Below are positions 1-50,078 of a stretch of 50,078 bases of DNA, one piece after another (position 1 is the first letter of the stretch; every line of letters starts with the position of its first letter). This DNA is from Lentimonas sp. (GTDB lineage Bacteria; Pseudomonadota; Alphaproteobacteria; Rickettsiales; UBA1997). The stretch lies in NCBI GenBank assembly GCA_047628655.1, contig JBLHVR010000003.1:1-50078 (forward strand), in the 5' to 3' direction. The position numbers were made by a program, and so were the translations under genes. Under the pieces are notes generated by a model. That model had not been told where the DNA came from and searched no databases. It saw nothing but the letters and a program-made list of their open reading frames with translations.

Positions 1-212
1 CCTTCAATCCAACTAATTTTATCTTTTCTAATATTTTTCTCTAAAATACGGTCTTCAAGACGACCAACACCGGCTTCTTTAAAATCTGCATTTTCATCAA
101 TTGTAATTATTTCACTCAGTAACAATTGTAATAATTTTTCTTCAAAAACATTTTCCAAAAATGAAAAACCCTGCGTCGCCAAATTATCTGCGATTTTATC
201 AATATTAAGCAC
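1..212 (-). CDS. 2OG-Fe(II) oxygenase (SM-20/EGL-9-like prolyl hydroxylase family), N-terminal part, runs off the window
   Basis: Manual translation from GTG at 212: MLNIDKIADNLATQGFSFLENVF...FKEAGVGRLEDRILEKNIRKDKISWIEG. The FxxAGVG...IRxDxIxW pattern is typical of bacterial SM-20-like oxygenases. Not in the ORF track. Confidence 0.7.
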   Translation of the reverse strand, partial: MLNIDKIADNLATQGFSFLENVFEEKLLQLLLSEIITIDENADFKEAGVGRLEDRILEKNIRKDKISWIE

Positions 213-343
213 TCGCTAATTAATTTGGTTGAAGAAAATATGGGGTTCAGGTTAGAAGATTTGTTACAAATTACTAATCAAATTTATCCCGTTAGTTTGG
301 GGTCAAAAAAAAGTGATGTGCCAACCTTTTTCCGGACACTAAA

Positions 344-787
344 TTAAGCAGATTTTAAGTATTTTCTATTAACCTTTTCAAACTCAACTGGCGCTAAATT
401 TCGATTATAAAAAACCTCAATATATTCAAATATTACATTTTTAGCCTCCTTTTGATTTTTAAATTGATAATGGTTGGTAAGTTCAGTTTTTAAAGTATGG
501 AAGAACGATTCAGCAACTGCGTTATCCCAGCAGTTACCTTTGCGGCTCATACTTTGAACAATGCCATGATCCTTCAAAATAGCTCTGTGGCCTTCAGAAG
601 CATATTGACTCCCTCTGTCAGAATTCCAGACTAATCCTTTTTTTGACTTTCTCTTCCAAATAGCCACAGTCAAAGCATCATTGACCAACTTGGTTTTCAT
701 ATTATCAGCCATAGACCAGCCAACCACTCCCAGTTCGAATATAAGTGATATCGGAGACCCAATATTTATCAGGAGTAGAAACATCAA
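344..787 (-). pseudogene. IS3 transposase OrfB (rve integrase core) fragment
   Basis: IS3 integrase motifs SDRGSQY, QSMSRKGNCWDNAVAESFFHTLKTE and YIEVFYNR. The N-terminal part is missing or out of frame. Confidence 0.9.
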
Positions 788-949
788 ATTTTCTAGCCAG
801 CAAATTAGGAGCTATTTGTTATATTTGGCGTTGAGACAATTATCATTTTGAGAATTGCAGTTATTTTTTATCCATGCGTACTTTACCGTGATTCTTTCGC
901 AAAGTACGCTGCCGCCTTTTTTAATAGATCTCGCTCCTGTTTGACTAGA

Positions 950-1190
950 GATAATTCTTTTTTAAGCCTTTTGACTTCCTCAAAAGAATTTACATTGCCA
1001 GTCATTTTTTTTGATTATTTTTGTTAGAATTAGAGTATTTCGCCATCCAGCTGTAAAGACTATTGGGATTAACCCTAAATCTCTTGCTGTTTGCGCAGTT
1101 GGTTGATCGGAATCAATAGCTAATTTAACTGATGAGACCTTAAATTCTAACGGATAATTTTGTCGATTTTTGTTGGACGTGGTTTTGATA
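950..1190 (-). pseudogene. IS3 transposase OrfA (HTH) remnant, frameshifted; coordinates approximate
   Basis: Minus strand reads YPLEFKVSSVKLAIDSDQPTAQTARDL and, after a frameshift, VNPNSLYSWMAKYS, which is the IS3 OrfA helix-turn-helix pattern. Confidence 0.75.
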
Positions 1191-1405
1191 TTTCTTTGGT
1201 AAAAACTGTCCGGAAAAAGGTAGCCACATCAGATTTACCGTTAAACATAATCATGAACAACTAGTCCAAATCGGCTAAAAGATTATTCAATTGATTGTAG
1301 TTAAGGACTGGCAATATTCCGAACTTAAGAATAAATGGTGCGAAGCTAGTATTTGACTTGAAGAAGCCCTTTAATTTAATGGTGGATTTATCAAACCATC
1401 ATGAA

Positions 1406-1480
1406 TGGCTGGGACGGCAGGATTCGAACCTGCGCATGACGAGATCAAAACCCGTTGCCTTACCGCTTGGCTACGTCCCA
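1406..1480 (-). tRNA. tRNA-Gln (anticodon TTG)
   Basis: Reverse complement TGGGACGTAGCCAAGCGGTAAGGCAACGGGTTTTGATCTCGTCATGCGCAGGTTCGAATCCTGCCGTCCCAGCCA forms a cloverleaf with a GTTCGAATC T-loop and encoded CCA. Confidence 0.96.
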
Positions 1481-1565
1481 ATATTTTAAGAGGCGTGGAT
1501 TATCTAATAAGGATTCTTTTAAGTCAAGATTGGTTTTTAAGTTAAAATCAATCATCATTAAATTT

Positions 1566-2348
1566 CTATTTATAAATCACCAAATAGCCGCGGAAATTCT
1601 TACCGTCTTTAGTGTTCATTGCTTTAACCAAATCAATCGTTTTAACCCAATACCAACCATTTTTGTGGCCCGCAACATCTAGAATCAAGAATGAGTCGCT
1701 GACCTCATCAAAAGCGGCTAATGGTGAAATGTGACCGCCAGTTTTTAAGCCAAGTTTTTTTCCGTAAAAATTAATCAATAAATATTTTTCATGGTCAGCG
1801 GCAATTTCACGGGCTAATTTGCGGAAATTATCAACGGTTTTTGGGTTGGAATCTGCAATATTTTTAGTTTGAACTTTTAATTTGTAGATTTTTCTTAAAA
1901 TTTTTCCCAGCTCGTCCAAGCTTAATCCGGCATCAAAGTTGCTAGAATCATTTTCATTTTCCGCAGTAATGTTTTTTAACTCAATAATTTTGCGATTCTT
2001 AATTTTGTCGGTTTTGTTATTAAAAAAAGTTAATTGCGAATAAGATTTAAATTCAATATTTCCCCCTCCAAAAGCCGCAGGTTTCTTAATTTCCAACTTT
2101 TTTTGGCTGGGTTTTTTTTCATTAATAGCATTTAAAATAATTACGCTGCTAGCAGAAGCACAGTAAAGCGGATTAATTTGTGGCTGAAAATGATCAGCCA
2201 AATCGTAAAAATCTGTTTTAAATTGACTAGATTCCAACCTTTTTAAGCCTTCAGATGAATTCCATTCTACAGTCAGAACAGAATTATCAGCAAAGGATTT
2301 GGACGAAAGACCCAAAAGAACTAGCGTAATTATTAAAATAATTTTCAT
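1566..2348 (-). CDS. Phytochelatin synthase family (papain-like) protein with Sec signal peptide
   Basis: QxNxxYC (catalytic Cys), GGHISPLAAFD (His), LILDVA (Asp), WYWV and the MNTKD..FRGY tail. Hydrophobic N-terminus ending in SFA. Confidence 0.88.
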   Translation of the reverse strand: MKIILIITLVLLGLSSKSFADNSVLTVEWNSSEGLKRLESSQFKTDFYDLADHFQPQINPLYCASASSVIILNAINEKKPSQKKLEIKKPAAFGGGNIEFKSYSQLTFFNNKTDKIKNRKIIELKNITAENENDSSNFDAGLSLDELGKILRKIYKLKVQTKNIADSNPKTVDNFRKLAREIAADHEKYLLINFYGKKLGLKTGGHISPLAAFDEVSDSFLILDVAGHKNGWYWVKTIDLVKAMNTKDGKNFRGYLVIYK

Positions 2349-2357
2349 AAAATTTTG

Positions 2358-2822
2358 TTAGTCGTTAATCTCAAAAATTGCGTCAATTTCAACCGAAGCT
2401 CCTCGAGGAAGTGAACCAACTCCAACGGCAAATCTTGAATGTTTTCCAGCTTCACCAAAAATTTCTACCATTAAATCAGAAGCTCCATTGGCAACTAATG
2501 GATGGCTTTCAAAATCGTCGGCAGCGTTAATAAAAACTCCCAGCTTAATGCATCTTGCCACTAATTCTAAATTGCCGTTACAAGCGGTTTTTAAATTAGC
2601 AACAATGTTGGTTACGCAGATTTTTGCCGCTTTTTGACCTTCCTCAATAGAAATATTTTTACCTAATTTTCCCACAAATTTAACCTCGCCATCAGCAATT
2701 GGTAATTGGCCCGAGATGAAGATGCGGTTTTGTGCCCTTACAAAAGGAAGGTAATTGGCAATTGGTGAAATTGGCTTTGGAAGAATAATTCCGGCTTTTT
2801 TAATGTTTTCGTTAATTGTCAT
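2358..2822 (-). CDS. RidA/YjgF/UK114 family protein
   Basis: PxPIANY, SGQLP, VANGASDL, GKHSRFAVGVGSLP..ASVEID motifs. Confidence 0.9.
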   Translation of the reverse strand: MTINENIKKAGIILPKPISPIANYLPFVRAQNRIFISGQLPIADGEVKFVGKLGKNISIEEGQKAAKICVTNIVANLKTACNGNLELVARCIKLGVFINAADDFESHPLVANGASDLMVEIFGEAGKHSRFAVGVGSLPRGASVEIDAIFEIND

Positions 2823-2901
2823 TTGATTTTATTGTTTTTTATTGTTGGAAAGGTTAAATTCACGGCGCATTTTACAATCAATTTTTTTCCCAATCAATTA
2901 A

Positions 2902-3762
2902 ATGAGCAAAATTTTACAAAGAACCATTAGCAAAAAAATTAGCTGCAATGGAATTGGCCTTCACAGCGGCAAAGAAGTTAAAATGCAACTTCTTCCTGCT
3001 CCTGCAAATAGCGGAATAATTTTCCGTAGAACTGACATTTCAGGAAAAAATAATGAAATTATCGCTAGTTACGAAAATGTAACAACCACCAATTTAGGAA
3101 CCACAATTGGCAATGAGGATGGCGTTGAAATTGCCACTATTGAACATTTAATGGCCGCAATTTGGGGTTGCGAAATTGACAACCTGATTGTGGAATTAAA
3201 TTCGCAAGAAATTCCAATAATGGATGGCAGTTCAGCTTCTTTCATTTTCTTGCTAGAATGTGCCGGCAGAGAAACTCACGAAGAGCATCGTAAAATAATT
3301 GAAATTTTAAAAAAGATTGAAGTTATTGATGGCGACAAATCTTTAAGTGTTGAGCCAGCGGAAGAATTTTTCGTTCAGCTTGAAATTGACTTTCATCACA
3401 AGCAGCTTGGAAAGCAAAATTTTGAATTCCACTCTTCCAACACTTCCTTTAAAAACGACATTTCCCGGGCCAGAACTTTTGCCTTTGAAAAAGACATTGA
3501 AAAAATGCGCGATCTAGGCTTAGCGTTAGGTGGATCACTAAATAATGCCATTGTTATTGGAGAAGAAGGAATTTTAAATGACGAAAAATTACGCTTTAAA
3601 GATGAATTTGCGCGTCACAAAATGTTAGATTTTATTGGAGACATTTTTCTAGTGGGTGGCTTCATTCAGGGCCATTTTAAAGCAGTTAAATCTGGTCACA
3701 AAATTAATAATCAACTATTGCGCAAATTATTTGCAGACAAAGATGCTTACCGATTTGTTTAA
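2902..3762 (+). CDS. lpxC: UDP-3-O-acyl-N-acetylglucosamine deacetylase
   Basis: QRTI..GIGLHSG, TIEHLMAA, EIPIMDGS, ARTF, RHKMLD, SGH motifs. Confidence 0.97.
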   Translation: MSKILQRTISKKISCNGIGLHSGKEVKMQLLPAPANSGIIFRRTDISGKNNEIIASYENVTTTNLGTTIGNEDGVEIATIEHLMAAIWGCEIDNLIVELNSQEIPIMDGSSASFIFLLECAGRETHEEHRKIIEILKKIEVIDGDKSLSVEPAEEFFVQLEIDFHHKQLGKQNFEFHSSNTSFKNDISRARTFAFEKDIEKMRDLGLALGGSLNNAIVIGEEGILNDEKLRFKDEFARHKMLDFIGDIFLVGGFIQGHFKAVKSGHKINNQLLRKLFADKDAYRFV

Positions 3763-3802
3763 TTAACCTTTTCATTTACCTCACGATCCATCGCTTCTTA
3801 GA

Positions 3803-4807
3803 ATGAAAGCGCTTAATAATTTGAAATCAATGCAAAAATTTACTCTTAATTCAGAACCAGAAGATAAAAATCAAAGGCTAGACAAATTTCTAGTTAATAA
3901 ATTTTCTAGCATCAAACCGGAATTTTCCAGAAGTCGAATTCAAGGCTTAATTACTGCTGGAGGGGTTTTAAACAGAGAAAAAATTCTAACTTCCTGCGAT
4001 TACAAAATTAAAGGTGATGAGAATTTTAACATTACCTTGCCAGAAGTAATTGAGTCAAAAATTATTGCCAAAGAAATTCCATTTGAAATTGTTTTTGAAG
4101 ATGAAAACATGCTGGTAATTAACAAACCCGCCGGCCTAACAACTCACCCTGGAAACGGAAATTCTGATGAAACTTTAGTTAATGCTTTGCTTTTTTATTG
4201 CCCCGAAACTTTATCAGGAATTAATGGTGTTTCTCGCCCTGGAATTGTGCACAGGCTCGATAAAGACACTTCTGGATTAATGGTGGTTGCTAAAAATGAC
4301 TTGGCTCATCAAGAACTTTCTAACCAAATTCAAGACCGAACTTTAAAAAGAAATTATTTAGCTTTTTGCTACGGAACAGTAAAGCCACTAAAAGGAACGA
4401 TTGACAAAAACATTGGTAGAAGCAAAACAAACCGCCTAAAAATGGCAATAATGCACAGCGGAGGAAGAAATGCTGTCACCAATTACCAAGTTCAAAAACT
4501 TTATCTAGATGGAAAAGTTTCAATGATTGAGTGCAAATTAGACACTGGTAGAACGCATCAAATTAGGGTTCATTTAGCCTCAATTGGCCACCCAATTATT
4601 GGTGACCAAACTTATGGAAGAACCAGAGGATCAATTAGAGAAGCCAGCGATGAGGTGAAGCACTTAATTAATATTTTCCCCAGACAAGCACTTCACTCCT
4701 ACAAAATCAGTTTCATTCACCCAGTTTCAAGGGAAGAAATGGAATTTGAGATTGATTTACCGGATGACATTAATAAATTGAAAAAAGTACTTGAAACAAA
4801 AAGTTAA
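3803..4807 (+). CDS. rluD: RluA-family 23S rRNA pseudouridine synthase RluD (start may be 3830)
   Basis: S4 domain RLDKFL, NKPAGL..HPG, RPGIVHRLDKDTSGL, TGRTHQIRVH, RQALH; located upstream of rpoH as in alphaproteobacteria. Confidence 0.9.
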   Translation: MKALNNLKSMQKFTLNSEPEDKNQRLDKFLVNKFSSIKPEFSRSRIQGLITAGGVLNREKILTSCDYKIKGDENFNITLPEVIESKIIAKEIPFEIVFEDENMLVINKPAGLTTHPGNGNSDETLVNALLFYCPETLSGINGVSRPGIVHRLDKDTSGLMVVAKNDLAHQELSNQIQDRTLKRNYLAFCYGTVKPLKGTIDKNIGRSKTNRLKMAIMHSGGRNAVTNYQVQKLYLDGKVSMIECKLDTGRTHQIRVHLASIGHPIIGDQTYGRTRGSIREASDEVKHLINIFPRQALHSYKISFIHPVSREEMEFEIDLPDDINKLKKVLETKS

Positions 4808-4809
4808 TA

Positions 4810-5688
4810 ATGAGCAAAGATTCATCTTTAGTTACATTACCAAAAGTTAGAGATGCGCAGGCCAGCTTTTTTAATTACCTGCAAGAAATTCAAAAATTTC
4901 CACTTTTAACCTTTGAAGAAGAGCAAAAATACGCCAATGATTTTAAAAACACTGGCAATAAGGAATCGGCCAGAATGCTCATTCAAAGCCATTTAAGATT
5001 AGTAGTTAAAATTGCCAGCAGCTTTAAAAATTACGGCTTACCAATTGTTGACTTAGTTTCGGAAGGAAATGTTGGCTTAATGCAGGCAGTTAGAAAATTT
5101 GAACCTGAAAAAGGTTTCCGATTCTCAACATACGCCATGTGGTGGATTAAAGCCTACATTCAAGAATATATTCTCCATTCTTGGTCGCTGGTTAAAATTG
5201 GCACCACAGCTGCTCAGAAAAAATTATTTTTTAACTTAAATAAAATCAAAAAACGCCTCGGAGCATCGGATAAAGGCAATTTATTGCCTCAAGAAATTGA
5301 TAGAATTGCCAATGATTTAAATGTTTCCAAAAAAGAAGTTATTAACATGAATGCTCGGATGCAAAATTCCGATGGCTCATTGAATAAGATAATTGGCGAT
5401 GACGGCGATGGAATTGAAGTTGGAGACAAAATTGCCTCTGAATTTCCCAGCCAAGAAGAAATTGCAATTGCAAACCAAGAAAAGAATCGCCAACAGGAAT
5501 TACTTAAAGAAGCTTTGCTAATTTTAAATGAGCGTGAAAAAGACATTGTTCTTAAAAGAAAATTAAGCGAAAATCCATCAACCTTGGAAGATTTAAGTAA
5601 AGTTTATCAAGTTTCAAAGGAAAGAATTCGTCAAATTGAAGAAGCGGCTCTGAAGAAAATTGGGAAGTTTGTTAAATCTCAAATTTAA
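4810..5688 (+). CDS. rpoH: RNA polymerase sigma-32 factor
   Basis: SHLRLVVKIA, DLVSEGNVGLMQAV, RpoH box QKKLFFNL, region 4 VSKERIRQIE. Confidence 0.95.
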   Translation: MSKDSSLVTLPKVRDAQASFFNYLQEIQKFPLLTFEEEQKYANDFKNTGNKESARMLIQSHLRLVVKIASSFKNYGLPIVDLVSEGNVGLMQAVRKFEPEKGFRFSTYAMWWIKAYIQEYILHSWSLVKIGTTAAQKKLFFNLNKIKKRLGASDKGNLLPQEIDRIANDLNVSKKEVINMNARMQNSDGSLNKIIGDDGDGIEVGDKIASEFPSQEEIAIANQEKNRQQELLKEALLILNEREKDIVLKRKLSENPSTLEDLSKVYQVSKERIRQIEEAALKKIGKFVKSQI

Positions 5689-5692
5689 ATAA

Positions 5693-6286
5693 ATGTTTAC
5701 AGGAATAATTACACATATTGCAAAAATTCAGGAATTAAATTCTAAACCAAATTCCGACTTAGAAATTGCCTTAGAAATTAATGACAAAATTGAGCGTAAA
5801 TTAGAAATTGGCTGTTCAATTTCCTGCAGCGGAGCTTGCTTAACTTTAACAAAAAAAGAAGAAAATTTACTATTTTTTGAAGCATCCAACGAAACCCTAA
5901 GTAAAACCACCATTAAAAATTGGAAAATAGGAAATGAAATCAACCTAGAATTTGCTTTAAGAATGGGAGATGAGCTTGGTGGACACATGGTTTCAGGACA
6001 TGTTGACAAAGTTGCTAAAATATTAAGCATTAAGCCAGCAAACCAAGATTCCACCATTTTTGATATTGAAATTCCTAAAGATTTAGTAAAATTCATCACC
6101 ACCAAAGGATCGATCGTTTTAAACGGAGTTTCCTTAACTATTAATCAAGTTTTTGACAATTCCTTTAATGTCAATATCATCAGCCACACTTTGCAAAACA
6201 CCAATTTTAGAAACTTGAAATTGGGCGATTATTTAAATCTAGAAATTGATTTGATCGCTAGATATTTGGAAAAATTAACAAAATAA
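5693..6286 (+). CDS. ribE: Riboflavin synthase (alpha subunit)
   Basis: MFTGII N-terminus, GACLT, LGGHMVSGHVD, KGSIVLNGVSLTIN, NLEIDLIARY. Confidence 0.95.
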   Translation: MFTGIITHIAKIQELNSKPNSDLEIALEINDKIERKLEIGCSISCSGACLTLTKKEENLLFFEASNETLSKTTIKNWKIGNEINLEFALRMGDELGGHMVSGHVDKVAKILSIKPANQDSTIFDIEIPKDLVKFITTKGSIVLNGVSLTINQVFDNSFNVNIISHTLQNTNFRNLKLGDYLNLEIDLIARYLEKLTK

Positions 6287-6288
6287 AA

Positions 6289-7353
6289 ATGCTCTCCTCC
6301 ATACCAGAAATAATATCCGACGCCAAAGCCGGTAAAATGTTCATTTTAGTTGATGATGAAAATCGTGAAAATGAAGGTGATTTAGTCATTCCAGCCAGCA
6401 TGTGCAATGACAAGGCTGTGAATTTTATGGCTAAATTTGGTCGCGGATTAATTTGCCTAACTCTTGATGAAAAGCGCGTTGCACAGCTTGAACTACCATT
6501 AATGTCGAACAACAATGAATCGCGTCATCGAACTGCTTTTACCGTTTCAATTGAAGCAAAAGAGGGTATTTCTACAGGAATTTCGGCTCAAGATCGCGCC
6601 AAAACTATTGAAGATGCCATTAATCCTCAAAATACCAAAAATGACATCGTTAGCCCAGGGCATATTTTCCCACTAAAAGCACAGAAAGGTGGTGTTTTAG
6701 TTCGCGCTGGCCACACGGAAGCATCTGTCGATATTGCCAGTCTTGCAGGTTTAAACCCATCAGGAGTAATTTGTGAAATAATGAATGACGATGGAACAAT
6801 GGCCAGAATGCCTGATTTGAAGAAATTTGCCAAAGAGCATGATTTAAAAATTGCCACCATTGCCGATTTAATCGAATATCGCCGCCTTCACGACAAATTG
6901 ATTGAGCGCAAAAATGAAACTGAAATTGACAGCAACATTGCAGGAAAATTTAAAGCCGTAATTTATCAAAGCAAAGTTGATAATGTTGAACATTTGGCTT
7001 TAATTAAGGGTGAAATTACCGATTCAGAAACTTTAGTTCGCATGCATCATTTGAATATTTTTGGTGATGTTTTGGATGATAAAAAGAATGACAAAACTGG
7101 AATTTTACAAAGCGCAATGAAAAAAATTGCTGATGAAAAAAATGGTGTAATCGTAATCATTCGCCAAACCAACAAACCCATCATCGATTTAATTAAAGGG
7201 AAAACTTCCAGCAAACTTCGTAACTATGGAATTGGCGCCCAAATTCTGCTAGATTTAGGCGTTAAAAATATGCGCCTTTTAACTAATTCAGAAAAATCAG
7301 TTATTGGCTTGGAAGGTTACGGGTTGAAGATTTGTGGTTACGAAAAATTGTAA
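6289..7353 (+). CDS. ribB: 3,4-dihydroxy-2-butanone-4-phosphate synthase with degenerate GTP cyclohydrolase II domain (RibBX-type)
   Basis: DDENRENEGDL, TAFTVSIEA, PGHIFPL, RAGHTEA, ICEIMNDDGTMAR. The C-terminal domain lacks the Zn-binding Cys residues. Confidence 0.93.
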   Translation: MLSSIPEIISDAKAGKMFILVDDENRENEGDLVIPASMCNDKAVNFMAKFGRGLICLTLDEKRVAQLELPLMSNNNESRHRTAFTVSIEAKEGISTGISAQDRAKTIEDAINPQNTKNDIVSPGHIFPLKAQKGGVLVRAGHTEASVDIASLAGLNPSGVICEIMNDDGTMARMPDLKKFAKEHDLKIATIADLIEYRRLHDKLIERKNETEIDSNIAGKFKAVIYQSKVDNVEHLALIKGEITDSETLVRMHHLNIFGDVLDDKKNDKTGILQSAMKKIADEKNGVIVIIRQTNKPIIDLIKGKTSSKLRNYGIGAQILLDLGVKNMRLLTNSEKSVIGLEGYGLKICGYEKL

Positions 7354-7373
7354 ATTCTCTATTAAATAAATGA

Positions 7374-8237
7374 ATGAATTTAGAACAAAACAAAACAAAT
7401 ACTTCCGCTTGGTTTAGAGAGCTTCGCAATAAAATTTGTGAGCAATTTGAAAAAATTGAAGCGCAATACGCCGCTTCTGACAATAAACCAAATGACCTAA
7501 AAATTGACCCGAGCGAAGCTAAATTTACACGAAAAAGTTGGAACAGGTCTGAGGGCGGTGGTGGAGAAATTTCGACAATGAAAGGTAATGTTTTTGAGAA
7601 AGTTGGTGTAAATATTTCTACCGTTTTTGGTGAATTTTCACCAGAATTTCGCAAACAAATTCCGGGCGCAGAAAGTGACCCAAAATTTTGGGCTACTGGA
7701 GTTTCCCTTGTGGCGCACATGCGCTCACCCTTGGTTCCTGCGGTGCATTTTAATACTCGTTTCATTTGCACAACTAAGCAATGGTTCGGTGGTGGTGGAG
7801 ATTTAAACCCAATGTTTGAAGTTGAAAATGACACTAAAGATTTTCATGGTGCCTTTAAAAATGCTTGCGACAAATATGACCCAAAATATTATCCAAAATT
7901 TAAAAAATGGTGCGATGAATATTTCTTCATCAAGCACAGAAATCAATCACGCGGAGTTGGTGGAATTTTTTACGATTATTTAGATTCTAATTTTGAAGAA
8001 AATTTTAATTTTACTAAAGATGTTGGCCTAGCCTTTCTAGATATTTTTCCAAAATTAGTTCAAAGAAATATGCTTCAAAAGTGGAATGAAGAACAAAGAG
8101 AACATCAATTAAGAAAGCGTGGACTTTACACCGAATTCAACTTGGTTTATGACCGCGGCACAAAATTTGGACTAATGACAGGAGGAAATACTGAGGCAAT
8201 TTTAATGTCTCTTCCGCCAGTTGCTAAGTGGGATTAA
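7374..8237 (+). CDS. hemF: Oxygen-dependent coproporphyrinogen III oxidase
   Basis: GGGG..G.VFEKVGVN, HFNTR, WFGGGGDL, RGVGGIFYD, EFNLVYDRGTKFGL, ILMSLPP. Confidence 0.96.
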   Translation: MNLEQNKTNTSAWFRELRNKICEQFEKIEAQYAASDNKPNDLKIDPSEAKFTRKSWNRSEGGGGEISTMKGNVFEKVGVNISTVFGEFSPEFRKQIPGAESDPKFWATGVSLVAHMRSPLVPAVHFNTRFICTTKQWFGGGGDLNPMFEVENDTKDFHGAFKNACDKYDPKYYPKFKKWCDEYFFIKHRNQSRGVGGIFYDYLDSNFEENFNFTKDVGLAFLDIFPKLVQRNMLQKWNEEQREHQLRKRGLYTEFNLVYDRGTKFGLMTGGNTEAILMSLPPVAKWD

Positions 8238-8252
8238 GAATAATCTAGAAAT

Positions 8253-8930
8253 ATGAAAAAAAAGCCTAGAACTGAATCGGAATTGATAGATTCATCAAAA
8301 GTTGAAAATATTCATGGTGAAATACGAGATAAAATAATTCAATTTGAAGATGTCCATTACGATTCAATTGAAGTTGGAATGAACGCTGGATTCGGAGAAC
8401 TTAATGATGAAAATGAAAACAAAGAATCTGTCCATTCTTATGGATTTAGAACTTGTCTTGCAGCAATAATAATCACTAAAGATCTGAAAAATATCTTACT
8501 TGGTCATTATGGTCCGAAAAAATTCCAAAATAGCAGGGATGATTTTATTGAAGAAACAAGAAGCACCATTAATGATATTTCTAAAGAGGTTGATATTAAA
8601 TTGGGATTCAGCTCCAGAGGTCTGCATGAATCTTTAATGGAAGAAATGGAAGGTTTTGAAAGTGAAGAGGGTTTATTAAGTCAAAATGATAGGGAAGATT
8701 TTATTAGAAAAACGAAAGAAGATGCAATGAGTGACATAGAATATCTAAAACAAAAGCTTAATGCGTCGGAAATTATTGATCTGCCACACGATTCCATTCT
8801 AATTAAAAGAAATGGAGAAATAATTATTAGAATTCCAGATGAGGATTTTAGGAAACCTGCACCACAAATTTGCAAACCACAAGCATCCAATGTAAAAACG
8901 ACAACAAATAATAAATCTTTAGAACAATGA
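8253..8930 (+). CDS. Hypothetical protein, candidate CheD/CNF1-like cysteine deamidase
   Basis: 225-aa ORF filling the hemF-purC gap and overlapping the purC start (ATGA). IEVGMN...SYGFRTC68...LLGH85 pattern. The coding call is firm; the function is inferred. Confidence 0.55.
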   Translation: MKKKPRTESELIDSSKVENIHGEIRDKIIQFEDVHYDSIEVGMNAGFGELNDENENKESVHSYGFRTCLAAIIITKDLKNILLGHYGPKKFQNSRDDFIEETRSTINDISKEVDIKLGFSSRGLHESLMEEMEGFESEEGLLSQNDREDFIRKTKEDAMSDIEYLKQKLNASEIIDLPHDSILIKRNGEIIIRIPDEDFRKPAPQICKPQASNVKTTTNNKSLEQ

Positions 8931-9643
8931 AAAATAAACTTTACGAAGGAAAAGCAAAAATTCTTTACACAACGGAAAATGAAAACGAGCTGATCCAATA
9001 TTTCAAGGACGATGCTACTGCTTTTAATAATGTTAAAAAAGACGTTATTGCCGAAAAGGGAATTTTAAATAATTTTATTTCGGAATTCTTAATGTTGAAA
9101 ATGGCAGAAGCTGGTATTCCAACTCACTTCCTTAAAAGACTAAATGAGCGTGAACAACTGGTTAAAAAGGCTAAAATTATTCCTTTAGAAATTATTATTC
9201 GAAACATCACCGCTGGATCAATGGCCAAAAGACTAGGTATTGATGAAGGAATTGTGCTTGATAAAACAATTTTTGAACTTTGCTTTAAAGATGATTCTCT
9301 TGGCGATCCTTTAATTAATGACAATCACGCCATCACAGTTCTAAAGGCTGTAAATGAAACACAATTAGATTTAATTAAAAAATACACTTTCAAAATTAAT
9401 CAAATTCTTCAAGATCTTTTCTCTCAAATTAATATTAGATTAGTCGATTTTAAAATTGAGTTTGGCTTTGACGAAAATGATCGTATTATTCTAGCTGACG
9501 AAATTAGCCCCGATTCTTGCAGACTTTGGGACAAAGACAATAATGAAAAAATGGATAAAGATCGCTTCCGCAGAGATTTAGGCGGACTTGCTGAAGCTTA
9601 CAAAGAAATTGCCAATCGTTTTGGAATAAAAATTAACAATTAA
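8927..9643 (+). CDS. purC: Phosphoribosylaminoimidazole-succinocarboxamide synthase
   Basis: LYEGKAK, FKDDATAFN, LVDFKIEFG, LADEISPDSCRLWD, DKDRFR. Confidence 0.97.
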   Translation: MKNKLYEGKAKILYTTENENELIQYFKDDATAFNNVKKDVIAEKGILNNFISEFLMLKMAEAGIPTHFLKRLNEREQLVKKAKIIPLEIIIRNITAGSMAKRLGIDEGIVLDKTIFELCFKDDSLGDPLINDNHAITVLKAVNETQLDLIKKYTFKINQILQDLFSQINIRLVDFKIEFGFDENDRIILADEISPDSCRLWDKDNNEKMDKDRFRRDLGGLAEAYKEIANRFGIKINN

Positions 9644-10875
9644 TGATTTCAAAAAACAAAGGGCAAATAGTTGCCTGCTTAGATATTGGAACCACCAAGC
9701 TAGTATGTTTAATTGCATCAATAAACAATAAAGGAATTACTCTCTTAGGTTACGGCTACCGTGAATCTAGGGGAATTGTTTCGAGCGCCATTTCCGACAT
9801 GAAACTGGCGCAAAAAGCAATTACCAATGTTATTTGCGATGCCGAAAGAATGGCAGGCATAAACATTGACGAGCTAATTATTGGTCTTTCTGGCGCAGAA
9901 ACTATTGCACAGCAAAAAGTTGGAAAAATTAAAATTGCCGGTGACATGGTTAAAAGTTCCGACATCTCTAATCTGGCTCATCAAATTCGCTTAGCTTACA
10001 TAAAAGCAAATCGTGAAATAGTTCATCTCATGCCTTTGCAATATCGCATCGATGATTCCAGTCCAGTTCAAAACCCTCGCTACATGAGTGGAAAATTTCT
10101 TTCCGCCAAATTCAACATTGTTTCTGGATCACTTGGCACCGTTAAAAATATTGAAAATTGCCTAAAAAGATGTCATCTTTCGGTTTACAACTACATCTGT
10201 GAGTCCTATTCCTCGGCGCTTTGTGCCTTAAGTAAAAACGAATTAAGTTTAGGAACAGTTCTAATTGACATTGGCGGAAAAGATGCCTCGTTTTGCGTTC
10301 TAATGGATGGAAAATTGGTTTACACTGGAAATTTTGGCGCTGGCGGATTGCACATCACCAAAGATATTGCCTCAATTTTAAATATTAATTTTGATACCGC
10401 CGAAACCATCAAAAACCTTAATAATTCTCTAATAATTAGTCGGATTCAAGAAAGAGAGAACATTAATTTAACCAGTGAAGATTTTGACATTTTCGACTCC
10501 AAAAGAATCACCAAAGGAATGTTGCGCGACATCATTAAATCTCGTGTTGAAGAAATATTAGAATCGGTAAAAAAGAAATTGGAAAAGAATGGTTACGGAG
10601 CCGCCGTAATTAGTAATGTGGTTTTATCTGGCGGTAGCGCCAACATTATTGGCATTGACAAATTGGCCAATAAAATCTTCTCAAAACCAGTTAGAATTGG
10701 CTATCCGGCAGGAATAAATAATATTCCTGAAGTGTTTAATGACCCTTCCTTCTGCAGCGCTTTTGGAATGTTGATTTTTCTAAAAAATGTTTATTCTAAA
10801 GATAAAGTTAAAAATAGTTTTGAAACTAAAAATGGTTTTTTTGGTAAAATTATTGACAAATTAATGGCAATTTAA
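9643..10875 (+). CDS. ftsA: Cell division protein FtsA
   Basis: LDIGTTK, VLIDIGG, GGLHITKDIA, VVLSGG, VRIGYP actin-fold motifs. Confidence 0.92.
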   Translation: MISKNKGQIVACLDIGTTKLVCLIASINNKGITLLGYGYRESRGIVSSAISDMKLAQKAITNVICDAERMAGINIDELIIGLSGAETIAQQKVGKIKIAGDMVKSSDISNLAHQIRLAYIKANREIVHLMPLQYRIDDSSPVQNPRYMSGKFLSAKFNIVSGSLGTVKNIENCLKRCHLSVYNYICESYSSALCALSKNELSLGTVLIDIGGKDASFCVLMDGKLVYTGNFGAGGLHITKDIASILNINFDTAETIKNLNNSLIISRIQERENINLTSEDFDIFDSKRITKGMLRDIIKSRVEEILESVKKKLEKNGYGAAVISNVVLSGGSANIIGIDKLANKIFSKPVRIGYPAGINNIPEVFNDPSFCSAFGMLIFLKNVYSKDKVKNSFETKNGFFGKIIDKLMAI

Positions 10876-10880
10876 TTATT

Positions 10881-12257
10881 TTATTTCTCTGCCAAAATTG
10901 CCTTTTGAACCACAATTGGCGAAGTTCCACCAAAACTAGTTCGACTTTTAACAGAATTTTCAACCGTTAAAACTGAAAAAATATCTTCAGTAATTCCAGC
11001 CTCAATTTTCTTCATTTCATCCAAAGTTAAATCTGACAAATCGCAATTTTTATCTTCCGCCATTTTTACCAGTTCCCCGGTAATGTGATGACATCTTCTA
11101 AACGGAATTCCAAGATTTTTAACCAACCAATCCGCTAAATCTGTGGCGGTGGAAAAACCTTGCCCTGCCATTTTATGCATGTTTTCTTTATTAACTTTTA
11201 AGTCAGAAAGCATGCCATTAATTGCTAAAATACAGATGCGAATATTTTTGTGACAATCGAAAACTGGCTCTTTATCTTCTTGCAAATCTTTTGAGTAAGC
11301 CAAAGGCAGGCCTTTAATTAAGGTCAGCAAATTAATTAATGAGCCAAAAATTCTGCCCGATTTTCCGCGAACCAATTCCGCCGCATCGGGGTTTTTCTTT
11401 TGTGGCATTATTGAACTTCCAGAAGTGAAGGAATCGGAAAGGGAAATAAAGTCGAAACCCTTACTCATCCAAATTACAATTTCTTCAGCCAAGCGAGAAA
11501 GATGGCCCGCCAAAAGCGCCGAATTGCTAGTAAACTCAATAGCAAAATCACGGTCAGAAACAGAATCTAAAGAATTTTTAGTTGGAGAATCAAAACCCAA
11601 AAGTTTGGCGGTTAATTCTCGATCAATTGGAAATGAAGTTCCGGCTAAAGCAGCGGCTCCAAGTGGGCATTCATTCAGCCTTTTTCTGGCATCAGAAAAA
11701 CGAGAAATATCCCGCTTAATCATCTCAAAATAGGCCATTAAATGGTGAGCAAAAGAAACTGGTTGAGCAGTTTGAAGATGCGTGAATCCTGGCATTATTG
11801 TTTCTAAATTTTCCTGAGCGCGAACCAAAATGGTTTTTTGTAAATCACCCAATAACTCGTTAATTTCATCAATTGCGTCACGAACATAAAGTTTAAAATC
11901 TGTGGCAACTTGGTCATTTCGCGAGCGAGCAGTGTGAAGTTTTCCAGCCACATCGCCAATAATTTCGGTTAATCTGCCTTCAATATTCAAATGAATATCT
12001 TCGAGATCTTTTTTAAAGACAAATTTTTCATCAGTAATTTCCTGCTCAATTTTCTTTAATCCTGCAATGATTTTTTCAACTTCCGGAGCGTTTAAAATTC
12101 CCACCTCACCAAGCATTGTGCAATGCGCAATTGATCCGGCAACATCTTGAGTGTAAAGTTTTTTGTCAAAATCAATCGAAACATTAATTGCTTCCATAAC
12201 TTCCGCAGGAGCATTTTCAAAGCGCCCGCCCCACATTTGGTTAGATTTTTGAGTCAT
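10881..12257 (-). CDS. argH: Argininosuccinate lyase
   Basis: [55 protein letters not shown]. Confidence 0.97.
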
Positions 12258-12328
12258 TTTAAGTTGATTTTAAATTGAAATTTTTTAAGAAGATTGAATC
12301 TTAAACAGTGAGAAATAATTAAACAATT

Positions 12329-12382
12329 TTTTAGAGACATTACAAACATGCTACCGGTAGCATGTTTGTAATGTCTCTAAAA
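12329..12382. repeat. 54-bp perfect loop-less palindrome between rnd and argH
   Basis: TTTTAGAGACATTACAAACATGCTACC|GGTAGCATGTTTGTAATGTCTCTAAAA; all 27 pairs checked. Confidence 0.95.
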
Positions 12383-12383
12383 T

Positions 12384-13454
12384 TTAACTTATTAACTTTT
12401 CTAATTCTTCGCCAAAAACCTCGTAACGCCAGCCAGAAAGAGATTCTTTAACAGATTTATTTCCTAAAACAACACTTTCAAGATTAACGCGATTAATGAT
12501 TAGTTGAAAGTTTACTTGGTATTTATTGGCCTGAATTTGCAGAATATCCTTACTTTTTTGAAGAATTTCTTTTTGTGATTTATTCATTCGAAATACAATC
12601 ATTTTACTAGAAAACTCCAAATCCTTCACCGAATCTCTATTTTCAAGCACCAGGGCAACTTCATCTCTACGTCTAGATTTAAAGTTCAAATCATCTAAAG
12701 CCGCAACTCCTCCCAAAGCAATCATTTCAATCATGTCATCTCTCATCACATACCCTCTTGGAACATCTTTTTTTCTAGATTTTTCATCACGCCAATTAGC
12801 CAATAAAACAACATTCTGACAATAAATTTCATCCTTATTTCCCAAGGAAAATTTCTTCAAAAGATCATCTTCGTCGGTGGCTTTTTTAACATTTAATTCC
12901 ATTTCATCTTTGGCCCAACTGCGTTTATTTTCCAATTTTTCTAATAAAATTTGGTAAATTTCTGGCAAATATTTTACATCAATTTTAGCGTAAGTAGTTT
13001 GATCTAAGCTAAGTGGTCTTTGGCGCCAATCACTTCTTTGGCATTCCTTATTAACTTCCTCACCAATTAAATCGCGAACTAAATTTTGGTAACTAATATT
13101 AAACCCAATCCCACATAAAGCGGCCATTAATTGAGTATCAAAAATTGATTTAGGGGTAAAATTTTCAACATTATTGTTGATGGCACTTTGCAGAAAAACT
13201 TCCAAATCTTGACGGGAAGAATGTAAAATTTTAATTATTTTTTCATCAGCTAAAATACTGTAAAATGGCCCCAAATTAAGTTTGGATAGGGTATCTATTA
13301 AGTAAAATTTTCCAGCAACGTTAATTTGAATTAAACAAAGAATTGGAAAATAGGTTTTTTCACGAATAAACTCGCTGTCAATTGCGGCAATTTTATGTTT
13401 TTTTATTAAATTGCAAATTTCTTCAAGATCAGATTGCTTGGTAATTAAGGGCAT
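12384..13454 (-). CDS. rnd: Ribonuclease D
   Basis: AIDSEFIREKTYFP.LCLIQI, HSSRQDLE, FDTQL, SDWRQRPLS, YAKIDV, HRDC-like WRD..R..DVPR, GWRYEVFG. Confidence 0.92.
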   Translation of the reverse strand: MPLITKQSDLEEICNLIKKHKIAAIDSEFIREKTYFPILCLIQINVAGKFYLIDTLSKLNLGPFYSILADEKIIKILHSSRQDLEVFLQSAINNNVENFTPKSIFDTQLMAALCGIGFNISYQNLVRDLIGEEVNKECQRSDWRQRPLSLDQTTYAKIDVKYLPEIYQILLEKLENKRSWAKDEMELNVKKATDEDDLLKKFSLGNKDEIYCQNVVLLANWRDEKSRKKDVPRGYVMRDDMIEMIALGGVAALDDLNFKSRRRDEVALVLENRDSVKDLEFSSKMIVFRMNKSQKEILQKSKDILQIQANKYQVNFQLIINRVNLESVVLGNKSVKESLSGWRYEVFGEELEKLIS

Positions 13455-13461
13455 TAATTTA

Positions 13462-14277
13462 TTAATTGAGTTTTAATTCCACAGCCACAGGGCAATGGTC
13501 GGAGGGTTTTTGACGATTCATCATTAATTCATCATCCATAAAGGCAGATTCGATTAAATCGGTGGCTTTGGGAGACGTTAACAAATAGTCGATTCTCATT
13601 CCCTTATTGTAGCCCCAGCAATTGCCGCGGTAATCCCACCAGCTGAAATTTTGTAATTCAGGTTTTTTCATTCTAAAACTGTCATCTAAACCCAAATTTA
13701 AAAGAGCGCGCATTTTACGTTTTTCATCATCGTGAAAACAAAGTTTGTTTTTTAATCCTTTAGAGTCAAAAACATCAATGTTTTCTAAAGCAACATTGTA
13801 ATCGCCTCCAAAAACTGCAATTTCGTTGAATCTTAGCAATTTTTGCATTCTGGCTTTTAGCCCATCAAAGAAATTCATTTTGTAGATAAATCTCTCACTT
13901 TCATTCAACTTTTGACCCTCTTCCAAAACCGCCCCGCCATTTGGAACATAAATTGAAGCAACTCGAATTGCTTGGTTTGGAAGTTCAATAACGGCCTCAA
14001 TGTAGCGTGATTGAACATCGTCAATATTGAAATTTCGAACCACATCGGCAATTGGAAATTTAGACAAAATTGCCACACCATTGTAGCTTTTCTGGCCAAA
14101 AACCTCGCAATTGTAACCCAAATCTTCAATCTCCGCTAATGGAAATTTTTCATTCTCACATTTAATTTCCTGCAATAAAACTACATCTGGCTTAGTTTCA
14201 TTTAAATAAAATAAAACACTATCTAGCCTTGCATTAACCGAGTTCACATTCCAAGAAACAATTTTAATTTTTGTCAT
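13462..14277 (-). CDS. xth: Exodeoxyribonuclease III
   Basis: SWNVNSV.AR, LQEIK, GQKSYNGVA, YVPNG, GGDYN, FSWWDYR, G.RIDY, PSDHCP. Confidence 0.95.
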   Translation of the reverse strand: MTKIKIVSWNVNSVNARLDSVLFYLNETKPDVVLLQEIKCENEKFPLAEIEDLGYNCEVFGQKSYNGVAILSKFPIADVVRNFNIDDVQSRYIEAVIELPNQAIRVASIYVPNGGAVLEEGQKLNESERFIYKMNFFDGLKARMQKLLRFNEIAVFGGDYNVALENIDVFDSKGLKNKLCFHDDEKRKMRALLNLGLDDSFRMKKPELQNFSWWDYRGNCWGYNKGMRIDYLLTSPKATDLIESAFMDDELMMNRQKPSDHCPVAVELKLN

Positions 14278-14295
14278 TTTAATTGTGTTAATTTT

Positions 14296-15183
14296 TTACA
14301 AAAAATTTGGCTTTTTACTTTCAATAATTAATTTTTCACCAAAAAAATCATCAATCTCAACTTTTTGACTGTGCAAACAAAGTCGATTAAAACCTAATTC
14401 TCTGGAAGATTTTTCTCGTCCACCATATTTACGATCACCAATAACACTGTGACCCATTTCTTTACAATGAACCCGAATTTGGTGCATTCTGCCAGTAATT
14501 AACTCTAACTCAAGAAGGCTGTAACCTTCAAATTCCTGCAAAATTTTGTATTTAGTAATTGCCTCTTTTCCTTCTTCGCTTTTAAAAACTTTTTTAATAT
14601 TTCCAAAAACTCTTTCCAAAAGCGGAATGGAAATTGTGTCTTCCAATTTTTTTGGAACCCCAAAAACCAAAGCTAAATAGGTTTTTTTAATAGTTTTATT
14701 TTTGAAGCCTTCATTAAGAATTGTTGCAGATTTGCGATTTCGCGCCAAAAGCAAAATTCCACTAGTGTCACGATCTATTCTGTGAACCAATCTGGGAGTT
14801 TCTTCTTTGTCAAATTTTAAATAAGGAAGAGCTGCGTCAATGCTGAAATCTTCAACATTTCCAGCTTGAACCGCAATTCCTTCGGGCTTGTTAATTGCCA
14901 AAATATTTTCGTCGCGGTAAATGACGGCTTTTTTAATTAAGGCTATTTTCTCTTCACTAACTTTTGACTTCTGCTTAGGTGATTTTTTCAGCGATTCCAC
15001 CCCAAATATTTCTACAAAATCTCCTTCTTCAAGCCTAACATCGCCAAGGGATCTTTTGGAATTAACCTTAACATTTTTTTTGCGTAGAATTTTTTGCGCC
15101 AAAGCGAATCCAAAGCCATTTTTAGCTAAAAATTTATCCAAGCGCGAACCCGCATTGTCAATATCTACTCGGATTTTATTCAT
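14296..15183 (-). CDS. rluC: RluA-family pseudouridine synthase (RluC-like)
   Basis: S4 domain RLDKFL, NKPEGIAVQ.G, LVHRIDRDTSG, TGRMHQIRVH, GDRKYG. Confidence 0.85.
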   Translation of the reverse strand: MNKIRVDIDNAGSRLDKFLAKNGFGFALAQKILRKKNVKVNSKRSLGDVRLEEGDFVEIFGVESLKKSPKQKSKVSEEKIALIKKAVIYRDENILAINKPEGIAVQAGNVEDFSIDAALPYLKFDKEETPRLVHRIDRDTSGILLLARNRKSATILNEGFKNKTIKKTYLALVFGVPKKLEDTISIPLLERVFGNIKKVFKSEEGKEAITKYKILQEFEGYSLLELELITGRMHQIRVHCKEMGHSVIGDRKYGGREKSSRELGFNRLCLHSQKVEIDDFFGEKLIIESKKPNFL

Positions 15184-16623
15184 CTAAAAAGTAATTAAAT
15201 ATTTGGTTAAAAAGGGAAAAGAAAGCAAAAACAAAATTGCTGGAATTAGAATAATTGGAAGCATTAAAGCAAAATTAAGCTCTAAATTTTTACCAGCATT
15301 TCTTAATTGCGAATTGTGCGGATTTTTTACCAGCATCGGCCAAATGAGTTTTACAGCTAAAAACAAAATTAAGCCAATATTTAAAGCTAAAATAATAATA
15401 TTAATTAATGAATTTTCACGAGAAGCATCTTGAAAAAGCCAGAATTTTTCCACAAACCCAACCGCTGTAATTAAGCCTGCAAAATTTAGGAAAATAAAAA
15501 TTAAAGCCAAAACGTTAAGTTTTAAAGGCGCAAAAATTCCAACAATATTTGGGGTTTTAGAAGATTTTAAATAAAGGCCAATGTTGGAGAAAATTAAAAA
15601 AACCAAGGCTTGGCCTAATAAAAAGGAAGTGGAAATGATTTGCATTCTTTTGGCATTTAAACCAAAAAATAGGAATATTATTACCAGCAGAATTAATTGA
15701 TTAAAAAATAAATAAACCAAAATTTGTTTTAAATTTTGTGAATAAATCGCCAAAAAAGCTGACAAAAATAAATTGGCCACCAAGAATATTAGCAGAAAAC
15801 TATTTTGATCAATTAGGGAGTTAAAAAGTTGCGCTCCAAAAATTCCGAAAATCACTTTCAGCAATAAAATTATGCTCAAAAAACCGAAGGAAATTAAACT
15901 TAAAATTAAAATTGGTGGATTTAAAAAATGTAGATTTTTGAAGAATAGGTAGAAAGGAGCAAAGGCAATTGCGCAAATTGCAATTAAATAGAATGCAAAA
16001 ATTAAGAATAATTCAGAAACATTACCTCCTCCGAAAATTCCTTTGGAAACAAATTCAATTTCTCCAATTTTAAAAAAAGTCATTGAAGCTGCCAAAAAGA
16101 AAAAGATTGGCGAAATGACCAGAAAAATTCCAAAATTTCTAATCGATTTAGCAGATTTTTTTCCAGCAAAACAACTTAAAGCAAAATAAATTACTAAACT
16201 TAGAAATTGATAAAAGAACAGCAAAGTAAGTAAATTTTTACTTAAAATTAAACCAGCTATTAAGAAAATAATTAGAGGTAAAAAGAAGTTAAAATAGGCT
16301 TTGTGATCTTCTTGTTTTAGCGCTGAAAAATATTGTTTAGAGTAAATTATTAAATTCAACCAAATAATTGCCAAAGTCAGTAAGAGAAACTTATTTTTTG
16401 CAGAAATATTTAAAGCCAAAACAAAATCTGATGGCATTCTGAGGAATTCCAAAGAAAGCAATTCTAAAGAATAATTGTCTCCTAAGTTCCAACTTTGAAC
16501 AAAAAACAATATTGCAAGAAAAGTTGCAGAAAAATGTGCAAATTTATCAATTTTATTAAATTTTAAGACAGAAAAATTAATAAAAAGTGAAATAAGGGGA
16601 ATAAAAGGCAGAATTTTAATCAT
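15184..16623 (-). CDS. Divergent proton-conducting membrane transporter (MrpD/MnhD/NuoL-like antiporter subunit)
   Basis: Very hydrophobic 479 aa; YSKQY, NLLTLLFFYQ, NLKQILVY and GFVEKFWL align with MnhD-family motifs but are degenerate. Confidence 0.7.
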   Translation of the reverse strand: MIKILPFIPLISLFINFSVLKFNKIDKFAHFSATFLAILFFVQSWNLGDNYSLELLSLEFLRMPSDFVLALNISAKNKFLLLTLAIIWLNLIIYSKQYFSALKQEDHKAYFNFFLPLIIFLIAGLILSKNLLTLLFFYQFLSLVIYFALSCFAGKKSAKSIRNFGIFLVISPIFFFLAASMTFFKIGEIEFVSKGIFGGGNVSELFLIFAFYLIAICAIAFAPFYLFFKNLHFLNPPILILSLISFGFLSIILLLKVIFGIFGAQLFNSLIDQNSFLLIFLVANLFLSAFLAIYSQNLKQILVYLFFNQLILLVIIFLFFGLNAKRMQIISTSFLLGQALVFLIFSNIGLYLKSSKTPNIVGIFAPLKLNVLALIFIFLNFAGLITAVGFVEKFWLFQDASRENSLINIIILALNIGLILFLAVKLIWPMLVKNPHNSQLRNAGKNLELNFALMLPIILIPAILFLLSFPFLTKYLITF

Positions 16624-16644
16624 TTTAGTTAATGAGCGTTTAAT

Positions 16645-17997
16645 TTAAGCTAATAATTTAGAATCGTCGCACCCGACAATTTCCACTTCAAAAATATCTC
16701 CAACATTAACATTTTCTGGAACTTCACTTAATTTTGCCTGTAAAAAATTCTCGCATCTACCAATATTTCCATTTTCCAACAACATTTTCTGCTTTGTTCC
16801 AATAAATTTTGTTAGGAACTTTTTAAGTTCCTCATCTCCGGCATCGCGAAGTAATTTCGCCCGATCTTTTTTAATTTTACCATCTACTTGAGGCATTTTT
16901 GCGGCCGGCGTTCCTTCTCGAATTGAATAAGGGAAAATGTGATTAAACACCAATCCTGTTTCTTTAATTAAATTTAAACTTCCTAAAAACATTTCTTCAG
17001 TTTCGGTTGGAAATCCGGCGATAATATCTGAACCGAAAGCTGCTTCCGGCCTTAATTCTCGCACTTTTTTACAAAAATTAATCACCTGTTCTCTGGTGTG
17101 GCGGCGCTTCATTCGCTTCAAAATCATGTTGTCACCCGACTGCAAAGAAATGTGAAAATAAGGCATGAATCGTGGTTCATTTTTGATGATTTCAAGCATT
17201 TCATCATCAATTTCTGCCACATCAACTGAAGAAAGGCGAAGGCGTGGAAGCTCTGGAACTAATTTAAAAAGCCTGTTGATCATTTGCGAAAGGCTGAGAT
17301 TTTCGAATAAATCTTTACCGTAATCGGTAATATCAACTCCAGTCAAAACAACTTCCCGAAAGCCACTTTCAACTAATTTTTTGATTTGCTCGACAATTTG
17401 ACCAAATCCAACCGAGCGATTATTTCCTCGGCCGAAAGGAATGATGCAAAAAGTGCAACGATGATTGCAGCCATTTTGAATTTGCACAAAAGCACGACTT
17501 TTACCTTCAAAATCTAACACCATATGCTGCGCCGTATCCTTGATTGACATGATGTCATTAACGCGAATTTTCTCGGTTAAATTTGGGTCAAGCAGATTAT
17601 TTTTTGATTGTTTAAATAGTTTATCTTGGTGAATAGTTTGAGAATTGTGATTAATGTTATTTTTTTCACTAATTTCTGGAAATTTTTCATTAGCGGTTAA
17701 ATAATTATCACTTTCCGACTTTTCAACATTTCCAAGAACCAAATCAACCTCGCCCATCGCCGCATATTTTGCAGGATCAATCTGCGCGGCGCAGCCAGTC
17801 ACCACAATTTTTGCATCTGGATTTTCCTTGTGAGCTTTACGAATTGCACTACGCAAGTCTCGCTCTGCGGCGGAAGTTACGGCGCAAGAATTAAACACGA
17901 TTAAATTTTCTTCCTGCGATTTTTCAACCGCCTGTTTGATTAACTCGCTTTCAACAATGTTCAATCGACAGCCGAAAGTTATTATTTGATTAGTCAT
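16645..17997 (-). CDS. mtaB: tRNA t6A37 methylthiotransferase (radical SAM)
   Basis: TFGCRLN..ESE, NSCAVT, VTGCAAQ, CNHRCTFCIIP, HIFPYS.REGTPAA. Confidence 0.95.
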   Translation of the reverse strand: MTNQIITFGCRLNIVESELIKQAVEKSQEENLIVFNSCAVTSAAERDLRSAIRKAHKENPDAKIVVTGCAAQIDPAKYAAMGEVDLVLGNVEKSESDNYLTANEKFPEISEKNNINHNSQTIHQDKLFKQSKNNLLDPNLTEKIRVNDIMSIKDTAQHMVLDFEGKSRAFVQIQNGCNHRCTFCIIPFGRGNNRSVGFGQIVEQIKKLVESGFREVVLTGVDITDYGKDLFENLSLSQMINRLFKLVPELPRLRLSSVDVAEIDDEMLEIIKNEPRFMPYFHISLQSGDNMILKRMKRRHTREQVINFCKKVRELRPEAAFGSDIIAGFPTETEEMFLGSLNLIKETGLVFNHIFPYSIREGTPAAKMPQVDGKIKKDRAKLLRDAGDEELKKFLTKFIGTKQKMLLENGNIGRCENFLQAKLSEVPENVNVGDIFEVEIVGCDDSKLLA

Positions 17998-18265
17998 TAT
18001 TAGTTTTTTAAAGCTTTCTTAATTATTGCGGAAAACGACCACCTGTATTTTTTTCCGGTACCGAGTTTGGAGATCTACCGATCTAAAAACCAATTTCACT
18101 CGGAAGATTAGGTATAAACAAGTTAGAATTTGAAATTCTATCTCCCTAGCAAAAGCAACAAGAATGATGATGATCTTACTCTCAAAATAAGCCAATCTTT
18201 TATAATAGATATTAATAAGAGTTTTTCCAACAATTGTTAATTAATGGTAAAAACCTAGATATTGT

Positions 18266-21200
18266 TCAATATTTTCCTATTGTTGCTCCAACTTTCTGCC
18301 CAATACCAGCATCCGGTTTTAAAGATGATTTTGGGCAATCCGGAAAATCAAGACCGCTGGAGAACCTTAAAAATCTTAAATTTAGTTTCTTATTTTTTCT
18401 AGATTTCTTCCAAGTCTCCGTAGCAATTTTTTCAGCATTAAATTGACCCCGACCCTCCTCTGGAATTTTTACTATCCAATGATTTACAATCTGTTAAGAA
18501 ATCATCTTTTTTGTATTCAGACAAAGTTTTCATTTTCTGAACGGTGAAGCGATTCTGCAATGGTAAGTCTATTATTTTCCTGTCTTTTGTGCCAATTGAA
18601 TTAATTGATGAAATCATCATGAAACCCGGTTTGACTTGGGCGCTGATTTTGTAACATACAAGGGAGTTCGCATCTGTATTGGCATCTTGGTTTACTATTT
18701 TAGCATTTGTACTTTTTAAAAAAGAACCAATCATTTCACTTTTTCCAATTCCAGAACTGCCTTCGAAAAAAATTCCATTCAATACAGCCGCTGGTAAAAC
18801 TGCCCGCTTCTTTGTTTTTGACGAATTTTAAAACAACTTTCTAGTTTTTTTCCGCTTCTTTGGTGGCAGAAGTTGAGATAAAATTATCACTTTCGAGGTG
18901 TAATTTTTTCTCTTTGGATGTTTGAGAAAATGAATATTTCAAAGCTTTTTCCTGCAATTTTTTAATTGTTAATTTTGGAGATTTTTGCAGATTTTGACGA
19001 TGTTTTGCATTGGTTTTATAATAATAATCGATTAACTCACGATACTTTTCTGCACCTTCCGACCCTTCAATAAAAACCTTTAGAACATTTTCATAAATGT
19101 AGGAAGCGGGCAAGTCCTTCAAATTCAGCTCTGCAATTTGATCGCCAGAGAAAAATGCGCTATTTGATGTTTTAGCATCGAATTGTTTAGATGAAATAAA
19201 GAATACTTTATGATCTTTACTTAATTCATAAAATTTACCCTGATAAAAACCCCTACCATTACCTCATTCGTTAAGCGGTGAAAAGAAGGTGTAATTACAA
19301 TCTTCAAGCCCGTCAATCTCGAGTATTTTAGTAATTCCTTTTCGATCATCCAAAGCCCAAGATTCAAAATTATGCATCTCAGGAGTTATTTCTACACTAC
19401 CCCTATTTCTTCCTCAAATATTTTCATTAACTGACTTTTACCCACCCCAACCTCACCATTAAGAGCCGCTACTTGATTGGTTTTTAATATTTAATGCTGC
19501 CTTCCTTTTTTGAATAAAATCCTGTGCTTCTTTTGAGCGATTGCCATCTAAACCTATTTTGGGATCAGGCTCCTCAACTAAAGTAGTCTGTTTTTCCTCC
19601 TGCTTTTCTTCATTCTTAAAAGTGAAAGCAGACTCAGGAAGCCAAGACAAATCTTTTCGATCTTCGGTATGCAATTATTAATGTTAAATCTCGTTTTAAA
19701 TTGATGTATTTATCTGAAAAAACAACTGAAGAAAGAAAAGATAGAAAACCATTTTTTGCAATATCAACATCATCAAACTGATTAATTTCCTTACCACTTA
19801 AAAAAGGCTCTAAAATCTGCAATAACTCAGGATCAAACCTTCCTTTAAGAATTATTTTTTTACCTTGCTTGAGAGCTGTGATTAAATCACTTCTAGTTTT
19901 TTCGAAATTATTAAAGCCACCTTCAAAAGTTTCAAAAGTGGCTCCAACAGTTAAATCTTCAGAGGTAACGTCTTCCAGATCAATTACGACATAATTATCT
20001 CCCAACCCTCTAATGGTTTGGCCAGCATCGTTACTAACAATAATTGTTGGGATGTTTTCTAATGATTTCGAAGTCGATTCTGGAGGAATAAAATTTAACT
20101 TATTATGCTTAACTTTTTCAGGCAAAGGAATGTTTGGTGCCAAATAAATCTCAAGCTGTACATTGTGAATTTGCGCCTTATTTAGCAAAATATACCACTG
20201 ATTATCAGAAAGTTTGGAAGTAATAAAAAGAGGTAATGTTTTATCTTTATTATTTTCAATCAAACCATTCGTTTCCTAATAAAATACTTTGCTAGTTTTA
20301 TCACCATAAAGCAGCAAATCAGAAATTTGCGTATTAACCAAATGCACGTCTTTGGTAATTTGATCAAAAGTTATATTTTGGGCAATTTTGGTTTCGTCAA
20401 ATTTAGAAAAGTCAAATTCTGCGCCAGAGCAATCAATGGTTAAGTTCTCTGGTATTTTGATGTCATAATTTTGATAGGTTATTTTTCCTGAAGCTATGGT
20501 TTTTCTAAAAGCATATTGCAAATCAACAGTATCTTCTTTGGAAATATTGGTAATTTGGAAATTGGTTTTTCCACCTTCTAAATCTTTTGCAAATTGGCTT
20601 TTTTTCAAACCATCCGACCATTATCCATCGAAACAATTCCGAAAAGATGCTGCTGCCAATTAGAGAATCCTTGCAGATCGACAATTATTTTTTCTTCGTT
20701 ATTGGCAATGGGGTTTTTCGCAAAAGAGATTCTCCTTGAAATTTTACCTTGTGCCTATTTGTAAAAGAAGGATCGGTAGAAACTTCTTCACAAAGACTAA
20801 CAACTCTGGTTTCTGGAGTAAGTTTTATGCCGTTAATTTCTCCTTCAGGATCTAATAAGGCGTTTAGAGATGACGCTTCGTTGTTATCAAAAACACCCCG
20901 ATCAACAACAAGTAATTTTGGATTTTCCGTATTTTGATGGAGTAAATTATATTCTAGAAAAGCCTTAAGAGGGTTTGTTTTTTGCACGAATTATGCCAAA
21001 CCATTTTTTTTGATCAAAATATCGTTAGCGGTAAAATCTACCTGATCTGGAGAATCGATGTAAAAAACAGATAAAGACTTCTTTTGGGAATCTTCTAAAA
21101 TCTTCATGGCATAGTCTTGAGCATTCTTTACAACAATTAAGGATGATTTATTTGGCAATAATTTCTCCAATAAATCATCTGTATTAGTAATGGCAATAGG

Positions 21201-22034
21201 ATTTGGGTGAATGTTACATTTCTCTACAAAACCCAACTGTTGCTCTTCTGGCAACATTTCCACATATTCCTTCATGTCACTAGAATCAGCAATTTCTTTT
21301 AGATGTTCAGTTAAGAAAATAAATATTTGTTTCGATTCTAAAGTCCTGACAAAATCCATAAAACAGCCACTATTTTTAATTTATTCCATATTTTCATTAA
21401 GAAATTTTAGCCTATCTTCTGGCATTAGATCTGATATGTGAGGTAAAGAATTCTGAGGGTCCTGCTTAAAAATAGATTTCAACTTCGCCCACACTTTATC
21501 AACTTCTTGAGGCATAAATTTTCTTAATGAGGGCAGAGATTTGAATAAATATCGCTCTTCATCAGTAACCCACTCTTCTAAAGATTTCCTCACCAATAAT
21601 TCAAAGCCATCAGCAACAAAACTATTTTCACCGTCAACATCTATGGCATATCGATTTTTCCTGAAGAATGCTTTTATTTGCATTATTTTTTCAAAGTCCA
21701 AAAATATGGAAGAATCTATCCCCATCCCAAAATTGGAAAGCGTTTCATAATCATCATCTGGATTAAATTTTGCCAAATTATTTATCGATTCAGAATTATT
21801 CAAATTATCATCCAATTTCTCAAACTCCTTATCCGATTTCTTCAAATAAATTTGAAAACCATCCAATTACAACCTTTTTAAAAGAGTAATTCTAGAGCCG
21901 TGGCTAACTGAATCGTTAGAAGATGATTTGTCGAGAGTAATGGTTTTTGGATTAGGATCTAAAGATGGGCTGGTTGAACTTTTAAAGCCCTGACTAGGGT
22001 TTTTCGACGCAGAAATTGGGATCAAACCTTCCAT
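18266..22034 (-). pseudogene. Shattered large multi-AAA+ ATPase gene (midasin/dynein-related AAA_5-like)
   Basis: Collinear minus-strand fragments joined by in-frame TAA stops (21381, 20991) and frameshifts (~20688, ~20605, ~19460). Walker A GEVGVGKS (19434-19457) and GSSGIGKS (18738-18761); LLVVD...LNALLD...DPSFTNRH module at 20685-20987. Probable ATG at 22034 and final TGA at 18266. Confidence 0.75.
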
Positions 22035-22320
22035 TGTTAGAATTTTGACCTGATTTCTTATTACTAAAATAAAATAACCAATCAGGAAGCGAATATTGAT
22101 TATTTTCTTTTGACATATCTATTGATTTTATTGAATTTCTAGCCTTGATAAGATATATTTATTATCAATAAGTGTCGCAAAAGCAAGGATGGAAATAATG
22201 TTTCTCAAAAAAATATTTAACTATTTTTGACCTAAAAATCACTAGCCACATCAATTAAAAACTTCTAAAATTTCAACTACAAAACTAACAGCAACTCATT
22301 TCACAAATCTTATTTTTAAC

Positions 22321-23418
22321 ATGGATCACAAAAAATTCTTTGAGGATAAAATCAGCGATTCAAAAATAAAAAACATCTATCGAGCTCCAAAAAAGGTACA
22401 AAAAAAATTAATTAATTTTTGTTCAAACGACTATTTGAACCTCGCGGAAAATAAAATGGTGAAAAAAGCCTCAATTAAAGCAATTGAAAAATTTGGATCC
22501 GGAGCAAAAGCCTCCAGATATGTTTTTGATGAAAATAAATTGGCTGGAAAGTTAGAAAAAAAATTAGCCAAAATTAAAGATTGTGATGATGCAATTATTT
22601 TGGGTTCAGGATATTTAACCAATATTGGAGTCGTTTCAGCTTTGGCTTCAAAAAATGACTTCATTGTAGCCGATAAATTAATTCACAGCTCTTTAATTGA
22701 CGGTGCAAAATTATCGGGCGCAAAGCTAGTGAGGTTCAAACACAATGATGTAAAAGATTGCGAAAGGATTTTAAGCAGTATTTTAAAAGACAATCCTGAC
22801 AAAAAAATTCTCATCCTCACCGAAACAGTTTTTTCAATGGATGGAGATTTGGGAAAAATTAATGAATTATTAGACCTTGCCAAAAAATACAATTGCCTAT
22901 TTTTAAGCGACGATGCTCACGGATTTGGAATCATCAAACAAAAATATGGCAAACATGATTTTCACCTACAATGCGGAACTCTTTCAAAAGCAGCTGGCAG
23001 CTATGGAGGTTATGTTTGCGGTTCAAATTTAATGATTAATTATTTAAGAAACACCACAAAACCAGCAATTTATTCCACCGCCCTGCCCCCAGCGGTTTTG
23101 GCGGCAAGTTTAAAGGCTGTCGATATTATTGAAAAAGATGCCAAATTGAGGGAAAAAGCCTTGGATAATGCTCAATATTTTTGTCAAAAAATGAATCTTC
23201 CAAAACCAGAATCAACCATTGTTCCAATAATTATTGGCTCATCTTCCCAAACTTTAGAAATTTCAGAGAAATTAAAAAAAGCCGGATTTTTAATTTCCGC
23301 TATTCGTGAACCAACCGTTGAAAAAGGAAAAGCAAGACTTAGAATTACTTTTTGCGCCAATCACAACAAACCCGACATTGAAAGATTGACCAAAGAAGTT
23401 ATTTTAAATATTCATTAA
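22321..23418 (+). CDS. bioF: 8-amino-7-oxononanoate synthase
   Basis: NFCSNDYL, SGYLTN, DKLIHSSLIDG, ETVFSMDGD, DDAHG, GTLSKA, AIREPTV..G.ARLRIT. Confidence 0.93.
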   Translation: MDHKKFFEDKISDSKIKNIYRAPKKVQKKLINFCSNDYLNLAENKMVKKASIKAIEKFGSGAKASRYVFDENKLAGKLEKKLAKIKDCDDAIILGSGYLTNIGVVSALASKNDFIVADKLIHSSLIDGAKLSGAKLVRFKHNDVKDCERILSSILKDNPDKKILILTETVFSMDGDLGKINELLDLAKKYNCLFLSDDAHGFGIIKQKYGKHDFHLQCGTLSKAAGSYGGYVCGSNLMINYLRNTTKPAIYSTALPPAVLAASLKAVDIIEKDAKLREKALDNAQYFCQKMNLPKPESTIVPIIIGSSSQTLEISEKLKKAGFLISAIREPTVEKGKARLRITFCANHNKPDIERLTKEVILNIH

Positions 23419-23550
23419 TTTATTTGAGCAGAGAATTGCAGCCGCAGTAAAAGTGTAAGTTAGTAATGCACCGATTAAAATAGTTGCTATGTGATATTTC
23501 CATCTAACCGATCTATTGATGTCAAAAATACACAACTCGAAACATTGCAT
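23404..23550 (-). CDS. Possible 48-aa small membrane protein
   Basis: ATG 5 nt after the rsmI stop; MQCFELCIFDINRSVRWKYHIATILIGALLTYTFTAAAILCSNKLMNI with one hydrophobic segment; fills the gap to bioF. Confidence 0.3.
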   Translation of the reverse strand: MQCFELCIFDINRSVRWKYHIATILIGALLTYTFTAAAILCSNKLMNI

Positions 23551-23555
23551 TTAAA

Positions 23556-24401
23556 CTATTTGGTTAATTTTAGCATTAATTGGTAAACCTCTTTCTTGGA
23601 AGCCTTTAATTCATCAGCCACAATTTCTACCAATTCTTTAGATCTAAATTTTCCCAGCCCTTTTTTTAAAGCTTTAACAATCTCTTCCTCGCTCACATCA
23701 TTTTTCTTTTCAGCGCCTGAAAGTAAAATAACAATTTCGCCACGAGGAATATTTTCTTCATAAAATTTAATCAATTCTTCCAGATTTCCTCTTTTAGTTT
23801 GCTCGTAAATTTTAGTAATTTCGCGTGAAACCGCTGCTACTCGATTACCAAAAATTTCCCGCATTTTTTGCAAAGTTTTCAGCAATCTACTTGGGCTTTC
23901 AAAAAAAATTAAACTAGATTCAATAGCAGTTAGTTGGTTAAAAAAACCTGTTTTAGCCACATGAGGAACAAAACCTATGAACATAAATCGGCTTGATGAA
24001 ATTCCAGAAACCGACAAAGCCGCAATTGCTGAACAAGCGCCGGGAATTGCTAGAATTTCACAATTATTTTTCTGTAAAAAACTTACTAATTTAAAACCAG
24101 GATCAGAAATTAGTGGCGTTCCAGCGTCACTGACTAGGGCTAAACTTTTTCCCTGCAAAAGTTGATTGAGGATTTTTTCCCTCATAAAAGAATCTGAATG
24201 ATCATTGTAGATGAGGAAGGGTTTTTTAATTTCTAGATGCTTTAAAAGCTTTCCTGTAACTCGTGAATCTTCACAAATTACGAAGTCGCATTCTTTTAGA
24301 ATTTTAACCGCCCGAATTGTGATATCGTCAAGATTTCCAATTGGGGTTGCAACCACATAAAGGGCCGGTTTTAGATTATTTTTCTTTAAAATTTCTTGCA
24401 T
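23556..24401 (-). CDS. rsmI: 16S rRNA C1402 2'-O-methyltransferase
   Basis: LYVVATPIGNL.DIT.RA, CEDSR, LVSDAGTPLISDPG, FFESP.R, REITK. ATG at 24401 preferred over 24410. Confidence 0.95.
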   Translation of the reverse strand: MQEILKKNNLKPALYVVATPIGNLDDITIRAVKILKECDFVICEDSRVTGKLLKHLEIKKPFLIYNDHSDSFMREKILNQLLQGKSLALVSDAGTPLISDPGFKLVSFLQKNNCEILAIPGACSAIAALSVSGISSSRFMFIGFVPHVAKTGFFNQLTAIESSLIFFESPSRLLKTLQKMREIFGNRVAAVSREITKIYEQTKRGNLEELIKFYEENIPRGEIVILLSGAEKKNDVSEEEIVKALKKGLGKFRSKELVEIVADELKASKKEVYQLMLKLTK

Positions 24402-24458
24402 ATTTATCAAAATTAAGTAGTTTTTTGCGCGCTTTGATCATATCTAAAAAATCAAATA

Positions 24459-25718
24459 ATGAAATTAAAAAATTACTTAAAAACCCATTTTGCACTTCTA
24501 ATTGTCTTATTTTTCACCTCTTGTACCAATATTTACAAGCAAATTGAAAGAGAGCCTATTTTAGAGAAAAGATCATTTCCCGCAATTTCACAACCAGATC
24601 ACACTCCCACAGCTAATAACCCGCGCTTAATTAAGAAAAAAATTAAAATTGCTGCTTTATTGCCATTTTCCGGCAAACATAAAAATTTGGGTGAAACAAT
24701 GCTAAATTCCATGACTTTGTCAATCTTCGAGAATGATCCTGAGGGAAATATTGACTTAGTTTTGCTTGATAGTAACGATATGAAAAATTCTGCTCAAGAA
24801 ATAATTAATCAAAAAATTAGCGTTGTTCTAGGGCCAATCTTCAGTGAAAATGTTAAAAAACTCTCTTCAATGCTTAAAGGTCGGGATGTTACTGTTATCT
24901 CATTTTCAAATAATCAAAGTTTAGTCGGTACAGAGGGGTTTTTCTTGATGGGATTCTCGCCAGAACAAGAAATTGAGAGAATAATAGATTACACAATTTC
25001 TTCTGGTGACGATAATTTTGCTATCGTCGTGCCCTTTAACGATTATGGACGCAAATTCTCTTCACTTTTCACTGCCTTTGTTAAAAATAAAGGTGGAAAT
25101 ATTATCAGCAGCAAACTTTATTTAAATAATACTCACTTAGAAAAGTCAGTGAAAGAAATTCTAAACACCTTCATTATTTCTCCTGAAGCTACGGAAAAAA
25201 ATAAGGAAGACATAACTGATGAAGATAAATTCTACGCTAATGTAATTTTTATTCCTGAATCTGGCAAAAAACTTACTAAAATTTCCAACTTAATTAAAAA
25301 ACATAATAAAGAGGAAAGAGAAATTCAAATTATTGGCTCTAGTAGCTGGAATAACATTTCCACTCTAAATAATCCTGGACTTGTGGGAGCTTGGTTCGCA
25401 TCAACTTCTCCAGATAAATATCGTAATTTTGAGAAGCGCTATTACCAAATTTACAAAAAATTTCCGCCAAAAGTCAGCTCTCTAGGATTTGATGCAATTT
25501 TTGCCGTCAGCAGCACCATTTTAGCCTCTAAAAATCGAGTTCTATCTAAATATGATTTTACAAATTATGCTTCTGAAAATAACGGTTTTAGAGGTTTAGA
25601 TGGTTTATTTCGTTTTCTTTCAAATGGCTTAGTTCAAAGAAATTTAGCAATTTTGGAAGTTCAAAATGGTGAATTCACAATTATTGATCAGCCAGCCCAA
25701 CAATTTTTTCAATATTAA
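24459..25718 (+). CDS. Penicillin-binding protein activator (LpoA/LppC-like lipoprotein)
   Basis: Lipobox FTSC, KIAALLPFSG, VLGPIFS, F.GLDGLFRF...GLVQRNLAILEV; divergent from rsmI as in the conserved yraL-yraM arrangement. Confidence 0.85.
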   Translation: MKLKNYLKTHFALLIVLFFTSCTNIYKQIEREPILEKRSFPAISQPDHTPTANNPRLIKKKIKIAALLPFSGKHKNLGETMLNSMTLSIFENDPEGNIDLVLLDSNDMKNSAQEIINQKISVVLGPIFSENVKKLSSMLKGRDVTVISFSNNQSLVGTEGFFLMGFSPEQEIERIIDYTISSGDDNFAIVVPFNDYGRKFSSLFTAFVKNKGGNIISSKLYLNNTHLEKSVKEILNTFIISPEATEKNKEDITDEDKFYANVIFIPESGKKLTKISNLIKKHNKEEREIQIIGSSSWNNISTLNNPGLVGAWFASTSPDKYRNFEKRYYQIYKKFPPKVSSLGFDAIFAVSSTILASKNRVLSKYDFTNYASENNGFRGLDGLFRFLSNGLVQRNLAILEVQNGEFTIIDQPAQQFFQY

Positions 25719-25739
25719 CACCCAAAACACTTAAAATAT

Positions 25740-27269
25740 ATGGTCTCCACCGTAAAAACCTTCGCTTTCAATGGCATTGACGCAATAGCTGTTAATGTTC
25801 AAGTCAACATCTCATCTTCCGGAAATTCTAATTTTACCATCGTTGGCCTTGCCGATAAGGCGGTTGGCGAATCAAAAGAAAGGGTTCGTAGCGCAATTGC
25901 GGCCTTGGGTTTGGCTCTTCCATACAACAAAATTACCGTTAATTTAGCTCCAGCAGATTTACTTAAAGAAGGTAGTCACTTTGATTTAGCCATTGCAATT
26001 GGGCTTTTAATTGAAATGAAAGTTATTGCCCAAGAAGATGTGAATAATTATTACTCACTTGGCGAGTTATCTTTAGATGGCACTTTGAGTAAAGTTAATG
26101 GAATCTTATCGGCTTCCATGTCGGCTTTAAGTGATGAATGTGGAATTATTTGTCCAGAAATTTGTGGGTCAGAAGCAGTTTTCGCTGGCAATGAAGCGGT
26201 TTTAGCACCAAGTAATTTGATCGAATTAATTAACCATTTTAAAGGCCTACAACTACTTTCACAACCCTTGACAAAACGAGAAAATCCAGAATTTTTCTAC
26301 CCTGATTTATCAGATATTAAAGGCCAAGAGAATGCCAAACGTGCCCTAGAAATTGCTGCCGCTGGTGGCCATAATTTGCTGATGATTGGCCCACCAGGAA
26401 CTGGAAAATCGATGTTATCTTCAAGACTTCCAGGTTTAATTCCACAGCTTTCACTCAAAGAAATGCTGGAAATTAACATGATTCACAGCATTTGTGGGAA
26501 AATTACCAATGGAAAATTAACATGGGAAAGACCATTCCGCGACCCCCATCATTCCTGCTCAATGCCTGCCATGGTTGGTGGCGGACCCAAAGCTAAGCCT
26601 GGAGAAATTTCTTTGGCCCATAATGGAATTTTATTTTTAGACGAGCTGGCGGAATTTCCAAGGCAAGTTCTTGATTCTCTGAGGCAGCCAATTGAAAACG
26701 GAAATATTACAATTTCCAGAGCTGCTCATCACATTAATTATCCAGCAAATTTTCAATTAATTGCTGCCATGAATCCTTGTAAATGCGGATATTTAGGAGA
26801 TGAAGCAAAATCTTGCAAAAAGGCACCCATTTGCGGTCGAGATTACCAAGCCAAAATTTCTGGCCCCTTGATGGACAGAATGGACATTATCATTGAAGTA
26901 CCACAAATTGACATTTTTGCCGACACAGCTCCCGCCAAAGAAAATTCAGGAACTGTTGCCAAGAGAGTTAAGTTGGCCAGACTAATTCAAGAAAACCGCT
27001 ATGAACAAGAAAGATCTATGCGCGACTCTACGCAAAAATTAAATTCTCGGGCCAATGGCAAAGTTCTCGAAAAACACACTGAAATTGATGATGAGAGCAA
27101 GGAAATTTTCAAAAAAAGTATCAAGCAGATGGGGATTTCTATTCGCGGCTACAATCGAATTTTAAGAGTAGCCCGCACCATTGCCGACCTTGACAATTCT
27201 CAGAATATTAAAAAATTACACCTATTGGAAGCCATTAGCTATCGTAAAGGCTTGGTTGCAATGAAATAA
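25740..27269 (+). CDS. comM: YifB/ComM Mg-chelatase-like AAA+ helicase
   Basis: VGL.DKAV.ES.ERVR, NLAPADL.KEGSHFDL, GPPGTGKS, RPFR.PHH, LFLDE, AAMNPC.CG, SGPLMDR, RVARTIADL. Confidence 0.93.
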   Translation: MVSTVKTFAFNGIDAIAVNVQVNISSSGNSNFTIVGLADKAVGESKERVRSAIAALGLALPYNKITVNLAPADLLKEGSHFDLAIAIGLLIEMKVIAQEDVNNYYSLGELSLDGTLSKVNGILSASMSALSDECGIICPEICGSEAVFAGNEAVLAPSNLIELINHFKGLQLLSQPLTKRENPEFFYPDLSDIKGQENAKRALEIAAAGGHNLLMIGPPGTGKSMLSSRLPGLIPQLSLKEMLEINMIHSICGKITNGKLTWERPFRDPHHSCSMPAMVGGGPKAKPGEISLAHNGILFLDELAEFPRQVLDSLRQPIENGNITISRAAHHINYPANFQLIAAMNPCKCGYLGDEAKSCKKAPICGRDYQAKISGPLMDRMDIIIEVPQIDIFADTAPAKENSGTVAKRVKLARLIQENRYEQERSMRDSTQKLNSRANGKVLEKHTEIDDESKEIFKKSIKQMGISIRGYNRILRVARTIADLDNSQNIKKLHLLEAISYRKGLVAMK

Positions 27270-27495
27270 CACCCGTTAATTGTGTCTAGGGGTCCTAATC
27301 AAAGAGATTTTGGTATTTTATGGAATATCACCAGATAAAGCAGGAACTTATTTGGTTAAATCAGATTTGCGGATTTACATAAACACACTCTTCAAACTTA
27401 AAATACTTGTGAACTTAAGATTAATAAAACTAGAAGATGTAGATTCGACCTTTATCGCATCAAAAAAACCCATCTTAAGATGTCCTGATATTTGT

Positions 27496-28068
27496 CTAAT
27501 CTAAAACAATATGATTAATTACTTTTCTAACTCCAATAGTGGTGGCGGCAATATCAATAACTGCTTTTATCTCTTTTATGCGTTTGGCAGATCCTATCAA
27601 ATAAACCACTTGATTTACGGTAACAACGTCAAAATCTAAAGTTTTGGCATTTTCATTAAGAAGGGCTTTTGAATTAATTTGGGTGGTTATTGAAGAATCT
27701 TTAAAATAATTAACAAAGTTTTTGCCTAGAGATTTATTATTCACAACCTGAACCTCATCAATCACCTCTTTTACATTCTTGGTTTTCCATGCAATTTCAA
27801 CGGCTTTTTTGGCAATCACAGCATTATCGACAATACCAGTCAGTAAAACTCTTTTTTTATCTACTGTTACGCCAATTTTATTATTTGGGTTTTTAAGTCC
27901 ACTGGCAATTAACGACTTATCTATTTTGGCACTGATTAAAACATCACCCCCCGCATCTCCAAGGGATTTACTTTGGGTTGCAAAGATTCCTCCTGCCGCC
28001 GCCCCCAAAATTAAGGTTTCAACACAAGAGGCTGTTAGAAATAATATTATAATTGCAAAATATTTCAT
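27496..28068 (-). CDS. Dual BON-domain lipoprotein (YraP/DolP-like)
   Basis: Lipobox TASC followed by GAAAGG; two BON repeats (VLLTGIV...VKEVIDEV and VVYLIG...GVRKVIN). Confidence 0.88.
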   Translation of the reverse strand: MKYFAIIILFLTASCVETLILGAAAGGIFATQSKSLGDAGGDVLISAKIDKSLIASGLKNPNNKIGVTVDKKRVLLTGIVDNAVIAKKAVEIAWKTKNVKEVIDEVQVVNNKSLGKNFVNYFKDSSITTQINSKALLNENAKTLDFDVVTVNQVVYLIGSAKRIKEIKAVIDIAATTIGVRKVINHIVLD

Positions 28069-28086
28069 ATTTTTATTTAGGTGTTG

Positions 28087-28123
28087 TTGACATTTATCTT
28101 TTTAAAAGATACATTTCGCGGCC
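28087..28123 (+). promoter_or_regulatory. Sigma-70 promoter of tRNA-Gly with GC-rich discriminator
   Basis: TTGACA (28087-28092), 17-nt spacer, TACATT (28110-28115), then TCGCGGCC. Confidence 0.7.
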
Positions 28124-28164
28124 TTAATCAACACAACATTCAGAAAAAATGTTATGTTGATTAA
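28124..28164 (+). repeat. 17-bp inverted repeat (one mismatch) in the tRNA-Gly leader
   Basis: TTAATCAACACAACATT-CAGAAAA-AATGTTATGTTGATTAA. Confidence 0.75.
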
Positions 28165-28175
28165 TAATAATTTTA

Positions 28176-28250
28176 GCGGGTGTAGCTCAGTGGTAGAGCA
28201 CAACCTTGCCAAGGTTGGGGTCGAGAGTTCGAACCTCTTCACCCGCTCCA
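28176..28250 (+). tRNA. tRNA-Gly (anticodon GCC)
   Basis: GCGGGTGTAGCTCAGTGGTAGAGCACAACCTTGCCAAGGTTGGGGTCGAGAGTTCGAACCTCTTCACCCGCTCCA forms a cloverleaf with encoded CCA. Confidence 0.97.
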
Positions 28251-28334
28251 AAATTATTTCCCATAATTTAATCTCACATAGTTTACTACTTCTAACTTTT
28301 TAACTTAGACTCTCTTAAAAGAAGAAATCCCAAA

Positions 28335-29351
28335 TTAAATTGTTAGCCTTCCTAAGGCTTGATAATCAATTTCTATATAGGCACCTTTTTTCAAATCCAT
28401 CAAATAACTTCTGGCTTTTAATTGCAGCTTCTTATTAAAAATAATATTTTCAATTTGACTGCGATCATTGTCGGTTAGAATGCTTTGTGTTTTTTCATCA
28501 GTAACTTTAAAGATATAATACCCACCATTCATAAGCATTGGCCTAGTAACTTGATTTAAACCAGCTCGACCAACTTTTTCATAGATTCTGTCATCTATAT
28601 CACCCCTGCCAACAAATCCAACTTCCCCACCAAATTCTGCTGTCGGGCTTCTAGAAAACTGCTTAGCAATACTAGAGAAGTCCTTTCCTGACCTTATTTC
28701 ATCAAACAATTTGACGGCAAGGTTTTTACCGTCAATTGTATCTTTTTGACTTTCGTAAGACACTGGAATAAAAATCTCTGAAATGAAATATTGATTAATG
28801 CTGTGATTCACTTTTTTAAGCTCCAGAAGCTCTTCCACCTCATTCTGATTCACTTTAATTCTGGGAACAAAAACTTTCTTAACAAGTTGGGACCATAATA
28901 TTTGAGATTTCAATTGCTCCAAGAAGCTATCATGGGAAATGTTTTTGTTTTTAAATAATTTGGATAAATTAGAAGTTTTAACACCGAAACCTTGAGCAAT
29001 ATCTCCTTGTGCTTGATTTAGTTTTTCTGGATTAATGCTGATGTTGAGATTGTCCGCTTCTTGATTTTGCAATTTCTCATCAATCATTTTTTTCAAGACC
29101 TGATTTAAAATGATCCTCTTTTCATTGTCATTATCAATTTTGATTTTGGAGATGTTTAAAATTAATTTATAGCGCGATATTAAATCAATATTAGTGATAA
29201 GTTGATTATCGACTTTCGCTACGACAAAAACTGGTTGATTTGGAGATGCTAAGGCATTTTTAGCAAGAAAAATTGCTAATATTAGAAAAAATGAAGCGAT
29301 AAATATTCTGCGCACAATTTTATTTTTATTTTTTAATTTCTTTATAGACAC
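28335..29351 (-). CDS. surA: SurA-like periplasmic chaperone / parvulin PPIase
   Basis: VVAKVDNQLITNIDL SurA N-domain; rotamase DFSSIAKQFS.SPTA..GGEVG; AYIEI C-terminus. Confidence 0.8.
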   Translation of the reverse strand: MSIKKLKNKNKIVRRIFIASFFLILAIFLAKNALASPNQPVFVVAKVDNQLITNIDLISRYKLILNISKIKIDNDNEKRIILNQVLKKMIDEKLQNQEADNLNISINPEKLNQAQGDIAQGFGVKTSNLSKLFKNKNISHDSFLEQLKSQILWSQLVKKVFVPRIKVNQNEVEELLELKKVNHSINQYFISEIFIPVSYESQKDTIDGKNLAVKLFDEIRSGKDFSSIAKQFSRSPTAEFGGEVGFVGRGDIDDRIYEKVGRAGLNQVTRPMLMNGGYYIFKVTDEKTQSILTDNDRSQIENIIFNKKLQLKARSYLMDLKKGAYIEIDYQALGRLTI

Positions 29352-30696
29352 TTATTCCTCTGAGTAGATCGATTGCTCTGGCGAGACGGTAATCTTCATT
29401 GTAAAGATCAATATTTGTATCATCAATTTGAACCTTTTTGGCTGACTTGATTTCGTTATCAATTTGATTTTTCAGGTGACCATTTAAGCTTGATTCAGAA
29501 CTTTTATTTTCCTTAGTTGATTTCTCAATTTTAGCATCTCCAACCAAAATATCTGGCTCAATTCCATGGGCCTGAATTGATTTTCCTAAAGGAGTATAGT
29601 AAAGAGCAGTTGTCATTTTAACTGCACCACGATTTTTATCTAATGGAACTATAGATTGAACCGATCCTTTACCGAAAGATTTAGCTCCCAAAATAATTGC
29701 TCTTTTATTATCTTGCAACGCACCCGCCACAATTTCTGAAGCCGAAGCTGATCCTTCATCTATTAGGACCACTAAGGCGATATTTTTGGTTAGAGTCTGG
29801 TTTGAATCGTCTTTATAGATTTTTTCATTCGTTTTTCCTCTTCCAGCAATTGAAACGATGGTTTTTCCTTTATCTAAAAATAAGCCACTAACTTTTATCG
29901 ATTCATTTAATAACCCACCTGGGTTTCCCCTTAAATCTAAAACGATGCCTTGTATTTTATCGGCTCCAATTTGCTTAATCATTTTATTGAGCGCAGAAAT
30001 CATTCCACTAGAAGCCTGACCAGAAAAAGTATTGATTTTAACATAGGCAATATTTTTTATAACGTCAGATCTAACGGCCTTAATTTTAATGATTTTTCTA
30101 GTTATAACAATTTCAAGAGGAGATTTTTCACCAGCCCTCAGCACTGTAATTGAAACTTTAGTATTTGGTTTCCCTCGAAGTTTTTTTACTACTTCCCCAA
30201 TTTTTAAACCCACAACCGAATTTCCTTCAATTCGACTAATGTAATCTCCAGACTCAATTCCAGCTTTATCTGCAGGAGTTCCTTCAATTGGAGAGATAAT
30301 TTTAACCAAGGAGTTATGCATGGTAATTTCAATACCAAGACCACCAAATTCACCCTTGGTTTGAACCTTCATTTCCTTTAGATCATCAGCGTTAAGATAT
30401 GAAGAGTGAGGATCTAAGGATGATAGAACTCCTTCAGCCGCAGCCTCAGAAAGCTCTTTATAAGTTTTTTCTTCAACGTAATCTTTCTTAACTCTCTTAA
30501 TTATGTCCCCAAGAAGCTGGTCTCCATCAAACTTATCTGAAGTAAGATTTGAGCTTCTAGACTTGCTTTGAGAATATGAAATACTTGAATAAGAAGCGGC
30601 AACAACAAAAACAAGGATCAGAAGTGACTTTATTGGATGTTGCATTGTGAATTTATGAATTATTTTGAACGGATTCGTTGTTTTTTGAGGTGTCAC
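29326..30696 (-). CDS. ctpA: S41 family C-terminal processing protease (start may be 30645)
   Basis: LDPHSSY, PDZ GEFGGLGIEI, LDLRGNPGGLL, SASASEIVAGALQD, FGKGSVQ, TTALYYTP. Confidence 0.93.
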   Translation of the reverse strand: MTPQKTTNPFKIIHKFTMQHPIKSLLILVFVVAASYSSISYSQSKSRSSNLTSDKFDGDQLLGDIIKRVKKDYVEEKTYKELSEAAAEGVLSSLDPHSSYLNADDLKEMKVQTKGEFGGLGIEITMHNSLVKIISPIEGTPADKAGIESGDYISRIEGNSVVGLKIGEVVKKLRGKPNTKVSITVLRAGEKSPLEIVITRKIIKIKAVRSDVIKNIAYVKINTFSGQASSGMISALNKMIKQIGADKIQGIVLDLRGNPGGLLNESIKVSGLFLDKGKTIVSIAGRGKTNEKIYKDDSNQTLTKNIALVVLIDEGSASASEIVAGALQDNKRAIILGAKSFGKGSVQSIVPLDKNRGAVKMTTALYYTPLGKSIQAHGIEPDILVGDAKIEKSTKENKSSESSLNGHLKNQIDNEIKSAKKVQIDDTNIDLYNEDYRLARAIDLLRGISVYKEIKK

Positions 30697-30703
30697 GGAG
30701 ATA

Positions 30704-31090
30704 TTATTTTATACCATATTCTGCCTTAAGCTTGTTAGTAACTGACTCAGGAGGCTCATCACCATAGGCTGAAAATAGAATTTCACCGTAATTTTCAAGA
30801 TGAATAATGTCATCATTTAAAGCTTTTAAAAACATAGAAAGTTTTAGCCTTTGAACTAAAACATAATACCAAGCGTTACGCTCGTCATCAACACCTTTAA
30901 CTAGGTAGATTAAGTCGGCTTTACTGTGTTTCGTACCTTCCATTGCGCTATTACTTCCAGATGAATCTAGTGCTTGAGTAGTCATTTTTTTCTCCTGTTT
31001 TTCTTTTAATATTTTGTCTAATGTGCTTTCGCGTTTTTCGATCTGTCTTGGCTCTTCCGTTTTTTTAGAAAATTTATCTGCAAATGACAT
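30704..31090 (-). CDS. Conserved hypothetical protein
   Basis: 128 aa; C-terminal domain LIYLVKG.D..R.AWYYVLV...F...L....I.LENYG.IL.SAYG.EPP, which I recall from Rickettsiales hypotheticals; tightly linked to both neighbours. Confidence 0.75.
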   Translation of the reverse strand: MSFADKFSKKTEEPRQIEKRESTLDKILKEKQEKKMTTQALDSSGSNSAMEGTKHSKADLIYLVKGVDDERNAWYYVLVQRLKLSMFLKALNDDIIHLENYGEILFSAYGDEPPESVTNKLKAEYGIK

Positions 31091-31095
31091 AATGA

Positions 31096-31260
31096 CTATG
31101 AATTAATATTATTATTTAACCACCAATCATTAACCGAATTTCTGGGGCCACAAGGGCCATTATCATTGGAAACGCAGGGACTTTTAATGTCCATAACCTT
31201 ACTAACGGCACAAGACGACATAAATAAACTAAGTAAAACTAGAATAAAAAGCTTCTTCAT
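31096..31260 (-). CDS. Small lipoprotein, VirB7/RvhB7-like (DUF2706-like)
   Basis: Missed by the ORF track. MKKLFILVLLSLFMSSCAVSKVMDIKSPCVSNDNGPCGPRNSVNDWWLNNNINS (54 aa): signal peptide with lipobox Cys17 and the IKSPCVS...PC..R..VN pattern of Rickettsia RvhB7. Confidence 0.75.
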   Translation of the reverse strand: MKKLFILVLLSLFMSSCAVSKVMDIKSPCVSNDNGPCGPRNSVNDWWLNNNINS

Positions 31261-31408
31261 AATTATTAAATTTAATTCCTGCTAAAATTGATGAATAAAA
31301 CATCAAAAACAAAAATTACCGAAACAAAATTGATTATTGATTTAAATAGCAATTAAATTATAAAGACCGCCACTAAAAGTAAATAGTTTAATTTTAAATA
31401 TCAGAATT

Positions 31409-32383
31409 TTGTTCAGAAAGATAAATATAATCGGCCTTGGCCTTATTGGTGGCAGCCTGGCTAGATGTTGTAAAAAATACCATCTTGGTGATAAGATTTT
31501 CGGTTATGACCAAGACGACAGCCAGAACAAATTTGCATTTAATAATCAAATTATTGATCAAGTTTTTAACTTTAAAAACATTGAGGAAAATGAACTAATA
31601 ATAATCTGCTCACCACTATTTTCTTACGATGAAATTTTTAGGAAAATTCAACCCCTAATCAGTCAAAAAACTCTAATAATTGATATTGGATCTTTGAAAG
31701 AATTCACCTTCCCACTCGCAAAAGAAATTTTACAAGAGAAAGCTAAAAATTTTATTGCCTGCCATCCAATTGCCGGATCTGAAAAATCTGGAATTTTAAA
31801 TTCGAAAGAAGATTTATTTTTTAATAAAAAAGTTTTAATCTCCAAAAGCTTAATTAATGAAGAAAGAGACATTAACAAAATTGAACAATTTTGGCAAAAA
31901 ATTGGCTCGAAACCAGAATTTATTGATGCAAAAAAACACGATGAAATTTTTGCCTTAGTTTCGCATTTTCCTCAGTTTCTAGCTTTTGCAGCACAGGAAG
32001 ATTTTCAAGATAGTGATGATAAAATTTTAAATCACCATTTTCGCTTACAAAACTCTAACTTAAAAATGTGGCGAGAGATTTTTGATTTAAACCGCGTTAA
32101 CATTGAGTATTATTTACAGTTTTATTTGAAGAATATTGATAACATGATTGCCTTGTTAAATGAAGAAAAATATGAGAATACAAAAACCAAAAGAGAAGCT
32201 TTAGTTTATTGCTTCTTAAATCTACCCAATATTGAAAAATTTAAAAAATATGCCGGCTCTGGATTCAAAGATTTTACCGCTATTAACCACAATTTAAAAA
32301 AGCCGAAAATTTTAGCCGAAAATAAAGATTCATTAATTAAGTTTTTAAACAACATTAAATCAAAAATTCATGAGCTTAAGTGA
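31409..32383 (+). CDS. tyrA: Prephenate/arogenate (cyclohexadienyl) dehydrogenase
   Basis: [10 protein letters not shown] Rossmann motif, [31 protein letters not shown]; TTG start. Confidence 0.85.
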
Positions 32384-33494
32384 AACAATAGCCGACATTA
32401 GACCTTACCGCTTTATTAAACGCAGAAAGTCTAAACAAATTTCAGTTGGAAATGTAAAAATTGGTGGAGATGCGCCAATTTCGGTTCAATCAATGACCAA
32501 CACCTTAACAACCGACATTCAAGGAACAATCAAGCAAGTTGCAAAATGCGTGGAGATGGGCGCCGATTTAATGAGAATTTCTATTCCAGATGAAGAATCT
32601 TCCTCAGCTTTGAGGGAAATCGTGAAGTATTCAGATGTGCCAATAATTGCCGATATTCACTTTCATTACCGAAGAGGAATTGAGGCTGCAAAAGCAGGTG
32701 CGCAATGTTTAAGAATAAATCCTGGCAATATTGGTAGCGATGCCAAAGTTAAAGAAGTAATTAAGGCTGCCAAAGATTATGGCTGCGCCATTAGAATTGG
32801 CGTTAATGCCGGCTCTTTAGAGCAAGATTTACTTAATAAATACAAAACTCCAACACCAGAAGCTTTAGTGGAATCGGCCCAGCGCCATATTGCAATTTTA
32901 GAGGATAACGACTTTTTTGAAACCAAAATTAGTGTAAAAGCTTCCGACGCACTTCTAGCAATTGCAGCTTACAAACAGCTGGCAGAAGTTTGTGACTATC
33001 CCTTACATATTGGAATTACCGAAGCTGGTGGCTTAATGGCGGGAACCATAAAATCTTCAGTTGGCCTAGGTAATTTATTATTTAACGGAATTGGTGACAC
33101 CATGCGCGTTTCACTTTCCGCCGAACCTTTTGAAGAAGTTAAGGTTGGTTACCAAATTTTAAAATCTTTGGGTTTACGCAGTCGCGGCGTGAACATTATT
33201 TCTTGCCCATCTTGTGCTCGTCAAGGTTTTGATGTGGTTTCAACAGTTGCTGAAGTTGAAAAAAGAATCGAGCACATTAAAACCTCATTCGATGTTTCAA
33301 TTTTAGGTTGCGTAGTTAATGGCCTTGGTGAAGCGGCTCACACAGAAATTGGAATTACCGGCGGCGGAAATAATCGCCATAATGTTTACATTCAAGGAAA
33401 ACCTAATCACAAAATTACTTCCGATGAATTGGTTGATCACATTGTTAAATTAGTGGAAGCGGAAGCGGTTAGAATTGAAAGCCTGAAGAAATGA
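32370..33494 (+). CDS. ispG: (E)-4-hydroxy-3-methylbut-2-enyl-diphosphate synthase
   Basis: [61 protein letters not shown]. Confidence 0.97.
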
Positions 33495-34258
33495 TTTTTG
33501 ATAAATTACAAATAAAAAATAATTTTAGTCGCGCAAGTGGAGGTTACGACCAAAATGCTATTTTGCAAAAAATGGTTGCTGAAAAGTTGGTAAAAATTGC
33601 CAAAAATGATATTTCAAAAGAGATAAAAATTCTTGATTTAGGCTCTGGAACTGGATTTGTTACAGGTGAAATTTTCAAAGAATTCCCTAAAAAAGAAATC
33701 TTTCAAGTGGATATTTCTGAAGAAATGCTAGCAAAAAACCCTTTTAAAACTGCCAAAATCGTAGCCGATATTGAGAATTTACCTTTTGAGGAAAATAGCT
33801 TCGATTTAGCTCTTTCATCGCTTAGTTTTCAATGGTTGAGTGATTTAGAAAAAGCGATTCCAAACATTTTAAAAACTCTAAAGAATGGAAAAAATCTACA
33901 TTTTTCTATTCTGGGAAATGAAAGCTTAAAAGAATTAAAAGAAGTGCAAGAAGCCTGCAAAATTAAGCTTTCAATTAACGATTTTATTGGTGAAAAAAAC
34001 TTAAGAAAAATTTTAAAGAAATTTAATTTTACCCTTCAAAAAGAAGAGATTGTCTTGGAATATTCCAACTGCTCGGATCTTTTAAGATCGATGAAAAAAA
34101 TTGGGGCAAACTACTCTTCCATTAATAATTCAGGAAAAAATAATTTGAATAAAAGCAAATTAGAACTTCTTAATAATTTTTATTTGAAAAAATTTAAGAC
34201 AAACACTAAGGTAATAGCTAGTTGGCAAGTTTTTTATGCTTCAATCAATTCCAAATAA
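33491..34258 (+). CDS. bioC: Malonyl-ACP O-methyltransferase (BioC-like)
   Basis: IKNNFSRA...[38 protein letters not shown]; bioF is in the same window. Confidence 0.8.
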
Positions 34259-34259
34259 A

Positions 34260-34706
34260 ATGTTTGATATTCTTAGATCGGTAAAACGAATTACCGGATT
34301 AGACAAAAAGAAAACCTCGGAAGAGCAGCCTGTAAAAGAATCTGCACAAAAAAAGATTGATAAATTATCAAGTTTTTTTAGTGGTTTATTTGAAAATGCC
34401 GTTAATGAATTTGGCAGAATTCATGAAAAAACCAAAAACCTCAAAGAAGCTAATTTTAACTTGGGAATGAAATATCTTGAAGAGGGCAATATTAAAGAAG
34501 CTGCTTTTAGATTCAAATTTACCAAAAAATTCTGGCCGGAATATTACGAGGCATATTACCAATTAATTGTTTGCTTAACTTTGTTAAAAAAGTTTCAAGA
34601 TGTTGAAAAAATAAAACAAGAACTTCTGGACAAGGCCCCAAATTACAAGGAAAAAATTGACTACATCACTCAAAACGAGCAACCAATATCTAATCCCAAT
34701 GCTTAA
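34260..34706 (+). CDS. TPR-repeat protein
   Basis: NFNLGMKYLEEGNIKEAAFRF...WPEYYEAYYQL TPR helices; ATG 1 nt after the bioC stop. Confidence 0.7.
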   Translation: MFDILRSVKRITGLDKKKTSEEQPVKESAQKKIDKLSSFFSGLFENAVNEFGRIHEKTKNLKEANFNLGMKYLEEGNIKEAAFRFKFTKKFWPEYYEAYYQLIVCLTLLKKFQDVEKIKQELLDKAPNYKEKIDYITQNEQPISNPNA

Positions 34707-35481
34707 AAATCACACTAAACCTTCTTTGCAACCATTTTTATGGCTGTTTCTGACAATATTTGTATCCTTTTCCAACCCTTCTTTGGCGCAAGAATTTAAT
34801 TTTGATGACGATTACCAAGGAGAAGAATCTTCAGCCCAAGCAGAAAATTTAATTTATGACCCTTTTGAAAAAGTTAATCGTAAAATATTTGCCTTCAATG
34901 AGGTTCTGGACCAAAAAGTTGTAGTTCCTGTTGTTAAGCAATATCGAATATTAATTCCAAAATTAATTCGTAATTCAGTTGGTAATTTTGTTAGTAACAT
35001 TGCTGCTCCTTTTTCAATTGCAAATTCTGCCCTTCAAGGCGATAGTAAAAATGCAATGGCAAGCTTTTCTTCATTTTTAATTAACACAACTGTGGGAGTT
35101 GTTGGATTATTTGATGTTGCTGGGACAAAAAAAATTACATATGCCAAGAAAGATTTCGGTCAAACACTTGGCAAATATGGAGTTGGATCTGGGCCATTTT
35201 TAATAATTCCAGTTTTAGGTCCTAATAACCTAAGAGATTTTTCAGGGTTCGTGGTTGAGAGAGCTGTTAGCCCACTAGCAATTGATTTTTTTCAAATTAA
35301 TGGAAAAAAAGAACTCATAAGCGACTACTCCTTATACTCCTTGACCACCCTTAGCTTACTTGACACTAGAGAAGGTTTGATTGAAATTGTTGAAGATGTT
35401 CGAGTCAATTCTTTCGATGTTTATGCAACAATGCGCAGTGCCTACATGCAAAGACGTCACTCATTAATTTTAAATAAATAA
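34699..35481 (+). CDS. mlaA: MlaA/VacJ family protein
   Basis: DPFEKVNRKIFAFN, FLINTTVG..GLFDVA, DFGQTLG.YGVG.GPF..IPVLGP...RD, D.Y...RSAY.QRR. Confidence 0.9.
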   Translation: MLKNHTKPSLQPFLWLFLTIFVSFSNPSLAQEFNFDDDYQGEESSAQAENLIYDPFEKVNRKIFAFNEVLDQKVVVPVVKQYRILIPKLIRNSVGNFVSNIAAPFSIANSALQGDSKNAMASFSSFLINTTVGVVGLFDVAGTKKITYAKKDFGQTLGKYGVGSGPFLIIPVLGPNNLRDFSGFVVERAVSPLAIDFFQINGKKELISDYSLYSLTTLSLLDTREGLIEIVEDVRVNSFDVYATMRSAYMQRRHSLILNK

Positions 35482-35489
35482 AAAAACCA

Positions 35490-36113
35490 ATGTTTAAAAA
35501 ATTCTCCTTAGTAGCTTTATTTTTCTGCTTTTCAGTAAATTTAGCCATTGCCAGTGAGCTGGAAGTTAAAAATTTTATTAACGATTTAGGTAACAACATT
35601 ATTGATGTGGCAAATGATGAAAAATTAACCTTAGATAATAAGAGAGATCAACTCACTGAAATTATTGATGGGGTTATTGATGCAGATTGGATCTCAAAAT
35701 TTGTTCTAGGAAAGAACTTCAGAAGAGCGACTACTGAACAAAAAGAAGAATTCCGAGTTCTTTACCGCGAGTTTATGATCAACAATTATAGCCCAAAATT
35801 CACTGGCTACAACGGTGAAAAATTCACTATTGATGCAATTATTAGCAACGGCAACTATTTTACAGTGAAATGTTTGTTTATTTTAAAAGACGACGCCCCA
35901 AGTATTAGTCTTGATTTTAGAGTTAGGGAAAATACAAAAAACACTAACTCTAACAAATTTCTGGTGTTTGACATCATCGCCGAAGGAATTAGTTTAATTG
36001 AAACGCAAAGATCTGAATTTGGATCAGTAATTTCTAGAGATGGGATGGAGAAATTTTTGAAAGATTTGAGGATTAAAAATCAAAACCTTAAAAATAAAAA
36101 GAATAATGGATAG
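35490..36113 (+). CDS. mlaC: MlaC/Ttg2D phospholipid-binding periplasmic protein
   Basis: Signal peptide, ISKFVLG...R.AT.EQ, DIIAEGISLIETQRSEF; follows mlaA. Confidence 0.88.
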   Translation: MFKKFSLVALFFCFSVNLAIASELEVKNFINDLGNNIIDVANDEKLTLDNKRDQLTEIIDGVIDADWISKFVLGKNFRRATTEQKEEFRVLYREFMINNYSPKFTGYNGEKFTIDAIISNGNYFTVKCLFILKDDAPSISLDFRVRENTKNTNSNKFLVFDIIAEGISLIETQRSEFGSVISRDGMEKFLKDLRIKNQNLKNKKNNG

Positions 36114-36303
36114 CTTCACTTGGGCTGTAATATTTGGCGTATTTGGAATGACTTTTTTTGTGTACGGTAAAAAACAAAAAAAAAGCCTTCCTTTCTGGGC
36201 TGGAATTTCCCTAATGGTGTTTCCACCTTTTATTAGCAATCTTTACTTAATGATTGCCTGTGGAATTATTGTCACTATTTTGCCTTTTATTATTCGAGAA
36301 TAA
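36106..36303 (+). CDS. Small hypothetical membrane protein
   Basis: 65 aa; FG..GM.FFVYGKKQ.....G..LM.FP.F pattern with three hydrophobic segments; overlaps the mlaC stop. Confidence 0.7.
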   Translation: MDSFTWAVIFGVFGMTFFVYGKKQKKSLPFWAGISLMVFPPFISNLYLMIACGIIVTILPFIIRE

Positions 36304-36319
36304 ATTCAAAAAGAATCTA

Positions 36320-37609
36320 ATGAAAAAACTAATAATTACCGGTGGTAATAAATTAACCGGTGAAATTAAAATTGCTGGAGCAAAAAATGCCGCACTTCCA
36401 ATTCTAGTCTCCTCAATATTAACCGAAGGAAAACTTACCTTAACTAACGTTCCTCATGTTTCAGATATTGCCACAATGTCAAACTTGCTTTGCAATTTGG
36501 GAATTACTTTAAATTTTGATGGCAGTGATGAAGAAAATGATGGCCACATTGGCAAAGTTTTAACTTTTGATGGCGCAAAAATTGACAATTTAGAAGCTCC
36601 TTACGATTTAGTAAGTAAAATGCGCGCCTCAATTCTGGTTCTAGGACCACTACTGGCAAGGTTTGGAAAAGCAAGAATTTCCCTTCCTGGTGGTTGTGCT
36701 ATTGGAACTCGCCCAGTTGACTTGCACTTAAAAGCAATGGAGCAACTTGGAGCCAAAATTGAAGTGAAGCAAGGATATGTTGAAGCTTCTGTAAAAGGAA
36801 AATTAAAAGGTACAAAAATTCATTTTGAGAAAGTTTCGGTTGGGGCAACTGAAAATATTTTAATGGCAGCAACTTTGGCACAAGGAATTACTGAAATTCA
36901 CAACGCAGCTTATGAGCCTGAAGTTACTGATTTAGCCAAATGCTTAAGCGCAATGGGAGCTAAAATTTCTGGTGCCGGAACTTCAGTAATTACAGTTGAA
37001 GGTGTTGAAAAATTGCACAGCGCAAAACATAGAATTATTGCCGACCGAATTGAAGCTGGAACATACATCATTGCTGCAGCAATTACAGGTGGAAAATTAA
37101 TTCTTTCAGGACTAGACATCGCTTTACTAACCGGATTTAAGGAAAAATTAGAAAATTCTGGAATTAATATTAAAGATCTTGGTGGAGAAAGAGTAGAAAT
37201 TAGTCGCAAGGATGAATTTCTAAATCCAGTAGATATTTCAACCCACCCTTACCCAGAATTTCCAACCGATATGCAGGCACAATTTATGGCGTTGATGTGT
37301 GTTGCTGAAGGAACTTCTACCGTTTCTGAGAATATTTTCGAAAATAGATTCATGCATGTGATGGAGCTCGTAAGAATGGGAGCCGATATTGCCATTCACG
37401 GTAATGTTGCAGTAGTCACTGGTGTTAAAAAATTAACTGGCGCGGAAGTAATGGCCACTGATTTGCGCGCTTCTGTAGCAATGGTTTTAGCTGCTCTTAT
37501 AGCCAAAGGAGAAACAACAATTAACCGACTTTACCATCTAGAGCGTGGATATGAAAGGTTGGCAGAAAAGCTAATTTCGTGCGGAGCCAACATAAAAGTA
37601 CTCTATTAA
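36320..37609 (+). CDS. murA: UDP-N-acetylglucosamine 1-carboxyvinyltransferase
   Basis: GAKNAALP, MRASILVLGPLLAR, LPGGCAIGTRPVDLH, SVGATEN, FPTDMQAQ, ATDLRAS, RGYE. True start taken as MKKLIITGG. Confidence 0.97.
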   Translation: MKKLIITGGNKLTGEIKIAGAKNAALPILVSSILTEGKLTLTNVPHVSDIATMSNLLCNLGITLNFDGSDEENDGHIGKVLTFDGAKIDNLEAPYDLVSKMRASILVLGPLLARFGKARISLPGGCAIGTRPVDLHLKAMEQLGAKIEVKQGYVEASVKGKLKGTKIHFEKVSVGATENILMAATLAQGITEIHNAAYEPEVTDLAKCLSAMGAKISGAGTSVITVEGVEKLHSAKHRIIADRIEAGTYIIAAAITGGKLILSGLDIALLTGFKEKLENSGINIKDLGGERVEISRKDEFLNPVDISTHPYPEFPTDMQAQFMALMCVAEGTSTVSENIFENRFMHVMELVRMGADIAIHGNVAVVTGVKKLTGAEVMATDLRASVAMVLAALIAKGETTINRLYHLERGYERLAEKLISCGANIKVLY

Positions 37610-37666
37610 ACTACATTTCCACTCTATTAAAAAAATCTCCACTGAAAAAGTAGTGAATATTATTAA

Positions 37667-37700
37667 TTTACATTTGAGATTTAATACCTAGAATGCCCGC
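37667..37700 (+). promoter_or_regulatory. Putative sigma-70 promoter of deaD
   Basis: TTTACA (37667-37672), 16-nt spacer, TAGAAT (37689-37694), then GC-rich GCCCGC; implies a ~100-nt 5' UTR. Confidence 0.45.
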
Positions 37701-37799
37701 TCTTTTGGAAGATCGCCACATTTGAGGCGTCATATTCATAAACAACTTCTCTGAAATTAACTCCTCAAAGATCCTTACTTAATCTACTAAATAATAAAC

Positions 37800-39539
37800 A
37801 TGTCTAACCTAGAAAAATTCCGCGACCTCGGTCTATCCGACAAGATGATTGATGCACTTCGTAAAAAAGGCTTTGAAGAGCCAACTCCAATTCAGACCCT
37901 AACTATTCCATTTTTGCTGAGCGGCGACAAAGATGTTGTTGGTCAGGCCCAAACTGGAACTGGTAAAACCGGCGCTTTTGGAATTCCGCTAATTGAAAAT
38001 ATTGAGCCAGATGCTGGCCATGTTCAAGCCTTAATCATGGCTCCAACCCGTGAACTTGCAGTTCAGGTTGCTGAAGAAATCAGCTCTCTTTCACCAGAGC
38101 ACAAAACTAAAGTTCTGGCAATCTATGGTGGACAACCAATTGACCGCCAGATCGACCGCCTTAGAAGAGGGGTTGACATCGTTGTTGGAACTCCGGGAAG
38201 AATAATGGATCACATCGAGCGTAAAACTTTAAAACTTGCCAAAGTTAAATATGTAGTTTTGGATGAAGCTGATGAAATGCTTAACATGGGTTTTGTGGAA
38301 GATATTGAATCAATCCTAAAATCAACTCCTGAAGATAAAAGAATGTTGCTTTTCTCCGCAACAATGCCTGACAACATCATGCGTTTGGCCAAAAGATACA
38401 TGCGTGATTTCGAAGTTGTGGCTGCAAAAAGAGACGCAGTTACTCAAAGCAATATTCAGCAAATTTATTTTGAAGTTGCTCAATATGACAAATTTGAAGC
38501 ATTATTTAGAATAATTGATGTTGAAGAAGAATTTTACGGTGTAATATTTTGCCGCACAAAAATTGATGCCGACGAAATTACCATCAAGCTAATTAATCGT
38601 GGATGCAGAGCTGACGCTCTTCATGGTGATGTTTCACAAGGTCAACGCGAAAGAATATTGAAGAAATTCAAAGACAAAAAAAGCACCATTTTAGTGGCAA
38701 CCGATGTTGCGGCTCGTGGAATTGATGTTGATAACCTAACCCACGTAATTAACTATTCCCTTCCTCAAGATCCAGAAAGCTACGTTCACAGAATTGGCAG
38801 AACTGGAAGAGCAGGAAAAAGTGGAACTGCAATTACTTTAATTACTCCTTCAGAATATCGTAAATTAGCTAATATTCAAAGAGTTGCTAATGCTCAAATT
38901 ACCAAACAAACAGTTCCTAATGTTCAAGCGGTAATTGACAGTAAAAAAGTAAGAATTAAAACCTCGATTGCAGAAATTGTTGAATCTGGAAATTTTGAAG
39001 ATTGCAAAGAAATTGCAGCAGAAATTTTGGCTCAAAGCGATCCTGAAACTGTAGTTGCATCAATTCTAAAGCACGCTTTCAAAGATGAGTTAAGTGAAAA
39101 AAATTACAAAAACATCGAAGAAAGAAGTAACAATAGAAGAACTGATGGAGACAGCAGAGGTGGATATGTTGATCGCAAAGGAGTTGCAAGGTTATTCGTT
39201 GCTAAAGGAAAAGCCGATGGAATGGATCCAGCAAAATTAGCACAATTCATTTCTAGTGAATCTGGCGTTCCATCAAATAAAATTGACGACATTAGGGTAA
39301 TGGATAATTTCTCATTCGTCGCTGCATCTTTTGAAGATGCCGAAGTTGTTTTGAAAGCTTTCCAAAAGAATTCTTCTGGAAGATCAGTTGTTACCAGAGC
39401 TAAAGAAAGAACTGGTGGAGAAAGATCATCTGGCGGCAGAGATGGCGAAAGAAGATCAGGGCCAAGACATGGCGGATCAAGAGGACCAAGATCAGATTCA
39501 AGATCTGGTGGCGGATTCAAACCAAGATTTAATAAATAG
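37800..39539 (+). CDS. deaD: DEAD-box RNA helicase with DbpA RNA-binding domain (DeaD/CsdA-like)
   Basis: Q motif GFEEPTPIQ, AQTGTGKT, PTRELA, DEAD, SAT, ARGID, HRIGRTGRAG, DbpA domain and RG-rich tail. Confidence 0.92.
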   Translation: MSNLEKFRDLGLSDKMIDALRKKGFEEPTPIQTLTIPFLLSGDKDVVGQAQTGTGKTGAFGIPLIENIEPDAGHVQALIMAPTRELAVQVAEEISSLSPEHKTKVLAIYGGQPIDRQIDRLRRGVDIVVGTPGRIMDHIERKTLKLAKVKYVVLDEADEMLNMGFVEDIESILKSTPEDKRMLLFSATMPDNIMRLAKRYMRDFEVVAAKRDAVTQSNIQQIYFEVAQYDKFEALFRIIDVEEEFYGVIFCRTKIDADEITIKLINRGCRADALHGDVSQGQRERILKKFKDKKSTILVATDVAARGIDVDNLTHVINYSLPQDPESYVHRIGRTGRAGKSGTAITLITPSEYRKLANIQRVANAQITKQTVPNVQAVIDSKKVRIKTSIAEIVESGNFEDCKEIAAEILAQSDPETVVASILKHAFKDELSEKNYKNIEERSNNRRTDGDSRGGYVDRKGVARLFVAKGKADGMDPAKLAQFISSESGVPSNKIDDIRVMDNFSFVAASFEDAEVVLKAFQKNSSGRSVVTRAKERTGGERSSGGRDGERRSGPRHGGSRGPRSDSRSGGGFKPRFNK

Positions 39540-39561
39540 ACTACTACTAAAAACTCTCGAG

Positions 39562-39607
39562 GGTTAGATTTACTTAAATTACAAAGCGATTCTTAGTAAA
39601 TCTAACC
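39562..39607 (+). terminator. Stem-loop after deaD (probable terminator)
   Basis: GGTTAGATTTACT-N20-AGTAAATCTAACC, a 13-bp perfect stem; no clear U-tract. Confidence 0.5.
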
Positions 39608-39885
39608 GTAGAAGACCTCCTACGACGAGCACATTCAATAATATTTCCACAAAACTCCCTTAACAGAAATCAAAAATTAATTTTTAATCACCACATTCGA
39701 AAAGATTTACTTAATCCTATGGCATCATTTGATTAATGGAATCTTACACCCAAAATGAGTCTTTAAGAAAAATATTTTGGAAGAAAAGAGCTTAATAAAA
39801 TCATTTCGGGTGACACATGGAATAATTGACTATCACTACCAAAAGAAATTATTTGAGAAAATGGGTTTTATATCGAGGGAAGTAG

Positions 39886-41424
39886 CTATACCCTATCTAT
39901 CACAACTCCATACATTGGATCTTCATCTTTGTTTTTATCAACAGCACAGCCTGATTTTGAAAGCAGGGAAGCACAATCTAAACTCAAACCTCTGTATCTA
40001 ATCTCTTTTCCAGAAACTCCGTATTTAGTCGCCAATTTCTTCAGAGATTCAATTGCGGAATGATCCCAGACGCGGCTATTTTGAAAATCAATAACGATTT
40101 TATCAGGATCTGTTTTGTAATTAAAAATTTCATTAAAGCTGGTAACTGAACCAAAGAATATTGGTCCGTAAATTTCATAAATTTTCTCTCCAGTTCTGTC
40201 ATCAATGCTAATTCTAGCGGTAACATTTCTGGAGCTTTTCCAAACATAAGACAAAGCCGGAACAATAACCCCAATAATTACCGCAATTGCCAAATCATAA
40301 AATACTGTAGTTGCCGAAACCAAAATAATGACAAAAGCATCAACTCTGGGAATGCGATTAATAATTCTTAAACTCGACCAAGCAAAAGTTGAAATAACTA
40401 CAATAAACATCACCCCGACTAAGGCTGCAATTGGAATCATTTCAATTAATGGTGAAGCAATAACAATAAAACTTAGCAAGAATAACGCCGCCGAAGCCGC
40501 TGAAATACGTCTTCTAGCTCCAGAATTAATGTTAATCATTGTTTGTCCAATCATTGCACAACCACCCATTCCACCAAAAAATCCAGTTACTAAATTACCA
40601 ATTCCCTGCGCCGTACATTCCTTACTTTTACGACCTTTACTTTCGGTCATTTCGTCAACAATTGTTAAAGCAAGCAAACTTTCAATAAGACCGATAAAGG
40701 CTAAAATTAATGAATAAGGCAGAATTATTTTTAAAGTTTCGAAACTAAAATCAACCTGTGGAATGTGAAATTGTGGAAATCCTCCAGCAATACTAGCCAT
40801 ATCTCCAACCGTTCTAGTGTCGATATTAAAGAACCAAACAATACCCAAAACGGTAATTATTGCCGCCAATGAAGAAGGGATAATTTTGGTAAATTTTGGC
40901 AAAAAATGCGCAATTCCCATGGTTAAAGCAATAAGTCCAACCATGACATAAAGAGTTGATCCTGCAATCCATTGACTAATTTCACCTTCTCCAGCTATTT
41001 TAAATTGCCCTAATTGTGAAAGGAAAATTACAATTGCTAATCCATTAACGAAACCCAACATTACCGGATATGGCACGATACGGATGAATTTTCCCAGGCG
41101 AAAAATTCCGCAGAAAATTTGAATAACTCCCATCAAAACTACGGTAGCGAATAAATATTGCACCCCGTGCGAAGCAACCAGTGAAACCATTACCACCGCT
41201 AAAGCACCAGTTGCACCCGAAACCATTCCTGGTCTACCGCCAATTAAAGCGGTTATTAAGCCCATAAAGAATGCCGCGTAAAGACCAACTAAAGGATGGA
41301 CGCCAGCCACAAAAGCAAAAGCCACAGCCTCTGGAACCAACGCAATTGCAACTGTTAAACCAGATAAAATTTCAGTTTTTGCCTGAAAGAAAGTTAACTT
41401 AGGAAAGCTTAATTTTTTAAACAT
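39886..41424 (-). CDS. SulP/SLC26 family anion (bicarbonate/sulfate) transporter with STAS domain
   Basis: EILSGLTVAIALVPEAVAF, GGRPGMVSGATGA, GFVNGLAIVIF, GGMGGCAMIGQT, C-terminal STAS (GPIFFGS, DHSAIE). Confidence 0.92.
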   Translation of the reverse strand: MFKKLSFPKLTFFQAKTEILSGLTVAIALVPEAVAFAFVAGVHPLVGLYAAFFMGLITALIGGRPGMVSGATGALAVVMVSLVASHGVQYLFATVVLMGVIQIFCGIFRLGKFIRIVPYPVMLGFVNGLAIVIFLSQLGQFKIAGEGEISQWIAGSTLYVMVGLIALTMGIAHFLPKFTKIIPSSLAAIITVLGIVWFFNIDTRTVGDMASIAGGFPQFHIPQVDFSFETLKIILPYSLILAFIGLIESLLALTIVDEMTESKGRKSKECTAQGIGNLVTGFFGGMGGCAMIGQTMININSGARRRISAASAALFLLSFIVIASPLIEMIPIAALVGVMFIVVISTFAWSSLRIINRIPRVDAFVIILVSATTVFYDLAIAVIIGVIVPALSYVWKSSRNVTARISIDDRTGEKIYEIYGPIFFGSVTSFNEIFNYKTDPDKIVIDFQNSRVWDHSAIESLKKLATKYGVSGKEIRYRGLSLDCASLLSKSGCAVDKNKDEDPMYGVVIDRV

Positions 41425-41524
41425 TAGATTAGTTTTAAAGATGGGGAATTTGAAAGGGCCGAACTTTAAATATTAAAGCGGAAAATACCACTTATTATTA
41501 ATTTCCGCCCTTAAGTAAGCAGCC

Positions 41525-43186
41525 TTAGAGGGAGTAATTATTTTTTATTAAGTTTATTAACCAATGCTTTTCATCTTCGACCAGAATGTCTTTCAATTTT
41601 TTGTAAATTTCTTGATGATAATTAGAAAGCCATTTCTTTTCTGGATAGGTCATCATTTTAAAATCAATCAATTTTGGGTCAAGCGGCGCGCAGGTCAAAG
41701 TTTCAAAGCCCAGAAAACCATCACCCAAATCAATAACTCGCATTAAATTCTCAATTCTAATGCCATATTTTCCCACCTCATAATATCCCGGCTCATTAGA
41801 AAGAATCATTCCCGCTTGTAAAGCTATCCCATCACTTCGCTTGCTAATGGAAGGAGGAGCTTCATGAACTCCTGAAAAGCTTCCAACTCCGTGACCAGTG
41901 CCATGAGCGTAGTCTTTCTTGGCTTGCCAAAGATGAAATCTAGCCAGAATATCTAACTCACAACCCTTGGTTCCCAGTGGAAACTTAGCCCGAGCAATTG
42001 CAATGTGACCTTTTAAGACGCGAGTAAAATCTCCAATCATGTCACTTGTAGGTTCCCCAATTGCAACGGTACGAGTAACGTCTGTGGTTCCACCTAAATA
42101 TTGCCCGCCAGAATCAACCAAAAACAATGAGTTTCCTTCAAATTTCTTATTAGTTTCCTCATTAACTTGATAATGAATAATGGCGCCATTAGAGCCAAAT
42201 CCGGCAATAGTTTCAAAACTTGGGTAAATAAATGATTTATTTTCTTGGCGAAATTCTAATAGTTTTTGTGAAGCGGTTAGTTCATCAATTTCTTGATTAT
42301 TATTTAGCCAAAATAAAAACCTCGTCAAAGCGCAGCCATCAATTTCATGAGTTTTAATGGCATTTTCAATTTCAACATCATTCTTCAAAGCCTTTAAAAT
42401 CAAACAAGGGTCAATCTGATTCTCAACATCAATTCCCAACTTACTAAATTCTTCAGAAAGCCAGAAATTAGCATTGCTAAAATCGGTTTGAATGATTTTT
42501 ATTTTTGCTGAAACTTTTGGTAATTGATTTTTGAATAATTCAAATTCACCATTTTTAAAAATAATCGCAAAAGTTAAATGAAGTGGAGTGCATTGAACAT
42601 CTGAAGCACGAATATTTAAAAGCCAACAAATTGAAGCTGGATCAGTCAACAAAATAGCCTCACTTTCGTTCAAATTTTTAGTTATTTTAGAAATTTTAGA
42701 TTCAGATGATTCGCCGCAATATTTCAAATCGTGATTAAAAATTTCAGTTTTTGGTGGCTGAGGTTGATTTTCCCAGATTTCATCAACCGGATTTTCTGGC
42801 AAGTAAATCAAATTATTACCGAAAATTTCTCGATATTTTTGAATTTGCTTTATAGTGTGAAGCCTTGGATCAAAACCAATTTTTTTATCTTGAACATTCT
42901 CCTTCAACCAATCTAAAGGTAATTTTTTACTCAAATTAAAAATATCGAAATCCTTATCATTAACCTGTGAAGCGGCTTGAAGAGTATATCTTCCATCAGT
43001 AAAAAAAGATGATTTATTCTGGCTGATAATCGCAAAAGCATTAGAACCAGTAAAACCAGTAATAAACTCTAGTCTTTTGGCATATTCCGGTAAATATTCA
43101 CTGTTAAACTCATCAGAATTTGGCAACAGTAAAAATTCAATTTTTAATTTCTGCAGGACTTCTTTTAGGTTCTTTAAATTATTCAT
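41525..43186 (-). CDS. pepP: Xaa-Pro aminopeptidase (M24B)
   Basis: SEY.P...RL..ITGFTGS, DGRYTLQA, DSGGQYL.GTTDVTRT, HGTGHGVG, HE, SNEPGYY, GIRIEN. Confidence 0.92.
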   Translation of the reverse strand: MNNLKNLKEVLQKLKIEFLLLPNSDEFNSEYLPEYAKRLEFITGFTGSNAFAIISQNKSSFFTDGRYTLQAASQVNDKDFDIFNLSKKLPLDWLKENVQDKKIGFDPRLHTIKQIQKYREIFGNNLIYLPENPVDEIWENQPQPPKTEIFNHDLKYCGESSESKISKITKNLNESEAILLTDPASICWLLNIRASDVQCTPLHLTFAIIFKNGEFELFKNQLPKVSAKIKIIQTDFSNANFWLSEEFSKLGIDVENQIDPCLILKALKNDVEIENAIKTHEIDGCALTRFLFWLNNNQEIDELTASQKLLEFRQENKSFIYPSFETIAGFGSNGAIIHYQVNEETNKKFEGNSLFLVDSGGQYLGGTTDVTRTVAIGEPTSDMIGDFTRVLKGHIAIARAKFPLGTKGCELDILARFHLWQAKKDYAHGTGHGVGSFSGVHEAPPSISKRSDGIALQAGMILSNEPGYYEVGKYGIRIENLMRVIDLGDGFLGFETLTCAPLDPKLIDFKMMTYPEKKWLSNYHQEIYKKLKDILVEDEKHWLINLIKNNYSL

Positions 43187-43271
43187 TATTTATTCTGGTT
43201 TTATTTGATTTTCTTGAATGTCTTCTGCATAATCCGCAGCTTCCAAAATTCAACAATAAAACTTCCAATAA

Positions 43272-44213
43272 ATGTCAAAAATACATAAATCAAAAGTAAT
43301 CATCATCGGTTCGGGCCCAGCAGGATACAGCGCAGCAATTTACGCAGCAAGAGCAAATTTACAGCCAATTTTAGTTCATGGAATGCAACCAGGAGGACAA
43401 TTAACCATTACCACCGATGTTGAAAATTACCCCGGTTTTGCCGACGCAATTCAAGGTCCATGGCTTATGGAGCAGATGGAAGCGCAAGCCAAGAATGTAG
43501 GAACCAACATTATTTCTGATCACATTAAAGAAGTCGATTTTTCTAAAAAACCATTCACTCTAATTGGTGAATCTGATGATGTTTATGAGGCAGATTCAAT
43601 CATCATTTGCACCGGAGCCCAAGCAAAATGGCTTGGAATACCTTCTGAAAAGAAATTCCAAGGATATGGGGTTTCAGGATGTGCAACTTGTGATGCTTTT
43701 TTCTTTAAAAACAAAGAAGTAATTGTTGTTGGTGGAGGAAATACCGCAATGGAAGAAGCTTTATTCTTAACCAATCATTGCAGCAAAGTTTACCTTGTTC
43801 ATAGAAGAGATAAATTCCGTGGTGAGAAAATTCTGGAAGATCGCCTATTTAAAAATGATAAAATTGAAATAATTTGGAATCATGAATTGCAAGAAGTTTT
43901 AGGTGAAGAAAACCCAAATAATGTGACGGGTGCAATTTTGAAAAATAGCCTAAATGGAGAAACTAAGGAAATGAAGATAGATGGAATTTTCATCGCTATT
44001 GGCCACAAACCAAATACTGGATTATTTAAAGAAACCGGCTTGGAAATGGATGATGAAGGATATTTAGCAACCAAAGCTGGAACCGCAACCACTAATTTGG
44101 AAGGTATTTTTGCAGCTGGAGATGTTCAAGATAAAATTTACCGTCAAGCAGTTACTGCCGCCGGAACTGGCTGTATGGCAGCTCTAGAAGTTGAGAAATA
44201 TCTAGCAGAATAA
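43272..44213 (+). CDS. trxB: Thioredoxin-disulfide reductase
   Basis: IIGSGPAGY, GGQL..TT.VENYPG, CATCD, VVGGGNTA.EEA, AAGDV.D..YRQA.TAAG.GC. Confidence 0.97.
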   Translation: MSKIHKSKVIIIGSGPAGYSAAIYAARANLQPILVHGMQPGGQLTITTDVENYPGFADAIQGPWLMEQMEAQAKNVGTNIISDHIKEVDFSKKPFTLIGESDDVYEADSIIICTGAQAKWLGIPSEKKFQGYGVSGCATCDAFFFKNKEVIVVGGGNTAMEEALFLTNHCSKVYLVHRRDKFRGEKILEDRLFKNDKIEIIWNHELQEVLGEENPNNVTGAILKNSLNGETKEMKIDGIFIAIGHKPNTGLFKETGLEMDDEGYLATKAGTATTNLEGIFAAGDVQDKIYRQAVTAAGTGCMAALEVEKYLAE

Positions 44214-44221
44214 TATTTCTT

Positions 44222-44251
44222 CTACCATCCTCAATTACTCGAGGATGGTAG
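44222..44251. terminator. Hairpin between convergent trxB and icd (probable bidirectional terminator)
   Basis: CTACCATCCTC-AATTACTC-GAGGATGGTAG, an 11-bp perfect stem. Confidence 0.6.
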
Positions 44252-44264
44252 CTTAGGCTAAATA

Positions 44265-45470
44265 TTACTTATTCAACTCTTCTCTAACCTTCAGAATAAA
44301 TCCTTCAGTATCCAAATAATCTTTTTTCCCTGTTAAAAGAGCCAAATCTTTGGTCATAAAGCCAGATTCAATGGTTTTAATAACAGCACCCTCCAATTTG
44401 TCGGTAAAGTTCTTAAGCTCTTCATTTCCATCTAATTTTGCTCTGTGAGCCAATCCGAGAGACCAAGCAAAAATTGAAGCAACAGAATTGGTGGAAGTTT
44501 TTTCTCCACGCTGATGAGCGCGATAATGGCGAGTTACAGTTCCATGAGCTGCTTCTGCTTCCACAGTTTTTCCATCTGGAGAAATTAGAATTGAACTCAT
44601 TAAACCCAAAGATCCAAAACCTTGAGCCAAACTGTCTGACTGAACATCTCCGTCATAGTTTTTACAAGACCAAACAAAACCACCTTCGGTTTTTAAAGCG
44701 TAAGCTACCATATCATCAATTAGGCGATGTTCGTAATAAATTCCAGCTGCTTTAAATTTATCTTCAAATTCTTCTTCATAAATTTTTTGAAAAACATCAA
44801 CAAATTCAGTGTCGTAAATTTTCAGAATTGTGTCTTTAGTGGATAAGAAAAGTGGCCATTTTTTCGTTAAAGCCATATTCATTGAAGCGTAAGCAAACTC
44901 GGTAATTGACTTAGTTGTGTTATACATTGCCATTGCAATTCCACCAGAATCTTTAAAATCAAAAACTTCATTTTCCTCTATTTCACCATTTTCCTTAACT
45001 ACTTTTAAGAAAACTTTTGAACCTTGCTCAGTTTTAATGTCGAAAGCTTTATATTGATCACCAAAAGCGTGACGACCGATGCAGATTGGTTTTTTCCAGG
45101 TATTCACAATTCTAGGAACATTAGAAACCACAATTGGCTCTCTAAAAACAGTTCCACCAATAATGTTACGAATTGTGCCGTTTGGTGAACGATAAATTTT
45201 CTTTAAATTAAATTCTTTTTGACGATCTGGAGTTGGTGTTATTGTGGCGCATTTAATAGCAACGTTAAATTCTTTGGTCGCTTCTGCCGCGTCAATTGTA
45301 ATTTTATCGTCTGTTTCATCGCGTTTTTCAACACTTAGATCGAAATATTTAATGTCTAAATCTAAATAAGGAGTAATTAAATTATCTTTAATCATTTTCC
45401 ACATAATGCGCGCCATTTCGTCGCCATCAATTTCAACAATAGGGTTTTTAACTTTAATTTTTTGAGTCAT
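44265..45470 (-). CDS. icd: NADP-dependent isocitrate dehydrogenase (eukaryote-like type II)
   Basis: [64 protein letters not shown]. Confidence 0.97.
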
Positions 45471-45485
45471 TTTTATTTAGTTTAA

Positions 45486-45896
45486 TTATTTTGTTATGGT
45501 TACAAAGCCCAAATTACTAATTCCAGCATTATTAGCTAAAGCCATGATTTGGGTAATTTTTTCATATTTAGTGTCGCGATCAGCATTTAATCTTAATTCA
45601 ACATTAGGATTGTTACTGGACGCTTCTTTCAACATATTTGTCAATTCTGTCTCATTAACCGCTTGGTCATTAAAAAATAACTGACCATTATCGTCTAGAT
45701 TAATATTAATTACATCATCTTTTTTTGGGTAAACGGCAGAATTAGCATTGGGCAATTTAACATTAATATTACCCGTAATTAATGGAGCGGTAATTATGAA
45801 GATAATAAGTAAAACCAACATTACATCCACCAGAGGAGTAGTGTTAATTTCGCTCATCGGAGCATTATTTTGTCTATTAAAACCGCCAAATGACAT
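45486..45896 (-). CDS. exbD: Biopolymer transporter ExbD
   Basis: EINTTPLVDVMLVLLIIFIITAP, L.ADR...Y, AGI..LGFVT. Confidence 0.93.
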   Translation of the reverse strand: MSFGGFNRQNNAPMSEINTTPLVDVMLVLLIIFIITAPLITGNINVKLPNANSAVYPKKDDVININLDDNGQLFFNDQAVNETELTNMLKEASSNNPNVELRLNADRDTKYEKITQIMALANNAGISNLGFVTITK

Positions 45897-45897
45897 A

Positions 45898-46584
45898 TTA
45901 TTTTCTGTTAGAATTTTTCATTCCATTATTCAAAAATGAATAAATATCATTAGCAAAACCGTCTATTTCCATCAATTCTAAGCGATTTAAACGCACAAAA
46001 GAGTTGTAAGCAAGAACTGCAGGAATTGCCACAAATAGGCCAGCTGCTGTAATAATTAACGCCTCTCCCACCGGCCCTGAAACCTGATCTAAACTTGCGG
46101 CACCATTGGCAGAAATTCCTATCAAAGCTTTATAAATTCCATAGACGGTTCCAAATAAACCAACAAAGGGAGAAATTGCACCAATTGAAGCGAGCATTGT
46201 TAAGCCAGATTCCAATTTAGCAGTGCTGCGATTAATTCCCTGCCTTAAGGTTCTGGTAATGAATTCTCCCCGTGAAAGACCGTGCTCAATGTGATTATCG
46301 GCATCTTCATCAAAATGTTCTGCCGCTTCAACCGCTTGGTTTGCTAGATTAAAAAATGCATTATTTTCACCAACTTCTCGCTTCAAAACATCGTTTGCTT
46401 TGCGAACCGTAACTTCTAGCCAAAATTTATCTAAGGCCTCTAAAACCCTTCTTTGCTTTACAAAATGGCAGGTTTTACTAACAATTTGTGTCCAGCTTAA
46501 GATTGACATTGTCAAGAGCATTAAAGATACCAAATAAATTACCCAGTCTGCACTACGCCAAAAGCCTTCAATTCCACTTTCCAT
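45898..46584 (-). CDS. exbB: MotA/TolQ/ExbB proton channel protein ExbB
   Basis: LASIGAISPFVGLFGTVYGI, V.GPVGEALI.TA.GL.VAIPAVLAYN; lies between tonB and exbD. Confidence 0.92.
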   Translation of the reverse strand: MESGIEGFWRSADWVIYLVSLMLLTMSILSWTQIVSKTCHFVKQRRVLEALDKFWLEVTVRKANDVLKREVGENNAFFNLANQAVEAAEHFDEDADNHIEHGLSRGEFITRTLRQGINRSTAKLESGLTMLASIGAISPFVGLFGTVYGIYKALIGISANGAASLDQVSGPVGEALIITAAGLFVAIPAVLAYNSFVRLNRLELMEIDGFANDIYSFLNNGMKNSNRK

Positions 46585-46586
46585 AA

Positions 46587-47231
46587 TTATTCTAAAATAA
46601 AGTTAACAGGAATTTGCACCTTAGAGGTTACAAATTGATTATTTTTTTTTGCAGCAATAAATTGCCAATTTTTAACAGCATTTGAAGCCGCCTCATCAAG
46701 CCTTTTAAAACCTGAAGATTTTACAATTTTCATTTTCTGTGAATTTCCCAAAATATCAACCACAACTTCAAGAAGGACCAAACCTTCTTCTTTTAAAGTT
46801 TTCGACATTGAAGGATATGAAGGAGCCTTATTATTTAAATAGGCAGCGTCAAAGATAATCTGAGAATTATTAGAAAACGCAACATTGGATTTAGAAAATT
46901 CCAAATCTTCTTTATCAATCTTCTTTAATAAGTCTGGTTTCTTTTCTGGTTTCTTTTCTGGTTTCTTTTCTGGTTTCTTTTCTGGTTTCTTTTCTGGTTT
47001 CTTTTCTGGTTTCTTTTCTGGTTTCTTTTCTGGTTTATCTTTTTTTACAGCCTTGGTAATTGAATTTTCTTTAGTTGTACTAGAAGTAATTGTTAAATTA
47101 CTAACCTTTACATTAAATGATAACATGGGGGTTTGTTGCGGAGCATCATCAAAATTAAAAAATATTAAAAACAATATTATTAAATGACCAATTACAACAA
47201 TTAGGAGGGAGGTTTTTGCTTCTGTAAACAC
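46587..47231 (-). CDS. tonB: Energy transducer TonB
   Basis: N-terminal TM helix with His, Lys/Pro/Glu linker, YLNN..P.YP, EEG.V, SSG..RLD.AA..AV..W.F, P..F.L; GTG start. Confidence 0.9.
   Translation of the reverse strand: MFTEAKTSLLIVVIGHLIILFLIFFNFDDAPQQTPMLSFNVKVSNLTITSSTTKENSITKAVKKDKPEKKPEKKPEKKPEKKPEKKPEKKPEKKPEKKPDLLKKIDKEDLEFSKSNVAFSNNSQIIFDAAYLNNKAPSYPSMSKTLKEEGLVLLEVVVDILGNSQKMKIVKSSGFKRLDEAASNAVKNWQFIAAKKNNQFVTSKVQIPVNFILE
46933..47036. repeat. 12-bp tandem repeat (TCTGGTTTCTTT x8 plus a partial copy) encoding (EKKP)n in TonB
   Basis: Eight identical copies at 46933-47028, followed by a partial copy. Confidence 0.95.
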
Positions 47232-47262
47232 TTAAATTAAAAACAGCTTAAATTTAACTTGT

Positions 47263-47294
47263 GCCAAACTCTCTATTTAACGATGGAGTTTGGC
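47263..47294 (-). terminator. Hairpin between the TonB-dependent receptor and tonB (attenuator, terminator or mRNA stabiliser)
   Basis: GCCAAACTC-N14-GAGTTTGGC. Confidence 0.45.
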
Positions 47295-47346
47295 TTCAAT
47301 AACAGATATCAATATTTGGTGTATTAGAAATGTCAATATTTTTTAA

Positions 47347-49518
47347 TTAAAATCCAATAGAAACACCAATTCTAGCGGTCATTGGTTTTCCAGGTCTTAA
47401 GCCTGCTGGCCTTAAAGAAACCGCATATTGACGATCAAAAACATTATCCACTGCCACAAAAATCTTGCGGTCTTTTTGAAATTCATAAAATGCTGAAAAA
47501 TCAGTTATAAAGTGAGCTGGGATCTTCTTATCCTTAGGAATTTCTCCAGTTCCAGCCTCTGCCCTCATTGCATCAACAAATTTATTGGAAAGGTAAAAAG
47601 CAAAATCTCCGACTTCAATTCCGGCATTCAATCCGAATTGATGCTCGGCAATGTAAGGCAGTTTATCGCCTTTTTCAACATCTCCCCATTCTGAAATTCC
47701 GCCTTTAAAGCTACTACCAAATTCTGCGTGATTAAATGTGTAAGAAACGCTAATTGGGAATTTGAATGATTGCTTTAAAATGTTAGCTTTTAAATCAATT
47801 CCAGCCGCAACTTCCAAACCATAAGCCGTCACTTCTCCGCCATTGAATTGGTCACCACTTCCCGTTCCTCCGACAGACGCAGTATCGGTGCCAAGCAAAT
47901 TGCTGTAATCATTGTAAAAAACGACAGATTCGAAGAACTTAACTTTGTCTTTAAAGCGCAAACCTAATTCATAATTTACTGATTCTTCCGCATCAGCATT
48001 ACTATTTGAAGGTGAAGGAGGTGCAAATCCTTTATGAACTCCACCAAAAACAGCAAAATTTTCGGTTAGTAAATAGCTAGAAGCAATCCCAGGAATAATT
48101 TGATCTTCACTATTTTCGGAAAATTTATTATTAATGTAATCAGTACTTGTAGTACGAAGATTCTCGTAACGAATTCCAGGAATAATGGTTAATTGACCCA
48201 AAATAATTTCATCTTCTAGGAAAATAGAAAAAGCATCAGCTTTTGCTAACTTAACTTCCGAACCTGGAGTTCCCGGGGCGCTTAGTTGAATTTGTCCCGA
48301 TGTCATAGTGTAGGTGTCAGAATGTTGAGAGCGAAATTCCTCATCTGTGTGATATCTAGCGCCATATTCTAAATTATGTCTAACATTTCCAACTTTTAAT
48401 TCATTTTTGAAATTAGACTGAATTCCTTGCGAAACATATTGGCGGTTATTGTTTTTAACGCTTAAATTTCCATCTACGATTCCTTTAAGAGTGTTTAAAT
48501 CTGTCAGATCAGTTTTAATAAAAGCATCAGCAATTTTATTGCCATTAACTCTATCTAATTTATACCAATTACGATCAAATTCATTGCGATACACAGTCGT
48601 GGTAACATTAAAATCATCCGTTGGCTCAATATAATGACTCATTTGATATTGCCTGTGCTGAGCATCCATCTCATCTAAAGCGCTAGCTTTGTATCTGCGA
48701 TATGGATTTTCATTAAAATCTGCCAAAGACAGACCTACATAAGTTTCATTTGAAATTTCGTCATTCATAGCAATCTTGAATTCTAAATGCTGGTAAATAT
48801 CAGCATCATCTTCAGTCTTAAGCCTAAATTTTCCCATAAAATCATTAAGCTCGTATCCAGTATCTCCACCACCATCAAGCTCTTTAAACCCATCGGAAGA
48901 TGAATGATCAAAATTCACCACATAACCAAAATGCTTACCCAAAGTACCATAATTAAAGTTTAAATTCTTTTCACCGAAACTGCCAATTGAAGCTTTAAAA
49001 TTTCCTTTAGCAGAATCTGGAATTGGCGTAGTAAGCAAATTCAAAGCTCCAGAAGTAGTTCTCGGACCATATTTTATTGCACTTGATCCTTTACGAACTT
49101 CAATTCCTTTAACTCTTCCCATTGAAGGAAAATAATAAGCATCCGGTGCTGAATAAGGAGCAGGAGCTATCAAAACCCCATCTTCCATTAAAGTAATATC
49201 CGCACTTCTATTACTCCTTCCACCACGAAGCCCAATATTAGGACGCAAACCATATCCATCCTCTTCAGTAATATTGACACCAGGAATTTCACGAACTAAC
49301 CGATTAATATCAAAAGATTGTTTTTTCTCAATATCTTCCGGACTGACATAACTTGCAGATCCAGCAAAATTAACTGGAATTTGATATTGAACATTAGATT
49401 CATCGTCAGATTTTTCTTTAACCACAATAGTTGTTAAAGTTGTAGTTTTAGCAAAAGAATGGGCGGAACTTAAGGATAAAATTAAAATTGAGGCCGTAGA
49501 TAGTTTTGAAAAATTCAT
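47347..49518 (-). CDS. TonB-dependent receptor (FecA-like iron uptake family)
   Basis: Signal peptide, TonB-box-like TIVV, plug IPGV...EEDGYGLRPNIGLRG...EDG..APAPY, IEVRKG....YGP...G.LN, C-terminal aromatic F. Confidence 0.92.
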   Translation of the reverse strand: MNFSKLSTASILILSLSSAHSFAKTTTLTTIVVKEKSDDESNVQYQIPVNFAGSASYVSPEDIEKKQSFDINRLVREIPGVNITEEDGYGLRPNIGLRGGRSNRSADITLMEDGVLIAPAPYSAPDAYYFPSMGRVKGIEVRKGSSAIKYGPRTTSGALNLLTTPIPDSAKGNFKASIGSFGEKNLNFNYGTLGKHFGYVVNFDHSSSDGFKELDGGGDTGYELNDFMGKFRLKTEDDADIYQHLEFKIAMNDEISNETYVGLSLADFNENPYRRYKASALDEMDAQHRQYQMSHYIEPTDDFNVTTTVYRNEFDRNWYKLDRVNGNKIADAFIKTDLTDLNTLKGIVDGNLSVKNNNRQYVSQGIQSNFKNELKVGNVRHNLEYGARYHTDEEFRSQHSDTYTMTSGQIQLSAPGTPGSEVKLAKADAFSIFLEDEIILGQLTIIPGIRYENLRTTSTDYINNKFSENSEDQIIPGIASSYLLTENFAVFGGVHKGFAPPSPSNSNADAEESVNYELGLRFKDKVKFFESVVFYNDYSNLLGTDTASVGGTGSGDQFNGGEVTAYGLEVAAGIDLKANILKQSFKFPISVSYTFNHAEFGSSFKGGISEWGDVEKGDKLPYIAEHQFGLNAGIEVGDFAFYLSNKFVDAMRAEAGTGEIPKDKKIPAHFITDFSAFYEFQKDRKIFVAVDNVFDRQYAVSLRPAGLRPGKPMTARIGVSIGF

Positions 49519-49569
49519 TGTTAGTCGTAAAAATTTAGTTACTTAAATATGTGCTCGATTTCAAAAAAC

Positions 49570-49588
49570 GATATTGATAATCATTATC
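49570..49588. promoter_or_regulatory. Fur box
   Basis: GATATTGATAATCATTATC matches the canonical GATAATGATAATCATTATC at 18/19 positions and lies ~50 bp upstream of the receptor start codon. Confidence 0.85.
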
Positions 49589-49741
49589 ATTTTAATTGTA
49601 AAGATTCTTTTAAAGAAATTGCATTAATATAACTTATTAATGCTCAAGATTATTATTGTTGCTGGATATGTGATTGCTTGTTTTTGTTGGATATGCGGTT
49701 GTTTGTTTTTGCAAATTATCTGAAAAAATATAACCACACCC

Positions 49742-49775
49742 TTGTAAAGGTCACCGAATTCGGTGACCTTTACAA
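49742..49775. repeat. 34-bp perfect loop-less palindrome
   Basis: TTGTAAAGGTCACCGAA|TTCGGTGACCTTTACAA; all 17 pairs checked. Confidence 0.93.
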
Positions 49776-49891
49776 TACTACTTTCATCTCACTACGCTTA
49801 AGAATTTAAAAAGCTAATTTCACTTTATTTGATTCGATCCTTATTATTTATTATTCGGTGATTAAATTATTAATATTTAAATTGGTTTTAA

Positions 49892-50078
49892 TAGAAATGC
49901 CCCCCGCATTTCAGACCACTAATTTTTAATTTTTCTTAGACTTTTTACCTCAAATATTTATCAATATTTACAAACTTAATTTGAGGTTAAAAATGTCAAA
50001 ACAACTAAAAAAATACAATTCAGATTTTAAACTAAAAGTAGCTTTAGAGTATCTTTCGGGTGGATTCACAATTTTCCA
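49892..50078 (+). mobile_element. Left end of a second IS3-family element (transposase OrfA starts at 49993 and runs off the window)
   Basis: GAGG RBS, then MSKQLKKYNSDFKLKVALEYLSGGFTIF, the IS3 OrfA KKY..EFKL.VA pattern. An IR-like TAGAAATGCCCCCCGCATTTCAGACCA lies upstream; the partner IR is outside the window. Confidence 0.7.

Follow-up and report, generated by a model that had tools for sequence, protein, structure and literature searches.

The gene at positions 8253..8930 (+ strand) of the window, that is, the whole 50,078-nt stretch of DNA analyzed here, sits in the middle of a run of biosynthetic genes and was originally predicted to be an orphan CheD/CNF1-like deamidase. The locus raises the question of what enzyme this gene encodes, and whether its product acts in the bacterium itself or on the proteins of another cell.

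The gene and its neighborhood

The predicted open reading frame is present in the list of open reading frames, with 225 codons and a stop codon, on the + strand, as are all the features given below. The upstream neighbor, hemF (coproporphyrinogen III oxidase; 7374..8237; PF01218, E 1.7e-94), is separated from it by a spacer of 15 nt, and the ATG of the downstream neighbor, purC (SAICAR synthetase; 8927..9643; PF01259, E 3.2e-85), overlaps its TGA stop codon, as read directly from the sequence (ATGA at 8927-8930). These genes belong to the tightly packed string ribE-ribBA-hemF-X-purC-ftsA, where X is the gene in question, and no terminator-like site was found on the + strand from 5500 to 11200; the gene is probably co-transcribed with hemF and purC. 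The window encodes broad biosynthesis (41 large open reading frames scanned), and no chemotaxis or type IV secretion families were detected among these 41 frames and three flanking genes, so that both the position between hemF and purC and the absence of chemotaxis genes nearby are borne out. No partner gene for the candidate deamidase was seen at the locus, which is a housekeeping operon. In three further metagenome runs, the gene and both of its junctions are covered in pieces by contigs that show no differences over the gene, with a single difference in one junction contig from run X3; the runs that contain the lineage are labelled ice metagenome, and no RNA run was listed among them. This is a real, expressed-looking gene.

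Domain organization of the protein

The AlphaFold2 model of the protein (pLDDT 82.0, pTM 0.77) combines a folded domain with variable termini predicted to be disordered. The Lys/Arg/Glu/Ser-rich N-terminal residues 1-16 (8253..8300) have pLDDT <50 at positions 1-4 and 6-16. By secondary structure and pLDDT of the model, residues from about 24 to 200 (8322..8852) form the predicted catalytic domain, an alpha-beta-beta sandwich; the structure matches discussed below cover model residues 28-204 (for NTAN1) and 35-199 (for CheD). Within this domain, the catalytic segment running from S62 through C68 to H85 (8436..8507) has the form S-Y-G-F-x-T/S-C, beta-hairpin, L-x-H. A helical hairpin (residues 121-168, 8613..8756; helices 121-139 and 144-168 according to DSSP on the model) is placed between the strand that ends with G118-F119 and the 'IDLP' strand; in the alignments, no other part of the domain is as gapped or varies as much in length, and pLDDT is lower, 73-83, over its residues 131-150.

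The C-terminal residues 206-225 (8868..8927) make up a Pro/Lys/Thr/Gln/Asn-rich tail that is predicted to be disordered (pLDDT <50 throughout). The fraction of S/T/P/Q/N/K is 0.60 in the last 30 residues and 0.34 in the whole protein, to be compared with 0.47-0.60 and 0.31-0.43, respectively, in the 9 other intact core-family rows, where the net charge of the last 30 residues lies between -1 and +2. In the distant protein from genome G508, the respective values for the last 30 residues are 0.37 and +3, and a relative in genome G473 carries a long Pro-rich tail in which PPLP is repeated. Composition is common to the tails of the family, and no consistent charge or motif was found in them. The motifs on which the original prediction was built, IEVGMN, SYGFRTC-LAAIIIT...LLGH and the tail RKPAPQICKPQASNVKTTTNNKSLEQ, all occur in the translated sequence. 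No signal peptide was found: hydropathy averages -1.47 over the first 19 residues and stays at or below 1.13 in every 19-residue window. On this hydropathy profile, the reading as a Sec-exported or membrane protein was rejected.

Sequence searches and the extent of the family

The window protein matched no family in Pfam or NCBIfam, and five family members matched none in PADLOC; the search of PHROGs returned two sub-threshold matches of unknown function over stretches of 25-50 residues (best E 0.0026, on 25 residues). The reading as a phage or defense gene was rejected on the PADLOC and PHROGs results. Because none of these collections contains a significant match, the current annotation is 'hypothetical'. 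Sequence searches of the PDB with the protein, two profiles and P0008 yielded chance-level matches only (ETV6 fusions, Spc24 and a fibronectin-binding protein) and no member of the superfamily. The CheD family, PF03975, had no match at E <= 10 in nine family members, and hhalign against a profile of seven CheD sequences was not significant (Prob 0.6, E 0.097, 28 columns); this non-significant alignment, the only one obtained to CheD, places S62/C68/H85 without gaps on the T/C/H of CheD. The NTAN1 family, PF14736, had no match in the window protein and sub-threshold matches in 3 of the 9 members (best 16.3 bits vs. a cut-off of 24), which fall in different regions of the profile in the two members viewed individually. 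The DUF152/YfiH family had no Pfam match at E <= 10 in any of the nine.

Homologs of the window protein in the library were found with E-values from 4.6e-16 to 6.3e-4, and two homologs at 57% identity were identified as well. At E <= 0.001, the set comprises 8 proteins including the query; two of the 8 matches are long proteins that are matched in repeated stretches and were set aside. The description of the gene as an orphan holds only roughly, given that a small family does exist (these 8 library proteins and, as detailed below, 5/126 genomes). No longer fused forms of the family were found, which is weak evidence; nor did searches for related loci find any for the distant subgroup A3 in genome or metagenome contigs, or for the close subgroup A4 in metagenome contigs. 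The genes for P0005 and P0012 are carried on contigs of 66 kb and 167 kb. An order-wide profile match in genome G141 (E 7.4e-5) corresponds to a 298-aa open reading frame that lacks the Cys/His motif and was judged spurious by eye. Genome G006 contains a second weak match (contig C91, E 0.0096) within a 1132-aa frame.

A description of this family was not found in the literature searched on type IV-secreted deamidase effectors of Rickettsiales, CheD-like effectors, HopAF1 and N-terminal asparagine amidohydrolase of Rickettsiales. In an atlas of Legionella effectors, deamidases are mentioned in the reference list only (PMC11696984), and a preprint on R-bodies contains a single mention of 'a CheD-like deamidase', listed with putative toxins close to reb clusters (PMC13733733). 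We judge the gene to represent a new family of a known kind of enzyme, with a probable Gln/Asn protein deamidase as its product.

Predicted fold and catalytic triad

Two models were compared with 48,161 representative chains using VIA-align: that of the window protein and that of a homolog, P0006 (27% identical in the alignment; pLDDT 81.5). [quoted passage not shown] The model of P0006 yields the same top 8, with NTAN1 at Z 9.9, CheD at 9.2 and BLF1, YlmD, CNFy, CNF1, CNFy and YfiH at 6.3-5.3; two unrelated chains are also found there at Z 5.3 and 5.2. Foldseek gave no match at E <= 0.001 for the window model, the best being NTAN1 (E 1.4e-3, TM 0.37, rmsd 6.8), but when its list was re-scored, the top 25 entries (Z 9.2-4.9) all came from the superfamily, and the entry after them had fallen to 3.8. 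Since models that lack a true match typically reach a best Z of 7-8, it is not Z by itself but the occupation of the top rows by superfamily members only, in combination with the triad, that carries the case for the fold. The CheD/CNF1-type fold that had been proposed is supported by the structure prediction and both comparisons, with the correction that the closest structures are those of human NTAN1 and CheD, not CNF1 or BLF1. In the Atlas, the nearest named cluster is the bacterial 'N-terminal asparagine amidohydrolase domain' (score 0.87, a lead only).

The codons of the putative catalytic residues can be read directly from the sequence: residue 62 is Ser (TCT, 8436-8438), residue 68 is Cys (TGT, 8454-8456) and residue 85 is His (CAT, 8505-8507), which confirms the proposed distance of 17 residues between Cys and His. 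In the alignment of 9 sequences, S62, G64, F65, C68, A70, L83 and H85 are invariant. In the alignment of 12 rows, Cys is present in 12/12, His in 11/12 and Ser or Thr at position -6 in 12/12; the row without His comes from a split gene, of which it represents the N-terminal piece and stops short of the His position, so that all three positions are kept in the 11 of 11 intact aligned sequences, with Thr in place of Ser in two rows. The gap between Cys and His is shorter in two aligned rows. Both alignments therefore uphold the conservation of C68 and H85 among homologs, the lack of which would have spoken against the prediction. The -6/0/+17 spacing of S62/C68/H85 is that of the triads given for CheD (T21/C27/H44) and NTAN1 (S69/C75/H92) in the published comparison (PMC7022378). 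Taken alone, a spacing of 17 residues between a Cys and a His is trivial by chance; here, the pair is more than chance because it is conserved in the aligned rows and accompanied by a matching fold. Judging from the models, the protein likely has a fold of the CheD/NTAN1/CNF1 kind with a Ser-Cys-His triad.

Relationship to characterized systems

The best structural match is human NTAN1 (PDB 6A0E/F/H/I; PF14736), which scores Z 9.0-9.2 against the window model and 9.9 against P0006, and the Ser/Cys/His triad of NTAN1 has the identical -6/0/+17 spacing (PMC7022378). Nevertheless, identity is only about 10-13% in the structural alignments, the PF14736 cut-off is not reached, and the window protein, at 225 aa, is smaller than NTAN1 (305-310 aa). 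The alignment of the window model is confined to residues 40-202 of NTAN1, and the range of the P0006 model extends to residue 306; in human NTAN1, the active site is capped by an appended C-terminal region, which also binds the amine of the free N-terminus (Glu260, Thr255, Ser254). Conversely, the window protein differs from NTAN1 in having the 48-residue helical hairpin and disordered tails, and is a bacterial, accessory protein, whereas NTAN1 is a conserved eukaryotic housekeeping enzyme. The candidate is probably not an NTAN1 orthologue.

CheD of Thermotoga maritima (2F9Z; PF03975) is nearly as close (Z 8.9, 8.1 and 9.2, over 130-138 of 154 CheD residues). It has the same triad spacing, with Thr at -6 as in two members of the present family (PMC7022378), and the blocks 'K-h-G-F/FGG' and 'DLP/DLGG' follow in the same order by eye, a likeness that was not scored. 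In contrast to these similarities, there is no profile match and no significant profile-profile alignment, neither MCP nor CheD was found in the source genome, and the window protein is longer by about 70 residues, with its tails and helical hairpin.

The toxins CNF1/CNFy and BLF1, which act on the proteins of another organism, share the superfamily fold (BLF1, Z 6.3-6.7; CNF1/CNFy, Z 5.5-5.9) and the Cys-His catalytic pair with the window protein but lie clearly farther from it than NTAN1 and CheD do. The spacing between Cys and His differs, being 15 in CNF1. A backbone carbonyl takes the place of Ser/Thr in CNF1, as stated in the comparison (PMC7022378). The window protein also differs from these toxins in that it has no receptor-binding or translocation domains. 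In concept, the HopAF1/AvrXv3 family of type III effectors, which are predicted deamidases, is analogous and offers a precedent. HopAF1 reportedly has been modelled on CheD. This type III effector contains a region resembling deamidases and needs its Cys and His in order to function, as summarized in a review (PMC8150971). Among the look-alikes in the Atlas are one cluster of the AvrXv3 type III effector (0.85) and another named 'type III secretion system effector' (TM 0.54), which serve as leads only. HopAF1 and AvrXv3 differ from the window protein in that the Pfam scans produced no match to PF28166 and in their type III secretion, plant hosts and N-terminal acylation signals.

Distribution and genomic context

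The gene is accessory and fast-evolving. Relatives of the window protein were found in 5/126 genomes of the bacterial family, in unrelated genomic contexts. hemF and purC are directly adjacent in 5/5 congeners examined (G001-G005), the gene being missing at the locus in 5/6 congeners. In 3/4 metagenome runs, a co-occurring relative has a contig in which positions 8237 and 8927 are linked through 36 other letters. Identity of the window protein to its syntenic counterpart in G006 is 30% over 183 residues, as against 82.9% for hemF and 85.5% for purC between the same two genomes.

The source genome is 88% complete, and within this coverage, searches found no CheD (PF03975), no MCPsignal domain (the control search was positive in 8/14 genomes), no ClpS and no Bpt/ATE_C. 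Since no receptor substrate was found in the 88%-complete source genome, the protein is not taken to be a chemotaxis CheD. A role in a bacterial N-degron pathway was likewise rejected, given that neither ClpS nor Bpt was found in the 88%-complete genome. The search for the ATP/ADP translocase (PF03219) gave no match, but its control matched nowhere, which makes the result uninformative. The source genome contains two VirB4 genes and VirD4, all among housekeeping genes, and a 1009-aa VirB6-like gene follows one of the VirB4 genes; VirB4 is present in 125/126 genomes of the bacterial family, mostly in two copies. As judged from these gene sequences, the source genome has an rvh-like type IV secretion system that is core to the lineage; duplicated VirB4 and scattered islets are the defining features of 'rvh'.

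Possible functions

By homology, His85, oriented by Ser62, would deprotonate Cys68, the thiolate of which would attack the side-chain carboxamide of Gln or Asn within its substrate, either a protein or a peptide; ammonia would be released via a thioester intermediate, and water would then free the Glu or Asp product. The enzyme might be exported by the rvh-like type IV secretion system of the lineage and then modify a protein of a host or prey cell. Such export is made plausible by the presence of this system, the absence of a hydrophobic N-terminus and the Pro-rich tail of the G473 relative, and the tails of the family speak neither for nor against a C-terminal export signal as originally predicted. 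Speaking against the reading are the location in a housekeeping operon without a partner gene, the lack of a common motif or charge in the tails, the ice metagenome label of the runs and the broad biosynthesis encoded in the window. Protein deamidase activity is slightly more likely than not, and the role of a translocated effector is proposed tentatively, with less than even confidence.

An enzyme of this kind could also stay at home. Under this explanation, CheD chemistry would have been re-targeted, without secretion, to a cytoplasmic protein of the bacterium itself, as could befit a gene that is embedded in the packed ribE-ribBA-hemF-X-purC-ftsA string without a + strand terminator-like site and with a stop codon overlapping the start of purC, and a protein that carries no secretion signal of a recognised kind; moreover, a cytoplasmic regulator, CheD, is among the top two structural matches. 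A conserved self-substrate, however, would be expected to steady both sequence and distribution, whereas relatives are confined to 5/126 family genomes, the locus is empty in 5/6 congeners, identity is 30% vs. 83-86% for the flanking genes, and the relatives occur in unrelated contexts, all of which makes a domestic substrate rather unlikely. An N-terminal amidase of the NTAN1 type, which would convert Asn (or Gln) to Asp (or Glu) and feed a host or bacterial N-degron pathway, appears less likely still. Human NTAN1 is the top match of both models (Z 9.0 and 9.9), NTAN1 likewise has Ser as its third triad residue, PF14736 is weakly matched in 3/9 members, and the nearest named cluster in the Atlas (0.87) carries the name of this activity; yet no more than 1 Z unit separates NTAN1 from CheD, the PF14736 matches are inconsistent and below the cut-off, and the bacterial version of the pathway would have no reader, with ClpS and Bpt not found in the 88%-complete genome.

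Two further possibilities concern the chemistry. The adjacent purine biosynthesis gene purC, together with the YlmD and YfiH/PgeF chains at Z 6.0-4.9, could suggest a small-molecule enzyme like YfiH/PgeF/YlmD that edits peptidoglycan precursors or acts on purine nucleosides and might be related to purC. These chains, though, score about 3 Z units under NTAN1 and CheD, which indicates a common fold and no more, the nine members have no DUF152/YfiH match in Pfam at E <= 10, and the adjacency to purC is not conserved, since the congeners do not have the gene. The zinc site of YfiH uses further His residues. The present family, by comparison, has one invariant His only, as opposed to the zinc-coordinating active site of YfiH (PMC7022378), and a YfiH-like function is very unlikely. 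Even more improbable is the use of the Cys-His machinery for another outcome, namely transglutamination, acyl transfer or proteolysis of a target protein. The evidence from fold and triad is the same for such reactions as for deamidation, and an amine, in place of water, could in principle resolve the thioester intermediate inferred for this fold; some toxins of the CNF family are transglutaminases. Against this, the comparison describes deamidases in the case of CheD, NTAN1, BLF1 and CNF1 and calls YfiH a polyphenol oxidase (PMC7022378).

Taken together, an accessory deamidase of the CheD/NTAN1 type, with a role as a translocated effector as the most likely one, is the best explanation overall, and we consider it somewhat better than evenly supported. 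In its most specific form, the effector reading is speculative and, on balance, unlikely: the protein would be the founding member of a family of NTAN1-like amidases that are translocated by the type IV secretion system of environmental Rickettsiales, deamidate a eukaryotic host protein and rewire the Arg/N-degron pathway of the host. The target would then be an internal Gln or Asn, or a new N-terminus, of a host protein, and the enzyme would be the first deamidase effector of Rickettsiales as well as a bacterial relative of NTAN1, a protein that had no sequence similarity to known proteins according to the paper describing its structure.

If active, the enzyme would extend the protein deamidase superfamily into uncultured, Rickettsiales-labelled bacteria that possess a type IV secretion system and lack a chemotaxis system. 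A CheD-like deamidase that remained in the cytoplasm and had a substrate outside chemotaxis would be informative as well. Lying in structure space between NTAN1 and CheD, the family may help to trace the origin of the eukaryotic N-terminal amidase, and the gene provides a testable effector candidate for this lineage.

The gene and its protein family

The ORF at 8253-8930 on the forward strand (225 codons) lies between hemF (7374-8237; PF01218, E 1.7e-94) and purC (8927-9643; PF01259, E 3.2e-85; ftsA is next). The spacer to hemF is 15 nt, and the TGA of the gene overlaps the ATG of purC (ATGA at 8927-8930). The stretch 5693-10875 is a tightly packed series of genes on one strand, and no terminator-like site was found on the forward strand in 5500-11200. 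With a GC content of 0.30-0.32, the gene ranks among the lower values of its surroundings without being an outlier. All strings singled out in the original prediction (IEVGMN, SYGFRTC-LAAIIIT...LLGH and the tail rich in Pro, Lys and Thr) occur in the protein, and direct reading of the codons (62, TCT, Ser; 68, TGT, Cys; 85, CAT, His) gives the proposed 17-residue spacing of C68 and H85.

Searches of Pfam, NCBIfam, PADLOC and PDB sequences with the protein returned no significant match, and PHROGs yielded short chance-level matches only. A full HMMER scan over 1.84 billion cluster representatives (cut-off E <= 0.001) retrieved 8 proteins, the query included; five of the matches are 204-283 aa long (E 4.6e-16 to 6.3e-4; 30-36% identity to the query), and two long ones, matched in repeated stretches, were left out. 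Two 226-aa proteins with 57% identity came from a word-indexed search, and its profile version added a 202-aa NCBI hypothetical protein from a ‘Rickettsiales bacterium’ MAG, identical to an ORF of the congener G006. Invariant in the alignment of nine sequences are M1, S62, G64, F65, C68, A70, L83, H85, G118, D176 and G188. When three further genomic relatives are included, Cys68 and a Ser or Thr at -6 are found in all 12 rows and His85 in 11, the row without it being the N-terminal part of a gene whose break comes just ahead of the His; in one row Asn replaces D176. Read from the sequences, the Cys-His gap of the majority of rows is 17; G006 has 15, and the more distant relative from genome G508 has 16. 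Literature searches, with supplementary files outside their scope, found no published description of this family. The ORF is a genuine gene, its family is small, and in sequence the family is new, within a kind of enzyme already known.

Predicted fold and catalytic triad

The AlphaFold2 model built on the nine-sequence alignment (pLDDT 82.0, pTM 0.77) has a core in which beta strands (24-86 and 113-119) are followed by a helical hairpin (121-139 and 144-168) and then by more strands (173-185); both termini are predicted to be disordered (pLDDT < 50 for residues 1-16 and 206-225). Foldseek against the PDB gave nothing at E <= 0.001; its ranks 1-19 all belong to one superfamily, comprising NTAN1 (E 1.4e-3, TM 0.37), CheD (4.1e-3) and YfiH/DUF152, with CNF1 and CNFy lower down. 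VIA-align, which is independent of Foldseek, compared the model with 48,161 representative chains and returned exactly 8 with Z >= 5, all of the CheD/NTAN1/CNF1/YfiH superfamily: NTAN1 (Z 9.0, rmsd 4.0, 137 aligned), CheD (8.9, rmsd 3.6, 130 aligned), BLF1 (6.7), YlmD (6.0), CNFy (5.9 and 5.6), CNF1 (5.6) and YfiH (5.4). The first row outside the superfamily is a designed protein (Z 4.7). When Foldseek's list was rescored, the top 25 entries (Z 9.2-4.9) were all from the superfamily, after which Z falls to 3.8. A replicate model (pLDDT 81.5) of the homolog P0006, whose aligned sequence shares 27% identity with the window protein, again ranked NTAN1 (Z 9.9, 146 aligned) and CheD (9.2, 138 of 154) highest, followed by BLF1, YlmD, CNFy, CNF1, CNFy and YfiH at 6.3-5.3 and then by two unrelated chains (5.3 and 5.2). 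According to the caution attached to the structure-search tool, best Z values of 7-8 are common in models without any relative; the case is therefore made by the exclusive, reproducible list together with the triad and not by Z alone.

In the NTAN1 structure paper (PMC7022378), the triads are given as Cys75/His92/Ser69 in NTAN1 and Cys27/His44/Thr21 in CheD, that is, both with offsets of -6/0/+17, which Ser62/Cys68/His85 match exactly; in NTAN1, C75A and H92A are reported to abolish activity and S69A to lower it about five-fold. For CheD, a profile was built from seven genes of bacteria in the class to which the window's genome belongs; its comparison with the family profile gave one 28-column ungapped alignment, in which S62, C68 and H85 face the Thr, Cys and His of CheD and which is not significant (Prob 0.6, E 0.097). 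The predicted catalytic unit is a Ser-Cys-His triad, and a fold and triad of the CheD/NTAN1 type are highly probable. The original prediction of a CheD/CNF1-like fold stands as to the superfamily, whose members head the list for both models, with the refinement that the protein is closer to NTAN1 and CheD than to CNF1; the conservation of C68 and H85 in homologs likewise agrees with it.

Within the superfamily, the protein is neither CheD nor an NTAN1 orthologue. No member of the nine matches the CheD profile PF03975 at E <= 10, and searches of the window's genome (88% complete) found neither CheD nor an MCP signalling domain, while the control searches were positive. The NTAN1 profile PF14736 is matched below its cut-off by three of the nine members; the two viewed individually align with separate regions of it (P0008 residues 97-166 with profile positions 26-94; P0002 residues 51-117 with 182-248). 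ClpS and Bpt were not found in the window's genome, so a bacterial N-degron role is without support. Enzymes of the YfiH type trail by about 3 Z units, and the window protein's family has only one invariant His. ESM Atlas look-alikes, which serve as leads only, nonetheless agree with one another: the closest clusters that bear a name are a bacterial ‘N-terminal asparagine amidohydrolase domain’ cluster (0.87), an AvrXv3 type III effector cluster (0.85) and one that is partly CheD (0.80), and in the structure comparison TM is 0.54 for a ‘type III secretion system effector’ cluster, 0.52 for arthropod NTAN1 and 0.49 for CheD. On balance, we lean slightly towards protein Gln/Asn deamidase activity for the window protein.

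Distribution and evolution

The gene is accessory and fast-evolving. The order ribBA-hemF-purC-ftsA is kept in five congeners, in which hemF and purC are 12-45 nt apart or overlap, with no ORF inside; the only same-slot counterpart among the congeners is in G006. Between the window's genome and G006, hemF is 82.9% and purC 85.5% identical, and the inserted proteins are 30% identical over 183 aligned residues. The window stretch is present in four public runs labelled ‘ice metagenome’; in three of these, those other than the possible source, the gene and both junctions are covered piecewise by contigs without differences over the gene, one junction contig of run X3 having one. In runs X1, X2 and X4, a relative occurs alongside in greater abundance, with 32 differences from the window in 238 nt of hemF; one of its contigs joins 8237 to 8927 with 36 other letters between, and the gene is therefore missing from it precisely between these two positions. 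In the congener G003, a different 279-aa ORF (L006:2256-3095) sits between purC and ftsA, and the hemF-purC-ftsA string therefore seems open to insertions at more than one junction.

The family profile matches 5 of the 126 genomes of the bacterial family (3 of the 75 high-quality ones) and 3 of 400 sampled genomes of the order, one match being judged spurious. Other members reside in unrelated genomic contexts. The relative in G020 (L021:1369-2201), between a small ORF and uvrC-like genes, consists of two overlapping ORFs (139 and 149 aa) with the break just before the His codon; either it is a pseudogene, or the assembly is wrong here. That in G473 (L028:31-1041, at a contig start) is 336 aa long with a long Pro-rich tail, and the 285-aa protein of G508, encoded between carB-like and holB-like ORFs (names read from translations), has Thr/Cys/His at -6/0/+16.

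Other features of the window

Near the start of the window lies an incomplete rve integrase core (344-787, reverse strand, 147 aa) next to tRNA-Gln (1406-1480, reverse strand), an arrangement that points to the relic of an integrated element. The genome, a small one, also has a gene for a phytochelatin synthase-like protein (PF05023, E 1.4e-34) at 1566-2348 on the reverse strand. At 18438-21866 on the reverse strand, eight consecutive ORFs of 71-209 aa with shifting frames, three of which were scanned without a Pfam match, may be one large gene in pieces.

Type IV secretion and a possible effector role

The type IV machinery invoked in the original prediction exists and is core to the lineage. 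The window's genome encodes two VirB4 proteins, one of 795 aa with a 1009-aa VirB6-like protein encoded after it and one of 802 aa standing alone, and VirD4 at two contig ends, all set amid housekeeping genes; VirB4 is present in 125 of the 126 genomes of the bacterial family and in 75/75 high-quality ones, mostly in two copies. Duplicated VirB4 and scattered islets are characteristic of the Rickettsiales vir homolog (rvh) system. Among named records, the nearest relatives of purC (69-72% identity) bear the title ‘uncultured Rickettsiales bacterium’. The two VirD4 genes (C34:12767-14608 and C100:1-1701), beside hisF and beside dciA and tpiA, may be true paralogs or represent two strains in the bin (contamination 4.5%).

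The window protein has no hydrophobic N-terminus or membrane segment. In the last 30 residues, the S/T/P/Q/N/K fraction is 0.47-0.60 across the 10 intact core-family rows (0.37 in G508) and the net charge spans -1 to +2 within that core and is +3 for G508; no motif is shared by the family in this region. A C-terminal export signal is a plausible hypothesis. Several members (the window protein, P0002, P0004, P0005, P0008 and the L021 ORF) start with M-x-K-K/R followed by basic clusters amid acidic stretches, such as K-R-S-K-R-K-V in P0008, in a resemblance to nuclear localisation signals. The G473 member carries a Pro-rich C-terminal extension of about 130 residues with repeated PPLP/PPF motifs that, as sequences, resemble eukaryotic-type proline-recognition ligands.

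A CheD-like deamidase is listed among putative toxins near R-body clusters in a 2026 preprint (PMC13733733). The type III effector HopAF1, which has a deamidase-like region and, according to the review PMC8150971, needs its Cys and His for immune suppression, is a precedent for a deamidase-fold effector. Tentatively, the window protein could be a translocated effector, a reading that we consider possible and clearly less probable than its deamidase activity.

Follow-up and report, generated by a model that had tools for sequence, protein, structure and literature searches.

VirB7-type lipoproteins of type IV secretion systems (T4SS) are small and divergent and are for that reason missed by annotation pipelines. 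The archetypal operon order around their genes is virB6-virB7-virB8. In Rickettsia, RvhB7 has been on record since 2009, with DUF2706 proteins assigned to VirB7 on the basis of synteny and motifs; the same study defines the VirB7 P[ILV]NK motif and states an affinity of the rvh system to lvh (PMC2653234). For selected environmental Rickettsiales, Schön et al. 2022 carried out tblastn searches for virB7 and present an rvh synteny figure (PMC9352585). Because RvhB7 has already been described in Rickettsia, the protein analyzed here is regarded as an unannotated new member of a known family.

The window, i.e. the whole 50,078-nucleotide stretch of DNA that was analyzed, contains at 31096..31260 on the minus strand an rvhB7-like gene, with an ATG start and 54 codons plus stop, that is predicted to encode a small outer-membrane lipoprotein precursor. 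Its translation, as given in the ORF list of the window, is MKKLFILVLLSLFMSSCAVSKVMDIKSPCVSNDNGPCGPRNSVNDWWLNNNINS (54 aa) and includes the motif DIKSPCVSNDNGPCGPRNSVN. The lipoprotein signal, Cys17 and the motif quoted in the preliminary description of this DNA are thus all found on this strand. Residues 1-16, MKKLFILVLLSLFMSS (31213..31260, minus strand), were read directly from the sequence as a signal peptide. They consist of a basic N-terminus with two lysines and a hydrophobic run, followed by M-S-S-Cys17, which by eye reads as a lipobox. Cys17 (codon 31210..31212, minus strand), which is predicted to be lipidated and to begin the mature protein, occupies an invariant column in all three alignments, and a comparable N-terminus ending in Cys is present in all 52 homologues of the 53-sequence alignment. 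The core family motif, K26-S27-P28-C29, is encoded at 31174..31185 (minus strand) and its S-P-C is invariant in the 53 sequences as well as in 20 Rickettsiaceae DUF2706 proteins. Further downstream, P36-C37-G-P-R-N-S-V-N44 (31129..31155, minus strand) combines the second conserved Cys with a (P)[VI]N motif. Across the 53 sequences, C17, S27, P28, C29 and N44 are invariant while K26, P36 and C37 are nearly so. The (P)[VI]N motif appears to correspond to the P[ILV]NK motif of VirB7 proteins. At this position, the window copy reads S-V-N-D, and P-[VI]-N-[DT] is found in 5 of 9 close relatives; the remaining 4 share with the window copy a Ser in place of the Pro, and the Asn is invariant. Relatives mostly carry KPVN or KPIN at the S-V-N site of the window copy.

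Eight close homologues with 54-73% identity were identified in a word-indexed search, and when 1.84 billion proteins were searched exhaustively with phmmer, 45 cluster representatives matched the ORF product at E<=1e-3. One of these 45, a 516-aa high-GC repeat protein (P0016), was judged spurious and left out. One homologue of the peptide bears the source name 'butyrate kinase' in public annotation. When the ORF was compared with 20 relatives that have identical motif spacing (8 that differ in spacing were excluded and 1 locus was missed by the pattern), pS was 0.63-0.94, i.e. near saturation, versus a pN of 0.12-0.42. The ORF is under purifying selection. Based on its homologues, its invariant residues and low pN at high pS, we conclude that it is a real gene and not a chance ORF. 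A profile seeded from the ORF recovered a B7 candidate, mostly in single copy, in 193 of the 201 genomes of the order that were sampled. No paralogue was found in its own assembly, which is 88% complete and 4.5% contaminated; a second copy may sit in the missing part.

Compared as a single sequence, the ORF product scores below threshold against the relevant family models. Pfam DUF2706 (PF10913), its sole Pfam match, gives 19.6 bits (E 8e-4, residues 2-33), below the 25-bit gathering cut-off, and in a six-frame search of the genome the ORF was the only DUF2706 match (20.6 bits). The best NCBIfam match is LvhB7 (NF041529), aligned over residues 1-46 to model positions 1-41 of 45 with 24.2 bits (E 2e-5); given a cut-off of 70 bits, the ORF product is therefore not an LvhB7 equivalog. 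It should be noted that the signal peptide contributes part of both scores. At E<=1, DUF2706 is matched by all 9 close relatives and LvhB7 by 8 of 9, and at E<=0.01 the two models match 22 and 33, respectively, of the 53 wider relatives. As a bona fide DUF2706 reference set, the family of a single-contig genome of Rickettsiaceae type (G078) was used. Matches exceeding the Pfam cut-off occur in 20 of its 26 genomes, and the 20 corresponding ORFs were aligned. Their consensus, SC-T-P-x-x-P-Y-E-I-K-S-P-C-V-S followed after a gap by P-C-x-R-R-P-V-N, bears out the KSPC...PC.RRPVN pattern that the preliminary description had given for Rickettsia. The columns of C17, S27-P28-C29, P36-C37 and N44 are also invariant in these 20 proteins. 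Profile-profile comparison (hhalign) of the 9-sequence close-family alignment with the 20 Rickettsiaceae DUF2706 proteins yielded a probability of 98.2% (E 3.2e-14, 46 columns). With signal peptides removed, 95.8% and E 8e-9 were obtained over just 19 columns, extending up to the variable loop. The similarity to DUF2706 on which the preliminary description had staked its proposal is therefore present, sub-threshold for the single sequence and clear at the profile level.

A profile built from the 53 sequences matches G078 at 702651-702812, in the same gene to which PF10913 gives 111.7 bits. This gene is flanked on one side by a divergent B8-B9 pair and on the other by B8-B9(truncated)-B10-B11-D4, a position that equals the published one of rvhB7 in R. 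typhi (PMC4676284; PMC2653234). Because of the profile-profile homology and the recovery of this gene at the published rvhB7 position, we take the ORF to be an orthologue of RvhB7 and, very probably, a T4SS subunit. Searches against solved structures were less informative: the single ORF product gave no match at E<=10 in a sequence search, and the best relevant match of the 53-sequence profile was TrwH, at E 0.55 and over the signal peptide only, with no significant match to a solved VirB7 protein.

Like Rickettsia RvhB7 (RP288, PF10913), the window copy shows the lipobox Cys, about 8 residues, (D/E)(I/L)KSPCV(S/A), a loop, PC and a basic-(P)-V-N segment, and it is single-copy in a genome with duplicated rvhB4, rvhB8 and rvhB9 and multiple rvhB6 genes. 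Unlike in Rickettsiaceae RvhB7, its inter-Cys loop has 7 instead of 13-20 residues, the second Cys is followed by a conserved G-P, and a DWWL tail is present. Its gene heads orf128-ctpA-surA and not rvhB8-I-rvhB9-II-rvhB10-rvhB11 as in Rickettsia, and its score stays under the Pfam cut-off. Legionella LvhB7, compared via the NF041529 model only, is similar in being the best NCBIfam match and differs in belonging to another bacterial order and in the score under the model's cut-off. VirB7 of A. tumefaciens, TraN of pKM101 and TrwH of R388 appear analogous in size class, lipoprotein nature and a Pro/Val/Asn motif, which is taken to bind the C-terminal domain of VirB9. The window copy shares no detectable sequence similarity with these proteins beyond the signal peptide, and besides its predicted lipidated Cys it has two conserved Cys where they have one or none.

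The organism does encode an rvh T4SS, as had been proposed. Its 1.55 Mb assembly of 105 contigs contains two VirB4, two VirB8 and two VirB9 genes, the latter forming two VirB8-VirB9 pairs on contigs C1 and C15, together with four large TrbL/VirB6-domain proteins (987-1781 aa), VirB10, VirB11 and two VirD4. These features match the rvh hallmarks, including duplications, listed in PMC11077975. VirB11 is found on C22 and is 65% identical to the gene following B10 in G078. All of these matches, including both VirB4, both VirD4 and the four VirB6-domain proteins, are located off the window's contig. The contig itself gave no match for VirB4, B6, B8, B9, B10, VirD4 or T2SSE/VirB11, and Pfam scans covering 41 window ORFs and 6 more revealed no T4SS family, in agreement with the earlier observation that no vir gene lies within the 50 kb. 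It had further been suggested that the located rvhB8-B9 pairs be inspected for a B7 gene of their own. No small lipoprotein ORF was found beside either pair, where intergenic gaps are 79 and 4 nt, and the ORF is the only B7 candidate in the genome. Overall, the rvh genes are spread over at least nine contigs. For example, rvhB10 stands alone at G000:C26:10022-11356 (plus strand) and is followed by a kinase/pyrophosphorylase-type gene and then a response regulator, with rvhB11 and rvhD4 on other contigs.

By similarity to G078, the VirB9 on C15 (G000:C15:18152-19132, minus strand) is the orthologue of RvhB9-I, and that on C1 (G000:C1:1847-2785, minus strand) the orthologue of RvhB9-II, its N-terminal domain being 55% identical to that of the truncated Rickettsiaceae-type B9-II. 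Each of the two paralogues has a full C-terminal domain with one conserved Cys near its end, whereas B9-II of G078 is truncated after the N-terminal domain. The C-terminal domain of B9-II is described as absent or degenerate in classical families (PMC4676284). Cys269 in the RvhB9-I C-terminal domain is invariant in 69 sequences and aligns with the Cys of Rickettsiaceae-type B9-I. The public call of the organism's own RvhB9-I gene starts at an internal Met (286 aa) and lacks the signal peptide that an upstream GTG start provides. Co-occurrence of B7 with VirB9 does not lend independent support to the assignment: of the 8 genomes that gave no B7 match, 5 were inspected, and each of these 5 retains two VirB9 genes.

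If RvhB7 behaves like other VirB7 proteins (PMC2653234), its precursor would be exported, cleaved before Cys17 and lipidated on this residue, leaving a mature 38-residue peptide that would be tethered to the outer membrane. Through its C-terminal (P)-V/I-N-D-W-W segment, this peptide would then bind the C-terminal domain of RvhB9 and may in this way stabilize an RvhB7/B9/B10 outer-membrane core complex. Cys29 and Cys37 could bridge the 7-residue loop, or one of them could form a disulfide with the lone conserved Cys of the RvhB9 C-terminal domain, comparable to the pairing of B7 and VirB9 Cys described for A. tumefaciens (PMC2653234).

Downstream of the ORF, three further minus-strand genes follow at very short distances. 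After 5 nt comes orf128 (30704..31090), a conserved protein without a Pfam match, followed after 7 nt by ctpA (29326..30696), a carboxy-terminal processing protease with S41 and PDZ domains (Peptidase_S41, 2.7e-52). The last co-directional gene encodes a SurA-like periplasmic chaperone/PPIase (28335..29351; SurA_N and Rotamase), shares 26 nt with the end of ctpA and is bounded downstream by a tRNA-Gly gene (28176-28250) on the plus strand, opposite to the cluster. Upstream, tyrA (prephenate dehydrogenase; 31409..32383, plus strand; PDH_N, PDH_C) and then ispG are divergently oriented. The 148-nt spacer between B7 and tyrA (31261-31408) should be the site of the promoter; a simple sigma-70 scan gave no minus-strand match in it, and one AGGA is located upstream of the ORF, about 17 nt from the ATG. 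No terminator-like site was predicted between B7 and orf128. In this layout, rvhB7 is the first gene of a tight, co-directional cluster rvhB7-orf128-ctpA-surA, with which it is probably co-transcribed.

This arrangement is conserved among relatives. Within the same GTDB family, orf128 adjoins B7 in all 12 loci and ctpA is present in 11, the twelfth ending at a contig edge. Among 80 species-level related loci, found by motif in genome_contigs, (orf128-)ctpA lies directly downstream of B7 on the same strand in 67-70; of the remaining loci, 3 have B7 after a B6 gene and 7 are arranged otherwise, 3 of the latter with less than 200 nt of downstream sequence. Specifically, orf128 directly follows B7 in 52 of the 80, surA is present in 47, and divergent TyrA and IspG are found upstream in 44 and 39, respectively. 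Two related loci link the cluster to rvh genes. L056 (2176-6665) encodes B7-orf128-ctpA-surA-rvhB10, all on one strand, and in L108 (3378-7592) a divergent rvhB8-I/rvhB9-II pair lies 1.2 kb upstream of B7-ctpA. The preliminary description had inferred that the subunit moved into an envelope-maintenance operon. Such a move is plausible in view of the 5- and 7-nt gaps, the lack of a predicted terminator and the conservation in 12/12 family loci; its direction, however, is unproven. Since rvh genes remain next to the ctpA block in L056 and L108, entry of ctpA-surA into an rvh islet is equally conceivable. The linkage of B7 to ctpA-surA may reflect co-regulation or only a rearrangement scar. Functional coupling in this family and its allies, in which assembly of the T4SS outer-membrane core is co-expressed with and dependent on the periplasmic protease and SurA and orf128 is a new rvh-associated factor, seems rather doubtful. 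No discussion of a B7-ctpA-surA linkage was found in the literature searched for virB7 with ctpA; the arrangement may already be shown in the figures or supplements of PMC9352585.

The orf128 product has no Pfam or NCBIfam family, and the ESM Atlas gave no usable match. Its AlphaFold model (mean pLDDT 73.9) combines an N-terminal half that is charged and disordered with a C-terminal α/β domain (residues 59-125) whose values exceed 90. A Foldseek search of this model against the PDB returned nothing at E<=0.001, the best match having E 0.19. Of the 5 other Rickettsiales genomes searched, 4 contain 2-4 paralogues of the C-terminal domain.

Across the order, the position of B7 was analyzed in a sample of 34 genomes from 33 families, covering up to 9 kb on each side of B7 and using tblastn at E<=1e-3 with proteins of the window's own genome as queries. 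The ctpA type was found in one genome, from the window's own genus, and the Rickettsiaceae type, with B7 between two B8 genes, likewise in one (L136). B4 and/or B6 lie within the flanks in 16 genomes, and another 16 have no vir match there, a number to be read with the caveat that tblastn could miss divergent vir genes. In 9 of these 16, all those that came from the first 20-genome batch, the neighbors of B7 are plainly housekeeping genes by Pfam. With 16 of 34 genomes lacking a vir match near B7, detachment is therefore common in the order and not a special trait of the window. The earlier statement that B7 normally lies next to rvhB8/B9 holds for Rickettsiaceae (L136; PMC4676284) but not for the order as a whole, where it applies to 1 of 34 genomes. 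The ORF does not lie directly upstream of rvhB8-I as in Rickettsia, and because this adjacency was seen in a single genome of the sample, we consider it the Rickettsiaceae arrangement and not family-defining. The most widespread arrangement sampled is B7 after rvhB6. Both the rvhB6-B7 and the Rickettsiaceae arrangements fit the break-up of an ancestral ...B6-B7-B8... order.

Three other explanations of the ORF were weighed against its role as RvhB7. That it is no gene but a short reading frame arisen by chance between two genes would fit its length below usual annotation cut-offs, the lack of a consensus promoter in the upstream spacer and the distance of the AGGA from the ATG. This is refuted by the conservation data, namely its presence throughout nearly the whole order, amino-acid changes that stay low while synonymous ones approach saturation, and the invariance of the Cys, Ser-Pro-Cys and Asn residues, and we assign it practically no probability. 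Another explanation concerns the family as a whole. DUF2706 proteins, the ORF included, could be a conserved small lipoprotein of Rickettsiales that is not a true counterpart of VirB7 and is linked to the T4SS only by position and in some lineages. The lack of significant similarity to solved VirB7 proteins speaks for this, as do the 16 of 34 genomes without a vir gene in the fetched flanks. A 2025 preprint also found no VirB7 in Wolbachia wMel by structural homology and omitted it from its core-complex model (10.1101/2025.08.29.673095). However, the lipobox agrees with VirB7, as does the (P)[VI]N motif (PMC2653234). Further, 33 of 53 family members match LvhB7 of the Legionella lvh T4SS, and in 18 of 34 genomes B7 adjoins B6, B4 or B8, which corresponds to the virB6-virB7-virB8 slot. 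VirB7 of A. marginale is reportedly an immunogenic T4SS protein, judging by a paper title. Taken as a whole, this explanation appears very improbable to us.

Alternatively, the ORF could be a descendant of RvhB7 that now serves its envelope neighbors, for example as a partner or tether of CtpA or of SurA-dependent outer-membrane biogenesis, and is no longer a T4SS subunit. The conservation of the B7-(orf128-)ctpA(-surA) order in 70 of the 80 related loci and all 12 family loci, together with near-zero gaps, would be consistent with such a role, and lipoprotein adaptors of C-terminal processing proteases exist in other Gram-negatives, namely NlpI with Prc and LbcA with CtpA. These adaptors are large TPR proteins, however, and not 38-residue peptides. 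Moreover, the genome keeps B8, B9, B10, B11, D4, B4 and B6 with the ORF as its sole B7 candidate, the same single-copy orthologue adjoins B6 or B8 in other families, and the conserved residues are identical to those of Rickettsiaceae RvhB7. A purely envelope-directed function is hence very improbable, and we favor an RvhB7 that has remained a T4SS subunit. As such, the ORF reveals no new kind of system, and its detachment is less surprising than first thought. Its value lies in showing that the current Pfam DUF2706 model misses environmental clades and that the place of B7 differs by family, being after rvhB6, before rvhB8 or alone. The profile can be used for fuller rvh inventories in metagenome-assembled Rickettsiales and for tracing the break-up of the ancestral operon.

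Several other features of the window and genome were recorded. Between 18438 and 21866 on the minus strand, eight consecutive, abutting same-strand ORFs of 71-209 aa encode hydrophilic products without a Pfam match at 1e-6. They resemble a single large gene of about 1,100 codons that has been interrupted by stops or frameshifts. A virB2 array was considered for this 18.4-21.9 kb string and rejected, the hydrophilic products having neither signal nor membrane segments. Near the contig end, at 347-787 on the minus strand, lies a fragment of a transposase/integrase core domain (rve). ATP/ADP translocase (PF03219) gave no match in the genome; as the control genomes likewise gave none, this absence is uninformative. 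The window also carries biosynthesis genes for riboflavin, aromatic amino acids (EPSP synthase, TyrA), arginine and purines, as well as a TonB-dependent receptor with ExbBD-TonB and MlaA/MlaC. Its gene content is that of a metabolism less reduced than in classical Rickettsiales.
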